This document shows positions 1-64,000 of a stretch of 64,000 bases of DNA, one piece after another. The translations under genes and the position numbers were made by a program. Numbering within the stretch: the first letter of the stretch is position 1; every line of letters starts with the position of its first letter. The notes under the pieces were generated by a model that did no database searches, was not told where the DNA came from, and was given only the letters and a program-made list of their open reading frames with translations. This stretch comes from Thermoanaerobaculia bacterium (GTDB taxonomy: Bacteria; Acidobacteriota; Thermoanaerobaculia; Multivoradales; Multivoraceae), in the NCBI GenBank assembly GCA_965116445.1, contig OZ220688.1:1675789-1739788 (forward strand), read 5' to 3'.

Positions 1-571
1 GCCGGTTCTGGAGCAGGGTCTCCTTGTTCTCCACGATCCCCTCCCGAAGCAGGAACCCGGCCAGGCGGCCCAGACGCTCCTCGAGCTCGGCGCCTTCGTC
101 CTCGCCGCCGACCTGGGCGGCCAGCACGTCAGCGTGGCCTTCGTCGACTCGCAGGTTGCTGCCCTCCCGCAGCCGCCGCAGCCGTTCGGCGGCCACCTCC
201 TGCTCCTCCCCCTCGGTCGGGAGCTCGGCGGCATCGTCTCCCCCGCGCTCGATCTCGAAGAGGCGCCGGATCCGGTCCTCCATCCCGTTGGCCTGGGCGG
301 CGTCGAAGTCGTACAGAGGCCGGACGTCGGAACGGGCCTGCTCCTTCAGCTCCTCCGATCTCGCCTCGTCGGGGATCAGGATGTCGCGGGTCGCGTGATA
401 GTCGCGGTTCGCGATGTCGCCCTCACTGAGGTCCAGACCGAAGAAGAAGCCGGCCGGCGCCATGACCCAGGTGCCGGCCAGGATGAGGAGCACGACCCAG
501 ACGACGTCGAGTTCCAGTATGTAGTGCCACAGGCCGGCGACGGTCAACCGTTCGCCGTGGCGGCGGAACAT
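1..571 (-). CDS. 7TM-HD membrane phosphohydrolase (PgpH-like), N-terminal part only; the gene continues beyond the window start
   Basis: Minus-strand ATG at 571..569 with an open frame to position 1. It reads MFRRHGERLTVAGLWHYILELDVVWVVLLILAG...IANRDYHATRDILIPDEARSEELKEQARSDVRPLYDFD, with a hydrophobic N-terminus. It sits downstream of phoH as in phoH-pgpH-ybeY clusters. It is absent from the ORF track because no stop falls in the window. Confidence 0.5.
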   Translation of the reverse strand, partial: MFRRHGERLTVAGLWHYILELDVVWVVLLILAGTWVMAPAGFFFGLDLSEGDIANRDYHATRDILIPDEARSEELKEQARSDVRPLYDFDAAQANGMEDRIRRLFEIERGGDDAAELPTEGEEQEVAAERLRRLREGSNLRVDEGHADVLAAQVGGEDEGAELEERLGRLAGFLLREGIVENKETLLQNR

Positions 572-645
572 GCTGCGTCGCAACCGCTTGCGCGCTTCCC
601 GCCGTCGGTCGGCCCGTCGCCGCCGCGGCGTCTTCGCCGGCGGGC

Positions 646-1650
646 TCACCGCTCCTCCCGCCGCGCCGGGTCGGAGCCGAAACGAGCCTCCCAGCGGTCA
701 TAGGCGCCGACGATCCGCTGCACGAGTTCGTGGCGAACCACGTCGGACCGCCCGAAGCCCACGAAGGCCATTCCTTCCTCGCCCCGCAGCACCTCCAGTG
801 CATGCTTGAGGCCCGACTGCTGGCCAACCGGCAGGTCGACCTGCGTGATGTCCCCGTTGACCACGGCCTTCGAGTTGAAGCCGATGCGGGTCAGGAACAT
901 CTTCATCTGCTCGGGCGTCGTGTTCTGCGCCTCGTCGAGAATGATGAAGCTGTCGTTCAGGGAACGCCCCCGCATGAAGGCGAGCGGCGCCACCTCGATC
1001 ACCTCGCGTTCCATCATCCGCGCAACCTTGTCGAAGCCGATGATGTCGTAGAGGGCATCGTAGAGCGGTCGCAGGTAGGGATTCACCTTCTCCGCCAAGT
1101 CGCCGGGCAGGAATCCGAGCTTCTCGCCCGCTTCGACCGCCGGCCGGGCCAGCACGATGCGCTGCACCTTCTCCTGTTTAAGCGCGGAAGCCGCCACCGC
1201 GACCGCCAGGTAGGTCTTGCCCGTGCCCGCCGGCCCGGTCGAAATGACCAGATCGTGATCCAGCATAGCGCGCAGGTACCGCTTCTGGTTCAGGCTGCGC
1301 GGCGCGACCAGACGACGCGACGCCTGAATCAACGCGCCGGTCTTGAAGAAATCGACCAGCGAGGCGGCCGGTTCCTCGGCCACGACGCGCAGCGCGGTCG
1401 CCAGGTCGCCGCCGCTGAGCCTGCGGCCGCTCGCGGCCAGCGTGCCGAGGTCCGTGAGCAGGCGCTCCGCCTGACCCACGGCCTTCGCCGCGCCCTGGAT
1501 CTGAACCGCCGACCCACGCACGCCGAGGGTCACATGGAGCGCCTTCTCGACCCGCCGCAGGTTCTCGTCGTGCGCGCCGCAGATCGCCTGCACCGACCCT
1601 TCGGGCAGGACCAGTTGCGCCCTCGTCCGCGCTGGTTCAGCGGTAGTCAA
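646..1650 (-). CDS. phoH: PhoH family ATPase
   Basis: 334-aa ORF with a GPAGTGKTYLAVA Walker A motif and an ILDEAQN motif; PhoH-like over its length. Confidence 0.85.
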   Translation of the reverse strand: MTTAEPARTRAQLVLPEGSVQAICGAHDENLRRVEKALHVTLGVRGSAVQIQGAAKAVGQAERLLTDLGTLAASGRRLSGGDLATALRVVAEEPAASLVDFFKTGALIQASRRLVAPRSLNQKRYLRAMLDHDLVISTGPAGTGKTYLAVAVAASALKQEKVQRIVLARPAVEAGEKLGFLPGDLAEKVNPYLRPLYDALYDIIGFDKVARMMEREVIEVAPLAFMRGRSLNDSFIILDEAQNTTPEQMKMFLTRIGFNSKAVVNGDITQVDLPVGQQSGLKHALEVLRGEEGMAFVGFGRSDVVRHELVQRIVGAYDRWEARFGSDPARREER

Positions 1651-2488
1651 AGAACCCCTTGCCGGTCTTGCGTCCCAGGTGTCCCGCCTGGACCAACTGC
1701 TTCAGCAACGTCGGCGGTGCGAAGCGCGTTTCCCGGTACTCGTCAAACATGATGTTGGCGACCGAGTACATCGTGTCCAGTCCGATGAAATCGGAGAGCG
1801 TGAACGGCCCCATCGGGTAGCCGCAGCCCAGCTTCATCGCCGTGTCGATGTCCTCCATGCTGCCGATGCCGTTCTCGTAGGCGCGGACCGCATCCAGCAG
1901 GTACGGAATCAGCAGCCGGTTGACGATGAACCCGGAGTTGTCCTTGCAGGCAACCGGCGTCTTGCCGACCCGCTGGGCGAGATTCCAGCAGGCGTCGTAG
2001 GCCGCGTCCGACGTCATCAGCGTGCGGACGACCTCGACCAGCCGCATCACAGGCACCGGGTTGAAGAAGTGAAGCCCGACGAACCGGTCCGGCCGCGCCG
2101 TCGAAGCGGCGAGTTGGGTGAGGGTCAGCGAGGACGTGTTGCTGGCGAAGATCGTGTTCTCACCGACGATGTCGTCCAGCGAAACGAACAGCTCGCGCTT
2201 CGTCTCCAGGTCCTCGACGATCGCCTCGACGACCAGGTCGGAACCGGCGAGATCCGCGAGATCGACCGTACCGCTCAGGTTCGAGATCGCCCGGTCGTGC
2301 TCCTCGGCGTCGATACGCCGCTTCTCCAGACTCTTGGCCAGGGATCTGCGCACCGCGCCGAGCCCCGCATCGAGCGCTTCCTGGTTGATCTCCCTGACCG
2401 TGACCGGGATGCCGGCCCGTGAACAGATCTCCGCGATGCCCCGGCCCATGAGGCCGCAGCCGACGATGCCTACGCGTTCCACTTCCAT
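1637..2488 (-). CDS. 3-hydroxybutyryl-CoA / 3-hydroxyacyl-CoA dehydrogenase
   Basis: 283 aa; N-terminal NAD-binding GIVGCGLMGRGIA; FNPVPVMRLVEV and SGFIVNRLL motifs of the 3-hydroxyacyl-CoA dehydrogenase family. Confidence 0.8.
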   Translation of the reverse strand: MEVERVGIVGCGLMGRGIAEICSRAGIPVTVREINQEALDAGLGAVRRSLAKSLEKRRIDAEEHDRAISNLSGTVDLADLAGSDLVVEAIVEDLETKRELFVSLDDIVGENTIFASNTSSLTLTQLAASTARPDRFVGLHFFNPVPVMRLVEVVRTLMTSDAAYDACWNLAQRVGKTPVACKDNSGFIVNRLLIPYLLDAVRAYENGIGSMEDIDTAMKLGCGYPMGPFTLSDFIGLDTMYSVANIMFDEYRETRFAPPTLLKQLVQAGHLGRKTGKGFFDYR

Positions 2489-2509
2489 CGAACTCTCTCG
2501 CTTTCTCGT

Positions 2510-2971
2510 CTATGTACTCGACGAATCGACCGGTCCGGTTCCGGAGCGGGACTCTAGCAACGGTTCGAGCACCTCGATCGTCCGCTCCCCCGCTTCGCCG
2601 CCGACCTCCAACCGGACCTCCATCGCCGGCAAGCGGTACGGCAGGCGGTCCGCCCACTCCACGACCTTGACACCGTCCCCGGCCAACAGTTCCTCCAACC
2701 CGATTCCCTCGACCTCCTCCGGCTGAAGCCGGTAGAGGTCGACGTGCACCAGGCGCACCGGGCCGCGGTCGTACTCATGAACCAGTGTGTAGGTCGGCGA
2801 CTGGATCAGGGTCGCGTCAAGCCCCAGGCCCTCGGCGATGCCCTGGGTGAGAACCGTCTTGCCGGAGCCCAGGTCGCCGAACAGAAGCGCCGTACCGCCC
2901 GGCGTCAACCGCTCGGCGAGCTCGACTCCCAACCTGCGGGTCTCGCCGGCGCTCCCGGTCCTGACGATCAT
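2510..2971 (-). CDS. tsaE: tRNA threonylcarbamoyladenosine biosynthesis protein TsaE
   Basis: 153 aa with P-loop GDLGSGKTVLTQGIAEGLG; its start overlaps the nnr stop (ATGA), matching the usual yjeF-yjeE pairing. Confidence 0.8.
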   Translation of the reverse strand: MIVRTGSAGETRRLGVELAERLTPGGTALLFGDLGSGKTVLTQGIAEGLGLDATLIQSPTYTLVHEYDRGPVRLVHVDLYRLQPEEVEGIGLEELLAGDGVKVVEWADRLPYRLPAMEVRLEVGGEAGERTIEVLEPLLESRSGTGPVDSSST

Positions 2972-4494
2972 TCCGGCTCTAGCGACTTGAACGCCGGTCC
3001 CAGCTCGTCAACCAGGTCTGAAGCGGCCATCGATGTCTCGCCCCAGGTGGCGGCGGCCAGATCGCCCGCAAGTCCGTGGACGTAGACGCCCATCCTCGCC
3101 GCGGAAGGCGGCTCCAGTCCCTGGGCCAGCAGCGCCGCAATGACACCGGTCAGCACGTCGCCGCTGCCTCCCGAAGCCATTCCCGGATTGCCGGTCGGGT
3201 TCACCCAGGTGCCGAGAACGGGATCGGAGATCAGCGTCTGGCGGCCCTTGAGGACGACCACCGCTCCGGTCTCCTGAGCTGCCCGCCGCGCGTGCTCCCA
3301 TCGGGCCCTCACTACGGCATCCGTGGCGACACCCAGCAGACGGGCCAGTTCGCCGGGATGAGGCGTGATCACGAGGTCGGCGTGACGCACCCGAAGCGCC
3401 CGGGCATCACCGGCGAAAGCGGAGATGCCGTCCGCATCGAGGACGATCGGGGCCACACTTCGAGCCACGACCTGCCGGGCAAGAACGCGAGCACCGTCGC
3501 CCAGGCCGAGGCCCGGGCCCAGCGCCAACGCACCCGGCGATGCGCGCTCGCCGATCGCCTGCAGCAACGGTTCGGCGGCTTCCCGTGACCAACCGTCCCG
3601 ATCCGGGGGCAGGCCCAGAGTCATCGATTCGAGCGAGCCGGCGTCGACGACGAGGGCGAGATGTTCGGGCACCGCGGCCGTCACCAGCCCGGCGCCGCCC
3701 CGGACGGCGGCGCGCGTTGCCAGGACCACGGCCCCCGTGTAGCCGCTCCTGCCGCCGGCGACGACGACGTGACCGAACGTGCCCTTGTGCCCGTCGAGCG
3801 GACGCGCTCCGAGTCGACCGACCAGATCCCGCCGCCGCGACCGGTAGAGAGCCTCCGGCCCCGGCGGCGGTTCGGGCAACGGCACCCCAAGATCGCCGAT
3901 CCGAAGCCGTCCGCAGGCGTCCGACGAGGGCGCCAGCACGGTCGCGACCTTGGGGAAGCCCAGAGCCACCGTGAGGTCAGCGACGACGTGCGGCCCTGGA
4001 GGCACGGACGTGGAGGCGTCGAGCCCGGTCGGCAGATCGACCGAGACCAGCGGAACGTCTCCGCTCCGCTTGCCCAGCCAGTCGACCCACCGGGCCACCG
4101 GACCCTCCACCGGCCGATTGAGCCCCGTGCCGAGCAGCGCGTCGACCCACAGGTCGACCGGGGCGCCCACCGCGTCGCACTCGGCGGGCTCGGGAACCAC
4201 CGCCGTCGACAGGCCGAGCTGTTCGCAGGACACGAACTGCTGCGTCGCTTCGGGGCTGAGCCTGTCGAGCGATCCGGCGATGAAGGCGGTCGCCTCGTAC
4301 CCCCGGGTCGTCAGATCGCGCAGCAGGGCAAGTCCGTCGCCGCCGTTGTTGCCCCGGCCGCAGGCGATGGCGACACGGCGCGCACGCGGATAGCACTCCG
4401 CGATCGCGTCGGCGGTGGCGCGAGCCGCATTCTCCATCAGCACCAGCGCCGGCACGCTCAGGTCGTCGATCACCGCGGCTTCGGCCGACCGCAT
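2968..4494 (-). CDS. nnr: Bifunctional NAD(P)H-hydrate repair enzyme Nnr (epimerase + ADP-dependent dehydratase)
   Basis: YjeF-N and YjeF-C (carbohydrate kinase-like) domains: GRGNNGGDGLAL, GHKGTFGHVVVAGG, GGSGDVLTG. Start set at the internal ATG 4494 (MRSAEAAVIDD); the ORF upstream of it is low complexity. Confidence 0.8.
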   Translation of the reverse strand: MRSAEAAVIDDLSVPALVLMENAARATADAIAECYPRARRVAIACGRGNNGGDGLALLRDLTTRGYEATAFIAGSLDRLSPEATQQFVSCEQLGLSTAVVPEPAECDAVGAPVDLWVDALLGTGLNRPVEGPVARWVDWLGKRSGDVPLVSVDLPTGLDASTSVPPGPHVVADLTVALGFPKVATVLAPSSDACGRLRIGDLGVPLPEPPPGPEALYRSRRRDLVGRLGARPLDGHKGTFGHVVVAGGRSGYTGAVVLATRAAVRGGAGLVTAAVPEHLALVVDAGSLESMTLGLPPDRDGWSREAAEPLLQAIGERASPGALALGPGLGLGDGARVLARQVVARSVAPIVLDADGISAFAGDARALRVRHADLVITPHPGELARLLGVATDAVVRARWEHARRAAQETGAVVVLKGRQTLISDPVLGTWVNPTGNPGMASGGSGDVLTGVIAALLAQGLEPPSAARMGVYVHGLAGDLAAATWGETSMAASDLVDELGPAFKSLEPE

Positions 4495-4514
4495 CTCGTC
4501 TGTCGTGACGACTC

Positions 4515-5255
4515 TCAACGCCGGCCCTCCTTCTCCGATGGATGCTCCGACCACGACGCAACGACTTCGGCCGTACGCGGGCACATGGATCGCAAATCGG
4601 GCCGGCGTTCGAGGGCATCCCGGAATCGGACCAGATCCTCCACCGTGTCGAGATCCTCTTCTTCCGGAAGCAGGGCCACTTCCAGCCCCAGTTCGCGGCA
4701 GCGCAATTGCGTCTCGCGCAACACCGACGGCGTGCTCCACGCCAGTCCATCGAACAGGCGACGGTTCACAGCCTTCCGGCGCAGTGCGATCAGGTAGTAG
4801 CCGCCGTCCCGGGCCGGGCCGAGGACCGCGTCGTTCCCGCGCGCCAGAAGATCGAACGCCGTCTCCACCCGCGCCGTATCGAGGTCGGGCTGATCGCTGC
4901 CGACCGCCGCGACGTAGCCGGCACGCGACGCGGCCCATTCCAGCCCGCGGAAGAGCCGCTCGCCCAGGTCGCGACCGCGCTGCCGCCGCCAGGGCACGCC
5001 GGCAGGCGCCAGGTCGACCGGCGAATCACCGCCCCGCGACAGCAACCACATCAGAATCAGCTCCCAACGCCCGGCATCGAGCCGCCAACTCAGGTCCGCA
5101 ACCAGGGCGGCGTGCAGCGAAGCGGCCTGGCCGGCAGTCAACCCGTCCGGCGCGATCAGCCGGGTTTTCACCTGGCCAGGAACCGGCTCCTTGGCGAAGA
5201 GCAGCAGCCGCCGGACCGAAGCCTCGGCGGGCCGCGGACCCGGCGCTCCCCGGAC
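4515..5255 (-). CDS. TIGR04282/DUF2064-type glycosyltransferase-like protein (start uncertain; GTG near 5216-5255)
   Basis: RLLLFAKEPVPGQVKTRL ... VLGPARDGGYYLIAL motifs typical of the DUF2064/CofC-like family. The N-terminal extension of the ORF is low-complexity Arg/Gly and was not treated as coding. Confidence 0.5.
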   Translation of the reverse strand, partial: VRGAPGPRPAEASVRRLLLFAKEPVPGQVKTRLIAPDGLTAGQAASLHAALVADLSWRLDAGRWELILMWLLSRGGDSPVDLAPAGVPWRRQRGRDLGERLFRGLEWAASRAGYVAAVGSDQPDLDTARVETAFDLLARGNDAVLGPARDGGYYLIALRRKAVNRRLFDGLAWSTPSVLRETQLRCRELGLEVALLPEEEDLDTVEDLVRFRDALERRPDLRSMCPRTAEVVASWSEHPSEKEGRR

Positions 5256-5302
5256 ACCCGCGCCGTCGGCAGGGTGCGGACGACCGTCGGCCAAGTGGGT
5301 CC

Positions 5303-5521
5303 TCACCTCTTCCTGAGCCGTCGGAGCGACCACGCGATCGCGATCCCGACCGCGCCGGCAGCGACGGGCAGCACCCACGCCGCCCCCACACGGACTCTGC
5401 TCAAGTCGGTTCCGCCCACGTCGCCGAGGGCCCTGCGGACCTGCTCCACGGCCTCCTTCGTGTCGTCGCGCCGGCGCGCCAGCACAGCCGCCCGCCTGCG
5501 CTCCTCCGAACGGCGGCTCAC
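5303..5521 (-). CDS. Small hypothetical membrane protein (one C-terminal TM)
   Basis: 72-aa ORF immediately downstream of the holin-X-like gene (4-bp overlap). Charged N-terminus plus one hydrophobic helix; resembles the small partners in yqjD/yqjE/yqjK-type clusters. Confidence 0.3.
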   Translation of the reverse strand: MSRRSEERRRAAVLARRRDDTKEAVEQVRRALGDVGGTDLSRVRVGAAWVLPVAAGAVGIAIAWSLRRLRKR

Positions 5522-5988
5522 GATTCGCTACCCGACGACTCGTCGGGTTCCCGCTCCGAAGCCGCGACGCCGGCACGCGCGGCCTCGTCCAGGACGCCCT
5601 GCCAAAACGCCACATGACTGCCAACGCGGCGCTTCACGGTGCCCACGGGCGACTCGAGACGGCGCGCGCGAACGCGGACGATCCAGAGCAGAATCAGCGC
5701 CAACGCCAGCAGGCCCACTGCAACCACCAGCGCGGCTGCCCAGACCGGGAGCACCAGCGCCAGGCCGGCTCCGGCAGCGAAGAGGAGCGCGCCGAGGGCC
5801 CAGAAGACGATGCCGAACACCAGGGCGGCAAGCAGAACGAGGCCCAGAAAGCGGCGCCAGTTCCGGGCCAGGTCGAAACGCAGTTGATCCACTTCCGCTT
5901 CGAGCAGCGCCGCGGCGGAACGCGCCAGAGCGCCTCCGAGCCCGCTCAAGGCGCTCAACGACTCGACGATCTTCGTGGTCTTCACAAC
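5518..5988 (-). CDS. Putative holin-X / YqjE-like (Phage_holin_3_6-like) inner membrane protein; start approximate
   Basis: Two long hydrophobic helices (LGLVLLAALVFGIVFWALGALLFAAGAGLALVLPVWAAALVVAVGLLALALILLWIV) in a ~140-aa protein. Confidence 0.4.
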   Translation of the reverse strand, partial: VVKTTKIVESLSALSGLGGALARSAAALLEAEVDQLRFDLARNWRRFLGLVLLAALVFGIVFWALGALLFAAGAGLALVLPVWAAALVVAVGLLALALILLWIVRVRARRLESPVGTVKRRVGSHVAFWQGVLDEAARAGVAASEREPDESSGSES

Positions 5989-6070
5989 GGCTTCAGCCTC
6001 CAGGCAGACGCTAGCAGCCCAAATGTCGGCCTCGAAGCAGCCTACCCGCAACTCCCCGGTCAGACGTTCG

Positions 6071-7840
6071 TCAGGCGCCGACCCGCAGGTTCCGGGTGAT
6101 GAAGGACGTCTCGCCGGCCACCTCGTCCCGCACCGCGATCGTCAGGCGCTGATCGCCTTCCTTCATGATCAGGGGCAGCGTGTAGGTGTAGAAGCTCTCC
6201 CGCGCCCGCTCCAGGTCCTCGGCCGGGATGGTGAGCTCGAACGGCTCGACCTGGGGAGGCGAGATGTCCCCATTCGATGCCAGAGCCTGCACCCAGACAC
6301 GCGCCCGCAGCAAGTGCTCGCCCGCCGTGCCCACAGGCACCAGGGTCATCTCGCCGATCGGCACCCGCACGTCGAGGTGGACGGTGTAGAGCCCGCGCTC
6401 CTCACGGCGGATCTCGTCCGACTTGACCAGGGTGATGTCCAGGTCGTTCTTCTCGTAGCCGAGCTTGAGCGCCGCCAGGGTCCCCTCGGTCATCTCCGTA
6501 TCGATCGACTTGTCGCGGTAACTCAGGCGATGCCTCACGTTCCTGTCCCGCAAGCCAAGACGCCTCTTCGCCTCGTTCGTCAACTCGACGCGGAGCTTGT
6601 ACCTCCGGCCGGTACCCGCGTGACCGGGCTGGAAGCCGAGCGAGTAGAAGCTCGTGAAGTCGAGTGCGATGCGGTTCAGGCCGTCGCGGAAGTTGTTCGT
6701 GTTGACGATGTACTGGCCGCCGGTTTCTTCGGCCATGTACATGACGGACGAGTGCACGTTGTCCCTGGCGACGGAGTCGATGTTCGACGAGAACGCCATG
6801 CCCTGCATCGAGGCGTCCCGCGAGTTGATGCCCATCGGCCCGGCGGCGACGATCGTGTAGAAGGAGACTTCGTTCGCGTTCGCCGTGTCGACCAGGTCGC
6901 TAAAGCGCCGGCTCGAGTCGTACTGAAGCGAGTCGAGGAAGAAGTTCTGGTTGTAGCTCAGGGAGTCGACCGACCGGCCGCGCTCATCGAGCGCCTGCCA
7001 CATGTCCGCGCCCGCTCGCATCGGCAGACCGTCCGAGACGTACATGAAGGCCTTGCGGCCCGGCAGACCGGCCAGCGAGATCACGGTGTCCTTCAGACCG
7101 TCGATCGTGAACTGCATGTCGTTGAAGATCGACTGGGAGTAGATCCGGACCCGGCCCTGGACGTATTCGTAGTGGCGGTCCTCCTCGCTGATGTCACGGA
7201 TGATGTCGGCCCGGTCGGAGTCCCACTGCGTCCTGCCGCCAGTGTGCTTCTCGAGTTCGTAGAGAGCGTTCGCGATCATCTGCGGATCGCTGGTGAAGTC
7301 CCGCTCGACCTTGACCGAGCGGTTGTAGCTCAACAGCATGACCCGGTCGTCGCGAGTGACGTCCTTGCGCAGGAACTCGCGCACGTAGCGGAACACCCGA
7401 TTGCGGTTCTGGGGCCGGATGTTCATGTGATCGATGTAGATCACGAGGTTGAGGCGTTCGTCCTCCGGCACGACGACCCGTCGACGCTCCAGGCCCGGCC
7501 GGTCCACGAAACGGACTTCGGGTTCCTCCGGCACCAGGCCGGGTACGTCGCTCACCTTGACCCGATCCTGAACCTCGTAGAAGTTCGTGATCGTGACCGG
7601 GTCCTTCTCCTCTCTGAGAATGAAGTCCTTCCTGGTCAGGCCCTTCACCGGATTGCCGTCCTTGTCCCGGACGAAGACCTGGACGTTGACGACCTTGACG
7701 TGGACTGACTCAAGGAAGGTGGCGCGAGGCGGTTCGGAGGAGCCCTCCCGGACCTGACCGGCGACCGCCCCTGTCAGCAGCGATCCGAAGATCAGACAAC
7801 CGGCGCGCAGCACAAGCACTTGACGGAGTGGTCCAGCCAT
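6071..7840 (-). CDS. Secreted VWA domain protein with a TIGR03436-like 'VWFA-related Acidobacterial' N-terminal domain
   Basis: Start at ATG 7840 (MAGPLRQVLVLRAGCLIFGSLLTGAVAG, a signal peptide). FLESVHVKVVNVQVFVRDKDGNPVKGLTRKDFILREEKDPVTITNFYEV matches the TIGR03436 signature. A VWA-like core follows. Confidence 0.7.
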   Translation of the reverse strand: MAGPLRQVLVLRAGCLIFGSLLTGAVAGQVREGSSEPPRATFLESVHVKVVNVQVFVRDKDGNPVKGLTRKDFILREEKDPVTITNFYEVQDRVKVSDVPGLVPEEPEVRFVDRPGLERRRVVVPEDERLNLVIYIDHMNIRPQNRNRVFRYVREFLRKDVTRDDRVMLLSYNRSVKVERDFTSDPQMIANALYELEKHTGGRTQWDSDRADIIRDISEEDRHYEYVQGRVRIYSQSIFNDMQFTIDGLKDTVISLAGLPGRKAFMYVSDGLPMRAGADMWQALDERGRSVDSLSYNQNFFLDSLQYDSSRRFSDLVDTANANEVSFYTIVAAGPMGINSRDASMQGMAFSSNIDSVARDNVHSSVMYMAEETGGQYIVNTNNFRDGLNRIALDFTSFYSLGFQPGHAGTGRRYKLRVELTNEAKRRLGLRDRNVRHRLSYRDKSIDTEMTEGTLAALKLGYEKNDLDITLVKSDEIRREERGLYTVHLDVRVPIGEMTLVPVGTAGEHLLRARVWVQALASNGDISPPQVEPFELTIPAEDLERARESFYTYTLPLIMKEGDQRLTIAVRDEVAGETSFITRNLRVGA

Positions 7841-7935
7841 GAATTGTCGATTATAGGTGACGGTGCCGCTTCCGCCTCCAGCGGGGTTGCCTCGAACCGG
7901 GAACAAGGCGGGCGGCCCGACCATTCCGTGCGGCC

Positions 7936-8775
7936 TCACCTGTGCCCCCGACGGCCCGCCATCGGGTCGAGGGCGCCGTGGCGACCGTTCCGGCCCAGGG
8001 GATACGACCCGCGAAGAGCCCTCTCGACGAAGGCGACGGCCCGCCGCACAGCCCGCTCGAGCGGCAGGTGCCAGCCGAGACCCGCCGCGATCGCCGCCGA
8101 CAGGGTGCAGCCCGTGCCGCGCCGCCACGGGGTCCGGATTCTGGGGTGGACGAAGGCCTCGAAGCGATTGCCGTCGAACAGAAGATCGGTCAGTTCGCCG
8201 CTAGCGCCACAACCAGCCGACCCCGCCGCGGCCGAGTAGCCGTGGCCCCCGGTGATCAGGACGCCAGGCCCCAGCCGCTCGATGCGCCGCGCGGCAGTCC
8301 GGGCATCGTCCGGACCTCCAATCGCCATGCCGCTCAACCTCTCCGCCTCGAACAGATTCGGTGTCACCAGCAGCAACCTGGGCAGCAGCCGCTCCACGAC
8401 GAGGGGCAGGGCCTCGGCTTCCAGGAGTGCCGCGCCCGAGGTCGACCGGAACACGGGATCGAAGACCGCCGGCGTCGGCGGCAACGCCTCCAGCCAATCC
8501 GCGACCGCCTCGACCGTCGCGGCATCGGTAAGCATGCCGATCTTGATCGCGTCGAGGCCGATCTCGGCGGCCGCCTCCAACTGGCGGCGCAGCAGTTCGG
8601 TGCTTACCGGTTCGACTGCCTTGACTTCGCCGGCGGTCTGGGCGGTCACCGCGGTCAGGGCGCACAGGCCGTGAACCCCGTAGGCCGCAAAGGTCCGCAG
8701 ATCGGCCGGTACTCCCGAGCAGCCCCCGGAGTCGGAGCCGGCGATCGTCAGGACGCGCGGCGGCGGCGTAGCCAT
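7936..8775 (-). CDS. thiD: Hydroxymethylpyrimidine/phosphomethylpyrimidine kinase
   Basis: VLTIAGSDSGGCSGVPADLRTFAAYGVHG and LLVTPNLFEAERL motifs of the ThiD / PfkB-like kinase family. Confidence 0.8.
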   Translation of the reverse strand: MATPPPRVLTIAGSDSGGCSGVPADLRTFAAYGVHGLCALTAVTAQTAGEVKAVEPVSTELLRRQLEAAAEIGLDAIKIGMLTDAATVEAVADWLEALPPTPAVFDPVFRSTSGAALLEAEALPLVVERLLPRLLLVTPNLFEAERLSGMAIGGPDDARTAARRIERLGPGVLITGGHGYSAAAGSAGCGASGELTDLLFDGNRFEAFVHPRIRTPWRRGTGCTLSAAIAAGLGWHLPLERAVRRAVAFVERALRGSYPLGRNGRHGALDPMAGRRGHR

Positions 8776-9548
8776 AGCAGAGCGACCAGAAGCAGAAGAG
8801 CGGCCGCGATCAACTGCGCCACGGTCAACGCTCCGATTAAGCGATCGTCCTTGGCGCGCACGAACTCCACCAGGAAGCGCTCAACCGACAGCAGTCCGAC
8901 AACCGGCAGCACGACGCCGCCGGGCGCTGCGCCCCGCGCCAGGAGCCTGCGGCCGAACCAGAAGATCAGCAGCGCCGCCGAAGTTTCGTAGATCTGGGTG
9001 GGATGCACCGCGACGAGCGCGTCCGCCGCCAGGTCGGCCGGGAGGTCGACGCCGAACTCGCGCTGCAAGGCGCCCGCCGTGGTCGGGATCGGCCCCTCGG
9101 GAAACGTCATGCCCCAGGGAAGGTCCGTGGGCGAGCCGTAGTCGTCGCCGACGAGCAGGCACCCGATGCGGCCGATGCCGTAGCCGAGAGCCAGAGCGGG
9201 CGCCGTGGCGTCGGCCGTTCGCCATGCCGGCATCCGGCGACGGTGCATGACGAACAGAACCGCCGCGGCGCCGACCAGGAAGCCGCCGTACCAGACCAGA
9301 CCGGCGCGGCTGTACAGCAGACGCCAGTCGCCGTAGAGCAACGCGTAGTACGCCTTGCCGCCGGCGATACCGCCGAGGGCCGCCGCCAGCAGAATGGCCG
9401 CCGCATCGTCCGCGGCCCGCGCGGCGCTCGTGCCCACCCGACGGAGGCCCCAGCGCAACTGCAGGTTGCCGGCGAACAGGGCGACGACCAGCATCACGCC
9501 GAAGGGCGAAACCGAGAGCGGACCGATGCGGAAGAGTTCCGAGATCAT
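8748..9548 (-). CDS. lgt: Prolipoprotein diacylglyceryl transferase
   Basis: Polytopic membrane protein with Lgt signature motifs GYGIGRIGCLLVGDDYG and HPTQIYE. Confidence 0.85.
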   Translation of the reverse strand: MISELFRIGPLSVSPFGVMLVVALFAGNLQLRWGLRRVGTSAARAADDAAAILLAAALGGIAGGKAYYALLYGDWRLLYSRAGLVWYGGFLVGAAAVLFVMHRRRMPAWRTADATAPALALGYGIGRIGCLLVGDDYGSPTDLPWGMTFPEGPIPTTAGALQREFGVDLPADLAADALVAVHPTQIYETSAALLIFWFGRRLLARGAAPGGVVLPVVGLLSVERFLVEFVRAKDDRLIGALTVAQLIAAALLLLVALLWLRRRRAS

Positions 9549-9906
9549 GAACCCGCATCCTACGCCGCCCCGGTCCAGGAGCCGGCGCTAGCATGATCGG
9601 GATGCTGAGCGAGCTGGCCCAGAAGCGCTTCGACGCCTTCCGCAGCCACATGGAGGCGCCGATCCACGGGGGCGCTGGCTCGTCCTGACCCACGACAATC
9701 CGGATCCCGACGCGCTCACCGCGGCAACGACTTCGAGACGCTACGCGAGGCCCTGGCGAATCTTCGCGGAGTCGACACGTTGATCATGAGCCGGCTCGGC
9801 ACCGTGCCCCAACCCGACATCGTGCCCGAGATCGCCGATCTGCTGCTGCGAATGGAGGGGCGCTCTTGAGCCGGGTGCAGCCCAGGAGCGGCCCCTCCGG
9901 CCGTCC

Positions 9907-11487
9907 TCACTCCCACTCGATCGTGCCGGGCGGCTTGCTCGTCAGGTCATAGACCACGCGGTTGACGCCGGTGACCTCGTTCACGATCCGCCCCGCCACG
10001 GCGCCCAGGAACTCGTGCGGCAACTGGCTCCAGTCGGCGGTCATGAAGTCCTCCGTCTCGACCGCCCGCAGGGCGACGACGTTCTCGTAGCTACGGCCGT
10101 CCCCCATCACGCCCACGCTGTGGACCGGCAGGAGGACGGCGAGCGCCTGACTCACACGGTCATAGAACCCCGCGGCGCGCAACTCCTCGATGAAGATCGC
10201 GTCGGCTTCCTGCAGCACGGCCACCCGATCGGCCGTCACGTCGCCCAGGATCCGCACGCCGAGGCCGGGCCCCGGGAAAGGATGCCGGCCCAGGAACTCG
10301 GCGCCGAGACCGAGTTCCCGGCCGAGCTGGCGCACTTCGTCCTTGAACAGGTAGCGCAGCGGCTCGATCAGTTCGAAGCCCAGCCGCTCCGGCAGGCCGC
10401 CGACATTGTGGTGGCTCTTGATCATCGCGGACGGGCCGAAGGCGGAGACCGACTCGATCACGTCCGGATAGAGGGTGCCCTGGACCAGAAAGCGAAACGC
10501 GCCGTTCCCTTCGCCGGCACGCTCCAGCCTCGCCGCCTCGCGCTGAAACACCTCGATGAAGACGCGGCCGATCGTCCGTCGCTTCTCTTCGGGGTCGGAC
10601 ACCCCGGCGAGCGCGCCGAGGAACTCCTCGGCGGCGTCGACGACGACGAGCTTCAGGTCGAGCCCCTGGCGCAGGCTCCGCTCCACCTCGTCGCGTTCGT
10701 TCTTGCGCAGCAGCCCGTTGTCCACGAACACGGCGGTCAGGCGCTCCCCCACGGCACGCTGCACCAGGCTGGCCGCGACCGCTGAATCGACCCCGCCGGA
10801 GAGAGCGCAGAGAACTCGGTCGGAGCGACCGGCCTGGGCCTTGATCGCAGCCGTCGCCTCGTCGGCGTAGGAGGCCATGCGCCACTCTCCCGCGGCGCCG
10901 CAGGCGTCGTAGAGGAAGTTGCGAAGCATCGTCGAGCCGCTGTCCGTATGCGTGACTTCGGGATGAAACTGGATGCCGAAGAGGGACCGTTCGCCGTCCT
11001 CGGCAGCCACCACCGGCACCGTCGACGTCGACGCCGTCGCCTCGAACCCGGGCGGCAGTTGTTCCACCCGGTCGCCATGCGACATCCACACGTTCTGCTC
11101 CGGCTCCAGCCCGTTGAACAGATCGCCGTCCCTGGCCAGCAGCGTGATCCGGGCGCGACCGTACTCCCGCAGGCCCGATGCCGCGACCCGACCTCCGAGG
11201 ACCTGCGCCATCCACTGCATGCCGTAGCAGATCCCGAGCACCGGAATGCCCAGCCGGAGAACCTCCGGATCGGCCTGCGGCGCGTTCTGCTCGTAGACGC
11301 TGTCCGGGCCGCCCGAGAGGACGATGCCGATCGGCCGGCGGGCCCCGATCTCCTCGACGTCCAGGTCGAAGGGATGGATCTCGCAGTAGACCTGGAGTTC
11401 CCGGATCCGCCGGGCGATCAACTGCGTGTACTGGCCCCCGAAATCGAGCACCAGGACCGTCTCGTGCTCGCCTCTCCCCGCCGTCAC
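9907..11487 (-). CDS. guaA: GMP synthase (glutamine-hydrolysing)
   Basis: GATase1 domain (VLVLDFGGQYTQLIARRIRE, CYGMQ) plus an ATP-PPase domain (SGGVDSAV). GTG start at 11487 overlaps the gpsA stop (GTGA). Confidence 0.9.
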   Translation of the reverse strand: MTAGRGEHETVLVLDFGGQYTQLIARRIRELQVYCEIHPFDLDVEEIGARRPIGIVLSGGPDSVYEQNAPQADPEVLRLGIPVLGICYGMQWMAQVLGGRVAASGLREYGRARITLLARDGDLFNGLEPEQNVWMSHGDRVEQLPPGFEATASTSTVPVVAAEDGERSLFGIQFHPEVTHTDSGSTMLRNFLYDACGAAGEWRMASYADEATAAIKAQAGRSDRVLCALSGGVDSAVAASLVQRAVGERLTAVFVDNGLLRKNERDEVERSLRQGLDLKLVVVDAAEEFLGALAGVSDPEEKRRTIGRVFIEVFQREAARLERAGEGNGAFRFLVQGTLYPDVIESVSAFGPSAMIKSHHNVGGLPERLGFELIEPLRYLFKDEVRQLGRELGLGAEFLGRHPFPGPGLGVRILGDVTADRVAVLQEADAIFIEELRAAGFYDRVSQALAVLLPVHSVGVMGDGRSYENVVALRAVETEDFMTADWSQLPHEFLGAVAGRIVNEVTGVNRVVYDLTSKPPGTIEWE

Positions 11488-12545
11488 AGGGCGGACTCTA
11501 CCTTGAGCTCGCGCCGCATCAGATCCCGGATCGCGGCCGCCGGTTCCTTGCCCCTGTAAAGGATCTCGACCATCTGCTCCGTGATCGGCAACTCGACCTC
11601 CTTCCCGGTCGCCAGCTCGAGCAGGGCGAGTGAGTTGCGCACTCCTTCGGCGACACCGGCCCGGTCCGCCTCGATCTCCTCGAGGGAACGGCCCCGGGCC
11701 AGCTCGAGACCCGTGCTCCGGTTGCGCGAGAGGCCGCCGGTACACGTGAGCACGAGATCACCGAGACCACCGAGGCCGGCAAAGGTCGCCGGCCGGCCGC
11801 CGCAGGCCAGACCGAGACGCATCATCTCGTGCAGGCCGCGGGTGATCAGCGCCGCCCGCGTGTTCGATCCGTAGCGCAGACCGTCGAGGACCCCGGCAGC
11901 GATCGCGATCACGTTCTTGGCCGCGGCGGCGATCTCCACCCCGATCACGTCGGTCGAGGTGTAGAGCCGCAGCGCCCCGCCTGAGAGCAGTGACTGCAGT
12001 CGCTCGGCCGCCACCTCGGACTCCGACGCGACGACGCAGGCCGTCGGCAGCTCGGCGGCGAGTTCGGCGGCGAACGAGGGTCCGCTGATCGTGGCGAACA
12101 GGGCGTCCGTGCCGGCCGAGACCGCCTCTTCCCGGCAGATGTCGCTCATGCAACGGAAGCCACCGCGATGGTCGGACTCGATGCCCTTCGCACCGGAAAC
12201 GAAGGTCACCCGCTCCGGCAACGGAGCACCGTCGCCGAGACCGTTCCGCGCCTCGAGAAACGACCGCACGACGGCACGGAAGCCGTGCGACGGCACAACG
12301 ACGAGGACAGGATCGCACACCGCGGCCTGCCGCAGGTCCCAGGTCACGCGAAGCTCCGCCGGCAACTCGACGCCCGGCAGGTAACGCTCGTTCACCCGCT
12401 CCTCCGCCAGAACCGCGCCGTACTCCGGAGAACGGGCCCAGAGGGTGACCGGTGAACCCGCCCGAGCGGCATGGACCGCGAGCGCCGTGCCCCAGGCGCC
12501 CGCACCCAGCACGGCGACGCCGCTGGCTGCGGCCCCGTTCGTCAC
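11484..12545 (-). CDS. gpsA: NAD(P)H-dependent glycerol-3-phosphate dehydrogenase
   Basis: VAVLGAGAWGTALA Rossmann motif and the GpsA C-terminal domain. GTG start at 12545 overlaps the plsY stop (GTGA). The long upstream ORF extension is Arg/Gly-rich and non-coding. Confidence 0.85.
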   Translation of the reverse strand: MTNGAAASGVAVLGAGAWGTALAVHAARAGSPVTLWARSPEYGAVLAEERVNERYLPGVELPAELRVTWDLRQAAVCDPVLVVVPSHGFRAVVRSFLEARNGLGDGAPLPERVTFVSGAKGIESDHRGGFRCMSDICREEAVSAGTDALFATISGPSFAAELAAELPTACVVASESEVAAERLQSLLSGGALRLYTSTDVIGVEIAAAAKNVIAIAAGVLDGLRYGSNTRAALITRGLHEMMRLGLACGGRPATFAGLGGLGDLVLTCTGGLSRNRSTGLELARGRSLEEIEADRAGVAEGVRNSLALLELATGKEVELPITEQMVEILYRGKEPAAAIRDLMRRELKVESAL

Positions 12546-13225
12546 TCGGCAGCCTCGGACGCCGGCCGCTTCTGCCCCAGCCGAGACTCCGTGCCCGCAA
12601 GCAACCGGACCAGGTTCGCCCGGTGCTTGACGATCACCAGGACCGCGATCGCGGACACGGCAGCCAGCAGTGCCGGTCCGTAGTCCAGGCCGTCCGCATC
12701 CTTGAAGGCGCCGCTCCACCAACGGGCGCCGACCAGAACCGGCAGCGAAGCCGCCGCCGAAATCGAACCAAGCGAGACATAGCGTTTCCAGGCCACGAGC
12801 AGGATGAACACCGCCAGCACGCCGAGCCCGGCCCAGGGCACCAGCACCGCCAGCACACCCGCGGCCGTGGCCACGCCCTTGCCGCCACGAAAGACGAGGA
12901 ACAGGGGAAACACATGCCCCGCCACCGCCGCGACCGCGGCCGCCGCGAGCCACCAGCTCCCGACGTCGAGCGTTCCCGCCAGGACGACCGCCGCCGCGCC
13001 CTTCGCCACATCGAGCAGCAGCGCGAGCAGGGCCGCCCACTTGCCTGACGCGCGCAGCACGTTCGTCGCGCCGGCGCTTCGGCTGCCGATCGTCCGCACG
13101 TCGAACCCCCGGTGGATCCGCACGATCAGGTAGCTGAACGGGATGGACCCGAGGAGGTACGCCACCAAGACAGCGATGGGACCGGTCGAGGTCACGCGGC
13201 CCCCTCTCCGCGCGGCGCTGCCCAT
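12542..13225 (-). CDS. plsY: Glycerol-3-phosphate acyltransferase PlsY
   Basis: Membrane protein with PlsY motifs LLGSIPFSYL, GSRSAGATNVLR and FRGGKGVAT; followed by gpsA as usual. Confidence 0.8.
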   Translation of the reverse strand: MGSAARRGGRVTSTGPIAVLVAYLLGSIPFSYLIVRIHRGFDVRTIGSRSAGATNVLRASGKWAALLALLLDVAKGAAAVVLAGTLDVGSWWLAAAAVAAVAGHVFPLFLVFRGGKGVATAAGVLAVLVPWAGLGVLAVFILLVAWKRYVSLGSISAAASLPVLVGARWWSGAFKDADGLDYGPALLAAVSAIAVLVIVKHRANLVRLLAGTESRLGQKRPASEAAE

Positions 13226-14514
13226 GGCAACAGGTCCCTTCCAGCCTCACGCGGCCGCAGCATCCGCCGCAGCAGTTCGAGGGCGAACTGGGTCGAGAGT
13301 TGCCGCACCCGCGCCCGGTCGCCCGGGAATCGCGCCTCGAAGTGCGAACGAGCGGCCGCCGGGCCGGCGACCGCGATGTGAACGGTCCCCACGGGAAGCT
13401 TCTCCGTGCCGCCGCCGGGGCCCGCAACGCCCGTGATCCCGATGCCGTAGTCGCTGCCGCAGCGTTCCCGGGCGCCCGCGGCCATCGCCAGCGCCGTCCG
13501 TTTCGACACCGCGCCGTACTCCACCAGGGTTTCGCGCGGCACGCCGAGAAGGCGCATCTTCAGTTTGTTCGAGTAGGTCAGAAGGCCACCCACGAAGTAG
13601 GCGCTGCTGCCCGCGGTGGCCGTGAACCGCTGGCCGAGCAGGCCGCCCGTGCAGGACTCGGCGACCGCCACCGTCTCGCCGCGGTCCGCCAGCAGGTCGC
13701 CGACCGCGGCCTCGAACTCGATGCCGTCCTCGATCGCGCCGACGTAGAAGACCGCCTCGCCCAACGCCTTCCGGACCGCCGCTTCCATCTCCGCGAGACG
13801 CGGTGCCCTGCCCGCCACCGACCCTCCGGCCCGCAACCGCAGCCGGATCTCGCCCGGTCGGGCCAGCACGGACACGTCCTCATCGCCGAAACGCTCGTAG
13901 ACCCGCACGATCCGCTCCTCGACGACCGACTCCGGCAAACAGGCGACCCGCACCTCGACCTGATCGAAGCCCGCGCCGTCCTCGGACCGCGCCGCCAGCC
14001 AGGGGTCGAGCGCGTCGTCCACGAGAGCCTTCAGTTCCCGCGGCACGCCGGGGAACAGAAAGTACGTCGTGCCCCGAGGCGAGGGCGCGGCATCCTCGAT
14101 CCGCTGACCCGGCGCGACACCGGCCCGGTTCGGCAGCATCTCCGCTCCGTCGACCCGCTCCGCCTGCTTGCGGTTGACCCGCGGAATGCGCCGGCCGAGC
14201 TTGCGAAACCCGCGCTCGATCTGATCCCACAACGCCTCGTCCACCGCGACCGACCGGCCCAGCAGCCGAGCCAGCCCCTCCCGCGTCAGATCGTCCCGCG
14301 TCGGGCCCAGGCCGCCGGTCACCAGCAGCAGCTCCGCGCGCTCCCGAAGCGCATCCAGGGTCTCCGCGATCCGGACGACATCGTCGCCGACGACCGCCTT
14401 GGAGACCAGATCGACTCCCCGCCGTCTCAGCACCTCCGTCAGGACCAGGGAATTCGTATCGAGCCGGTCCGTACCGAGCAGCTCACCGCCCACCGCGAGA
14501 ATCGAAGCCTTCAC
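13192..14514 (-). CDS. cinA: CinA family nicotinamide mononucleotide deamidase / competence-damage protein
   Basis: N-terminal MoCF-biosynthesis-like domain (ILAVGGELLGTD) and C-terminal CinA domain (AVAESCTGGLLG ... GTVHIAVAG). Start approximate (GTG near 14514). Confidence 0.75.
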   Translation of the reverse strand: MKASILAVGGELLGTDRLDTNSLVLTEVLRRRGVDLVSKAVVGDDVVRIAETLDALRERAELLLVTGGLGPTRDDLTREGLARLLGRSVAVDEALWDQIERGFRKLGRRIPRVNRKQAERVDGAEMLPNRAGVAPGQRIEDAAPSPRGTTYFLFPGVPRELKALVDDALDPWLAARSEDGAGFDQVEVRVACLPESVVEERIVRVYERFGDEDVSVLARPGEIRLRLRAGGSVAGRAPRLAEMEAAVRKALGEAVFYVGAIEDGIEFEAAVGDLLADRGETVAVAESCTGGLLGQRFTATAGSSAYFVGGLLTYSNKLKMRLLGVPRETLVEYGAVSKRTALAMAAGARERCGSDYGIGITGVAGPGGGTEKLPVGTVHIAVAGPAAARSHFEARFPGDRARVRQLSTQFALELLRRMLRPREAGRDLLPWAAPRGEGAA

Positions 14515-14576
14515 CGGCCGCAGTGTAACGAGGCGGCGTTCGACGCGGCCATGCACCGGCCGCTGTAAGATTCGAG

Positions 14577-15350
14577 GTGGTCAGCAGCGGCCAGATCGAA
14601 GAGCCCTCCGACCGATCCACAGCAACCCGCCCCCCGGCATTCCCTGCCGCGACCGAGGACGACGAGATGGCAGCGAACACAGAAGCCCACACCCTCGATC
14701 CCGAGACGAGGCTCGACAGGATCGAGGCAAACCTGGAACACGCATCCCGACTGATGATGGAGTACCGAAAGGACCAGCGGGAGACCGATCGGCAACTGAA
14801 GGAGACCGATCGGCAACTGAAGGAGGATGCCCGGCGGGCGCAGGAGGACACCCGGCGGATGCAGGAGGACACCCGACGGTTGAAGAAGGAAGGGAAGAAG
14901 ACCGATAGACGACTCCGGAGAGCCGAGAACCTGTTCACCACGCAGTGGGGCAAGCTGATGGAGAGCCTGGTCAGGGGCGACCTCATCCGGCTGCTCAAAG
15001 AACGCCGAATCGAAGTCGAAGGCACCGCGAGGGAAACCGAGAAGGCCCGAAACGGGGAGCACTTCGAGATCGACATCATCGCGATCAACGGCAGTGAGCT
15101 CGTCGCCGTCGAGGTCAAGACCACGCTTCGCTCGGAGGGAGTCACTCACTTCCTCGGGAAACTCGAGCGCTTCCTGGAGTGGTGGCCCGAGTTCCAGGGC
15201 CGCAGGATCTACGGGGCAGTTGCGTATCTCCAGAGCAGCGACTCAGTGGTCAAGTATGCCCAGCGGAGGGGCCTCTTCGTCATTCGAGCCACCGGCAGCA
15301 GCGCCAGCATCGTGAACCCCGACGACTTCGAGCCGCGCATCTTCTCCTGA
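14577..15350 (+). CDS. Hypothetical coiled-coil protein with a C-terminal PD-(D/E)xK (restriction-endonuclease-like) fold; alternative start at ATG 14667
   Basis: N-terminal heptad-rich coiled coil with tandem peptide repeats (ETDRQLK x2, QEDTRRM/L x2). The C-terminus carries E...D...E-V-K spacing (GEHFEIDIIAINGSELVAVEVKT). Lower GC than its neighbours. Confidence 0.55.
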   Translation: MVSSGQIEEPSDRSTATRPPAFPAATEDDEMAANTEAHTLDPETRLDRIEANLEHASRLMMEYRKDQRETDRQLKETDRQLKEDARRAQEDTRRMQEDTRRLKKEGKKTDRRLRRAENLFTTQWGKLMESLVRGDLIRLLKERRIEVEGTARETEKARNGEHFEIDIIAINGSELVAVEVKTTLRSEGVTHFLGKLERFLEWWPEFQGRRIYGAVAYLQSSDSVVKYAQRRGLFVIRATGSSASIVNPDDFEPRIFS

Positions 15351-15425
15351 AGGCCTGCGGGATTCGGCCGCCGACCAGGACCGCCACGCGGGCCGACGCG
15401 GCCAAGTCGTCCTCTTGCTGTCCCT

Positions 15426-16514
15426 TCAGGCTGCCGGGCGCACCCTGGTGCCGGTCACCTCGGCCAGCTCGTCGGCGAATCGGAGAAGGTCGCGACGAAG
15501 GTCCGGCCAGCCTTGGCCCAGGTCGAGCGAACGAACCTCGATCGAGTGGCCGGGAAAGTCGTAGGCGTGGCGGAACGACTGACCGTCCGTGGCGTAGAGC
15601 AGCAGGCCGGCGGGTGAACGATCCGCGGGGTTGGCGCGAGAGTAGTTCGTGAGGTAGGCCCAAAGCTGGTAGAGGTGGCGGCTCTTCAGCGTCTTTCCGC
15701 CGCGGTCGAAGGGCTTCTTCTCGCACTTGGCCTCCACGATCACGGCGCGGTCGCCACGGGCCGGAACGAAGACGTCCGTCTCCATGACGGGAAGCTGCGG
15801 CGAGTCCGGCGCGGCGGTCGCGTCATGCCAGCGGATCTGCCGGTGGCCCCGATGAACCCCGAGCTCCGGCCGCTCCCGCCGAAGAAAGCCGCGGACGAAG
15901 GCCTCGAACAGGTGCCCCATCTCCCTGTCGTCGGCATCGAACGCGCGGAACCGGTAGCGGCCGGACCGGCCCTCCGGAACCAGCCGGCCGGCAATCAGTC
16001 GGCTGACGCTGAGGAGGAAACCGTAGTCCGAGTTGTTGCGGTGGAGCTGCACGCCGTGGAAGAACTCGCCTCGCAGCTCGATTTCATCGACTTCGGGGAG
16101 AAGACGCGCCAGGCGAAGCAGGTCGCGGCGCAACCCGTCGTCCAGGTCGTTCGCTGGCAGCGACGCCAACCGCAGCATCGTCGACTTGACCAGGCGGTTG
16201 GGCAGCACGTTCCGGGTCAGCTCCTCGTAGCGCACCGCCACGCGAGCGCGGGAACGAAGCGCTCGAGCCACCGTTCGCGTCAGATCGATCTTCCCTCGAG
16301 GCCGCCGTGCGTCCTCGGCCCGCTCCAGGTAGCCGCGATCGAGTCCGCGCCGCCACAGCCGCCGGAAGCTGTCGCGGAGCAGCCGGGCCATGAGGTTCTG
16401 CGGCAGATCGTCCGGGGCCGAAGCGTGTTCTCTTGCCGCCACCGAGTCCAGATGCTCGAACCGCTCCCATGCGTAGCAGAGCACGACGTAGAGAGTGTGA
16501 GACGGGATCTTCAT
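15426..16514 (-). CDS. mcrC: 5-methylcytosine-specific restriction enzyme subunit McrC
   Basis: 362 aa located immediately downstream of mcrB. McrC-family length, with a C-terminal PD-D/ExK-like VIVEAKCEKKPF motif. Confidence 0.75.
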   Translation of the reverse strand: MKIPSHTLYVVLCYAWERFEHLDSVAAREHASAPDDLPQNLMARLLRDSFRRLWRRGLDRGYLERAEDARRPRGKIDLTRTVARALRSRARVAVRYEELTRNVLPNRLVKSTMLRLASLPANDLDDGLRRDLLRLARLLPEVDEIELRGEFFHGVQLHRNNSDYGFLLSVSRLIAGRLVPEGRSGRYRFRAFDADDREMGHLFEAFVRGFLRRERPELGVHRGHRQIRWHDATAAPDSPQLPVMETDVFVPARGDRAVIVEAKCEKKPFDRGGKTLKSRHLYQLWAYLTNYSRANPADRSPAGLLLYATDGQSFRHAYDFPGHSIEVRSLDLGQGWPDLRRDLLRFADELAEVTGTRVRPAA

Positions 16515-16526
16515 CGCGGACGCGGA

Positions 16527-17864
16527 TCAATCGCCGGCCTGCAGGTTCGCCACTGCCTCCGAAGCTGTCTCCGGCCTGTCGAACCAGTACTCATCGAGCA
16601 GCGGCGCGATATCGAAGCTGACGATCTCCTGGAACCACTCGTCGTAGTCGGGCGACCCTCCGGAGGGCGGGTCGCAGAAATAGCTGTGGCCAATGCGGAA
16701 ACCGGCTCCAAGATCCGAGTCTCCGGCGATCGCCTCGTTTAAAGCACTGAGCCGCTCGCGAATGCGCCCGCGGACTGGCGCCGGGACCCCTTGGCCCTCC
16801 AGGTGACGCTGGAACTGAGGTTGCCTGAACGCCGGCTCCACCGTGAAGAACGCGAATCGCCGGCGCAGCGCGTAGTCGACCAGCGCCAACGAGCGGTCCG
16901 CCGTGTTCATCGTGCCGATCAGGTGGAGGTTCTCCGGCACATGGAACCGCTCGGCACCGTCTCGCGGGTAGGCGAGCCGCACCGCCCACTCCTCCGACCG
17001 CTTGTCCGCCTCGATCAGCATCAGCAACTCGCCGAAGATGCGGCTCAGGTTGCCTCGGTTGATCTCGTCGATCAACAGAACATGGGGCCGGTCGCCGTCC
17101 TCCCGCGCCCGCTCGCAGAAGTCGAGAAAAGGCCCATCGCGGAGCACGAAGCCGCCTTCTTCCGTGGGTCGGTAGCCGCGGACGAAATCCTCGTAGCCGT
17201 AGGACTGATGGAACTGCACCGCCTCGATGCGCTCCATCGACCGCTCTGCCGCCAGGACCCATGCCAGCCGCTGCGCGATGAACGTCTTCCCGGTGCCCGG
17301 GGGACCTTGGAGGACGAGGTTCTTCTTGCGCTTGAGCTGGGAGAGGAGCCGCTCGATGTCGGCGCGATCGAGAAAGACCTGACGTGCCGCATCCTCAAGG
17401 GTGAACAGACCCGACTCCAGATACAGCGGGCTCGGAACCGACGCCGCTGCGAGTTGAGGGGTTGACACCTCTCCGTCTGATTCGGCCCTCGGTTTCGCAG
17501 ATCGAACCAGTCTTCGCGTTGGTCGCGCTTCTACGTTGGCAGCGCTCCTGTAGGTACTGAGGAGTTCGGTGTCAATCTGTCCGGGATCTCGATCCAGAAG
17601 ATCCAAGCCTTCCTGGGTGATTCGATACACCTCCTTCCTTACCTTCCGTAGTAGGCCGGCACCTCCTAAATCGACTAGCGCCCAGGCCACGGTGTTGTGG
17701 AACACCGGCGTTGGTCCGCGAGCCGGCATCTCACTCAGGTCCTGAGTTGACAGGCCCATCGCCGAAGCGACGCTGCTTCGAATCTCCGAACTCGATACCT
17801 CAACGCCATCCCCCAGGGCCTGAAGGACTGGCAGCCTCACACTGGGGCGATCAGGTACCGTCAT
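16527..17864 (-). CDS. mcrB: McrB-type GTPase/AAA+ restriction subunit with an N-terminal Mrr_N-like winged-helix DNA-binding domain
   Basis: AAA+ motifs LQGPPGTGKTF and LLIDEINRGNLSRIFGELLMLIE (McrB signature). The N-terminal 90 aa (LPVLQAL...GLSTQDL...PVFHNTVAWALVDLGGAGLL) match the Mrr_N wHTH that is also present in the Mrr gene at 44743. Confidence 0.85.
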   Translation of the reverse strand: MTVPDRPSVRLPVLQALGDGVEVSSSEIRSSVASAMGLSTQDLSEMPARGPTPVFHNTVAWALVDLGGAGLLRKVRKEVYRITQEGLDLLDRDPGQIDTELLSTYRSAANVEARPTRRLVRSAKPRAESDGEVSTPQLAAASVPSPLYLESGLFTLEDAARQVFLDRADIERLLSQLKRKKNLVLQGPPGTGKTFIAQRLAWVLAAERSMERIEAVQFHQSYGYEDFVRGYRPTEEGGFVLRDGPFLDFCERAREDGDRPHVLLIDEINRGNLSRIFGELLMLIEADKRSEEWAVRLAYPRDGAERFHVPENLHLIGTMNTADRSLALVDYALRRRFAFFTVEPAFRQPQFQRHLEGQGVPAPVRGRIRERLSALNEAIAGDSDLGAGFRIGHSYFCDPPSGGSPDYDEWFQEIVSFDIAPLLDEYWFDRPETASEAVANLQAGD

Positions 17865-18037
17865 CTAGCGGCTCCTCACTCACGCCGCGTCGATGTCGGT
17901 TTGGGCACTGTCCTCGCCCTTGAACAACAGAAGCTCATCGCTCGTCCCGCCCTGGGCGAGGCGAAGCAATCGCCGAGGTTCAACCGGGCGTCTGCCCTTC
18001 CTGGAGCGACGCCTCACGAGGCTGCGCAACTCTACGA

Positions 18038-18235
18038 TCACCTCGGCAAACCGCAGTGGTCGTAGAGGAGGTCGCCATGCTCGATGGCCGAAGGTCCCGG
18101 CTGCAGAGACTCGGCACAGCGCCGGCCGATGGCGAGTAACTCCTCGACGCGGGCATCCAGGTCACGCTGGCGCTCTTCGCGTACGAGGCGGCAAGTCTCC
18201 TCGTTCTTGATGTTCAGGGTCATCGCTATCTCCAC
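18038..18235 (-). CDS. VapB-like (Rv0623/PSK_trans_fac-type) type II antitoxin, orphan
   Basis: MTLNIKNEETCRLVRE N-terminus and a C-terminal SAIEHGDLLYDHCGLP motif typical of this antitoxin family. The true start is probably the second ATG (18223). No PIN/VapC partner is nearby. Confidence 0.6.
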   Translation of the reverse strand: MEIAMTLNIKNEETCRLVREERQRDLDARVEELLAIGRRCAESLQPGPSAIEHGDLLYDHCGLPR

Positions 18236-18357
18236 GGTAGAACGCTGGGCTGAGCGTCTACCCTACGACCGACCGACTGACCGCGCAAACGTCCCGTTCT
18301 CACTCCAGGCTTCGAAGTACCTCCGCATCCCGTCCTGCTCGCCCACGTTCTTCGCCT

Positions 18358-19626
18358 TCAGCCCTCCGCCACGGCCGGCGGCCCCTCGATCTGCTCTCCG
18401 ATCACGAGCGCGGCCGCGACCTCGCGTTGCAGGGCTTCCGGGTCGCGCCGCACGTAGAGCCGTGCGAGTTCCTGGCCTCGTTCGACCTTCTGGCCCAGGC
18501 GAACGTCGTAGCGGATCGCCACCGCGTGGTCGATCTGGTTCGGGTCGCGGTCCGGGCGGCAGGCGTCGGCTAAGGCGTTGCCGATTCGCCGACAGTCGAC
18601 GGCCTCCAGGAAACCCGACTCGGAGGCGGTGACGACGGCTTCGACCGGCGCCAGGTCGAGGCCGTTCGTCCAGCCGGGCTCGGCGCCCTGTGCGTCGGCC
18701 CAACGGGTGAGGTTCTCCCGGGCGGCGCCGGAGGCGACCGCCGCGTCGAGGTCTCCCGGCGAGATGTCCCGCCCGACCAGGCGACCCGCCTTGCGGCAGA
18801 CGGCGATCACCACCTCGCGCAGGCGGGAGTCTCCGTCCCCGGCCAGGAAATCCAGCGCCTCGCGCACTTCCGCGGCGTGGCCGACCCAGCGGCCGAGAGG
18901 CTGGCTCATGTCGCTCAGGACGCAGTCCGCCGGCGTGCCGCAGGCGGCGCTGATCGAAACGAGGCCGGATGCGAGCTTGCGGGTCTCCTCGGGGTCGGGG
19001 AAGAAGCCGCCGTTGCCCGTCTTCACGTCGAACACGATTCCGGATGCGCCCAGGGCGAGTTTCTTGGACAGGATGCTGCCGACGACGAGCGGGATCGAGC
19101 TCACGGTCGACGTGCGATCCCGCAGGCCGTAGAGGCGCCTGTCGGCCGGCGCGATGCTCCCCGTGGCGATGCCGATTGCCATGCCGAAGCGGTCCAGCAG
19201 GTCGAGGGCGCCGGCCCGGTCCAGCTCCAGACGCAGGCCGGGGATGCTCTCCAGCTTGTCCGCGGTGCCGCCGCTGTGGCCGAGGGCGCGGCCCGTCAGC
19301 TTGGCCGCCGGCACGCCGCAGGACGCAAGCAGGGGCAAGGCGATCAGGCTGACCGTGTCGCCGACGCCGCCAGTCGAGTGCTTGTCCACCAGCGGGCCGA
19401 AGTCCTCCGCCAGGGTCCAACGGTCTCCGGACTCGAGCATCGCCAGGGTCAGTTCCCGCGTCTCGTCGGGATCGAGGCCCCGCATCGCGGCGGCCATCAG
19501 GAAAGCGGCAAGGTGCACGTCCGTCCAGCTCCCGTCGGCCGCTCCCGCGGCGACGGACCACACCTCGTCGCGGGTCAGTTTCCGCCCCTGACGCATCCGG
19601 TTCAGAATGCCGTAGGGCGTAGCCAT
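18358..19626 (-). CDS. deoA: Thymidine / pyrimidine-nucleoside phosphorylase
   Basis: DKHSTGGVGD and GRALGHSGGTADKLE motifs; full-length glycosyltransferase family 3 fold. Confidence 0.85.
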   Translation of the reverse strand: MATPYGILNRMRQGRKLTRDEVWSVAAGAADGSWTDVHLAAFLMAAAMRGLDPDETRELTLAMLESGDRWTLAEDFGPLVDKHSTGGVGDTVSLIALPLLASCGVPAAKLTGRALGHSGGTADKLESIPGLRLELDRAGALDLLDRFGMAIGIATGSIAPADRRLYGLRDRTSTVSSIPLVVGSILSKKLALGASGIVFDVKTGNGGFFPDPEETRKLASGLVSISAACGTPADCVLSDMSQPLGRWVGHAAEVREALDFLAGDGDSRLREVVIAVCRKAGRLVGRDISPGDLDAAVASGAARENLTRWADAQGAEPGWTNGLDLAPVEAVVTASESGFLEAVDCRRIGNALADACRPDRDPNQIDHAVAIRYDVRLGQKVERGQELARLYVRRDPEALQREVAAALVIGEQIEGPPAVAEG

Positions 19627-19703
19627 GGGGCGGGATACCGGCCGCGCCCTGTCAGCGTGCGCCGCGGAACATTGGGCCCGCAGTCTTCCTGCCGCGCACG
19701 CTG

Positions 19704-20555
19704 CTAGCCGCCGAAACTGAACGGGCTCGCGGCGGCGGGTTCCGGCCCGAGCTGCTGCCGGGCCCTGATCGCGTAGCCGCTGTCCGGGTACTCGTCGACG
19801 ATGCGCCGGAAGGTCTCCCGAGCGCCCTCCTCGTCGCCGAGCTGCTCCAGGGTCGAGGCGAGCTCGAACAGAAGTACATCCTTCGGCAGGTTGGACGTTT
19901 CCGTCGCCACCGCGCCACGGAGCTCGGCCGCAACTTCCTCTCCCCGACCCTCGGCGCGGTCGAGGCTGTACAGGTTCAACTGCAGGCTCACACCCAGCGC
20001 ATGGTCTCCGCCGCTCGTCTCGAGATAGCCGGTCCAGAGCTCACGCGCCGTCGCGGTGTCGCCCTCGTCCGCGGCGATCTGGCCCAGATAGACGGAAGCC
20101 AGTCGACCGGAAGCGGTTGAACCGTAGCTTTCCCGCACCGCCTCGAGCGCGGCGCGCGCCGCGACCCGCCGCTCCGCCTCGGAAGCAAAGCTGAGGACGT
20201 CGTCGTCGCCATCCTCTTGCGCAACGGGTTCCTCCGGTTCCGCCTCGCCGCTCTCGTCCCGTTCCTCGCCCGGCGCGCTGTCCGGCGGCGTACCGAAGAG
20301 ATCGTCGATGGCGTCCGTCTCCGGCTCGTCGATCTCTGCCCGGTAGACCTTGAGGGCTTCACTGAGCTGGAAGCTCGCGTCGGCCTCCCGGCGATCCTGG
20401 TAGTTGAGGAACAGCACGACGCCCAGGACAACGGCGATCACTGCCGCGATCCCGATCAGAATCTGCCGAACGTGCTCGGCGAACCACGCGGAAGCTGAGA
20501 AAACCGCTTCGCGCACCTCGTCGCGCCGAATCTCCTCTCGTGTCAGACGGCTCAT
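19704..20555 (-). CDS. Membrane-anchored tetratricopeptide-repeat protein (YfgM-like)
   Basis: Start at ATG 20555 (MSRLTREEIRRDEV). One TM helix (ILIGIAAVIAVVLGVVLFL), an acidic linker and C-terminal TPR-like helices. Confidence 0.6.
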   Translation of the reverse strand: MSRLTREEIRRDEVREAVFSASAWFAEHVRQILIGIAAVIAVVLGVVLFLNYQDRREADASFQLSEALKVYRAEIDEPETDAIDDLFGTPPDSAPGEERDESGEAEPEEPVAQEDGDDDVLSFASEAERRVAARAALEAVRESYGSTASGRLASVYLGQIAADEGDTATARELWTGYLETSGGDHALGVSLQLNLYSLDRAEGRGEEVAAELRGAVATETSNLPKDVLLFELASTLEQLGDEEGARETFRRIVDEYPDSGYAIRARQQLGPEPAAASPFSFGG

Positions 20556-20717
20556 TGCAAGACCCTCCTCAGGCGGCGCAAACCTTAGCAGCCCTTGACT
20601 CCCCGCAAACCGGGAAACGGGCGCAAAGTCCGCCGCTGTGGCAGACTTGAACTCAGGCGTTCTCGTCGGAGGACCCGGTCGTCCGGCAACGCCACTCAAC
20701 CACCTGGAGCACCCAAG

Positions 20718-20903
20718 ATGCCGACCCTGGGAATTGGCGAACTGCTGATCGTCTTCGCGATCATCGTCCTGATCTTCGGAGCCAGCCGCATTCCCAAGCT
20801 GGCGGGAGGCCTCGGCGCTGGTATCCGGAACTTCAAGCGCGGCCTGAACGAGCCCGGCGAAGACGAGGCCGAGGACAAGCCGAAGCGCGAGATCGAAGAG
20901 TAG
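20718..20903 (+). CDS. tatA: Twin-arginine translocase subunit TatA/E
   Basis: MPTLGIGELLIVFAIIVLIFGASRIPKLAGGLGAGIRNFKRG is a canonical TatA sequence. GGAG lies 8 nt upstream of the ATG. Confidence 0.85.
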   Translation: MPTLGIGELLIVFAIIVLIFGASRIPKLAGGLGAGIRNFKRGLNEPGEDEAEDKPKREIEE

Positions 20904-20920
20904 TAGCGCGCCTGGGAGGC

Positions 20921-20996
20921 TGGTGCGCCTGGAGGGACTCGAACCCCCTTGCTTCTTGACTAGGAATCCACCGCGCCATTCACCTGACCTGCGGGC
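20921..20996 (-). pseudogene. Degenerate tRNA-Arg(CCT)-like copy (tRNA pseudogene or att-site remnant)
   Basis: The 3' 28 nt (T-arm, acceptor 3' strand and CCA) are identical to the adjacent tRNA-Arg, and the anticodon loop TTCCTAG is retained. However, the 5' acceptor strand (GCCCGCA) cannot pair with CAGGCGC, and the D-arm is absent. Confidence 0.5.
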
Positions 20997-20998
20997 TG

Positions 20999-21075
20999 TG
21001 GTGCGCCTGGAGGGACTCGAACCCCCGACTTCTGGATTAGGAATCCAGCGCTCTATCCCGCTGAGCTACAGGCGC
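20999..21075 (-). tRNA. tRNA-Arg (anticodon CCT), CCA encoded
   Basis: Minus-strand sequence GCGCCTG-TA-GCTC-AGCGGGATA-GAGC-G-CTGGA-TTCCTAA-TCCAG-AAGTC-GGGGG-TTCGAGT-CCCTC-CAGGCGC-A-CCA folds into a canonical cloverleaf. Confidence 0.85.
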
Positions 21076-21115
21076 TGACCCGTCAGGCCGGCCCGGCGGC
21101 CGGCCGCCAAGGATC

Positions 21116-21670
21116 TCAGTATCGGACCAGGGATTCAACCACGTCGTAGCCTTCGAGTCGTCTCCTGCCTTCCAGGTACGTCAGCTCGACGACGAATCCG
21201 ACGGCCTCGACCCGGGCGCCGACCGACTCGACGAGTTCGGCCGCGGCCTTCGCCGTGCCGCCGGTAGCGAGCAGGTCGTCGACCAGAACCACCCGGTCGC
21301 CGGCGGCGAGAGCGTCCATGTGGATCTCGAGCGTGTCCTTGCCGTACTCGAGTTCGTAGGTACGGGACGCCGTCCGGGCCGGCAGCTTGCCGGGCTTCCT
21401 GACCGGTACGAAACCGGCGTTCAGTCGACACGCCACCAGGGGCGCGAAGATGAAGCCGCGCGCTTCGATGCCGACGACCTGATCGACGCGCCGGTCGGCG
21501 AACCGTTCGGCGAGGAGGTCGGCGGTCTCGCAAAGCGCCGCCGGTTCCTTGAGCAGCGTCGTGATGTCCTTGAACAGGATGCCGGGCTTCGGGAAGTCGG
21601 GCACCTCGCGGATCCGGTCCTTCAGCCGGTTCGCGTTGTCCGGGTCCGGTCCTCTTACGTCTGGTTCCAT
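21116..21670 (-). CDS. apt: Adenine phosphoribosyltransferase
   Basis: PRTase motif [13 protein letters not shown] and the Apt N-terminus [12 protein letters not shown]. Confidence 0.85.
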
Positions 21671-21688
21671 CTCAGGTCTCCTCCCGGT

Positions 21689-22321
21689 TCAGGGCATGGC
21701 CTCCTTCGTCTTCCAGCCGTGCCGGCCGATCAGCGGCACGAAGCGAACCGGTTCGCCCACGTCCCGCGTGACGACACCGTTCTGGTGCTTCCGATAGCTG
21801 ATCAGACGCTGTTCGTGCTGGTCTCCCTCCGGAATGACCAGACGGCCGCCCGGCGCCAGTTGATCGAGGAGCGCCTCGGGAACCCGGGGCGCCGCCGCGG
21901 CGACCAGGATGCGGTTGAACGGCGAGGCGCTGCTCCAGCCGACCGTGCCGTCGAAGACCTGGATCTTCACGTTCGGCAGCCCGAGCAACTGGATCCGGCC
22001 GATCGCCTCCCGGGCCAACTGCCCCACCCTCTCGATGCTGTAGACCCGTTGCGCCAGCCTCGCCAGGATTGCCGTCTGGTAGCCCGATCCGGTGCCGATC
22101 TCGAGCACCGAGTCCTCGTCCCGCACGTCGAGTTCCGCCGTCATGTGCGCGACGATGTAGGGCTGCGAAATCGTCTGCTCGCAACCGATCGGCAAGGCGC
22201 GATCACTGTAGGCATCGTTGACCAGGTGCTCCGGCACGAACAGGTGCCGGGGAACCCTCTCCATCGCCGCGAGCACACGCTCGTCCCTGAGTCCATACTG
22301 CTTGACCAGCTTCGCGATCAT
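21689..22321 (-). CDS. pcm: Protein-L-isoaspartate O-methyltransferase
   Basis: SAM-binding VLEIGTGSGYQTAILA and the TISQPYIVA motif. Start set at the internal ATG (MIAKLVKQYG). Confidence 0.8.
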   Translation of the reverse strand: MIAKLVKQYGLRDERVLAAMERVPRHLFVPEHLVNDAYSDRALPIGCEQTISQPYIVAHMTAELDVRDEDSVLEIGTGSGYQTAILARLAQRVYSIERVGQLAREAIGRIQLLGLPNVKIQVFDGTVGWSSASPFNRILVAAAAPRVPEALLDQLAPGGRLVIPEGDQHEQRLISYRKHQNGVVTRDVGEPVRFVPLIGRHGWKTKEAMP

Positions 22322-22371
22322 GCGCCCGCGGGGAAAACGGTAGGCGCCGTCCGCCCTCACTCCGACCGTCT

Positions 22372-23148
22372 TCAACGGAGCGCTCCAACGAGGCCCGGCA
22401 GCACGCCATCTCCTTCGGCGATTGCATCCCGGTCCGTCAGGTCCGAGGTGAGTGGGGTGATCGAGGTGTAGCCGTCGCGAACCGCCGCGGCGTCCGTGTC
22501 CTGGAGACGTTCCGGTTCCGGCTTCCCCACGAGCCAGTACATCGATCCGCCTCGCGGATCCTCCTGCTTCACGACCGAGTTTCGGTACGGACGGCGACCG
22601 AGCCTCGCAATCCTGACGCCGCGCGGCGGATCGAACGGGAAGTTCACGTTGAGCAGCATCCGGTCGGGAATCCCCTGCTCGAGCAGGGACACGATCGCGC
22701 GCGCGGCCAGATCCGCGGCGCGTTCCATGTCCGCAGGCTGAGCCTTGCGGTACTCCTGCGAAAAGGCAATCGACGGGATGCCGAGCAGTCGGCCCTCGAG
22801 CGCGGCGCCGACCGTGCCGCTGTGGGTCACGTCGTCCCCCAGGTTCACCCCGTAGTTGATCCCCGACACGAGCAGGTCGGGGCGCCGGTCCAGCAACGCA
22901 TGAACGCCCAGATTGACGCAGTCCGACGGCGTGCCGTCGACCGAGAACCAGCCCTCCCGCACGGACTTCGCACGCAGCGGCCGGAACAGCGTCAGGGCCT
23001 GTCCGGTTCCGCTCTGCTCATGAAGCGGCGCGACGACCCGGTACTCGATCGGGCCCTTCGAGGTCACGGCAAGGTCGAGCGCCGCCGCCAGGCAGGTCAG
23101 GCCGGCGGCGCCCACGCCGTCGTCATTCGTCAGCAGCAGTCGCGTCAC
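22372..23148 (-). CDS. surE: 5'/3'-nucleotidase SurE
   Basis: LLLTNDDGV N-terminal motif and INYGVNLG. GTG start at 23148 overlaps the mtnP stop. Confidence 0.85.
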   Translation of the reverse strand: MTRLLLTNDDGVGAAGLTCLAAALDLAVTSKGPIEYRVVAPLHEQSGTGQALTLFRPLRAKSVREGWFSVDGTPSDCVNLGVHALLDRRPDLLVSGINYGVNLGDDVTHSGTVGAALEGRLLGIPSIAFSQEYRKAQPADMERAADLAARAIVSLLEQGIPDRMLLNVNFPFDPPRGVRIARLGRRPYRNSVVKQEDPRGGSMYWLVGKPEPERLQDTDAAAVRDGYTSITPLTSDLTDRDAIAEGDGVLPGLVGALR

Positions 23149-24065
23149 GCCCGTCTCCGCTCTTCGTCGTTCAACTGTCGCCGCCTCAGGCGAAGTCGCC
23201 TGCCGACGATCGGTTCCAGGTCGCGCAAGACGGAGGCCGGAATGACCGACGGATCCGTGATCAGGGCGTGTTCCAGCGCATTCGCGCAAGGGCAGGTTCG
23301 CTCCGGGCGTTCCTCCGGCAGCGCCTCAACGATCCGGGCCACCGCGGCCTGGGCCATGCGCGCATTCTGTTGCAGCACGGCAAGCACGGCGTCCACGGTG
23401 ACGTCTTCCTCCTCCTCGTGCCAGCAGTCGTAGTCCGTGATCAGGGCGAGCGTGGAGTAACAGATCTCCGCCTCGCGCGCGAGCTTCGCCTCCTGGAGGT
23501 TCGTCATGCCGATCACGTCCGCGCCCCAGCCGCGGTGCATGAAGGACTCGGCGCGGGTCGAGAACTGGGGTCCCTCCATGCACACGTACGTGCCGCCGCG
23601 GTGAACGACGGCTCCGGCCGCTTCCGCCTCGTCGGCGCAGATCTCCATCAGCTCCGGACAGATCGGATCGGCGAACGCGACGTGAGCGGCCAGTCCGTTG
23701 CCAAAGAACGTGTCCGGCCGGTGCCGCGTCCGGTCGATGAACTGGTCCGGGACGACGATGTGCGTGGGCCGGTAGCGACGACGAAGCGAGCCGACGGCGG
23801 ACAGCGAAATCAACCTCTCGGCGCCCAGCGTCTTGAAGGCATAGATGTTCGCGCGAAAGTTCAGCTCGCTGGGCAGGATGCGGTGGCCGCGGCCGTGGCG
23901 GGCCAGGAACGCGACCCGCCGCCCGCTCAACTCGCCGAGCACGAAGACCTCGGAGGGACTGCCGAACGGTGTCGTGATCGCGCGTTCCTCGTGCACCTCG
24001 AGCTCCGCCATGCCGTAGAGACCCGAGCCGCCGATGATGCCTGTGCGGTATGCCTCCGCGCTCAT
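23145..24065 (-). CDS. mtnP: S-methyl-5'-thioadenosine phosphorylase
   Basis: PNP/MTAP family: GIIGGSGLY, HGRGHRI, GMTNLQEAKLAREAEICY. Confidence 0.8.
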   Translation of the reverse strand: MSAEAYRTGIIGGSGLYGMAELEVHEERAITTPFGSPSEVFVLGELSGRRVAFLARHGRGHRILPSELNFRANIYAFKTLGAERLISLSAVGSLRRRYRPTHIVVPDQFIDRTRHRPDTFFGNGLAAHVAFADPICPELMEICADEAEAAGAVVHRGGTYVCMEGPQFSTRAESFMHRGWGADVIGMTNLQEAKLAREAEICYSTLALITDYDCWHEEEEDVTVDAVLAVLQQNARMAQAAVARIVEALPEERPERTCPCANALEHALITDPSVIPASVLRDLEPIVGRRLRLRRRQLNDEERRRA

Positions 24066-25042
24066 CCTTCACCTCCCGCGATTGCCTCGTTCACCCGCAG
24101 GGCCGTCTGGAGCGCCCGCCGCCCGGCCTCGCCGTCGACGAACGGCGCCGGACGACCGGCGCAGCGAGCGAGAAACGCCTCGAGTTCTCCGCGCAGCGGT
24201 TCACCGCGCTCCACATCGAGGTCCGCCGGCACGATGCGGCCGGCCGGTCCGCCAGCCGCGGCCGCCGAGAGCGCGGCCGGCGTGCCGGGAGCTTCGCCAC
24301 CCACTCTGCGGAACCCCCGCACCGTCTGCTCCTGGTAGTCCAGCGAGCAGTACCGGTCCTCGAAGAACACGCGCAACTGCCGGACCCGCTCGGCCGACAC
24401 CCGCGACGCGGTCAGGTTCGCGACGCACCCCGACTCGAGTTCGATCCGGGCGTCCGCGATGTCGACCCGGTCCGAAAGGACGTCGATCCCGACCGCCCGC
24501 ACTTCGCGAACCGGACTCGGATCGAGGGCATGGAGGATCTGCAGGTCGTGAATCATCAGGTCCAGCACCACGTCGACATCCAGGCTGCGGGGACTGAAGG
24601 GCGACAGCCGTTCGACCTCGACGAAGCGCGGCCTGCGACCCGAAGCCAGCAGCTCCTGAACGGCCGGATTGTAGAACTCGACATGGCCTACCGCCAGAAC
24701 GACTCCCCGCGCCGCCGCGGTCGCGACAAGCGCGTCGGCCTGGGCGAGGTCGACGGCAATCGGTTTCTCCACGAGAACGTGGACTCCCGTCTCGATCAGC
24801 CGCTTCGCCACATCCAGGTGATCGACCGTCGGCACCGCGACGACCGCCGCGTCGACCGTCCGCGCCAGCTCGTCGAGTCCCCCGGCCACCGACGCTCCGT
24901 GCTCGCCCGCGACGCGTCCGGCCCGGGCTCCATCCGCGTCGAGCACGAAGACCGACTCGGGGGCCAGCAGGTCCGCAAGAAGACGCACGTGATGGCGACC
25001 CATCACACCGGCGCCGACCACGCCCGCCAAAAGACCCGTCAT
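24062..25042 (-). CDS. Gfo/Idh/MocA family NAD(P)-dependent oxidoreductase (possible UDP-GlcNAc 3-dehydrogenase GnnA-like)
   Basis: N-terminal Rossmann GVVGAGVMGRHHV and the EKP motif (VLVEKPIA). Positioned immediately downstream of lpxA in the lpxD-fabZ-lpxA operon. Confidence 0.65.
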   Translation of the reverse strand: MTGLLAGVVGAGVMGRHHVRLLADLLAPESVFVLDADGARAGRVAGEHGASVAGGLDELARTVDAAVVAVPTVDHLDVAKRLIETGVHVLVEKPIAVDLAQADALVATAAARGVVLAVGHVEFYNPAVQELLASGRRPRFVEVERLSPFSPRSLDVDVVLDLMIHDLQILHALDPSPVREVRAVGIDVLSDRVDIADARIELESGCVANLTASRVSAERVRQLRVFFEDRYCSLDYQEQTVRGFRRVGGEAPGTPAALSAAAAGGPAGRIVPADLDVERGEPLRGELEAFLARCAGRPAPFVDGEAGRRALQTALRVNEAIAGGEG

Positions 25043-25054
25043 CGCCCGACCCGG

Positions 25055-25867
25055 TTAGTCGCCCGCGCCCCGCGAGCCGCGGCGCGCCGAGCGGATGAAG
25101 CCTCTCGCGGAATCGCGCACGAACGCGATCAGCGCGTCCACGTCGACGTGTCCGGCATGCCCGGCGTCGAGTTCCTCCAGGGCCTGGGTCCTGTTCCGCC
25201 TGGAACGCGTGACGACTCTCACCGCACGCTCGATCGCCCGGATGTCCTCCGGCGACTTCCCCTTGCGTTCCAGGCCGATCCGGTTCACGCCCATGCACGC
25301 CGGCTTGATCCCGACCGTGATGCAGAACGGCAGCGCGTCCATCGTGATCACGGAGTAGCCGCCGATGTAGGCGTGCCGGCCAACCCGGCAGAACTGGTGA
25401 ACGGCCGAGAAGGCGCCGATTGTCGCGTCGTCCTCGACGACGACGTGCCCGGCCAGGGTGCCGGCGTTCGTGAACACGGTGCGACTGCCAACGTGACTGT
25501 CGTGGCCGACATGGCTCTGGGTCATGAACAGGTTGTCGTCGCCGATCCGGGTCTCGCCGCCGCCGAACGCCGTTCCCCGGTTGACCGTGCAGAACTCCCG
25601 GAACTGGTTCCGGTCGCCGATCACCAGGCGGCTGCTCTCTCCCTCGTACTTGAGATCCTGCGGATCGAAGCCGATCGCCGCATGGGGGAAAACCCTGTTC
25701 TCCCGTCCGAGGACCGTCTCGCCGCAGATCGTCGCGTGGGCGCCGACCGTCGTGCCGTCGCCTACTTGTACGCCGGCGCCAATCACGGCATAGGGGCCCA
25801 CGACGACCTCCTCGCCCAGCTCGGCGCTCCGGTCGACGATCGCCGTCGGGTGAAGTTCGGCGGTCAT
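25055..25867 (-). CDS. lpxA: Acyl-ACP--UDP-N-acetylglucosamine O-acyltransferase
   Basis: Left-handed beta-helix hexapeptide repeats and the LpxA C-terminal helical domain. Start at the internal ATG 25867 (MTAELHPTAIVD). Confidence 0.85.
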   Translation of the reverse strand: MTAELHPTAIVDRSAELGEEVVVGPYAVIGAGVQVGDGTTVGAHATICGETVLGRENRVFPHAAIGFDPQDLKYEGESSRLVIGDRNQFREFCTVNRGTAFGGGETRIGDDNLFMTQSHVGHDSHVGSRTVFTNAGTLAGHVVVEDDATIGAFSAVHQFCRVGRHAYIGGYSVITMDALPFCITVGIKPACMGVNRIGLERKGKSPEDIRAIERAVRVVTRSRRNRTQALEELDAGHAGHVDVDALIAFVRDSARGFIRSARRGSRGAGD

Positions 25868-25901
25868 GGTCGACGTCCCGGTAAAGGTGACCGACGGCCG
25901 T

Positions 25902-26372
25902 TCAAGTCGTTGCCATCGCGGACGTGCAGATCGCCTCCACCGCCAGTTCGCCGTCAACGGTCGCCACGCCCCGGAAGCGGGAATGCCAGGTCCGCAGACG
26001 CAGCGACTCCACCTCCATCCGCAGTCGATCGCCGGGAAGAACGGGCCTGCGAAAGCGAGCCTTCTCGATGCCGGAGAAGAAGAGCACCTTCTGATCCCGG
26101 TCCTCCATTTCGTGCAGCAGGAGCAGCGCCGCCGTCTGCGCCATCGCCTCGATCACCAGGACTCCGGGCATGATCGGATTGCCCGGAAAGTGACCGTCGA
26201 AGAAGGGCTCGTTCCGGGTCACGTTCTTGACCGCCACAACCCGCTGGCCCGGTACCAGCTCCAGCACCCGATCGACCAGCAGCAAGGGATAGCGGTGCGG
26301 CAGCACGGCCGCGATCCAGCGCGAGTCGAAGGGGCCCAGGGGCGTGCCGTTTCCGCTCTGCTCTTCGCTCAC
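25902..26372 (-). CDS. fabZ: 3-hydroxyacyl-ACP dehydratase
   Basis: Hot-dog fold with the FabZ motif [16 protein letters not shown]. Confidence 0.85.
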
Positions 26373-27478
26373 TTCTCGTCTCCCGCGTCCGTCTCCGGCT
26401 CCAATGCCGCTGCCGATCCAGCCGCCGACTCGATGCCCGCCGCTTCCAGCTCCTGCACGCGGCGTTCAAGCCCGCGCAGGGCCCTGCGCATCGCCGGCAG
26501 GCGAGACTGTAACGCGATCCGGCGCCGCCAGGCGGCGATCGGCGTCGCCGGAATCCCGGCAACCTGCTGCCCCGGAGGCACCTCCTGGAACACGGCCGAC
26601 TTCGCCGCGACCTGAACGCCGTTTCCGATCTCGAAATGGCCCGCGACGCCGGCCTGGCCTGCAAGCAGGACGCGGTCACCGATGCGGCTGCTGCCGGACA
26701 CCCCTGCCTGTCCACAGAGGATGCATCCCTGGCCGATCTGCGCGTTGTGACCGACCTGCACCAGGTTGTCGATCTTCGTGCCGCGGCCTACGCGGGTCGT
26801 GTCGAACGTCGCCCGGTCGACGGCCGAGTTGGCTCCGATCTCGACATCGTCCTCGATCACGACGACCCCGACCTGGGGCAGCTTGACCTGCGACGCCGAC
26901 GCCTCCCCTTCGGCGAAACCGAATCCGTCCGCTCCGAGCACGACGCCCGAATGGACGATCACCCGATCGCCGATCCGGCTTCCGTCATAGACCACGACGT
27001 GCGGGTGAAGCACCGTACCGGCGCCGACCCGGCAGCCGCGGCCGACCACGCTGTGGGCGCCGACAGTCGCTCCCGGCGCGACCGTCGACCCGGCGCCGAC
27101 AACGGCGAACGCATCGATCCGGGCACCCGGATGGACCTGGGCCGTCGCATCGACGCACGCCGTCTCGTGGACTCCCGACTCGACCTCGGGCACCGGGAAC
27201 AACGCCGTCACCAGGTCGGCCAGCGCACGATAGGCATCGTCGCAGACCACCAGATCGACGCCCAGGCCACCCAACGTGTCGGGCGAGATGGCCCTGGATA
27301 CCAGGATCGCGCCGGCCTCCGAAGACCGCGCCTGCTCCCGGTACCGAGTGTTCGTCAGAAAGGAGAGATCGCGCTCACCGGCGGCCTCCAGCGTCGCGAC
27401 GCCGTCGATGAGCCGATCCGGATCGCCCACAAGCTCGGCGCCGACCATCGCGGCAAGATCGGCCAGACGGTGGGTCAC
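26369..27478 (-). CDS. lpxD: UDP-3-O-(3-hydroxyacyl)glucosamine N-acyltransferase
   Basis: LpxD N-terminal domain followed by extended hexapeptide repeats; operon context with fabZ and lpxA. Confidence 0.85.
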
Positions 27479-27676
27479 GCAGCGAGCCTAGGAGCTTGCG
27501 CCAAAGAACGCAATGGAGTGAGTTCTGCGGGCGCAAGCTCCTGGGAAGGTGGGGGCTGGGGCCAAACACGGAGCCTGCGACGGGTTTGGCGGCGCTACCG
27601 GAATCGCCGGGGCCTCCCGGAGCCGGTCGGCGATACGATGCCCGGACTCCCTTCGATGACTCTGGAGGTTCCCTCA

Positions 27677-29077
27677 ATGGATGCACAGACCACTTGTCGC
27701 CCCCTTCGCGAGCTCCACGCCTCGCCAACCTGCCGTGCAGCGACCGTTCTCGCGGTCCTCGCGTGCGTCGCTCTCGGCGTCGCCGCACCGGCCCAGGCCT
27801 CGGACAACTGGCCCCAGTTCCGCGGCCCCGGCGCGAACCCGGCGGTCGACGACAATCCGAACCTGCCGGACCGCTGGAGCCAGACGGAGAACGTCGAATG
27901 GGTGACCGAGATCGCGGGTCTCGGCTGGTCGAGTCCGATCGTCTGGGGCAACCGGGTGTTCCTCACCGCGGCCGTCGCCGAAGGCGACTTCGAGCGCCCG
28001 CAGGCCGGGCTCTACGCCGCTCGCGGGCGCAGCGAACCACCAGAGGCCGTCCACGACTGGCGGGTCTACTGCCTGGACCTTGCGACCGGTGAGATCGTCT
28101 GGCACCGCTCCGTCAAGACGGGGCTTCCCGAGTTTCCGCGTCACCAGAAGCAGACCTACGCCTCGGAGACCCCCGCCACCGACGGCGAGCGGGTCTACGT
28201 CCGCTTCGGCGATCTCGGCGTCTACGCCTTCACGATGGACGGGACCCCGGTGTGGAGCTTCGACACGCCGTACCGGGAGACGATGTGGGACTACGGTTCC
28301 GCCTCCTCGCCGGTCGTGCACGACGATCAGGTGATCATCCTCTACGACAACGAGGAAGAGTCCTGGATCGCCGCTCTCGACAAGGTCACCGGCGAACAGC
28401 GCTGGCGCACCGACCGCGAAGAGGTCTCGAGCTGGGCGACGCCGCTCGTGTGGACCAACGAGGCACGTACCGAGATCGTGACCAACGGCAAGAACCGCAT
28501 CCGCTCCTACAGTCTCGACGGCGAACTGCTGTGGGAGATGGACGGCCGCATGTCGTGGGCAGCGATCGCGACTCCCTTTGCCGCCCACGACATGGTCTAC
28601 GTGAACTCCGGCTACTTCCAGGACCAGCGCCGACCGGTGTTCGCCATCCGGCCGGGCGCCCTGGGCGACATCACCCTCGAGGGGGACGCGACCGAGAGCG
28701 AGTTCGTCGCCTGGCACCAACCCAAGGCCGGCAACTACAACACGTCGCCGCTGGTCTACAAGGGCATCTACTACAGCCTGCTCGACCGTGGCTTCTTCGA
28801 AGCGTACGACGCGTTGACGGGTGAGCCGGTGTACGGCCGCCAGCGGGTCGCTCCGCGCGGCGGCGCCAGTTTCACCTCATCGCCGTGGGCCTACAACGAC
28901 CGCGTGTTCGCGCTGAGCGAGCAGGGCGACACCTACGTCATCCGGGCCGGCGCCGAGTACGAGGTCCTGCACATGAACAGCCTCGACGAGATGGTCATGG
29001 CGTCTCCCGCGGTCGCGGGCGACCGGCTGCTGATCCGCACCCGGTCGAAGCTCTACAGCATCAAGAACCCTGACTAG
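27677..29077 (+). CDS. Secreted PQQ-like beta-propeller repeat protein
   Basis: Signal peptide (TVLAVLACVALGVAAPAQA) followed by NWPQFRGPGANPAVDD and repeated W-x-hydrophobic beta-propeller blades (BamB/PQQ-like). Confidence 0.7.
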   Translation: MDAQTTCRPLRELHASPTCRAATVLAVLACVALGVAAPAQASDNWPQFRGPGANPAVDDNPNLPDRWSQTENVEWVTEIAGLGWSSPIVWGNRVFLTAAVAEGDFERPQAGLYAARGRSEPPEAVHDWRVYCLDLATGEIVWHRSVKTGLPEFPRHQKQTYASETPATDGERVYVRFGDLGVYAFTMDGTPVWSFDTPYRETMWDYGSASSPVVHDDQVIILYDNEEESWIAALDKVTGEQRWRTDREEVSSWATPLVWTNEARTEIVTNGKNRIRSYSLDGELLWEMDGRMSWAAIATPFAAHDMVYVNSGYFQDQRRPVFAIRPGALGDITLEGDATESEFVAWHQPKAGNYNTSPLVYKGIYYSLLDRGFFEAYDALTGEPVYGRQRVAPRGGASFTSSPWAYNDRVFALSEQGDTYVIRAGAEYEVLHMNSLDEMVMASPAVAGDRLLIRTRSKLYSIKNPD

Positions 29078-29132
29078 ATTCTTGAACAGGCCTGACCTTT
29101 ACAGTTGAGGCAAGTTCCAACCCACTGGGTGC

Positions 29133-29150
29133 GCCGGCCTTCTGGCCGGC
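29133..29150. terminator. GC-rich palindromic hairpin (GCCGGCC-TTCT-GGCCGGC) between the convergent PQQ-propeller and skp genes; possible bidirectional terminator lacking a U-tract
   Basis: A perfect 7-bp stem with a 4-nt loop in a 124-bp convergent intergenic region. No T-run on either strand. Confidence 0.25.
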
Positions 29151-29200
29151 ATCCGCTCCGGCCTGCACGCTCGTCGGTGTGAGGCGAACCCTCGCCAGAG

Positions 29201-29752
29201 CTACTCGCCGGGCGTCGCGGGATGGGCCGCGTTGTAGCGCTCGATGATCAGGTTCGTGATGTCGGCGGCATCGGCCGAGTACAGCAATCCCCCCTGGAAC
29301 TTGTTGAAGATCGCCGTGTAGCCGAACTCCCGGCCCACCTGGGAGATGATCGGCAGGACGGCCTGTTCGATCTCGCCGAATCTCTCCGCCTGCATCTTCT
29401 GCATCTCGCGGTTCGCGTCGTCCTGGGAACGTTGCAGCCCGATCGTCATGTCCTCGAGCTGCTTCTCCATCTCCGCCAGGCGATCCTCCGCCAGGGTCAG
29501 CCGGCCGTCGTTGTACTGCTTCTGCAGCGCCGCCAACTGTTCCTGCCGACCCTGGAGTTCCGTCTGCTTCTGGTCTCTGAGCCTGGTCAGTTCCTGGACC
29601 GCGATCTGGCCACGGCCCGACTCCTGCAACAGTCGCTCGACCTCGATCACCGCGATCTTGCTCTGGGCGAGGACCGGTCCCGAGGCCAGAGCCCCCAGGA
29701 GGACGGCCCCCGCGACGAATGCGGCGCGAGTACTGGGTGTCTTGGCTTTCAT
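29201..29752 (-). CDS. skp: OmpH/Skp family periplasmic chaperone
   Basis: Signal peptide plus a long Gln/Glu/Lys-rich coiled-coil body typical of Skp. Located downstream of bamA as in many Gram-negatives. Confidence 0.75.
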   Translation of the reverse strand: MKAKTPSTRAAFVAGAVLLGALASGPVLAQSKIAVIEVERLLQESGRGQIAVQELTRLRDQKQTELQGRQEQLAALQKQYNDGRLTLAEDRLAEMEKQLEDMTIGLQRSQDDANREMQKMQAERFGEIEQAVLPIISQVGREFGYTAIFNKFQGGLLYSADAADITNLIIERYNAAHPATPGE

Positions 29753-29798
29753 GCGGTGTTCTCCGTTGAGGCGGTGTCTCTGATGAAACTTGGGGACC

Positions 29799-32216
29799 CT
29801 AGAAGCTGGTCCCGATGCTGAAGTCGAAGCTGTCGAAGCGCTCGCGGTCGAAACCGCCGAGGTCGTCGAGGGGATTCAGGTTCGTAGCGTAGATGAACCG
29901 GAGCGGCGCGCCAAGAATCGGCACGTTCACCCGCAGCTCGATTCCGGCGGACATCCTCATGTGGCTGAAGTCGACATCCTGATCGTCGCCGTACACGTTG
30001 CCGGCGTCGAGGAAGGCGACCACCCGGAAGGGACCGTTGACCAGGGTGTGGTGCTCGAGGTTGATCACGACGCTCTTGTTGCCGCCCTGGGGAAAGCCGT
30101 TCTGGTCGAGCAGCGTCCGCCCGGTTTCCGGATCACGCACCCAGATCGACCGGAAGGCGTAGCCCCGAAGGCTGTTCTCCCCGCCGAGCAGATACCGGTC
30201 GAGGAAGAACAACTGACGGAGGTTGCCCGCACCGTCCGTACCGAACGGCTTGATGTAGCCGAGCTGGATGTTGGCCCGGCCTACCGTGCGCCAGGCCCCC
30301 CGCGTAAGCGGCGTTGTAAAGGCCGCCGTCAGCGACGGCCTGATGAAGAACGACTCGCCGCCCAAGGGTCCGCCCGCGTACTCGAGCGAAGCGATCAGGC
30401 GTCGGCCACGGGTCGGTTCGAGTCGGTGGTCGTGGCTGTCGTACTGGTATGTCGCGGTGACCGATCGCCGGTTGAACTGAAACGCCTGCTCGATCGTGTC
30501 GCTCATCGTTTCGTCCCGTTCCACCGGGTCCTCGAAGAAGAAGAACGTCTGCGACTGGAAACTCTCGATGTCCATGTTGCTGTACGCCAACTGGACGAGT
30601 TCCCATCGCCGGAACGACCGGCCGAAGGAGACGACACCGCCCGCCTCCTTGCTGCGATAGCGCTGGTCGACGAGCAGGTCGAAGTCCGTGTCGCGGTTGA
30701 ACAACTGGATGCCGATGTTCTGCGGCCGGTCCTTGACCCAGGGCATGTAGTAGGAGACGTCGAAGATGTCGCGGTAGCGACCGGTCTGAATCGACACGCC
30801 GACGGTCTCGCCGCGGCCGAGGAAGTTGCGCGTACGCAGAGCCGACTGGACGAAGAACCCGTCCAGTTCGCTGTAGCCGCCGCCGAACTGGACCTCGGTC
30901 TGCCCCGTCTCCGTCCCCTTGACGACCAGATCGACCTGCTGGTCGTCGGTGTCGTAGTTCACCTCGACCGGATCGTCCTCGTTCACCACGTAGTACTCGA
31001 GCTGACTGAGCCGCAGCAGGCTGGTGCGCAGCATCCCCGAGTTGAAGACATCGCCCTCCTTCATCAGCATCTGGCGCCGGAGCACGCGATCCCGCGTGCG
31101 GTCGTTGCCGGTGAACTCGAGCCGACCCACCCGAAACTGATCGTTCTCCTCGACCATCACCAACAGGTCCGCGACCAGATCGTCCCGTTCGATGATCTCC
31201 ATCTTCACGTCCGCGAAGATGTAGCCGCTGTTGCGGTAGAGCTCGCCGATCTGCTCGACCCCCTCGTCGATCACGTCCGAGCGCAGCCAGCCGCCCTGGG
31301 GATCCTTGAACATCTGGCGCAACAGCCCTTCCGGCAACACCTCGGCGCCTTCGATCTCGATCTCACCGAGCTTCCAGCGCGGCCCTTCCTCGATCGGCAC
31401 GACCAGGCCGAGCTGCCTCTTGCGGTCCTCGAGCCGGTCCGCGTTCGGCTTGCGTTCGATCACGTCGAGCTCCGGCTCGCCGACCTCGACATCCTTGTAG
31501 CCGAAGCGGCGATAGATGTCCTTGACCTTGTCGAGGTCCTCCTCGACAGTGGCCGAGTTGAAGACATCGCGCTTGCGAATCCGGGTCAGCAGGTTCGACT
31601 TCTTCGTCTTCTCCATCTGGCGGCGCAGCTTCCCGGCGGAGAAGACCTCGTTGCCTTCGAAGTCGACCTGGCCGATCTTGACCCGGCCGCCCTCGTCGAC
31701 CGTGATGAGAACGCGCTTCTCGCCCAGGCCCGCGTCCTGCACCTCGACATGTACTCCGGCGAAGCGGAAGCCCCGCTCTTCGTAGAGCTTCCTGATCGCC
31801 TGCTCGAGGCGAGCCAGTTCGCCGAGGTCGAGCGGCAAATCCTCGTACACCGAGATGCGCTCCCGATCCGTCATGTCGCCGATGTCGCTGCGCTTGAGCT
31901 TCTTCAGCCCGTCGTACTCGAGCGAGGTCAGAAGGGGCCGCTCGGTGATCGTCACCGTCACCCCCACGCCCTCGCCCGCCGCCTCGGACTCGACCTGGAT
32001 GTCGTCGATCAGTTCACGCTCCCAGAGATCCTTGATCCGGTCGTTCAGACGGCCCGGATCCCAGGGCTTTCCCGGCTCGAGATCGAGGTAGTAGCTCAGG
32101 CTCTCTTCGCTCAGCGTCTCCACGCCGGTGTACTCGACCGACACGATCGGCCGACCGACCAGGAGCTGCGCCGCCGCGGGGGACGCGACCAGAAGCACGG
32201 TCAGCAGAGCACCCAT
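29799..32216 (-). CDS. bamA: Outer membrane protein assembly factor BamA
   Basis: Start at ATG 32216 (MGALLTVLLVASPAAAQ signal peptide). POTRA repeats followed by a C-terminal Omp85 beta-barrel that ends in ...GTSF. Confidence 0.85.
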   Translation of the reverse strand: MGALLTVLLVASPAAAQLLVGRPIVSVEYTGVETLSEESLSYYLDLEPGKPWDPGRLNDRIKDLWERELIDDIQVESEAAGEGVGVTVTITERPLLTSLEYDGLKKLKRSDIGDMTDRERISVYEDLPLDLGELARLEQAIRKLYEERGFRFAGVHVEVQDAGLGEKRVLITVDEGGRVKIGQVDFEGNEVFSAGKLRRQMEKTKKSNLLTRIRKRDVFNSATVEEDLDKVKDIYRRFGYKDVEVGEPELDVIERKPNADRLEDRKRQLGLVVPIEEGPRWKLGEIEIEGAEVLPEGLLRQMFKDPQGGWLRSDVIDEGVEQIGELYRNSGYIFADVKMEIIERDDLVADLLVMVEENDQFRVGRLEFTGNDRTRDRVLRRQMLMKEGDVFNSGMLRTSLLRLSQLEYYVVNEDDPVEVNYDTDDQQVDLVVKGTETGQTEVQFGGGYSELDGFFVQSALRTRNFLGRGETVGVSIQTGRYRDIFDVSYYMPWVKDRPQNIGIQLFNRDTDFDLLVDQRYRSKEAGGVVSFGRSFRRWELVQLAYSNMDIESFQSQTFFFFEDPVERDETMSDTIEQAFQFNRRSVTATYQYDSHDHRLEPTRGRRLIASLEYAGGPLGGESFFIRPSLTAAFTTPLTRGAWRTVGRANIQLGYIKPFGTDGAGNLRQLFFLDRYLLGGENSLRGYAFRSIWVRDPETGRTLLDQNGFPQGGNKSVVINLEHHTLVNGPFRVVAFLDAGNVYGDDQDVDFSHMRMSAGIELRVNVPILGAPLRFIYATNLNPLDDLGGFDRERFDSFDFSIGTSF

Positions 32217-32250
32217 CGTCCGCACCGCGAGGGAGAGACGGCGTAACTCC

Positions 32251-32310
32251 GGTTTCCGCACGAATCGATCGGAACTCCGCGAGATCGGCTCGGGTTTCCG
32301 CAAGACTTGA

Positions 32311-32326
<16 letters not shown>
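32251..32326. promoter_or_regulatory. Three direct copies of GGTTTCCGCA(A/C)GA at 32251, 32293 and 32314 (spacing 42 and 21 bp) in the clpC-bamA intergenic region (the third overlaps the last clpC codons)
   Basis: Exact 10-mer GGTTTCCGCA repeated three times on the plus strand. The 21-bp phasing sits upstream of the bamA start at 32216. Confidence 0.4.
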
Positions 32327-34827
<2,501 letters not shown>

Positions 34828-34907
34828 GGAGTTACCTGCTTTCGACGCTACGCGCCCGCTCGGGCCGCAGTCTATCGACGCAACCGGTTCAGCGGGCGCC
34901 CCGGCAC

Positions 34908-35576
34908 TCAGTGGCGCGCCAACCGCCCTCCGTCGAGCACCAGGGTCCTGCCGCATCTACTCGCCACCTCCGGGTTGTGCGTGACCAGCACCAACGTCGT
35001 TGCACGCCGCTGCCTGAGGTCACTCAACAGCTCCAGCACGCGCGCTCCGCTGGTCGCGTCCAGGTTGCCGGTCGGTTCGTCGGCGAGCAGAACCGGCGGT
35101 TCCAGCACCAGCGCCCGGCAGATCGCCACGCGCTGCCGCTCGCCGCCGGAGAGCTGCTGGGGAAAGTCGCCCGCACGGTCCCTGAGCCCGACCTGCTCAA
35201 GCAGTTCCAGCCCCTCGGTCTCCAGCGACACTCCCGAGCGACCCGCAATCCGCCCCGGCATGATCACGTTCTCAAGCGCGGTGAAGTCGGGTAGCAACTG
35301 GTGAAACTGAAACACGAAGCCGAGGGAGCGGTTGCGAAACCCGGCCAGCGCTGCTGGTCTCGAGGCCGAGAGCTCGACCCCGTCTATCCGCACGGTACCT
35401 GCATCCGGGGTGTCGAGCGCCCCGAGGATGTTCAGCAATGTCGACTTCCCCGAACCCGAGGGGCCGACGATGGCGACCGTCTCGCCGCGGCCGACCTCGA
35501 GGTCGACACCGCGCAGCACTTCACGCCGGGCCGCCCCGTCCCGGTAGGCCTTGGTGACTCCGGCGACGAAGATCAC
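34908..35576 (-). CDS. lolD: ABC transporter ATP-binding protein (LolD/MacB-type)
   Basis: GPSGSGKST Walker A, LSGGERQRVAICRAL ABC signature and LLADEPTGNLD Walker B. Confidence 0.75.
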   Translation of the reverse strand: MIFVAGVTKAYRDGAARREVLRGVDLEVGRGETVAIVGPSGSGKSTLLNILGALDTPDAGTVRIDGVELSASRPAALAGFRNRSLGFVFQFHQLLPDFTALENVIMPGRIAGRSGVSLETEGLELLEQVGLRDRAGDFPQQLSGGERQRVAICRALVLEPPVLLADEPTGNLDATSGARVLELLSDLRQRRATTLVLVTHNPEVASRCGRTLVLDGGRLARH

Positions 35577-36763
35577 GTGCGGGCGCTCCGCATCGCCTCG
35601 ACCGGGTCCAGCCGGCTCGCCTTGCGCGCGCTCAGCAGCGAGGCCGCGCCCGTGAACAGAATCGTGGAGAAAGCCACGACGAACAGGTCCTCTTCCCTGA
35701 CCACAAACGGCACGTAGTCGACGATGTACACGTCCGACGGCAGCGAGAGCACGCGGAAGGAGTCCAGGAACAACGCTACGCCGGCCCCGATCAGGACGCC
35801 GACTCCCGCGCCGCCGACGGAGAGCAGCACGCCGAGCGTCAGGAAGATGCCCCGCAAGCGCGCGGGAGGTACGCCCATCGCCGCGAGCACGCCAACTTCG
35901 GAACGCTTGCTGGAAAGCACCAGGGAAAGAGAAGCGAGCAGCGCAAAGGCCGCCACCGCGACGATCAGCGCCACCGCCGAGAACACCAGGCCCTTCTCCA
36001 GCCGCAGGACGAAAAGCAACGCCCGATTGGCCTGCCGCCAGGTCGCCACCGAGCCCTCGGTCGGGGCGATCGCCGCGCGCAGGTCGGCGGCCACTTCTTC
36101 GGGGTCGGCGGCCGGGGCCAGGGTGAGATCAAGCCGCCGGTCACCGCCCGCGAAGAGCGCGGCCGCCTGCTCCAGCGGCAGCAGCACCGGCAGGTCCTCG
36201 TACCCGGCACGTTCGGCGTCGTAGATCGCGGCCACCGGGAGCGTCCGAACGCGCGGCCGAGGCCCGACCGGAGTCAGCGAAGACCGGGGTGACGCCACCC
36301 GAACCGAACCGCCGACCGTCAGCCCCATCCGCAGGGCGACCTGAAGCGGCACGATCAGACCTGGAGCCGCCGCGGCCTCCACCGGAGTCCACGCGGGCGG
36401 CGCCTTCTCGTAGCCCACCACCTCGACCGCCACCACACCCCTCCTGTCGACCAGCCAACCGCGGGCGTAGAGCAACTCCTGGACCGTCATTACGCCTTGT
36501 GTAGCCGTCACACGGTCGACGATCGAGGCGGCCGACCCGGTCGCGGAGTCCACTCGACCTCCCAGTTCCACCTGCAGGGTCGGTGTGTGCTGCGCGAGAT
36601 CCCGGAGCAGGTGGTTCTGGAAGCCCGAGAGCGCCGCCAGGGCGAGGACCAGGGCCGCCGTGCCGACTGCCAGACCGCCGGCGGTCAGCGATGACAGCAC
36701 ACGGATGTGCGCATCCGCGCGGGTCGAACGGAAGTACCTCAGCGCGACATGCCAGACGAAACC
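35573..36763 (-). CDS. ABC transporter permease, FtsX-like (LolC/E family); start approximate
   Basis: Four TM helices with the FtsX C-terminal domain (SSKRSEVGVLAAMG ... LSARKASRLDPVEAMR). Overlaps the lolD start. Confidence 0.65.
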   Translation of the reverse strand, partial: GFVWHVALRYFRSTRADAHIRVLSSLTAGGLAVGTAALVLALAALSGFQNHLLRDLAQHTPTLQVELGGRVDSATGSAASIVDRVTATQGVMTVQELLYARGWLVDRRGVVAVEVVGYEKAPPAWTPVEAAAAPGLIVPLQVALRMGLTVGGSVRVASPRSSLTPVGPRPRVRTLPVAAIYDAERAGYEDLPVLLPLEQAAALFAGGDRRLDLTLAPAADPEEVAADLRAAIAPTEGSVATWRQANRALLFVLRLEKGLVFSAVALIVAVAAFALLASLSLVLSSKRSEVGVLAAMGVPPARLRGIFLTLGVLLSVGGAGVGVLIGAGVALFLDSFRVLSLPSDVYIVDYVPFVVREEDLFVVAFSTILFTGAASLLSARKASRLDPVEAMRSART

Positions 36764-36848
36764 CACGGCACGCGAGGCTATCCGCAGCACTTGACCTGAG
36801 CCCAATGCCCCGGAGGCCAGGGACGGACGCCGGGCCGGCCGACCGGCG

Positions 36849-37397
36849 CTACTCCTCCTCCACCTCCACTTCGTCCAGCACACCGACGTAGGGCAGGTTG
36901 CGGTAGCGATCGTTGTAGTCGAGGCCGTAGCCGACGACGAAGACGTCGTCCACTTCGAAGCCGCGGTAGTGGATATCGACAGCCGTCTCCCGCTTGCACG
37001 CCTTGTCCAGCAGGACGCAGAGGCGAACCGAACGGGCGCCGCGGAAACCCATCAGCGCCATGATCGTGCGCATCGTGTAGCCCGTGTCGACGATGTCCTC
37101 GATCAGCAGCACGTCGCGCCCGGCCAGGGAGTGGTCCAGGTCGCGCCGGATCCGCACCTCGCCGGGTGAGGTTGTCTCACCCCGATAGCTCGAGGTCTGA
37201 AAGAAATCGACGACCAGGGGCCGTGACAGGCGCTGCACCAGATCGGCGAGGAAGAAGACCGAGCCCTTGAGCACGCCCACACAGAGGAGGTCTCTGCTGT
37301 CGGCGTAGTCACGCTCGATCTCGGCCGCGAGTTCGTCGATCCGGCGCTGCAGCATCTCCGCCGAAATGAGCTCCCTGGGCTTTCCGTTCTCGGTCAT
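36849..37397 (-). CDS. hpt: Hypoxanthine phosphoribosyltransferase
   Basis: Start at ATG 37397 (MTENGKPREL). PRTase motif VLLIEDIVDTGYT. Confidence 0.85.
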   Translation of the reverse strand: MTENGKPRELISAEMLQRRIDELAAEIERDYADSRDLLCVGVLKGSVFFLADLVQRLSRPLVVDFFQTSSYRGETTSPGEVRIRRDLDHSLAGRDVLLIEDIVDTGYTMRTIMALMGFRGARSVRLCVLLDKACKRETAVDIHYRGFEVDDVFVVGYGLDYNDRYRNLPYVGVLDEVEVEEE

Positions 37398-37475
37398 GGT
37401 CACCTCAAGCGCCGGCGCCTGACGACGCTCCGGTCGTGTATCGTCCACCCCACTCCGCGGCGGGGGATCAAGGCG

Positions 37476-38348
37476 GTGAATCTGCGCAAGAATACAGGGC
37501 CGGACACGGGTCTCGCCGACGAGCTTGAGGAGAGCGGAAAACGCTGGCTCGACGCCGGCCGGCCCCGGCCTGAGGCCCTTCTCGTCACCGGTTCCGGGCT
37601 GAGCCTCGACCTTGGCGTCCCGGCGGCCGGCCCATGGCCGTTCCAGGACCTGCTTCCGTTCGCTGTCGAGGCGGTCGAAGGGCATGAGGCAACGATCGAA
37701 CTCGTCGAAACGCCCGACGGCCGGTTCCTGCTCTACTGCCGCGGCCGGCTCCACGCCTACCAGGGCTACACGCCGGCGCAGGTCGTCTACCTGGTGCGCC
37801 TGGCGGCTCTGCTCGGCGCCGGTTCGCTCGTCGTCACGAACGCCGCCGGCTCACTGCGGCGCAACTCCCCGCCGGGGTCGATCGTGGCACTCTCCGATCA
37901 CGTCAACCTGACCGGTCTGAACCCGCTTCGCGGCCGCATGCCGGCAAGCTGGGGCCCCCGGTTCCCGGACCTGGCCGGCGCCTACGACCCCGCCCTCCGC
38001 CGCCGGTTCGTCGAACTCGGCCGCAGTGCCGGGATCAGCGTGGGTGAAGGGGTGTACCTGGGCCTGCTCGGGCCCTCCTACGAGACGCCGGCCGAGATCC
38101 GGGCCTACCAGGCGCTCGGCGTCGACCTGGTCGGCATGTCGACGGTGCTGGAAGTCATCGCCGCCCGCCACATGGGCCTGCGCGTGCTCGGTTTCTCTCT
38201 GGTCACGAACATGGGCGTTGGACTCGAGGAGGGGCCGGTCGATCACGAGGACGTGCTCCGCGTCGGCAGCAGCGCGGCGGCCGACGTCGCACGCCTGACC
38301 TCCGATCTGATCGCCGATGGCGTTCTCTGGCGCGCTACGTCAAACTGA
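37476..38348 (+). CDS. Purine nucleoside phosphorylase (PNP/MTAP family, PunA-like)
   Basis: YLGLLGPSYETPAEIRAYQALGVDLVGMSTVLEVIAARHMG phosphate- and ribose-binding motifs. Confidence 0.8.
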   Translation: MNLRKNTGPDTGLADELEESGKRWLDAGRPRPEALLVTGSGLSLDLGVPAAGPWPFQDLLPFAVEAVEGHEATIELVETPDGRFLLYCRGRLHAYQGYTPAQVVYLVRLAALLGAGSLVVTNAAGSLRRNSPPGSIVALSDHVNLTGLNPLRGRMPASWGPRFPDLAGAYDPALRRRFVELGRSAGISVGEGVYLGLLGPSYETPAEIRAYQALGVDLVGMSTVLEVIAARHMGLRVLGFSLVTNMGVGLEEGPVDHEDVLRVGSSAAADVARLTSDLIADGVLWRATSN

Positions 38349-38351
38349 ACC

Positions 38352-39836
<1,485 letters not shown>

Positions 39837-39849
39837 AGACGGAGGACGC

Positions 39850-39857
39850 TTAGCAAT
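39850..39857. repeat. Target-site duplication, left copy (TTAGCAAT)
   Basis: An 8-bp direct repeat identical to 43289..43296; it abuts the left terminal inverted repeat. Confidence 0.7.
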
Positions 39858-39891
39858 GGGGATTATATACGAGAGTGCCGAAGCCGAACGG

Positions 39892-40089
39892 CTACCGGCG
39901 CACGCTCTTCGGTGACTTGACGTAGTTGACCTTCACCTCTCCGGCCAGCGCATCGGCGAGCACGTCAAAGCTGGCGTTGATCCGCAGGTCTTCCCGCAAC
40001 TCCGCTGCGGACGGCTGGTAGCTGGGGTGAACGATGTCTACGACAGGGCGTGTCGGCCGCTTGTCTCTCTCTACTTGCTTTCTAGCCAC
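39892..40089 (-). CDS. Small hypothetical protein (65 aa) overlapping the 3' end of the methyltransferase-HNH gene
   Basis: ORF MARKQVERDKRPTRPVVDIVHPSYQPSAAELREDLRINASFDVLADALAGEVKVNYV; no recognisable motif. Lies inside the element next to IRL. Confidence 0.3.
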   Translation of the reverse strand: MARKQVERDKRPTRPVVDIVHPSYQPSAAELREDLRINASFDVLADALAGEVKVNYVKSPKSVRR

Positions 40090-41333
40090 GCTAGCTTCTC
40101 CCTCAGTTCCGAGATCATGTTTGCCTTGGCGATGCTGTCTTCACTGGTGCCCTTCGTGAGGTTGCACGGACGGCAGAGCAGTTGAAGATTGTCGGGTTCG
40201 TCTCCGCCACCTTCGGCTTGCGGCACGATGTGGTCAACGTCCATCAGCCGAATATCCGTGAGCGTGGAGCACATCGCGCACCGGCCTTCTTGCTCGCCGA
40301 AGAGCAGGTGCTTGTGGCTGGTCGGCTTCGGCGGCGCTTGCGACTCCGTGACGCTCTCTGTGGTCCAATACTGGATGTCGTGAAGTACGGTGCCCATGAA
40401 CGAGACTTCGTTCGTCAGCCGCTCCCTCACGAGCTTGTAGGCCATGTCCGATATGTCCATGCCGATCCACTGGCGGTTCAGTCTCTCCGCTGCTACACAG
40501 GCGGTCGCGCAGCCACAGAAGGGGTCTAGCACGATGTCGCCCTCGTTCGAGGATGCCCGGATGATCCGTTCCAAGAGCGCTAGCGGCTTCTGGGTCGGAT
40601 AGCCAACGTTCTCGGCAGCCTGCGAGTTCAGGAAGTTGATATCGAACACGTCTGTATGTCGGTTGCCCTGGGTCGTGTCCACAGGTTTCACGATGTCGAA
40701 GTCGTTGCGGTCGATCTTCCCGTCGGCTTCCTTGCGGGCAAGAACCGCCTCGTCGTAGATGTACAGGTAGCGCTGGCCACCCATCCGCTTCGTGTTGTAC
40801 CCCGCTCGGACGAGTTGCTGTTTCCGTGGCGACAACTCGGAATCGTAGGTCGCGTGGTAGTGGAACTTCGTAGAGCGCGAGTAGAACAGGAGCGTGTCGT
40901 GCGCCCGCAGGAACTTCTTGGCCCGCGAGTTCGCCACTTTCTTGTACGACCACACGATCTCGTTGCGGAACTGAATCCGGCCGAAGATCACGTCCATCAG
41001 CGTCTTGAGGTAATGGCTGGCGGTCGGATCGCAGTGGAGGTACACGCTCGCCGTGGGCTTCATCACGCGCCGCAGTTCGAGCAGCCGCACCGCCATGTAG
41101 ATCAGGTACGCCTTCATGCCCTTGGAGTGCGCGGTGCCGGCCGCGTCGATGGTCTGGTACAGCGCCGGGTGATGCTCCGCGAGTTCGCCGTGCCACGCGA
41201 GGTCTACGTCGTCCAGCGTCCAAGTGTCCTTGAACGCCGCGCCCGCAGCCTTGCTGCCTATCGGAGCGGCGAAGTTCCGGTCCTTGTTGAACGGCGGATC
41301 GAGGTAGACGAGATCTACGCATCCGTCCGCCAT
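40071..41333 (-). CDS. DNA methyltransferase (N6-adenine/N4-cytosine, beta-class) fused to a C-terminal HNH endonuclease domain; the annotated ATG is internal. The conserved N-terminus continues upstream through the repeat tract.
   Basis: DPPF (motif IV) at the N-terminus and VLDPFCGCATACVAA (motif I, FxGxG). C-terminal HNH motif CAMC...DVDHIVPQAEGGGDEPDNLQLLCRPCN. The in-frame sequence 5' of ATG 41333 encodes ...YGPQDWVRAIHTGDNLNILRG, the conserved MTase N-terminal segment. Confidence 0.75.
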   Translation of the reverse strand: MADGCVDLVYLDPPFNKDRNFAAPIGSKAAGAAFKDTWTLDDVDLAWHGELAEHHPALYQTIDAAGTAHSKGMKAYLIYMAVRLLELRRVMKPTASVYLHCDPTASHYLKTLMDVIFGRIQFRNEIVWSYKKVANSRAKKFLRAHDTLLFYSRSTKFHYHATYDSELSPRKQQLVRAGYNTKRMGGQRYLYIYDEAVLARKEADGKIDRNDFDIVKPVDTTQGNRHTDVFDINFLNSQAAENVGYPTQKPLALLERIIRASSNEGDIVLDPFCGCATACVAAERLNRQWIGMDISDMAYKLVRERLTNEVSFMGTVLHDIQYWTTESVTESQAPPKPTSHKHLLFGEQEGRCAMCSTLTDIRLMDVDHIVPQAEGGGDEPDNLQLLCRPCNLTKGTSEDSIAKANMISELREKLAWLESK

Positions 41334-41488
41334 CCCGCGCAGGATATTGAGGTTGTCGCCGGTGTGGATCGCCCGAACCCAATCCTGCGGTCCGTATCTT
41401 GCAGGTGTAATTCCGCCCCCGGCCCCCGGCCCCCGGCCCCCGGCCCCCGGCCCCCGGCCCCCGGCCCCCGGCCCCCGGCCCCCGTCAT
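41315..41488 (-). other. Repeat-containing leader ORF (58 codons, MTGAGGRGPGAGGRGPGAGGRGPGAELHLQ...), out of frame with the methyltransferase
   Basis: ATG 41488..41486 overlaps the transposase TGA (ATGA), with GAGG upstream. It reads through the heptamer tract and stops at 41315, in a different frame (+2) from the MTase. Confidence 0.4.
41414..41483. repeat. Heptanucleotide simple-sequence repeat: (GGCCCCC)x9 perfect (41421..41483) plus one imperfect unit (41414..41420); (GGGGGCC)n on the coding strand
   Basis: Directly visible in the sequence. The 63-bp perfect tract is open in all three frames as Gly/Arg/Pro/Ala. Confidence 0.9.
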
Positions 41489-42519
41489 GCCGTCGCCTCG
41501 CGCGCGCCTGACGCCAAGCCGTTGTCGGCGATCAGGTCGCGGTAGCGGAGGCGCTTGCCCTCCATGTCTTCGGCGAAGCGGTCCAGTTGCTCCGCAGTGT
41601 CGAACTCGCGGACGTTCTGCCGCCAGCCGAACTCGTCCACATACCGCTGCAACTGCTTCGGGCTGAGCTTGTGGAACGTCCCCTTGTGCGCCCGCTTGAG
41701 CATCGACCACAGGGACTCTATGCCGTTCGTGTGGATCCTGCCGTCAACGTACTCGCCGACCGAGTGCTTGACCGTGCCCCGCTCGTAGTCCGTCAGGCCC
41801 CCGTAGGCGCCGGCGTCGTCCGTGTAGACGGTGGAGCCGGGTTCGACGTGCTCGCGGACGAAGGACTGTAGCGTCTCGCCGTCCGTGGAGTGAACGACCT
41901 TGGCGGCTACCTGCTTGGTCTTCCGGTCCTTGACGCCGACGACGGCGGTCTTGCCAGCCGTGCCTCGTCCGGTGAGCTGCTTGCGCTTCTTGGCGTGCAT
42001 GTTCTTCCGCTTCCCGCCGAAGTACGTCTCGTCCGCTTCTACCGGGCCGGGGAACAGGACGGTCGGCCCGTTTGCCTCAAACGCGGCGCGGAGACGCTGC
42101 GCCATGAACCACGCGGTCTTCTGGGTAACGCCCAGGTCGCGGTGCAGCTTCATGCTCGACACACTCTTGAGGCTGGTCGTGAGCAGGAACGTGGCGAGCA
42201 TCCATTTCTGGAAGCCGATCTTCGAGCCTTCCATGACGGTGCCGGTCTTCGCGCTGAACCGCTGGTAGCAGCCCTTCTCGCGGCAGCGGAACGGCATCGT
42301 CTTGTGCTTCGCGCCGGTCTGGACGTTGTGCGATCCACAGGCCGGGCAGGTCGGCCCGTCGGGCCAGCGCCGCTTGACGTACCACGCCTCGGCTGCCGCG
42401 TCGTCCGGGAACATCCGCATCACCTCTACCAGAGTGATGCCCTCCCGGTGCGCCTTGCCCGGTGCCTTGTGCATCGTCGCCATGCACAGAACCTTACAGG
42501 AGAGTGCCGGTGAAGTCAA
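41485..42519 (-). CDS. IS1595 family transposase
   Basis: MHKAPGKAHREGITLVEVMRMFPDDAAAEAWYVKRRWPDGPTCPACGSHNV is the N-terminal zinc-ribbon/HTH typical of IS1595/ISXO2-like transposases, followed by a DDE-type core. The start may be the ATG at 42483. Confidence 0.8.
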   Translation of the reverse strand: MTSPALSCKVLCMATMHKAPGKAHREGITLVEVMRMFPDDAAAEAWYVKRRWPDGPTCPACGSHNVQTGAKHKTMPFRCREKGCYQRFSAKTGTVMEGSKIGFQKWMLATFLLTTSLKSVSSMKLHRDLGVTQKTAWFMAQRLRAAFEANGPTVLFPGPVEADETYFGGKRKNMHAKKRKQLTGRGTAGKTAVVGVKDRKTKQVAAKVVHSTDGETLQSFVREHVEPGSTVYTDDAGAYGGLTDYERGTVKHSVGEYVDGRIHTNGIESLWSMLKRAHKGTFHKLSPKQLQRYVDEFGWRQNVREFDTAEQLDRFAEDMEGKRLRYRDLIADNGLASGAREATA

Positions 42520-42597
42520 GCGACCCAGGGTGGCCGCGAGTACAATGGCTACGAATCGGGGGTCGAGACAGCCCCCACGACAAGGGAGACAAGAAGA

Positions 42598-42887
42598 TGA
42601 CTGAACCGCTGAACGGAGAGCCGCGAAAGTCAGGCACTCAGCCCGGCAACAAGGAGCCTCTGCCGAGACTCAAATCCTCAGTTCGGATCGCCGTCACCTA
42701 CTTCGCGGCTGGCTACCTGTTCGGAGGAAGTCTGTGGTTGGTCTACCTCGAACATACCGGCACAGTCGAGACCGCCACAAAGGATCTGTTCCTCTACACC
42801 GCACCTGTCGCTACGGGTATCCTCACCTACTGGTTCGGGACACGGACTGCGCAGAAGAGCCACGAGCAGGAAGGCGGGAACGGTTAG
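42598..42887 (+). CDS. Small hypothetical membrane protein (2 TM) carried by the element
   Basis: MTEPLNGEPRKSG... with two hydrophobic helices (IAVTYFAAGYLFGGSLWLVYL; LFLYTAPVATGILTYWFG). Low GC. Confidence 0.35.
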
Positions 42888-42953
42888 TACGCCACCGCCA
42901 ATCATGACGGCTGACCCGATCTCATCCACCCAGTCACGTTTCGCGGGCATCGC

Positions 42954-43157
42954 TCACCGCCGCTCCGCTGCCCTGGCCGGTTCCTTGTCGTGTAGGAACC
43001 CCGGCTCGAAGCGCTGGCGTTCCTGCATCAGGTCTTCGAGGTCTTGTTCGATCTCGTCGAGGACGTGCAGCGCTCGGCGCCGGTCGTGTCGGGCTTCGGC
43101 GATCTCCTGGTCCAGCGCGTGCTGGCGTTCACGGTCTCGGCTTCTCAAGCGTCGCAT
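42954..43157 (-). CDS. Small hypothetical charged/coiled protein (67 aa) carried by the element
   Basis: ORF MRRLRSRDRERQHALDQEIAEARHDRRRALHVLDEIEQDLEDLMQERQRFEPGF; vaguely DUF465-like. Weak evidence. Confidence 0.25.
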   Translation of the reverse strand: MRRLRSRDRERQHALDQEIAEARHDRRRALHVLDEIEQDLEDLMQERQRFEPGFLHDKEPARAAERR

Positions 43158-43288
43158 CGGGGATTCTCCCAGAGGTTGTGGTTCTAGCCGTCAATCATAC
43201 CACCGCTTGTAGAGTCAGGTGGGAAGTAGCACGTCCCGCAAAGAGTTGTCTAGCCCTGTTAGGTTCGGCACTCTCGTATATAATCCCC

Positions 43289-43296
43289 TTAGCAAT
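43289..43296. repeat. Target-site duplication, right copy (TTAGCAAT); its last two bases plus the following G form the ATG of the downstream gene
   Basis: Identical to 39850..39857. Confidence 0.7.
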
Positions 43297-44626
43297 GTCC
43301 AACCCTGGCACCCGGACGCAAGCACCGGAAACAGAGCGGGCCTACATCGTGCAACGCGAAGACAATCGAATCTTCTTCACGGAGCGCGTCGATCCCAAGG
43401 CACACGGGCAGTTCATGTGGTGTCTGCACGACTGCCTCGAGAAGGGCTACGAGGACGTCTTTCTGGACCTGTCGCAATGTGAAGCGGCATTTCCGAACGG
43501 TGTGCTGCCGCTGATCGCCAGCATCGACAACCTTCGGCGCGAACACAAGGAGGTGTCGGTGACCCTTCCTGCAAGCGAGTACATTCAACGGCTTTTCCTC
43601 AACACGAATTGGGCCCACCTCCTGGAGCCCGATCGCTATGCGCCAAGCGAAACGTCCCACCCACGTCACGTTCCGGCGAGACGGTTCAACACTGCCGAAC
43701 ACCAACACCGGCTTGTCGGAAAGACACTCAACGTCCTCTTGGGCGGGCTCCCGTCCCTCCAGCGAGACGACCTCTCTGCTCTCGAGTGGTCCATCAACGA
43801 AATCACCGACAACGTTCTGACTCACGCCGACTGCGACCTCGGCGGGATCCTGCAGGTCAGCACTTTCGAGAATGCCGGCAAGGTGGCCGTGGGCGTCACG
43901 GACTCAGGCCGTGGCATCCGCGAATCCCTCCGGGAGAGCCACCGGGAACTGACGGACGACGCCGACGCGATCTACAAGGCTCTCGAGGCGGGCGTTACCC
44001 GGCATTCCGATATCGGCCAAGGCAATGGTATGGCCGGCGCGCTCCGGATCGCCATGATGTCGGGCGGCTCAATCGAGATCACGTCTGGTCGAGCCCAGGT
44101 CAGTTACCGGGACGGGCGGTCGACCACCTTCAGGCGCAGCCGGCGGCAGACCTTCCACGGCACCTTCGTCTACTTCGACATCGATCTAGCCACCCGCTTC
44201 GACCTCTCCGAGGCCCTCGACTTCGGAGGCGGACCTCACCGCCCAGTAGACATAGTGGAGGCACTCTACGAAACAGACGACGGAAGAGCCCTCGCCCTTC
44301 ACCTTCGGGACGAGGAGGTAGGATTCGGGTCCCGAATGGCCGGAAGACAGATACGTACCAAGGCTCTGAACCTGCTGGCCGCAGAGCCGCACAAGCCTCT
44401 TCTCCTGGACTGGGACGGCGTGCCCCTGGTCTCAAGCAGTTTCGCCGACGAGCTTGTCGGCAAACTGTTCGCAACACTCGGCCCACTTACCTTCAGTCTT
44501 CGAGTGCGGAACACCGGAATGCGTCCCGTCGTCCACGGGTTGATCGACAAGGCCATCATGCAACGCGCGGGCCAAACGCTCGCCCGAGCCCGGGAGGAGA
44601 GCGATGCCCCATCCAAGAGTGACTGA
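43295..44626 (+). CDS. GHKL/HATPase_c-family ATP-binding protein with STAS-like flanking domains (C-terminal DUF4325-like)
   Basis: N-box EITDNVLTHA, G1 VTDSGRGI and G2 GQGNGMAGALR motifs of Bergerat-fold ATPases (RsbW/SpoIIAB-like). C-terminal LLLDWDGVPLVSSSFADELVGKL resembles STAS/DUF4325. Lower GC than the flanks. Confidence 0.6.
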   Translation: MSNPGTRTQAPETERAYIVQREDNRIFFTERVDPKAHGQFMWCLHDCLEKGYEDVFLDLSQCEAAFPNGVLPLIASIDNLRREHKEVSVTLPASEYIQRLFLNTNWAHLLEPDRYAPSETSHPRHVPARRFNTAEHQHRLVGKTLNVLLGGLPSLQRDDLSALEWSINEITDNVLTHADCDLGGILQVSTFENAGKVAVGVTDSGRGIRESLRESHRELTDDADAIYKALEAGVTRHSDIGQGNGMAGALRIAMMSGGSIEITSGRAQVSYRDGRSTTFRRSRRQTFHGTFVYFDIDLATRFDLSEALDFGGGPHRPVDIVEALYETDDGRALALHLRDEEVGFGSRMAGRQIRTKALNLLAAEPHKPLLLDWDGVPLVSSSFADELVGKLFATLGPLTFSLRVRNTGMRPVVHGLIDKAIMQRAGQTLARAREESDAPSKSD

Positions 44627-44742
44627 GCAAGGCTGTCCGTAGACGCTTCCTCAACGCTTATGCTGAACGAGAACGATGTGATTCAGGCCTCCGCCTGCTC
44701 CTTGAGGAACAAGGTTGGAAGATCCTCCGGTGTGCTGACACG

Positions 44743-45615
44743 TCACAACGAGGCCCTGACATCGAAGCGGAGAGTGTCTCGTCGGGAGTCCGCTTGGTGG
44801 TCGAAGCCAAGGGAGCAACCACCTCGAGTGAAGCTGGCCGTCGTAACAAAGACACCCTTAGTGGTTCCGGCCGCATCGATTGCGCCTCCGAAGTTGCGCA
44901 GGTCAGACCCGCCCACCGACTTCCCTTCGGCAAACTTCTTGGCTTGGACATACACCGCGTCCAGCCCCAGAGCGTCTTCACGAATCTTGCCGTCGATGCC
45001 GCCGTCGCCCGAGCCCCCGGTAACCTCACCACGGTCCGGGTTTCCGCCTCCATAGCCCAAGGCGATCAGGAGGTCCACGACTACGCGCTCGAAGAAGGCC
45101 GGGTCCTCCTGACGGAGCCGATCGAGGATCTCCACCTCGAGCGCTCCGCTCAACTCAGCCACAGCCGCCTCGAGTCTCTCCTCGGGCGGCTCCTCCACTG
45201 GGGAACGAGTCCCTGCTGCGGCCTCATCGCCGCCGTCGTCTGTCGGGACCGTTGCCTTGGCTCCTCGCCGCGAACTCTGAGCCTTCCAGTCCTTGTACTG
45301 CTGGTCCGCGTTGAGAAAGACAACGTCAACCCGTGAGCCGGCAACCAGGATTCCTCGCCCCTTCTCCGTCAGGCCGTGGTAGCCGCGGCGACTGCCAGCT
45401 ACGAGTCCCGCTCCCTTGAGGTGAGACAGGCTCCAGCTCAGGCGATTGTGGAAGACGGGCTGCCGTCCATTGGCCATCATGACGCTTCGGTCCTTCGTGC
45501 TCAGGCCAGTCGCCGCGGCGACCCGCTCCCGGATCTTGGCCAAGGGAAGTTCCTCGCAGTCAACCAGCGACTCCAGTACCGGCTGCATCAAGTTCGAGTA
45601 ATCCGGAACGGTCAT
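44743..45615 (-). CDS. mrr: Mrr-like Type IV restriction endonuclease (Mrr_N wHTH + Mrr_cat PD-(D/E)xK), possibly C-terminally shortened
   Basis: N-terminus: QPVLESL...GLSTKD...PVFHNRLSWSLSHLKGAGL. Catalytic core: GGSGDGGIDGKIREDALGLDAVYVQAKKF...KGVFVTTASFT, very close to E. coli Mrr. The ORF ends about 20 aa earlier than typical Mrr proteins. Confidence 0.75.
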   Translation of the reverse strand: MTVPDYSNLMQPVLESLVDCEELPLAKIRERVAAATGLSTKDRSVMMANGRQPVFHNRLSWSLSHLKGAGLVAGSRRGYHGLTEKGRGILVAGSRVDVVFLNADQQYKDWKAQSSRRGAKATVPTDDGGDEAAAGTRSPVEEPPEERLEAAVAELSGALEVEILDRLRQEDPAFFERVVVDLLIALGYGGGNPDRGEVTGGSGDGGIDGKIREDALGLDAVYVQAKKFAEGKSVGGSDLRNFGGAIDAAGTTKGVFVTTASFTRGGCSLGFDHQADSRRDTLRFDVRASL

Positions 45616-45671
45616 GGAGTCCTCCGCGAAACCGGGGCAAGCTCACACCTGCGCCGGCGAATCTCGGCACT

Positions 45672-46724
45672 CTACTCCCGCCGCCGCGCCGCCAGCCACT
45701 CCTCCGTCGCCTCCCTGGCCGGGGCCTCCAGCCACGGCAACACACCGAGGTTCCCCTCGCGGGCGGCGGCTTCGATGTCGACGTCGCCGCCGTCGAGGAA
45801 GCGGGCGGCGCGGTAGTAGGCGTCGCCGCCGGTCATAGCGGCGTCGCCGAGTTCGATCAGGTGGCCGGCGAGTTCCCGGGCGCGGCGAAGCCGTGGCGGC
45901 AGCGGGCGGGCGGGCAGAGGTCGCGGCAGACGGTGTTCGAGGCCCGCGGCGGCGGCGGCGGTCCGGAACGCCTCCGTGTCCGGGGGCGAATCGTCGCCGT
46001 GAAACAGCGCGTCGAAGGCCTCCGGCCACGTCGACTGCAGGCGCTCGGCGAGCAGGCGGCGGCTACGGGCGTCCAGGTCAAGAGTCCGCGGAACGACGCG
46101 ACGCGCCCCCGTTGCGGCGAGGCGGGCCATCGCCGGACGGAGGATCGCAGGCTGATCGGTCCAACCGACCACGAGCGGCCAGACAAGGGTCGCGAGCCGG
46201 GCGGGGGCGGTCTCGAATGGCAGGCCGTGCTGGCGACGCTCCCCGGGTTCCTCCAGCAGGACAAGGGCCTGGCGCAGCACGCAGTCCAGCAGGTCGACCG
46301 CGACGACGGCGTTCGCGGGAAGCCAGTCGGCGGCCGCGGCAGGGCCCCGCAGGAACCGCAAACCGCAGGTGGACGCGGTCAGGACGTCCTCCGCCACGAC
46401 CTGGACCACAAGGGGCGCACCGACGGCAGCCGCGGCCCGGACGATCCGTTCGCGAAGCGGCCCGTAGTCCGCCGCCAGGGGCGGAACGTAGACGACGTCG
46501 GTCACCGTCCGCACGCTCAAGGCGGCCTTCTCGGGGTCGAGCAGCGGCCCGGCCGGCGGCGACGACGACAGGCCGCCTGTTGCGAGGTCGCACCAGAGTT
46601 CGTCGCTGTCGCCGGTGGGCCAACAAGAGAAACTGTGACGGATCCAGAGATTTGCCGGCTCAGGGATCTGCTCCCGGAGGCTGACTGGGTTCACGGAGCG
46701 GTTCCAGTTCGAGAGGGCCGTCAA
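45672..46724 (-). CDS. Hypothetical protein (350 aa) with no recognised motif, co-oriented and overlapping the ribE stop
   Basis: Long ORF with an ATGA overlap to ribE, which suggests co-transcription. Ala/Leu/Arg-rich with no motif I can assign. Confidence 0.4.
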   Translation of the reverse strand: MTALSNWNRSVNPVSLREQIPEPANLWIRHSFSCWPTGDSDELWCDLATGGLSSSPPAGPLLDPEKAALSVRTVTDVVYVPPLAADYGPLRERIVRAAAAVGAPLVVQVVAEDVLTASTCGLRFLRGPAAAADWLPANAVVAVDLLDCVLRQALVLLEEPGERRQHGLPFETAPARLATLVWPLVVGWTDQPAILRPAMARLAATGARRVVPRTLDLDARSRRLLAERLQSTWPEAFDALFHGDDSPPDTEAFRTAAAAAGLEHRLPRPLPARPLPPRLRRARELAGHLIELGDAAMTGGDAYYRAARFLDGGDVDIEAAAREGNLGVLPWLEAPAREATEEWLAARRRE

Positions 46725-47392
46725 CGCTTGTTCGAGCCAAGCGCGGCCGCGACCGCGGCCTCGACGGACTTCCGGACGTACCTGGCCAGGACGTCGCCCT
46801 CGACGTTCACGCGGTCTCCGGGCCTGAGCTCCGAGAGGGTCGTCACCTCGAGCGTGTGGGGAATGAGGGCCACATCGAAGGTCTCTTCATCCAGCGCGGC
46901 GATCGTCAGACTGACGCCGTCGATCGTCACACTGCCCTTCTCGACCATCCCCGACGCCAGTTCCCGTGGCGCCTCGAACGTGATGACCCGGTTCTCCCCC
47001 AGCGCCTCGACCTTCGCCACCCGGGTCGTCGTGTCGACGTGTCCCTGCACCCAGTGACCGCCAAGAGGGTCGCCGGCGGCCAGCGGCGGCTCCAGGTTGA
47101 CCCGGTCGCCGGCAGCAAGTGCGCCCAGCGTCGTTCGGCTCAGGGTTTCCGGAGACAGGTCGAAGGCCGACCAGGCCGGAAACGCGCTCTCCGCGCCGGT
47201 ACCTGAAATGCCGCTCGTACCGCCCTGCGTCACCACGGTCAGGCAAACGCCGGCAACCGAGAGGCTGGCGCCCGAACCGAGTCGCGACCCGAGCTCGTCC
47301 GAGTGCCCGACCACCACGCGGGCACCGTGGCTTCGCGAAGCTCCGGGGCCCTCGACTACCCGGCCACGCTCTTGGACAATCCCGGTAAACAT
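46721..47392 (-). CDS. ribE: Riboflavin synthase (alpha chain)
   Basis: MFTGIV N-terminus and two lumazine-binding repeats (GDRVNLE...). Confidence 0.85.
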   Translation of the reverse strand: MFTGIVQERGRVVEGPGASRSHGARVVVGHSDELGSRLGSGASLSVAGVCLTVVTQGGTSGISGTGAESAFPAWSAFDLSPETLSRTTLGALAAGDRVNLEPPLAAGDPLGGHWVQGHVDTTTRVAKVEALGENRVITFEAPRELASGMVEKGSVTIDGVSLTIAALDEETFDVALIPHTLEVTTLSELRPGDRVNVEGDVLARYVRKSVEAAVAAALGSNKR

Positions 47393-48531
47393 CCCTGCCT
47401 GTAGCCTACGAGAATCACGTCCGGGCCGCGCCGGCGCACGCGCAGCCGGTCAAGGCGCCATCCATCCACCAGGTTCTCCGCGCCCGTACCGCCGAGCGGA
47501 CCCGGGGCCTCCGCACCGCCGATCAGGATCGGCGCGCAGCATACGGCGGCACGATCCCAGACGCCGGAGGACGCGAACGCCTCCAGCACCTCGGCGCCTC
47601 CCTCGACGAGAACATTCGCCACTCCTCGGCTCGCCAGGTCTTCCAGCACCGCCGCCGGCTCCACGACCTCGAGCACGACGACCTCGGCGCCCGCCTCGCG
47701 CAGACGGTCACGTCGATCGACCCATTTCGACGCCGCATCCGTCTGGGCGCCCCGCGGCTTCTCCGTATAGACGACGACCGGCCCCTCGACTTCGAACATC
47801 CGCGCCCGTGCGGACAGCCGCAACCGACGATCGAGCACGACCCGCAGGATCGGCCCCTCCGCCCGGTCGAGCCGGCGATTGAGACGCGGATCGTCGGCCA
47901 GGGCGGTGCCGCTGCCCACGACGATCGCCTGGTGATCCTCGCGCAGCTCCAGAGCCCACTCCCTGCCGCGCGGCGACGAGATCCACTGGCTGTCTCCGCT
48001 TGCCGTCGCGATCCGGCCGTCCAGGCTCATCGCCCACTTCAGCGTGACGGCCGGACGCCCATGCGCGAGACGGGTCAGGAAGGGCACGTTCATCTCGATC
48101 GCCCGCTCCGCCAGGAGCCCGCTCTCGACGCGGAGGCCAGCGGCCCGCAGGCGGTCGGCGCCGCCTCCGGTCACCTCCGGGTTCGGATCGCGGTGCGCGA
48201 ACACCACGCGCTCCACGCCGGCTTCCAGGACCGCCCGCGCACAGGGTGGCGTGCGCCCGTGGTGGTTGCAAGGCTCAAGCGTCACGTAGACGGTCGCGCC
48301 GACTGCGAGGTCGCCCGCCTCGGACAGCGCGATCGCCTCCGCGTGCTTTCCCCCGGCACGGCGGTGCCAGCCCGACCCGACAATCTCGCCGTCGCGCACG
48401 ACCACCGCACCGACCATGGGGTTCGGTGCCGTGGTGAAGCGGCCGCGGCGCGCCAGGGCCAGCGCACGGGCCATCGCCGTTCGGTCCGCCTCGTCGAAAC
48501 GATCGACCGCCCCGGCGGCTCCATCGGCCAT
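47356..48531 (-). CDS. ribD: Bifunctional diaminohydroxyphosphoribosylaminopyrimidine deaminase / 5-amino-6-(5-phosphoribosylamino)uracil reductase
   Basis: Start at ATG 48531 (MADGAAGAVD). CMP/dCMP deaminase zinc motifs HAEAIAL and PCNHHGRTPPC, plus a C-terminal RibD reductase domain. Confidence 0.85.
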   Translation of the reverse strand: MADGAAGAVDRFDEADRTAMARALALARRGRFTTAPNPMVGAVVVRDGEIVGSGWHRRAGGKHAEAIALSEAGDLAVGATVYVTLEPCNHHGRTPPCARAVLEAGVERVVFAHRDPNPEVTGGGADRLRAAGLRVESGLLAERAIEMNVPFLTRLAHGRPAVTLKWAMSLDGRIATASGDSQWISSPRGREWALELREDHQAIVVGSGTALADDPRLNRRLDRAEGPILRVVLDRRLRLSARARMFEVEGPVVVYTEKPRGAQTDAASKWVDRRDRLREAGAEVVVLEVVEPAAVLEDLASRGVANVLVEGGAEVLEAFASSGVWDRAAVCCAPILIGGAEAPGPLGGTGAENLVDGWRLDRLRVRRRGPDVILVGYRQGCLPGLSKSVAG

Positions 48532-48536
48532 CGCGC

Positions 48537-49505
48537 TCACCCGAACAGGGCGGCCGCGAAGGGGCGCGGCTTGTAGTCGAGGAGGTCCTCCGCTCCCTCG
48601 CCAACGCCCAGCCAGGCGACCGGCAGGCGCAGATCGCGGGCGATCGCCACCGCCATGCCGCCCTTCGCCGTGCCGTCGAGCTTGGCCAGGAAGACGGCGT
48701 CGATCGGGACCGTCGCCCCGAACTCGCGCGCCTGCACCAGCGCGTTGTGGCCGTTGCCGGCATCGACCACGAGGAGGGTAAACACGTTCCAGGTGTCGCC
48801 GGCCGCCCGCCGGGCGACGCGATGCACCTTCGACAGTTCGTCCATCAGTTGACCGCGGGTGTGGAGGCGACCCGCCGTGTCGACGATCAGGTGATCCGTG
48901 CCCCGCGCCCCGGCCGCCTGGACGGCGTCGAACACGAGCGCCGCCGGGTCGCCGCCCGACGGGCGACGGACGACCTCGATCCCCAGCCGCTCGCCCCACA
49001 CTTCGAGCTGTTCCGCGGCGGCGGCGCGAAACGTGTCGCCGGCCGCGAAGAGGACCTTCTCGCCCCGGTCCAGGGATGCCCGCGCCAGCTTGGCGGCGGA
49101 GGTCGTCTTGCCCGAGCCGTTAACGCCCACCATCAGGGTGATGCGCGGGGTCGCCGGCAGCGCCGCGGGCGGCGCGTCGAGCAGCAGCACGGCCACCTCA
49201 TCGACCAGCATTTGCCGCAGGGCGAACTCGTCGCCGGCGGCGATCGGCCCCGAATCTCCCGCCTGACGCAACCGCTCGACGAGTTCGAGCGAGGTCTCGA
49301 CGCCCAGGTCCGATTCGATCAGGGTTTCCTCGAGCCGCTCCAGCACGTCTTCATCGATCCGCGCGGCGCCTCCGAGTGCGGCGCTGATCCGGCCGACCAG
49401 TCCCTTCCGGGTGCGGCCAAGACCCCGCCGCAGTCGGTTCAACAAGCCCCGCCGTCCTGCTTCCCGAGGGTCGCGCGACTCGTCCTCGACCGGCGGCGCG
49501 GCCAT
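48537..49505 (-). CDS. ftsY: Signal recognition particle receptor FtsY
   Basis: SRP54-type GTPase with GVNGSGKTTSAAKLA, DTAGR and AKLDGTAKGG. Start at ATG 49505. Confidence 0.85.
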   Translation of the reverse strand: MAAPPVEDESRDPREAGRRGLLNRLRRGLGRTRKGLVGRISAALGGAARIDEDVLERLEETLIESDLGVETSLELVERLRQAGDSGPIAAGDEFALRQMLVDEVAVLLLDAPPAALPATPRITLMVGVNGSGKTTSAAKLARASLDRGEKVLFAAGDTFRAAAAEQLEVWGERLGIEVVRRPSGGDPAALVFDAVQAAGARGTDHLIVDTAGRLHTRGQLMDELSKVHRVARRAAGDTWNVFTLLVVDAGNGHNALVQAREFGATVPIDAVFLAKLDGTAKGGMAVAIARDLRLPVAWLGVGEGAEDLLDYKPRPFAAALFG

Positions 49506-49528
49506 GCCGACACCTCCCGTCTCCACGG

Positions 49529-50704
49529 TCACCGCGCGCCCCCGGACGACGCGGCTCGGGAGTCTTCGAGAAAGGCCTGGAGTTCGGTCCGCACGACCGC
49601 CGGATCGAGGTCGGCGACGATCTCGCCCCGGCCCGGCGCCGCCGGCAGAATCCACACCAACCCGCTTTCTCGCGCCTTCTTGTCCCGCCCCATCGCGGCA
49701 AACAGCCGGTCGACCTGGAGGTGGACACCCATGTCGCGCTCCACGGGGCCAAGATCGGGCGGCCCCATTCGATCGATCAGCCGACTGAAGCGTTCCGCGA
49801 ACTCCGGATCCAGACCTCGCCCGAGGGCCAGGCGCAACACGAACCTCATGCCGTGCGCCACCGCGTCGCCGTGGCGCAGGCCCCGGTAACCGAACTCCGC
49901 TTCGATCGCGTGCCCCAGGGTGTGGCCGAAGTTGAGCAGCCGGCGGCGGTCGCCCTCTTCCAGGTCCGCTTCGACGACGTCCAGCTTGGCCTGGATCGAC
50001 GCCGCGACGACCGGCGTCAGCGCGTCCGCGTCGCCCGCGAGCAGCCGTTCGAGCGACTCCTCCGCCCGATCCAAAAGATCGAGATCAAGCAACGCCGCCA
50101 TCTTGACCACCTCGAACAGCCCGGCCCTCAGTTCGCCGACCGGCAGCGTGCGCAAGCTGTCGATGTCGGCAAGCACGAAGCGCGGATGGTGGAAGGCGCC
50201 GACCGTGTTCTTGCCGCCGGGCAGGTCGACCCCGGTCTTGCCGCCGACCGAGGCGTCGACCTGGGCGAGCAGCGTCGTCGGAATCTGGACGTACTCGATG
50301 CCGCGCAGGAAACAGGCCGCGACGAAGCCGCCGAGATCGCCCACCGACCCGCCGCCGAGCGTGACCATCCGACTGTCACGCTTGCCGCCGCGATCGAGCA
50401 TCTCCCGCCAGACCGAGGCGGCGCACTCGACCGTCTTCGCCGCCTCGCCGTCAGGCGCCTCGATCGTCTCGATCCGGGCCGCGCCCGCGCTCTCGAGCAA
50501 GTGCCGTGCCGCGGCGCCGCAGTGACGATCGGGCACCTCGCTCGTAAGCAGGAACACGACCCGGCCCCGGCACCACGCCGCCACGCCAGCGAGCGCGCCC
50601 TGGGCGCCCGCGGCCAACAGACCCGGGCCGACGAAGATCTCGCTCACGCCCCGCGGATGGGCGAGATTCAGACGGTACGGCTCGTCCGCGCCGTGCCCCG
50701 CCAA
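49529..50704 (-). CDS. aroB: 3-dehydroquinate synthase
   Basis: GGGSVGDLGGFVAA and VGGKTGVDL motifs with metal-binding His residues. Confidence 0.85.
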   Translation of the reverse strand: MAGHGADEPYRLNLAHPRGVSEIFVGPGLLAAGAQGALAGVAAWCRGRVVFLLTSEVPDRHCGAAARHLLESAGAARIETIEAPDGEAAKTVECAASVWREMLDRGGKRDSRMVTLGGGSVGDLGGFVAACFLRGIEYVQIPTTLLAQVDASVGGKTGVDLPGGKNTVGAFHHPRFVLADIDSLRTLPVGELRAGLFEVVKMAALLDLDLLDRAEESLERLLAGDADALTPVVAASIQAKLDVVEADLEEGDRRRLLNFGHTLGHAIEAEFGYRGLRHGDAVAHGMRFVLRLALGRGLDPEFAERFSRLIDRMGPPDLGPVERDMGVHLQVDRLFAAMGRDKKARESGLVWILPAAPGRGEIVADLDPAVVRTELQAFLEDSRAASSGGAR

Positions 50705-50711
50705 GGCTGCC

Positions 50712-52517
50712 TCACCCTCCGGCCCGAGGGCGCATGCGTAGCCCCAAGTCGAGCAACTGCTCCTGGTCGACCGTCGAAGGCGCCTCGGTCATCAGGCACA
50801 ACGCCGACGCCGTCTTCGGGAAGGCGATCACGTCGCGCAGCGAGCCGGCCCCGGCCATCAGCATGACGATCCGGTCGACGCCGAGGGCGATGCCGCCGTG
50901 CGGCGGTGCTCCGTAGCTGAGCGCCTCGAACAGGAACCCGAAACGCCGCTGCGCCTCCTCGGCGTCGATCCCGAGCAGCGCAAGCACCCGCTTCTGCAGT
51001 TCCCGCTCGTGAATCCGGATCGAGCCGCCCCCGATCTCATTGCCGTTGAGCACAACATCGTAGGCGCGCGAGCGAACCGAGCCCGGATCACTCTCCAGAC
51101 TGTCGAGGTCGGCCATGCGGGGCGACGTGAACGGATGATGCGTCGCGTTCCAGCGCCCCTCGTCGCCGTTCCAGTCGACCAGGGGAAAGTCGTGTACCCA
51201 CAGGAACTCGTGGGCATCCTCGCGCATCTGGCCGAAGCGCCGGCCGACTTCCTCCCGCAACGCACCGAGTGCGGCCGCCGCGGTCGGCGCCGGGCCGGCG
51301 ACCAGGAGGCCCATCCCGCCCTCCTCGACGCCGAGTCGGTCGGCGAGCGTCTCGACCTGCGCCGGAGTCAGCGCGTTCTTGACCAGGAACGACGGCGCGC
51401 CGTTCTCGCGCTTGACCCAGAGCACGCCCTGGGCGCCGTAGCGCCGGGCGATGTCGGCGTATTCGTCGACCTGCCGCCGGCTCGACCCGGCGGCCCCCGG
51501 TATGTGCACGCCACGCACCACTCCGCCGGCGCCGATCGCCGCCTGGAAGGCGCGGAACTCCGTCTCCCGCAGACAGTCCGTCACGTCCGCGATCTCGAGG
51601 TCTACCCGCAGGTCAGGACGGTCCGAGCCGTAGCGCGACATCGCGTCGTCGTACGAAAGACGCGGGTAGGAGGCCGGCGGCGTGATCCCGGCGAGCGGGA
51701 AAACACGCGAGAACAGGCCCTCGACGAGGCTGTAGACATCCTCCTCGTCCACGAAGGACATCTCCACGTCGATCTGGGTGAACTCGGGCTGACGGTCGGC
51801 CCGCAGGTCCTCGTCGCGGAAGCAGCGGGCGAACTGGACGTAGCGCTCGAGGCCGCTGACCATCAGGATCTGCTTGAACAACTGCGGCGACTGCGGCAGG
51901 GCGTAGAAGTTGCCGTGGTTCAGGCGACTCGGGACCAGGTAGTCGCGGGCCCCTTCCGGGGTCGAACGGGTGAGCATCGGCGTCTCCACGTTGACGAAGC
52001 CCTGCTCCCGGAAGTAGGCGAGCGACTCGATCGTGAAGTCGGACCGCAGCCGCAGGTTGCGCTGCAGGCCTTCCCGCCGCAGATCGAGGAAGCGGTACTT
52101 GAGGCGCGTCTCCTCGCTCGCGTCCTGCGCACCCTCCATCGCGAAGGGCATCGGCTCGGAACGCGCCAGGATCCGGCCCTCCCGGACCTGCACCTCGATC
52201 TCGCCGGTCGCCATCTTCGGGTTGACCTTGTCCGGGTCGCGCCGTACCACGTCGCCCTCGACCTCGACGACGTACTCGAGACGTGCGGGCTGCAGAACCT
52301 CGGCCGCATCCGGCGTGCTCTCCGGATGGACGACGGCCTGGACGACACCGCTCCGGTCACGCACGTCGAGGAAGATCACGCCGCCGTGATCGCGGCGGCG
52401 GTGGACCCACCCCTGGACCTTCGCCTGTTCGCCGACCTGGTCGGTCGTCAGGGTTCCTGCCTTGGTTCTCTTCACGTGCTTGCCCGATGTGTTGTGTTGT
52501 TGGCCGCGGGCGCTCAC
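50712..52517 (-). CDS. aspS: Aspartate--tRNA ligase
   Basis: N-terminal OB fold (VQGWVHRRRDHGGVIFLDVRD) and class II core with the GAD insertion domain. Confidence 0.85.
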   Translation of the reverse strand: MSARGQQHNTSGKHVKRTKAGTLTTDQVGEQAKVQGWVHRRRDHGGVIFLDVRDRSGVVQAVVHPESTPDAAEVLQPARLEYVVEVEGDVVRRDPDKVNPKMATGEIEVQVREGRILARSEPMPFAMEGAQDASEETRLKYRFLDLRREGLQRNLRLRSDFTIESLAYFREQGFVNVETPMLTRSTPEGARDYLVPSRLNHGNFYALPQSPQLFKQILMVSGLERYVQFARCFRDEDLRADRQPEFTQIDVEMSFVDEEDVYSLVEGLFSRVFPLAGITPPASYPRLSYDDAMSRYGSDRPDLRVDLEIADVTDCLRETEFRAFQAAIGAGGVVRGVHIPGAAGSSRRQVDEYADIARRYGAQGVLWVKRENGAPSFLVKNALTPAQVETLADRLGVEEGGMGLLVAGPAPTAAAALGALREEVGRRFGQMREDAHEFLWVHDFPLVDWNGDEGRWNATHHPFTSPRMADLDSLESDPGSVRSRAYDVVLNGNEIGGGSIRIHERELQKRVLALLGIDAEEAQRRFGFLFEALSYGAPPHGGIALGVDRIVMLMAGAGSLRDVIAFPKTASALCLMTEAPSTVDQEQLLDLGLRMRPRAGG

Positions 52518-52565
52518 CCTCGGACGGCCACCGCGTCGAAGTCCCGGATACTCGCACAGTCGAGG

Positions 52566-53840
52566 CTACTCGCGGGAGAACATCCTCTCTTGTACCGCTT
52601 TGGCAAAACCGTTGCGCGGGACCGTCTCTTGGAAGCCGCCGCTCAGGCTCTTCAACACCGCAGTCCCCGCCGCCTGTTCGTTTTCGCCGATGAGCACAAT
52701 CCAGTCATAGCCGCTGCGGTCGGCCTTCCTCAAGGCAGCCTTGAGTGCCTTGGGCGGAGCAAGTTCAGCAACCGCCATCTGTCCTGCGTCGCGGAGCTCC
52801 TCTGCCAAATCCAACGCGTCCCGCAGGCAGGAAGCTCCGAGCGGAATCACACACACCGGTGGCACGACGATACTGAGGCCAGAGGAAAGCAGTTCCACCA
52901 GTCGATCCTGACCGATCGCGAAGCCGATACCGGGCACCGCGGGACCACCGAGCTCGCCGATCAGCCCGTCGTAGCGACCGCCACCCAAGATTGCATTCTG
53001 CGCCCCCAGCCCCGCTGAGCTGATCTCGAACACGGTCCGCGTGTAGTAGTCGAGACCTCGCACCAGCTTGTCGTCGACCTTGTAAGTGATAGCAAGCCGT
53101 TCGAGCAGCTCGCATACAACAGCAAAATGCTCCCGGGCTGCCCGGCCCAGCGAATCGCGCAACCGGGGTGCCCCTTCGAGTATCTTCCGCTCCTTTGGCA
53201 CCTTCGTATCCAGGATTCGGAGAGGATTCGTCTCCAGGCGACGCCGGCTGTCCGCGCCGAGCTCGCCACGATACGGTTCAAGATACTCCCGCAAACGCTG
53301 TGCGTAGTGCTGCCGGCACTCCGGGTCGCCAACTGAGTTGAGTCCCACCTCCAGGTCGTCGAAGTTCAACTCGGACAGGAAGCGCAACAGCATGGCCAGC
53401 AACTCGGCGTCGCTGTAGGGGCCCGGATCGCCGATCAACTCCGCGCCGATCTGGTGGAACTGCCGGTAGCGCCCCGCCTGCGGTCGCTCGTACCGGAAGT
53501 GCGGCCCCATGTAGAAGACCTTGACTGGCTGAGGCCCAGACGCCATGTTGTGCTGCAGGTAGGCCCGCGCCACCGCAGCCGTGCTCTCGGGCCGAAGTGT
53601 CAGGCTGCGGCCCTTCTTGTCGTCGAAGGTGTACATCTGCTTGCCGACGATCTCGCTGCCCTCGCCCACACTGCGCACGAACAGTTCCGTGTCCTCGACC
53701 ACCGGCGTCCGCAACTCCTCGTAGCCATACAGTCGGAAGACCGAGCGCGCTGTCTCCTCAACCATCGCGAAGAGGCGTACTTCGCGCGACAGCAGGTCCC
53801 GCATCCCCTTGACGGTCTGGAATCGTCGCTTCGCAGCCAT
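52566..53840 (-). CDS. hisS: Histidine--tRNA ligase
   Basis: Class II motifs and HisS-specific sequences (GGRYDGL, AIGQDRL); C-terminal anticodon-binding domain. Start at the internal ATG (MAAKRRFQTVKGMRD). Confidence 0.85.
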   Translation of the reverse strand: MAAKRRFQTVKGMRDLLSREVRLFAMVEETARSVFRLYGYEELRTPVVEDTELFVRSVGEGSEIVGKQMYTFDDKKGRSLTLRPESTAAVARAYLQHNMASGPQPVKVFYMGPHFRYERPQAGRYRQFHQIGAELIGDPGPYSDAELLAMLLRFLSELNFDDLEVGLNSVGDPECRQHYAQRLREYLEPYRGELGADSRRRLETNPLRILDTKVPKERKILEGAPRLRDSLGRAAREHFAVVCELLERLAITYKVDDKLVRGLDYYTRTVFEISSAGLGAQNAILGGGRYDGLIGELGGPAVPGIGFAIGQDRLVELLSSGLSIVVPPVCVIPLGASCLRDALDLAEELRDAGQMAVAELAPPKALKAALRKADRSGYDWIVLIGENEQAAGTAVLKSLSGGFQETVPRNGFAKAVQERMFSRE

Positions 53841-53971
53841 GGGGCCGATCGTATCCATCCTGGGATCAGACCCTGCTGTGGAGCCGGCAGTCAAGGCGGA
53901 GCCGGCCTCGCGGCCGGCGCGTCTTCAGGCCGCCTTCGGCGGCAGGTGGCGCGACCCCGCTCTCCAGTCGG

Positions 53972-54568
53972 TCAGCCCTTTGCGAACACCCGGTCCACGG
54001 TCGCCCAGAGCGCGTCCATTTCGAGTTCGATCTCGGGAACCGCGACGGACCGGTAGCGCGACCCGTCCGGCGTCCGCTCGACGAACTCCTCGTCCTCGCG
54101 AACCAGGAAGCTGATCCGGCGCTGTTTCGGATCGACCACCCAGTACTCGCCGACCCCGTGCTCGCGGTAGAGGTTCAGCTTGTAGACCCGATCGCGTGAG
54201 GCGGTGCCGGGGGAGAGCACCTCGACGAGCAGATCGGGCGGCCCCTCCACCCAGCTCTGGATGAAGTCGCGCCGTCGGCGCGAAATGAAGATCACGTCCG
54301 GCTGCACCACGGAGTGATCGACGAGGTGGACGTCCATCGGCGCCACCATGGCCACACCGTCGGTGCGATCCGCCACATCGGCGAAAAGTCGGAACAGTTG
54401 ACCCACGATGATCTGGTGGACGGCTAGCGGGCTCGCACTCAGGTAGAACCTCCCGTAGAGGAGTTCGCAACGCGGTTCGTCGGGCAGGGCCATGTAGTCG
54501 CGGCGGCGGTACGGACCCAGACTGCGCGGCAAGGCCCGCGGCGGCTGGTCGAGCAACGTCACGGTCAT
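53972..54568 (-). CDS. Uma2 family (DUF820) putative restriction-endonuclease-like protein
   Basis: Conserved Uma2 segments (PELLYGRFY, PDVIFISRRR, PDLLVEVLSPGT..D). Start at the internal ATG (MTVTLLDQP). Confidence 0.7.
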   Translation of the reverse strand: MTVTLLDQPPRALPRSLGPYRRRDYMALPDEPRCELLYGRFYLSASPLAVHQIIVGQLFRLFADVADRTDGVAMVAPMDVHLVDHSVVQPDVIFISRRRRDFIQSWVEGPPDLLVEVLSPGTASRDRVYKLNLYREHGVGEYWVVDPKQRRISFLVREDEEFVERTPDGSRYRSVAVPEIELEMDALWATVDRVFAKG

Positions 54569-54730
54569 GCAGAGAAGTATACGGAGCGGTGTCGGCGGCC
54601 GCCCAAGTAGCGGCGAAACGGACAAGAACCGTTGACAGAATGACCCCATCGCGACCGTGTCTGCCGTTCGCCTGGCCGGGGTAGACGTCATCCGGTTCGG
54701 TGGTAGCGTCCCTGCAGGGACGAGCCACAG

Positions 54731-55861
54731 GTGCAGATCGAACTCTCCGAACGCCAGCGCGCCACCGTCGCCGCCGCGGCAACGATCGCCGCGGCCGCCG
54801 TCATCCTCGCCGCAGTCGTTGCGCTGTTCTGGGCCATCGGCGGTTTCTTCGCCGCCTTCTCGAACGTCTTCCTGCCGCTGGCGATCGCGGCAGTTCTGGC
54901 GTTCGTGTTGCGGCCCTACTACGAGCTGCTGAACGAGCGGTTGCGGTTCCCGAGAATCCTCGCGGTGGCAACCGTGCTGCTGTCCCTGCTCCTCCCGATC
55001 GTCGGTTTCGCCTGGTTCTTCGGCTCGATGGCGGCGTCACAGATCGACGAGCTGTTCGAGGCGCTCCCTGATGCGTGGGACCGCCTCGTCGCCTGGACGG
55101 CCGACATCTCGCCCGTCGTGACCGACTTCCTGGAAACGAACCCGGTCGCGATCAGGGTCCAGGAGGCATTCGAGGGCGGGGATTCGAACTTGCTCGCGAG
55201 CTTCGGCATCGTCGGCGACACGGCACTGGACGTTCTCCAGAGCATCGGCGCCGGCCTCGCTTCGCTCTTCGCCTGGGCGGTCCTGCCGGTCTACCTCTGC
55301 TTCTTCCTGATCGTCGAACCCGACCGGTTCCGCAAGCTGGACCACCTCTTCCCCTTCCTCAAGCCGAGGACCCGGGAGGACGTGATCTACCTGATCCAGG
55401 AGTTCATCGACATCCTGGTCGCCTTCTTCCGCGGCCAGCTCGTCATCGCCTTTCTCCAGGGCGCGCTCTTCGCGATCGGCTTCCAGGTCGCCGGTCTGCG
55501 CTACGGCCTGGTCCTGGGCCTGATGCTCGGCTTCCTGAACATCATTCCCTACCTCGGGAGCATCGTCGGCCTGGCCGTGGCGCTGCCGATCGGCTACTTG
55601 CAAGAGGGTGGCGGGCTCGATCTCGTGATCTGGGTCGTCGTCGTCTTCGCGCTCGTCCAGCTCATCGAGGCCTACGTGCTGACGCCCCGGATCATGGGCG
55701 ACCGCACCGGATTACACCCGATGGCGATCATCGTCGCCGTGTTCTTCTGGGGCTCGGCCCTCAACGGCATCGCCGGCATGATCCTCGCGATCCCCTTGAC
55801 CGCGTTCCTCGTCGTCTTCTGGCGCCTGGCGCGGGAGCGCTACATCGGCGAGGTGCTGTAG
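54731..55861 (+). CDS. AI-2E family transporter (PerM/UPF0118)
   Basis: Eight predicted TM helices and family motifs (LNIIPYLGSIVG, LTPRIMGDRTGLHPMAII). Confidence 0.8.
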   Translation: MQIELSERQRATVAAAATIAAAAVILAAVVALFWAIGGFFAAFSNVFLPLAIAAVLAFVLRPYYELLNERLRFPRILAVATVLLSLLLPIVGFAWFFGSMAASQIDELFEALPDAWDRLVAWTADISPVVTDFLETNPVAIRVQEAFEGGDSNLLASFGIVGDTALDVLQSIGAGLASLFAWAVLPVYLCFFLIVEPDRFRKLDHLFPFLKPRTREDVIYLIQEFIDILVAFFRGQLVIAFLQGALFAIGFQVAGLRYGLVLGLMLGFLNIIPYLGSIVGLAVALPIGYLQEGGGLDLVIWVVVVFALVQLIEAYVLTPRIMGDRTGLHPMAIIVAVFFWGSALNGIAGMILAIPLTAFLVVFWRLARERYIGEVL

Positions 55862-56007
55862 GCGACTCCAAGGACCGCGAAAGCAGAGGCGGCTTGGCGT
55901 CCGGCTCGCCATCGGTTGCAGCGGAGTTCGACGACGACAGCGGGGCCGTGTTACGCTACGCAACACCGTTACGTTCCGTCACGCATTGACGGAGGGCAAC
56001 TGAGACC

Positions 56008-56739
56008 ATGGCCGGGGCGGTTCTTCTATCGATCAAGCTCACCGCGCGGCTAGCCGAGGTGACGGTGGCCGCGGTCAGGGCTGCCATTCGTCGTGGCCGC
56101 CTGAAGGCAGTGACGCTCGCAAAGGCCGAGCGCACGGCGGTCCGGTTCGTCGACCTGCGGGAGGCTGCTCGCTACTACGGGTGGCCCCCGGCACTCGTGA
56201 ACCGCCTGGAGGACGAAATGAGGACCGGGGTTCCCGAGGGCCAGACGGTCTACAAGATGGACGAGCGGCCGGACAGGCTCTCCGGCGAAAGCCAAAGTAG
56301 CTCTTTGCAGGACGTCGCTTCTTCTGTCGTGGCCGATCCGGCAGGCCCCGAATCCGAGAGCGGCGTGTCAACAGCACCGCTCGCCGGATCCGCTGGTCCG
56401 GCTTCTCAAGCTCACGATGCCGCACCTGAACCGGACCTGACCACCGATCCGAGATCGGCGCATGGCGCCTGGCAGCGCGCAGCGACGGAGCTGGCCGGCG
56501 TCGACCACATGCCGGCCGAAGCTCCTGCGGGTTTCCGGCTCATCCTTCCCCGCGAGACCGCCGCGCTCCAGCCGCGAGAGGTGTACGACCTCGTCGTGGA
56601 CGGCGAGGTCGTGGGAACGATCGCGGACAAAGGACTCGCAACCTACGTCAGGGAGAAGTGCTTCCGGGGCGAGGTCTTCGTCGACGGCAGAGGGGCGGTC
56701 AAGTGGCGGCCGCGGGTACCTCTGAAGGCCGAGGCGTGA
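56008..56739 (+). CDS. Hypothetical protein with an N-terminal excisionase/MerR-like helix-turn-helix
   Basis: The N-terminus LSIKLTARLAEVTVAAVRAAIRRGRLKAV resembles HTH_17 DNA-binding modules. The remainder is Ala/Pro/Ser-rich and unassigned. Confidence 0.4.
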   Translation: MAGAVLLSIKLTARLAEVTVAAVRAAIRRGRLKAVTLAKAERTAVRFVDLREAARYYGWPPALVNRLEDEMRTGVPEGQTVYKMDERPDRLSGESQSSSLQDVASSVVADPAGPESESGVSTAPLAGSAGPASQAHDAAPEPDLTTDPRSAHGAWQRAATELAGVDHMPAEAPAGFRLILPRETAALQPREVYDLVVDGEVVGTIADKGLATYVREKCFRGEVFVDGRGAVKWRPRVPLKAEA

Positions 56740-56779
56740 CACCGATCTCTCCTCCTGGAAAGGAGAGAACAGAGCCCAC

Positions 56780-58150
56780 ATGACCCGAGATCTGGAACTT
56801 CTCCGACTCGCCTTCGACGCGCAGCTTGCAGACGGGCTGGAAAGTGCCGGCCCGTCCTTCACTCCGCGACGCGTCTTCGGTCGTGTCCGCATGCCGGGCA
56901 AGGTCACCTCGGTAATCGGCATGCGGCGTGCGGGAAAGACGACATTCCTGCACCAGTTGAGGGCCGAGAGAATCGCGCACGGCGCGGCGCCCTGGCAGGT
57001 TCCCTTCCTGCGCCTCGAGGACGAACGTTTCGCGGAACTGGACGCAGTCACTCTCGGCGTCCTGATGGACGAGTACCCGAGCCGCTACCTGGAGAGTGCC
57101 AGCGTGGCGCCCGAAGCCTGGTTCCTCGACGAAATCCAGGTCGTTCCCGGGTGGGAGCGGCTTGTGAGACGGCTGTTGGACTCCAGCCCCGGCGACCTGC
57201 ACATCTCAGGCTCCTCCGCCGCTCTTCTCTCTCACGAGATCGCCACCGAGCTGCGAGGGCGCGGATGGAAGGTGCTCATCCATCCGTTCAGCTTCGAAGA
57301 GGCTCTTCGGCACGGCGGAACACCTCCGCCTTCCGATCCGCAAGCCGCGACGATGGAAGAAGAGGACCGACTGGAATCGGGCCTCCGGCGCTGGCTGCAG
57401 ACCGGAGGATTCCCGGAAGTTCAGGGCCTGCCCCTGGCGCCACGGCTGCAACTGCTCCGTGACTACGTTGACGTGGCCATCCTGCGGGATGTCGTTGACC
57501 GCCACGCGGTCCGCAACGTGACGGGCCTGCGCTGGCTGGCCCGCCATCTGCTGGCGAACGCAGCGTCCTCCTTCAGCGTCGAGAAGTTCCACGCCAGGCT
57601 GAGGTCGCAGGGGATCGCCATCGCCAAGGACACCGTGCACGACTACCTTGCCTACCTGGAGGACTGCTTCCTCGTGCGGACCGTGTGGATGGAGGCGAAC
57701 TCGGAGCGCCAGCGCATGGCGAATCCACGCAAAGCCTACCCCGTGGACGCCGGCCTGATCCCGGCCTTCGATCGCACGGGCAAAGCCAACCTGGGACACG
57801 CGCTGGAAACTGCGATCCTGATCGAGTTGGAGCGTCGGCAATGCGACGTGACGTACGTGCGGACGCCGGGAGGCTACGAAGTGGACTTTCTCGCCCGGTC
57901 GCCGAGCGGCGGAGCAGAGTTGATTCAGGTCTGCGCCGATGCTTCGGACGCCAAGACCGCGACCAGAGAACTTCGGGCGCTCACCGCCGCGGGGGACAGC
58001 TTCCCCAGCGCACGCAAACGGCTGCTGACGCTCACGAGATCGGGCTTCCCCGCCGAACTTGACGGAGACATCGAGGCGCAACCGGCCTACGAGTGGCTAC
58101 TCGGCGACTCACCGGTCGAGGCAGAGCCGCCGGCTGCAGGCTGGCGTTAG
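56780..58150 (+). CDS. AAA-family ATP-binding protein with a DUF4143 domain (COG1373-type)
   Basis: P-loop VIGMRRAGKTT, Walker B FLDEIQ and a C-terminal DUF4143-like region with acidic/His residues (VDFLARS...). Confidence 0.7.
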   Translation: MTRDLELLRLAFDAQLADGLESAGPSFTPRRVFGRVRMPGKVTSVIGMRRAGKTTFLHQLRAERIAHGAAPWQVPFLRLEDERFAELDAVTLGVLMDEYPSRYLESASVAPEAWFLDEIQVVPGWERLVRRLLDSSPGDLHISGSSAALLSHEIATELRGRGWKVLIHPFSFEEALRHGGTPPPSDPQAATMEEEDRLESGLRRWLQTGGFPEVQGLPLAPRLQLLRDYVDVAILRDVVDRHAVRNVTGLRWLARHLLANAASSFSVEKFHARLRSQGIAIAKDTVHDYLAYLEDCFLVRTVWMEANSERQRMANPRKAYPVDAGLIPAFDRTGKANLGHALETAILIELERRQCDVTYVRTPGGYEVDFLARSPSGGAELIQVCADASDAKTATRELRALTAAGDSFPSARKRLLTLTRSGFPAELDGDIEAQPAYEWLLGDSPVEAEPPAAGWR

Positions 58151-58171
58151 GCCCACCCGGACAGGCACGGG

Positions 58172-61100
58172 CTACAACAACACCAGCCGGCCGGACGCCG
58201 GCACACCGGTCAACTGCTCCAGGGCATGGCAATACCAGCGGATCTGCCGGCGATAGCGGTCGCCACGAGTCATGCCGTTCGCGCTGGAATCGCCTCCTGA
58301 CGGCGTGTCGAGATTGCCCAGATCCGTCTTCCAGTCGACGACGATCCACTTGCCGTCGTCGTCCAGGTAGGCGAGGTCGATCGCGCCCTCGACGATCCGG
58401 TGTTCCTCATCGCCGGCCAGGGGGAGGAGGAAGGGCGTCTCGCGCAGGACCCGCTGCGAGGCTCGGGCCGCTTCCGCCGCGGGGCTCGCGAGGGCCGCGG
58501 CCACCACGGTTTCGGCCGCTTCGATCTCCGGCCCCGTCGCGCCCAGCAGGGAGCCGTGGAGGCGGACCAGTTCGCGGATTCGCTGCCGCTCGCCGTCGAG
58601 CGGCGCGTCGCGAAGCACAGTGTGGACCAGACTGCCGAAGCGCCTGCCTCCTGGGCGATCGCGGACACGCTCCAGTTCTTCGACCCTCACCTCGGCGGCC
58701 GCACCGGGCGGTTCGAAGTCCAGGTCGGTCACCGCCCCGGGACTGACCGTTGGCCGGCTGCCCCGCTCGAGCAGTTCCCCGGTCCGCTCACGCCAGCGCT
58801 CGAAGCGTTCGCGGCTCTCCTCGGCGATGGCGCCTCCACCGGCGACCAGAAGATCCTCTCCCAACAGCCCGTACTTTGAGGGGGGCTGCTGGTCCACGAG
58901 CGCGGCGTCCCACCAGACGACATCGTAAGCTGGCCCCTCGTCGCCCGCCCCGTCGGTGCCGGCCGCTGCGGGAAACCGGTAGCGACCAGGCCTGACCGAC
59001 TTCTCAGGCCCGCGGTCGTCGTCCGACGGTCGCGCCGCCACCGATCGATCGCCGAACTCGGGGCACCCCTCGGCGGGCTCGGAGCGCCGCCAGTTCTCCG
59101 ACGCCGGGTACACGGCGTCGTTCAGGCACTCGATCCAGCCCGGGCGCTTCACGTCGCCGACCGCCGGCACGACGAGCAGGTCGCGGGCCCGCGTCGCCGC
59201 CACGTAGGCGACGCGGACGCCCTCCGCTTCCTCCCGCCTGTCCTCGACCTCCGCCGCGTCGACCAGCTCCTGCGGCGCCAGCCCGAGCAGTTTCGCCGCG
59301 CACAGGCCTTCCTCGCTCCGCAACGTCCGCTCGGCCCCGCGCGACAGCTTGGCGGTCATGTCCGCCAGGATGACGACCGGGAACTCCAGACCCTTCGCCG
59401 TGTGGACGGTCATCACGCGGACGCCGTCCGCGTCCTCCTCGACCACCGGCGCCTGCGTGCTTCCTATCCGTTCGGCCTCCTCGTCCAACTGCTCCACGAA
59501 GCCGCGGAACGAGCGGCCGCCGGCCACCTCGTAGCGGCGCGCGAGATCGCAGACGCGCTGCGCGTTGCCCAATACCTGGTTGCCCGCGGGCCGGAGCGCC
59601 ATCGCCGCCTGCGCGCGCGGTTTGGCGAGGATCTCCTGCACGGTCTGGACGATCGGCCGATAGTTCCGTCGGCGGTGAAGCGTGCCGAGGAAGTCGAGAA
59701 CGTCGACCAGGGAAGCGAACTCGGGCGGCGGTTCGCCCTCCTCCCGGGCCTTGCGCGGCGAGTAGAGGGGATGCAAGTTCCCGTAGCGCGTCCTGAACCG
59801 CAGCAGCAGATCGTCGTCGAAGGCGAAGAGGGAGCCGCGCAGCGTCGCGTACACGGAGAGGCGATCGTCGGGCCACTCGACCGCCGTGAGCGCGGACCGA
59901 AGCGCCTCGACTTCCTCCCGTTCGTGAAAGGACCGGGCGCCGATCAGAAGATGCGGTATGCCGAAGGCCTCCAGGCCGCGGACATAGTCGCGGGCCGTGT
60001 CCTGGTTCCAGCTCAGGAAGCGCCTGAACAGGAGGCATACGTGCCGCGCCTCGACCGGTATCCGCTTCAGCCGGCCCGGATTCGCCGGATCGGGGACCTC
60101 GACCTTCCAGCCGCTCTCCTCGATCAGCCAGCGCACGAACTCGACCGTCGCGTATGGCTGGCACGCCTCGATGTTCTTCTGGCTCACGTTGCGGTACCCG
60201 TAGGGCCTGGGCGGCGGCAGCACGACAACCTGGGGCTGAGCTGCAATGGCCTCGCGGTGCTCTCCCAACGGTATGTAGTCGGCGCTTCCGGCCGTCTTGT
60301 CACCGGTCATCAGCGGCGCGAAGGCCGCGTTGACCACCCGCTGAATGGGCGCCGCGGAACGGAAGCTGGTCGCAAGCTGCAGGACCACGACGCCGCGTTC
60401 CGCGAGTCTTCCCTTGACCTCCTGATAGAGCACGACATCCGCGCGGCGGAAGCGATAGATCGACTGCTTCGGATCGCCGACCAGGAAGAGCTTGCCCGGA
60501 GCCGGCGTCACCCGCCGCCAATCGTCCTGGTCAGGGTCGTCGGCCGCCAGCAGGAGCAGAATCTCCGCTTGCAGAGGGTCCGTATCCTGGAACTCGTCGA
60601 CGAACAGGTGGGTGTAGCGTGCCTGCAGATGGCGCCGCACGTCCCGGTCGCGCCGCAGAAGGTCGCGAGCCTTGATCAGCAGGTCGTGGAAGTCGAGCTT
60701 CCCGAGCAGGGTCTTCGCTTCCTCGTAGCGCTCGACGGCGCCCGACAGTTCGTCCTTCAGGAGCGCCGCCAGGTCGGCGTTCGCGTCGCGCTCGAACTCG
60801 CGCAGGCGATCCGCCAGCCGGCGCCAGAGTTCAAAGACCTGGTCGCGCCCCACGCCTTCCGCGAAGCCGCCCCGTCCCTTGCGCGGACTCCGGAAGCCGC
60901 TCAGGTCGCGCAGCAACAGGGCCAGCCGCGCTTCCAACTGGTCATCGAACGCCTCCCGATCGCCGTCCGGGTCCCCGGTGTCCGACCCGGTTGGCACACC
61001 ACCGAGTTGCCTGCTGCGGACGATCCAGTTCGACAGTTCGACCACGGGCGCCAGACCCCGTCGCAGCAGGTCACTCTTCCGGCCGTGCTGAACCAGCGCG

Positions 61101-61786
61101 GCCAGCCGCTCGACACGGTCGGAGAGCTCGTCAAGCGCCGCCTCCCGATCGAAGTCCGGGCGCCGCCAGCCCGCAGCGAAGTCACGCCAGTCGACGAGGC
61201 GCCAGGCGGCCTCACGCAGCCGGTCGAGCGCCGACTGATTCGGCGACCATCGTCCGACCACAAGACGCGCCAGTTCCCGTCGCAGTCCCGGCCGCATCGC
61301 CTCGAGCTGCTCCTCGATCCAGCGCCGGAAGCTGCGGGTGAACAGGCGAGGCGCCTCGTCCTCCGCCAGTTCGCCAAACCCCGGATCGACTCCCGCTTCC
61401 ACCGGCCGCTCGCGCAGGATGTCGGCGCACAGGGAGTGGATGGTGCCGATCGCCGCCTGCTCCAGCCGCGAAATCGCGTTCTCCAGCCGTTCCTGCCGGT
61501 CGACCGTGGCGCCGGTGCTTCGCAGCTCGAGCAGACGCGCATCGAGGGCCTGCCGCAGCCGCAGCTTGAGTTCGCCCGCCGCCTTGCGGGTGAACGTCAC
61601 CGCCGCCAGCCCGTCGACCGTGCCGCGGCCCTCCTCCAGGATCGCCACCAGGCGCTCCACGAGCACGGTCGTCTTGCCGGTGCCGGCAGCCGCCTCGACC
61701 AACTGGCTCTCGTCGAGCGCTTCGCGGATCCGCGCGCGGGCGGCTTCGTCGGCCAGCGGCGTCCGCCGCACATCGGCAGCGCTCAT
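58172..61786 (-). CDS. addA: UvrD-family helicase with a C-terminal RecB-like PD-(D/E)xK nuclease (AddA-like subunit)
   Basis: Start at ATG 61786 (MSAADVRRTPL). Helicase motif I AAGTGKTT, and a C-terminal nuclease motif AIDLAYLDDDGKWIVVDWKTD. An ATGA overlap couples it to the upstream addB-like gene. Confidence 0.8.
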   Translation of the reverse strand: MSAADVRRTPLADEAARARIREALDESQLVEAAAGTGKTTVLVERLVAILEEGRGTVDGLAAVTFTRKAAGELKLRLRQALDARLLELRSTGATVDRQERLENAISRLEQAAIGTIHSLCADILRERPVEAGVDPGFGELAEDEAPRLFTRSFRRWIEEQLEAMRPGLRRELARLVVGRWSPNQSALDRLREAAWRLVDWRDFAAGWRRPDFDREAALDELSDRVERLAALVQHGRKSDLLRRGLAPVVELSNWIVRSRQLGGVPTGSDTGDPDGDREAFDDQLEARLALLLRDLSGFRSPRKGRGGFAEGVGRDQVFELWRRLADRLREFERDANADLAALLKDELSGAVERYEEAKTLLGKLDFHDLLIKARDLLRRDRDVRRHLQARYTHLFVDEFQDTDPLQAEILLLLAADDPDQDDWRRVTPAPGKLFLVGDPKQSIYRFRRADVVLYQEVKGRLAERGVVVLQLATSFRSAAPIQRVVNAAFAPLMTGDKTAGSADYIPLGEHREAIAAQPQVVVLPPPRPYGYRNVSQKNIEACQPYATVEFVRWLIEESGWKVEVPDPANPGRLKRIPVEARHVCLLFRRFLSWNQDTARDYVRGLEAFGIPHLLIGARSFHEREEVEALRSALTAVEWPDDRLSVYATLRGSLFAFDDDLLLRFRTRYGNLHPLYSPRKAREEGEPPPEFASLVDVLDFLGTLHRRRNYRPIVQTVQEILAKPRAQAAMALRPAGNQVLGNAQRVCDLARRYEVAGGRSFRGFVEQLDEEAERIGSTQAPVVEEDADGVRVMTVHTAKGLEFPVVILADMTAKLSRGAERTLRSEEGLCAAKLLGLAPQELVDAAEVEDRREEAEGVRVAYVAATRARDLLVVPAVGDVKRPGWIECLNDAVYPASENWRRSEPAEGCPEFGDRSVAARPSDDDRGPEKSVRPGRYRFPAAAGTDGAGDEGPAYDVVWWDAALVDQQPPSKYGLLGEDLLVAGGGAIAEESRERFERWRERTGELLERGSRPTVSPGAVTDLDFEPPGAAAEVRVEELERVRDRPGGRRFGSLVHTVLRDAPLDGERQRIRELVRLHGSLLGATGPEIEAAETVVAAALASPAAEAARASQRVLRETPFLLPLAGDEEHRIVEGAIDLAYLDDDGKWIVVDWKTDLGNLDTPSGGDSSANGMTRGDRYRRQIRWYCHALEQLTGVPASGRLVLL

Positions 61787-64000
61787 CGTTCGCTCCGCAG
61801 CGCGTTCAGTTCTTCGAGCCGGGTCCGGTCCTTGCGCTTGACCCGCAGCTCCTCGTACGGACCGCACACCCGCCGATAGTCGCAGTAGCGGCATGCGTCC
61901 TTCGCGGGCGCCGCGGGCAGGAAGCCTGACTCCAGCGCTTCGTCCACCTTCTGCAGCAACCGGCGCGCGGCGCCGCGGCTCCGTTCGTCGAGCGGCACGG
62001 AGACGGTGCTGTAGTCGCCACGTTGAGTGCAGTAGAAGAGCCGGCCCGAAACGACTTCCCGCTCGAGCACACGCTCCGCGGCCAGGCTGTAGAGAACCGG
62101 CTGCAGAACCTTGCCGCCGCCGATCACGAGACCGCCGCCCGCGTGGACCGCGCGTCCCGTCTTGTGGTCCGTCACCCGGAGCCGGCCGTTCACGTCCTCC
62201 TCGACGAGGTCGATCGATCCGCGCAATCGCGCAATGTCGAGCACTTCCGCCGGCTCCCGGCAACTGTGCGGATCCCGGTCCCCCGAGCGTCTCAAGCCGA
62301 AGGAAAGTTCGGCATGGATCGGCTTCCACTGGCCACCCTCATCCGCCACCTGTCGCAACCAGCCCCGAAGGTCGGCCCTCAGTCCGTCGAACTCTGCCTT
62401 CCACACCCGTTCGATCGGCGGCGCGAGTTGCTCGCGGTAATCGCGCTCGCTCGAGGCCAGCACCTTGTCGAGCCGCTCGAAGACCGCCTCCAGGTTGTCC
62501 GCCGCGACCGGCAGGAGGTCGGCCTCCTTCAGCGCGCCGAACAGGCGGAACTGGATTTCATGGAAAATGCTGCCGCGGGTCATCGGGTCCAACTGCTCCA
62601 GTTGGACGAGTTCGTTTCGCGGGTACAGGCGCAGCACGGCCTGCAGGAAGAACCGGTAGGGACAGGCGGCATAGTGCTGAAGCGCCGTCGGCGAGTAGGA
62701 GCGGGCACCGGTGCGCTGGGCGACCAACGCCTCGAGAGCCTCGGGACTCGCGTCCACGAGACCGTCGACCGGAAACCAGGGCCGCCGCCACCGACGACCG
62801 CGCGCCTCGAGCGCCCGCTTCAGGTGCTCGTTCGACTCGAGGAGGAAGCGTGCCCGGCCGCGGCGCTGCGCGACCGGAGCTCCAGCGCCGAGGTACGGCC
62901 GCAGAAGAGCCAGGTCGAACTCGGACTCGTCGACCGCGTCCTCGGGCTCTTCGGGCGCCGGCCAGCCAACGACCGCCGCACCGCCCGCCTCCGCCCGGCG
63001 GCCGAGCTCATCCAGGTCCGGCAACCTTCCCTCGGCGCCGCGGAGCACGTCGAGCGCGTACAGCGACGGCACGCGGGCACGCCCCTGCACCAGGTCGACC
63101 CGAGGATAGGACACGACCAGCCGACGACTCGCCGCGCCAATCGCGAGACGGAGCAGCAGTTGCTCTCTCCACGTGCGCCGCTCGTTTCCGGCCAACAGGT
63201 AGCCGGCGTGCCGGAGCGCTTCGCGGCGCTCGTCGAGCAGCAGCGGATCTTCGCCCGCGCGCCGTGGGAACACCCCCTCCGCCAGACCCGGAACGAACAC
63301 CAGATCGAAGCTCCGCCCCGCCGCTTCCTCGACGCCGCCCACGAAAACGCGGCCGAATCGCCGCTTCGGCGGCTGATGGCGGCTGAAACGCAGACGCTCA
63401 GCGAGGATCCGCTCCACCTCGGCGAGTCCGACCTCGTCGACCTGCGACAGGGGTCTGAGCTCGGCCAACACTTCGAGCACGCTCTCCGGGCGCCGCAGCG
63501 CCATCGTCGCGAGTTCGCCCAGGCGTTCGAGCCACAGGGCCCAGTCGGCCCGCTCCGGCAGCTCGTCCAGGAACCGGATCAGGGGCAGCGCGAAGGCCTG
63601 GAGCGTCTCCAGGCGGTCGATCTGACGCTCCAGGTAGGACCGGTGTCCGTCGTCCTCATCTCCCGCCTCACGCAACCGCAACCGGAACTCCGCGTCCAGA
63701 CCCGCGAGACGCTCCCTCCAGCGCTCGGCGCCGCCGACCACGGCGGCATCGACCAGGAGGCGCTCCCACTGGGCGGGGACGCGGAGCGCGCCGGCCGGAG
63801 CGGCTTCTTCCCCGGCGCCGGCGTCGGCCTCGGCAGGCCGTGCGCCGCCGGCGCCGGAGTCCCCGCGATCTTCGGCGCCGGCGCCATCTTCGGATCCGGA
63901 AGGCTCGTCGAATGACTTGAGCACGAGTTGCTCGCCGGCCGGCTCGACCCACGGCACCTCGCGCCGCGGCGGCGCGCCGCCGGCAGCCGGCTCCGGAGTC
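61783..64000 (-). CDS. addB: AddB-like helicase-nuclease subunit (RecB-family nuclease with Cys cluster), 5' end beyond the window
   Basis: C-terminal nuclease motif RLRVTDHKTG and cysteines (C...CRYCDYRRVC) consistent with the AddB Fe-S cluster. No N-terminal ATP-binding motif is seen within the window, so the gene is N-terminally truncated by the window edge. Confidence 0.6.
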   Translation of the reverse strand, partial: TPEPAAGGAPPRREVPWVEPAGEQLVLKSFDEPSGSEDGAGAEDRGDSGAGGARPAEADAGAGEEAAPAGALRVPAQWERLLVDAAVVGGAERWRERLAGLDAEFRLRLREAGDEDDGHRSYLERQIDRLETLQAFALPLIRFLDELPERADWALWLERLGELATMALRRPESVLEVLAELRPLSQVDEVGLAEVERILAERLRFSRHQPPKRRFGRVFVGGVEEAAGRSFDLVFVPGLAEGVFPRRAGEDPLLLDERREALRHAGYLLAGNERRTWREQLLLRLAIGAASRRLVVSYPRVDLVQGRARVPSLYALDVLRGAEGRLPDLDELGRRAEAGGAAVVGWPAPEEPEDAVDESEFDLALLRPYLGAGAPVAQRRGRARFLLESNEHLKRALEARGRRWRRPWFPVDGLVDASPEALEALVAQRTGARSYSPTALQHYAACPYRFFLQAVLRLYPRNELVQLEQLDPMTRGSIFHEIQFRLFGALKEADLLPVAADNLEAVFERLDKVLASSERDYREQLAPPIERVWKAEFDGLRADLRGWLRQVADEGGQWKPIHAELSFGLRRSGDRDPHSCREPAEVLDIARLRGSIDLVEEDVNGRLRVTDHKTGRAVHAGGGLVIGGGKVLQPVLYSLAAERVLEREVVSGRLFYCTQRGDYSTVSVPLDERSRGAARRLLQKVDEALESGFLPAAPAKDACRYCDYRRVCGPYEELRVKRKDRTRLEELNALRSER

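Follow-up and report, generated by a model that had tools for sequence, protein, structure and literature searches.

A probable single-chain VapK–VapS-like kinase–substrate switch beside lysS, with a degenerate Mrr gene as its apparently accidental neighbour

The window, a stretch of 64,000 nucleotides, contains an intact gene (43295..44626, + strand) for a 443-aa protein in which an anti-sigma-type kinase and a STAS-like domain are fused in one chain. We consider it probable that this protein is a single-chain kinase–substrate switch of the VapK–VapS type resident beside lysS, that the transposon on its start codon is a recent arrival, and that the adjoining Mrr gene is a separate and accidental neighbour. 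VapK and VapS, which belong to the VapKSC toxin-antitoxin and anti-phage system (Chambers et al., EMBO J 2026, PMC13373217), appear by sequence to be its closest known relatives. What is apparently new is a large family in which a kinase of this type is fused to its own predicted STAS-like substrate; the known VapK/VapS and CapK/CapS pairs, whose biochemistry has been described (PMC13373217), are separate proteins. No paper describing the fusion family was found in the literature, and homologues in the annotated records retrieved are labelled only "DUF4325/STAS-like domain-containing protein".

The start at ATG 43295 is backed by an alignment of 34 homologues, and all of the motifs quoted in the original prediction – NEITDNVLTHA, TDSGRGI, GQGNGMAG, VFLDLSQCEAAFPNGVLPLIASIDNL and LLLDWDGVPLVSSSFADELVGKL – were found in the protein. 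The ATPase core resembling SpoIIAB and RsbW, and the STAS-like flanks that the prediction placed around it, are both borne out. An N-terminal STAS domain (residues ~19-135; 43349..43699, + strand) precedes a GHKL Ser-kinase domain of the SpoIIAB/RsbW type (residues ~136-305; 43700..44209, + strand; Pfam HATPase_c, 5.7e-6), and a low-confidence linker (residues 309-323) leads from the kinase to a C-terminal STAS-like DUF4325 domain (residues ~326-436; 44270..44602, + strand; Pfam DUF4325, 4.3e-6). The N-terminal STAS has no phospho-acceptor, with 'FPNG' where 'DSSG' would be expected; VapK has 'RPNA' there. The GHKL boxes are invariant in the family (N-box, E169 and N173; G1, D203-G205-G207; G2, Q242-G243-N244-G245-G248), as is S380-S381-S382 of the C-terminal domain (44432..44440, + strand), in which S381 is in register with the VapS phospho-acceptor S48. 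These catalytic and acceptor residues do not vary in a 35-sequence alignment at 44-77% identity, and the window protein keeps 63/63 family-invariant residues. After its STAS-like core, the C-terminal domain has one helix and then a variable tail. No HTH or wHTH was found in the protein by Pfam, no NCBIfam model matches either it or the Mrr protein, and comparison of its N- and C-terminal domains by hhalign gave no homology (probability 3%).

Comparison of the family with VapK by hhalign gave a probability of 89% (E 2.3e-6) over 237 columns, spanning both the STAS and the GHKL domains. The aromatic F54, on which single-stranded DNA stacks in VapK, has no aromatic in exact register, the window protein having a phenylalanine two residues off. 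The C-terminal domain matches VapS weakly (E 0.0038-0.11; hhalign probability 8.7%), with S48, G56 and D39 of VapS corresponding to S381, G389 and D372, and a profile of this domain also gave a weak VapS match among PDB sequences; taken by itself this sequence link is weak, and the kinship leans on the Pfam DUF4325 assignment and the conserved register of the serine. The corresponding search with the N-terminal domain returned only a chance match to TIM9. Because VapK matches and S48 of VapS aligns with S381, we read the protein as a single-chain VapK–VapS-like switch that has neither a VapC nor a DNA-binding domain.

By structure the protein is closest to SpoIIAB, RsbW, the RsbW domain of Rv1364c and UsfX, and a Foldseek search of the PDB gave generic GHKL matches and nothing further. 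Such matches are also what might be seen if the protein took part in classical partner switching, the kinase acting as anti-sigma factor to a sigma factor encoded elsewhere and the fused STAS domain as its built-in antagonist. Rv1364c, which is linked to SigF regulation, is a precedent for a kinase and a STAS domain on one chain, and a small gene with a sigma-70 region-4-like HTH lies upstream of one plasmid-borne split homologue. We nonetheless regard this arrangement as unlikely: neither a sigma factor nor a PP2C phosphatase recurs among the neighbours of the homologues or is present in the window islet, and the homologues are solo genes that do not lie in sigma-factor operons. The N-terminal STAS and GHKL domains moreover align along their full length with VapK, a kinase that targets a toxin-antitoxin pair and not a sigma factor (PMC13373217), and a patchy distribution over phyla together with an atypical composition fits a mobile accessory gene.

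The ancestral setting of the gene is evident from six related Thermoanaerobaculia-type genomes (L001-L004, L011 and L022) in which lysS, the lysyl-tRNA synthetase gene (38352..39836, + strand; Pfam tRNA_anti-codon and tRNA-synt_2), is in synteny with that of the window. In all six the kinase-STAS gene starts 17-21 nt past the lysS stop codon and is followed by orf350-ribE, without Mrr; the orthologues carry GGAG or AGGA 7-12 nt upstream of the ATG, directly past lysS. A variable slot downstream of the kinase-STAS gene, empty in L003 and L004, is bounded by orf350 (45672..46724, - strand), a conserved backbone gene whose positional counterparts in L001, L003, L004 and L022 share 57-68% amino acid identity with it; ribE (46721-47392) comes next. 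The lower GC that the original prediction noted in both genes is real and of moderate size: the kinase-STAS gene has a GC of 0.620 and a GC3 of 0.748, and the Mrr gene 0.637 and 0.735, against 0.683+-0.026 and 0.839+-0.041 for the backbone (42 ORFs). Since the low GC of the kinase-STAS gene is common to all six syntenic relatives (6/6), it is no sign of recent arrival, and in this lineage the gene appears to be a long-standing resident just downstream of lysS.

In the window lysS and the kinase-STAS gene have been parted by an IS1595-family transposon with cargo (39858..43288, - strand; 3431 bp), which accounts for the transposon noticed at the locus. All three features of such an element are present. 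The transposase (41485-42519) matches Pfam DDE_Tnp_IS1595 (3.5e-43); the two ends of the element, at 39858-39882 and 43264-43288, carry the terminal inverted repeat GGGGATTATATACGAGAGTGCCGAA, 25 bp long and perfect (an exact search gave 2 matches where 0 are expected); and an 8-bp target-site duplication, TTAGCAAT, flanks the element at 39850..39857 and 43289..43296, the right copy ending in the first two bases, A and T, of the ATG. The cargo comprises orf65 (39892-40089), a fusion of an N6/N4 DNA methyltransferase with HNH (40071-41333; Pfam N6_N4_Mtase, 8.6e-46, and HNH, 1.8e-11), orf96 (42597-42887, + strand) and orf67 (42954-43157). No further copies of the transposon were found in plasmids.

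Removal of the element and one copy of the duplication rebuilds the pre-insertion site as lysS-TAG-AGACGGAGGACGCTTAGCA-ATG. The insertion lies exactly at the start codon and cuts both the Shine-Dalgarno sequence and lysS off from the ORF: the gene lacks a Shine-Dalgarno sequence, as had been noted, because the transposon, with its duplication overlapping the ATG, moved the native GGAGGA, once 9 nt upstream of the ATG, to 39841..39846 (+ strand). The inverted repeats and the duplication are still perfect, which suggests that the insertion is recent and too young for decay of the ORF to show. The kinase-STAS gene shows no decay such as that of the Mrr gene (see below), the ORF being intact and all of its invariant residues kept; the earlier suggestion of a decaying module therefore stands for Mrr, with its degenerate 3′ end, and fails for the ATPase.

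Both genes might even so be dead relics in this genome, the one silenced by the transposon and the other inactivated, with no present function. The separation of the ATG from its Shine-Dalgarno sequence and lysS, the truncated core of Mrr and the lack of any sigma-70-like promoter found in 42400-45800 are consistent with this, and we take the reading seriously while doubting it. The kinase ORF is intact with every invariant residue, although the insertion may be too recent for decay, and a putative TATAAT in the right inverted repeat, 11 nt upstream of the ATG, might give rise to a transcript with almost no leader. No RNA families were found in 39700-45800, and around the two genes there is one terminator-like site, at chance level.

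The Mrr-type (type IV) restriction endonuclease gene (44743..45615, - strand; 290 aa) lies tail-to-tail with the kinase-STAS gene, as described originally, across a spacer of 116 bp. Its product has an Mrr_N winged helix (Pfam, 8.5e-21) and an Mrr_cat PD-(D/E)xK domain (1.8e-21; PADLOC mREase_IV, 6.5e-57), with the D...QxK motif (D204, Q224-A-K226) and other invariant residues kept. The catalytic domain is incomplete at its C-terminus (…IVLIDGxELARLMVxHGIGVR… plus tail), the Mrr_cat match being limited to positions 2-91 of the 115-position profile. Homologues are 305-310 aa long and cover only ~91% of the window protein, which departs from them past FTR263, is missing a conserved block of 14 residues and ends 17 residues too soon, in agreement with the shortened C-terminus reported at the outset. 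A frameshift as the source of the truncation was rejected, the other two frames holding no Mrr-like sequence; a relic of the tail runs on in the same frame beyond the stop codon. The 1.07-kb segment that carries Mrr (44600-45675) was found in the window only, where it fills the variable slot.

These findings bear directly on the central claim of the original prediction, that the ATPase and Mrr form a sensor–effector pair. Such a two-gene defence module, in which the GHKL-STAS protein would sense a signal and control the endonuclease, has in its favour the position of two convergent genes only 116 bp apart in a variable islet of low GC, another nuclease-like gene downstream of the kinase-STAS gene in L022 (CoiA_N match, 3.6e-6) and the location of some family members in R-M or defence islands. 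We consider it highly improbable. In a survey of 80 related loci from many phyla, covering +-10 kb, Mrr was found at 0/80 by BLASTP and also with an Mrr profile; it is absent from the six syntenic relatives, with the slot empty in L003 and L004; convergent genes cannot form an operon; the window Mrr is without its tail and some of the conserved core; and no nuclease family recurs among the neighbours. By all appearances, Mrr is a degenerate, unrelated insertion that adjoins the kinase-STAS gene by accident and forms no functional pair with it, and because the adjacency is an accident of insertion the locus does not belong in a catalogue of new sensor–nuclease defence systems.

The kinase-STAS family comprises 635 clusters (50% identity) at E<=1e-30; among the best 150 of these nearly all members are 405-450 aa long, and shorter entries resemble fragments. 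On an Alicyclobacillus plasmid the module is split over two adjacent genes, for a 297-aa kinase and a 102-aa DUF4325 protein. The family is rare on mobile elements (3 plasmids, 2 phage records and 13/2.9 million viral contigs), and carriage by phages or plasmids as a general habit was rejected for this reason. The neighbourhoods hold nothing fixed: the 116 immediate neighbours match 150 Pfam families, each found in <=3; clusters of the +-2 neighbouring genes made with phmmer span <=3 loci; the 20 co-directional downstream genes are heterogeneous by Pfam, with nothing recurrent; and when 5335 ORFs were clustered by all-against-all BLASTP, the widespread clusters consisted of nothing but the kinase-STAS gene and antisense ORFs overlapping it. 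A general association with type I R-M was also rejected, hsdM or hsdS lying within 10 kb at 4/80 loci; in a separate find (L085), the kinase-STAS gene lies inside a type I R-M operon.

Some members do lie within or beside R-M, Dsr2 or kinase-type defence genes, and CapK and CapS are known to adjoin many different immune operons, often just past R-M systems (PMC13373217). The protein might on these grounds be a CapKS-like transcriptional controller of whichever operon adjoins it. This seems very unlikely to us, as Pfam finds no HTH or wHTH, the STAS-like core is followed only by one helix and a variable tail, and housekeeping neighbours are just as frequent. Because many loci have such neighbours (G6PD/OpcA, pyruvate kinase and GST), the role may equally well be a regulatory one outside defence. 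The family is best described, from its sequences and their contexts, as a solo gene apparently spread by horizontal transfer and sometimes found in R-M or defence islands.

Under the single-chain switch that we favour, the kinase would probably phosphorylate its own STAS domain. A signal read at the STAS/GHKL interface would turn the kinase on; by analogy with CapK and VapK this could be single-stranded DNA arising from DNA damage or infection. S381 of the protein's own C-terminal domain would then be phosphorylated, in cis or across a dimer, with the flexible linker as tether, and phospho-S381 would alter binding by that domain to an output partner not encoded next door. Autophosphorylation, sensing of single-stranded DNA and any defence role are extrapolated from relatives at ~20% identity. 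In the history proposed for the locus, the IS1595-family insertion at the start codon would have severed the Shine-Dalgarno sequence and transcription from lysS, and the downstream slot would have been filled separately, by the 1.07-kb segment in which Mrr was already degenerate.

A more far-reaching proposal, which we put forward only as a long shot, is that the solo fusion, as a single gene, encodes a whole stress or immune sensor. Here the tethered STAS-like domain would gate the kinase as a pseudo-substrate; the fast-evolving N-terminal STAS would read single-stranded DNA or another infection cue, leading to phosphorylation of S381; and, once freed, the kinase or the STAS domain would act on host or phage targets unlinked to the gene. 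The gene would be co-transcribed with lysS in this lineage. DISARM-type helicases would have taken up the same module as their regulatory head, and it would also have been inserted into R-M operons. A match to the PADLOC DrmA model PDLC02567 (a DISARM helicase variant), in which residues 161-428 align with positions 138-396/1750 (E 3.6e-36), covers the GHKL and DUF4325 domains, so the module is also found attached at the N-terminus of a defence helicase. Membership of DISARM was rejected, the match being confined to that accessory region.

Compared with known systems, the window protein differs from DISARM DrmA in having no superfamily-2 helicase core and no DrmB/DrmC partners, and genes with DUF1998 or PLD are absent from its vicinity. 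With SpoIIAB and RsbW it shares the GHKL Ser-kinase fold and the N, G1 and G2 boxes; the SpoIIAB-SpoIIAA and RsbW-RsbV modules, however, consist of separate proteins, with genes for a sigma factor and a phosphatase alongside, and such neighbours do not recur in the kinase-STAS family. Rv1364c of M. tuberculosis (PAS-PP2C-RsbW-RsbV; PDB 3ke6) has PAS and PP2C domains and no N-terminal STAS. CapK and CapS, described in 2026 together with VapK/VapS/VapC as DNA-damage-activated kinase–substrate pairs that drive immune operons or a toxin (PMC13373217), resemble it in the STAS+GHKL kinase, in the conserved serine of a STAS-domain partner, which CapK phosphorylates, and in the R-M or defence contexts. 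Unlike CapK, it has no N-terminal HTH, the STAS domain starting at about residue 19; unlike CapS, it has no wHTH DNA-binding domain; and no conserved immune operon lies downstream of the family, the downstream gene in the window being convergent.

The likeness to VapK and VapS is closer, although identity is only ~20%. As in VapK, a STAS domain without phospho-acceptor precedes a GHKL domain of the anti-sigma type, both proteins having 'PN' at the STAS helix-2 position and neither an HTH; as in VapS, there is a small STAS-like (DUF4325-type) substrate in which a conserved serine opens helix 2 (S48 = S381). The inhibitory C-terminal tail of VapS is not kept, conservation in the family stopping near residue 428. 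No VapC PIN toxin occurs among the flanking ORFs of the window, and PIN was seen in 2/116 homologue neighbours. Whereas VapKSC has kinase and substrate as separate proteins, the window has them on one polypeptide from a single ORF. The fusion would thus join two parts of a VapK/VapS-type pair in one protein of roughly 420-450 aa, with no toxin, DNA-binding domain or fixed neighbour, and it raises the question of what is targeted by a kinase-STAS switch whose output is not encoded beside it.

The locus holds two genes, the kinase-STAS gene (window 43295-44626, + strand; 443 aa from ATG) and the Mrr gene (44743-45615, - strand; 290 aa), and ENA gene calls on the identical contig agree with both ORFs. 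The original prediction had described an ATPase placed tail-to-tail with an Mrr nuclease, both genes being low in GC; the ORFs are indeed convergent and 116 bp apart, every motif quoted for the ATPase is found in the sequence, and a quantitative check places both genes about 2-2.5 sd below 42 backbone ORFs taken in the correct frame (GC 0.683±0.026, GC3 0.839±0.041), with values of 0.620 and 0.748 for the kinase-STAS gene and 0.637 and 0.735 for Mrr. GC is about 0.59-0.65 across the 5.8-kb stretch holding both genes (about 39850-45650) and 0.69-0.75 in its flanks. Pfam matches in the kinase-STAS protein are HATPase_c (5.7e-6), a weak HATPase_c_2, and DUF4325 ("STAS-like domain", 4.3e-6); the Mrr protein has Mrr_N and Mrr_cat, and PADLOC reports it as a type IV methyl-directed REase (6.5e-57).

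Loci with relatives of the kinase-STAS gene were sought in one genome per species, and the best 80 of 218 were examined with ±10-kb flanks; these come from Acidobacteriota, Gammaproteobacteria, Bacteroidota, Actinomycetota, Nitrospirota, Bacillota, and others. BLASTP with the window Mrr matched none of the 80 within ±10 kb, and an Mrr profile found only the window copy and one marginal match (L008; 7 kb away, E 7e-4). The proposal that ATPase and Mrr form a sensor-nuclease pair draws on their adjacency here; this survey of recurring association does not support Mrr as a partner, and we consider such a pairing very improbable indeed. When 5335 ORFs were clustered all against all, the sole widespread clusters were those of the gene and of antisense ORFs that overlap it, the 116 immediate neighbours (70 non-redundant loci) represent 150 Pfam families, each in three proteins at most, and phmmer clusters of two genes per side reach three loci at most. 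Twenty co-directional downstream genes include those for an AAA_15/AAA_21 ATPase, KAP NTPase, cNMP-binding protein, OpcA, MacB/FtsX permease, GST, thioesterase, TrwC relaxase, MORN-repeat protein, and unknowns. The kinase-STAS gene is a solo gene.

Some members do lie among defence genes. One (P0112; L085, 167-8122) is within a type I R-M operon with the order hsdR, kinase-STAS, hsdM, orf, HNH, hsdS; two relatives from the same bacterial class, about 70% identical (L005 and L021, 11620-18670), are in a defence island, with a type III-like methyltransferase (PADLOC E=0) 325 bp downstream followed by a Dsr2-like gene (2.8e-133); and another (L007) has a DinG-like helicase on one side and a PD-T4-6-like kinase on the other. 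The L005/L021 island is quite unlike the window context, and further members are surrounded by housekeeping genes. CapKS acts to de-repress adjacent immune operons (Chambers et al., EMBO J 2026; PMC13373217), and a local regulator of that type would have candidate targets at such loci; no neighbour family recurs in more than three loci of the sample, and we rate this reading as improbable.

The family is large and uniform: a limit of E<=1e-30 gives 635 representative clusters, and one of E<=1e-10 gives 1920; nearly all of the best 150 clusters are 405-450 aa, and the shorter exceptions look like fragments. It is rare on mobile DNA (plasmids 3 records, phage 2 records, viral contigs 13).

The position following lysS (38352-39836, + strand) is shared with six relatives (L001-L004, L011 and L022, from Thermoanaerobaculia, Ca. 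Multivorans, and one Vicinamibacteraceae-labelled MAG), whose lysS genes have 83-95% nucleotide identity with that of the window (measured in five of the six). In all six the kinase-STAS gene is co-directional with lysS and begins 17-21 nt past its stop; a GGAG/AGGA-type motif is present 7-12 nt 5' of the ATG in five (the exception is L001), and orf350 (window 45672-46724, - strand) and ribE follow downstream in four (L001, L003, L004, L022). The GC content of these genes is 0.60-0.63 versus 0.67-0.685 for lysS, and GC3 0.68-0.78 versus 0.88-0.91; since all six are low, the atypical composition is a trait of the gene lineage and not a mark of recent arrival. In L011 the orthologue itself is broken (about 8240-9960) by an insertion of ~1.2 kb, whose ORF resembles a transposase and shows an IS256/mutator-type motif (…STNPIESLNS…), recognised by eye.

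In the window lysS and the ATG are 3.46 kb apart, and the interval holds a 3431-bp IS1595-family transposon (39858-43288; 39850-43296 with repeats). It has perfect 25-bp terminal inverted repeats, GGGGATTATATACGAGAGTGCCGAA (39858-39882 and 43264-43288; 2 matches versus 0 expected in the search), and an 8-bp direct repeat, TTAGCAAT (39850-39857 and 43289-43296), and carries an IS1595-family transposase, three small ORFs, and an N6/N4 DNA methyltransferase-HNH nuclease fusion (40071-41333). The A and T of the kinase-STAS ATG derive from the right repeat copy, placing the insertion exactly at the start codon. Removal of the element in silico leaves TAG-AGACGGAGGACGCTTAGCA-ATG with GGAGGA 9 nt 5' of the start, like the orthologues, so that the loss of the Shine-Dalgarno sequence, recognised in the original prediction, is attributable to the transposon. 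The insertion is precise, and probably also recent, and an intact ORF is therefore uninformative on present expression; whether the locus is silent in this genome is a separate point, and we regard silence as a serious possibility while leaning against it. The right inverted repeat (window 43270-43297) holds TATATAAT, whose 3' end lies 11 nt from the ATG and which could serve as an outward-facing -10 element, yielding a transcript almost without a leader; a consensus promoter scan made no call at this site.

Downstream, homology to the relatives ends at about 44595-44599 and returns at 45675-45691, and the 1.07-kb Mrr segment between is found in the window only. The corresponding slot is effectively empty in L003 (about 140 bp of non-coding spacer) and L004 (2 bp), is about 300 bp in L001, and contains a CoiA_N-like ORF and a HAD hydrolase in L022 (11421-12780) and a DUF222 protein with IS21-/IS4-family-like transposase ORFs (IS calls by eye) in L002 (11661-16800); it is a local insertion hotspot. 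The bounding orf350, which relatives keep in the same place, is without a Pfam domain, and its only NCBIfam match, to Rv2578c-family radical SAM proteins, is weak and falls well short of the cutoff (8.6e-4).

The window Mrr shares only 52-56% identity with its nearest homologues, whose length is 305-310 aa. It retains the residues invariant in its two domains through T263 (including D204 and Q224-A-K226), past which the protein is divergent, lacks the 14-residue block GxELARLMVxHGIG, and ends after VRASL, where homologues run 17 residues further; its C-terminus is thus shortened, as had been suggested. Past the stop codon the reading frame still holds a faint relic of the tail, and the other two frames at the 3' end have no Mrr-like sequence. 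With part of the PD-(D/E)xK core lost, the enzyme is probably inactive. The suggested decay of the module therefore holds for the Mrr 3' end and not for the kinase-STAS coding sequence, which keeps 63/63 invariant positions. Mrr enzymes restrict DNA that carries the methylation of a foreign methyltransferase, an activity established for the E. coli enzyme. The mobile methyltransferase gene lies 3.4 kb from the degenerate Mrr gene, and its arrival on the transposon could, speculatively, have selected for Mrr inactivation.

An AF2 model of the kinase-STAS protein (35-sequence alignment, pLDDT 80.4) has an N-terminal alpha/beta domain (residues 19-131, pLDDT about 95), a GHKL domain (about 134-300), a low-confidence linker (309-323), and a second small alpha/beta domain (about 330-436). 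Across the 35 sequences (44-77% identity) the N-box (E169, D172, N173), G1-box (D203, G205, G207), G2-box (Q242-G245, G248), and the triplet S380-S381-S382 are invariant. The gene is a mosaic. Its N-terminal STAS domain (within 43295-43740) is only 62% identical (70% nucleotide) to that of the closest relative, L001, and nearer to L002 and L003 (77-78%), whereas identity with L001 is 91-94% in the GHKL and C-terminal domains and 95% (nucleotide) in lysS, which points to either recombination or rapid divergence of the presumed sensor domain.

When PDB sequences were searched with a C-terminal-domain profile, the one match was a weak one, "Escherichia VapS" (9z7o, E 0.11). Chambers et al. (PMC13373217) describe two systems, CapKS and VapKSC; in the latter, VapK (STAS-GHKL) is modelled to phosphorylate S48 of VapS, a STAS domain with a C-terminal helix, whereupon the PIN toxin VapC is released and protection against a phage follows. 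Using the sequences in the AlphaFold files of that study, the family profile aligns with VapK (302 aa) over 237 columns (window 45-300 with VapK 35-292; probability 89%, E 2.3e-6), taking in both STAS and GHKL domains, and with VapS (116 aa) at window 364-435 (VapS 31-97, E 0.0038). HMMER and hhalign agree in placing VapS S48 on S381, G56 on G389, and D39 on D372. S58 and G66 of SpoIIAA share the register of S381 and G389. In the N-terminal STAS domain "FPNG" takes the place of the "DSSG" of antagonists, and VapK, with "RPNA", likewise lacks the phospho-acceptor. Judged by sequence, the window protein corresponds to VapK and VapS in one chain. On an Alicyclobacillus plasmid (L083, NC_013207; 79-1748) the module is split into adjacent genes for a 297-aa kinase and a 102-aa DUF4325 protein (3.7e-15), and the fused and split forms together back a kinase-substrate relationship. 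A small sigma-70 region-4-like HTH gene precedes the split module and IS elements follow it.

The joint STAS and GHKL coverage with VapK is beyond what SpoIIAB or RsbW alone could yield. We think it unlikely that the protein acts as an anti-sigma factor on a sigma factor encoded elsewhere. Beyond what is established here (the architecture, VapK homology, weak VapS homology, conserved catalytic and acceptor residues, solo status, and locus history), we propose that the kinase would phosphorylate S381 on its own tethered STAS-like domain. Rv1364c is a precedent for a fused kinase-STAS protein. VapK/VapS and CapK/CapS are precedents as separate pairs (PMC13373217). More tentatively, the trigger might be ssDNA; no aromatic stands in exact register with the ssDNA-stacking F54 of VapK. 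Past about residue 428 the family is no longer conserved and its tails differ, so it has neither a conserved inhibitory tail like that of VapS nor a DNA-binding domain.

The sole PADLOC match of the kinase-STAS protein is to positions 138-396 of the 1750 in the DrmA model (3.6e-36), which indicates that the GHKL-DUF4325 module also occurs attached to the N-terminus of a DISARM-type helicase; with the match confined to this segment, we reject DISARM membership. Compared with CapKS and VapKSC, the window protein is without HTH, wHTH, or VapC. Chambers et al. (PMC13373217) make no mention of a single-chain, effector-less, solo form, and a full-text literature search of incomplete coverage did not find the single-chain solo form. 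The kind of system has been known since 2026 from CapKS and VapKSC.
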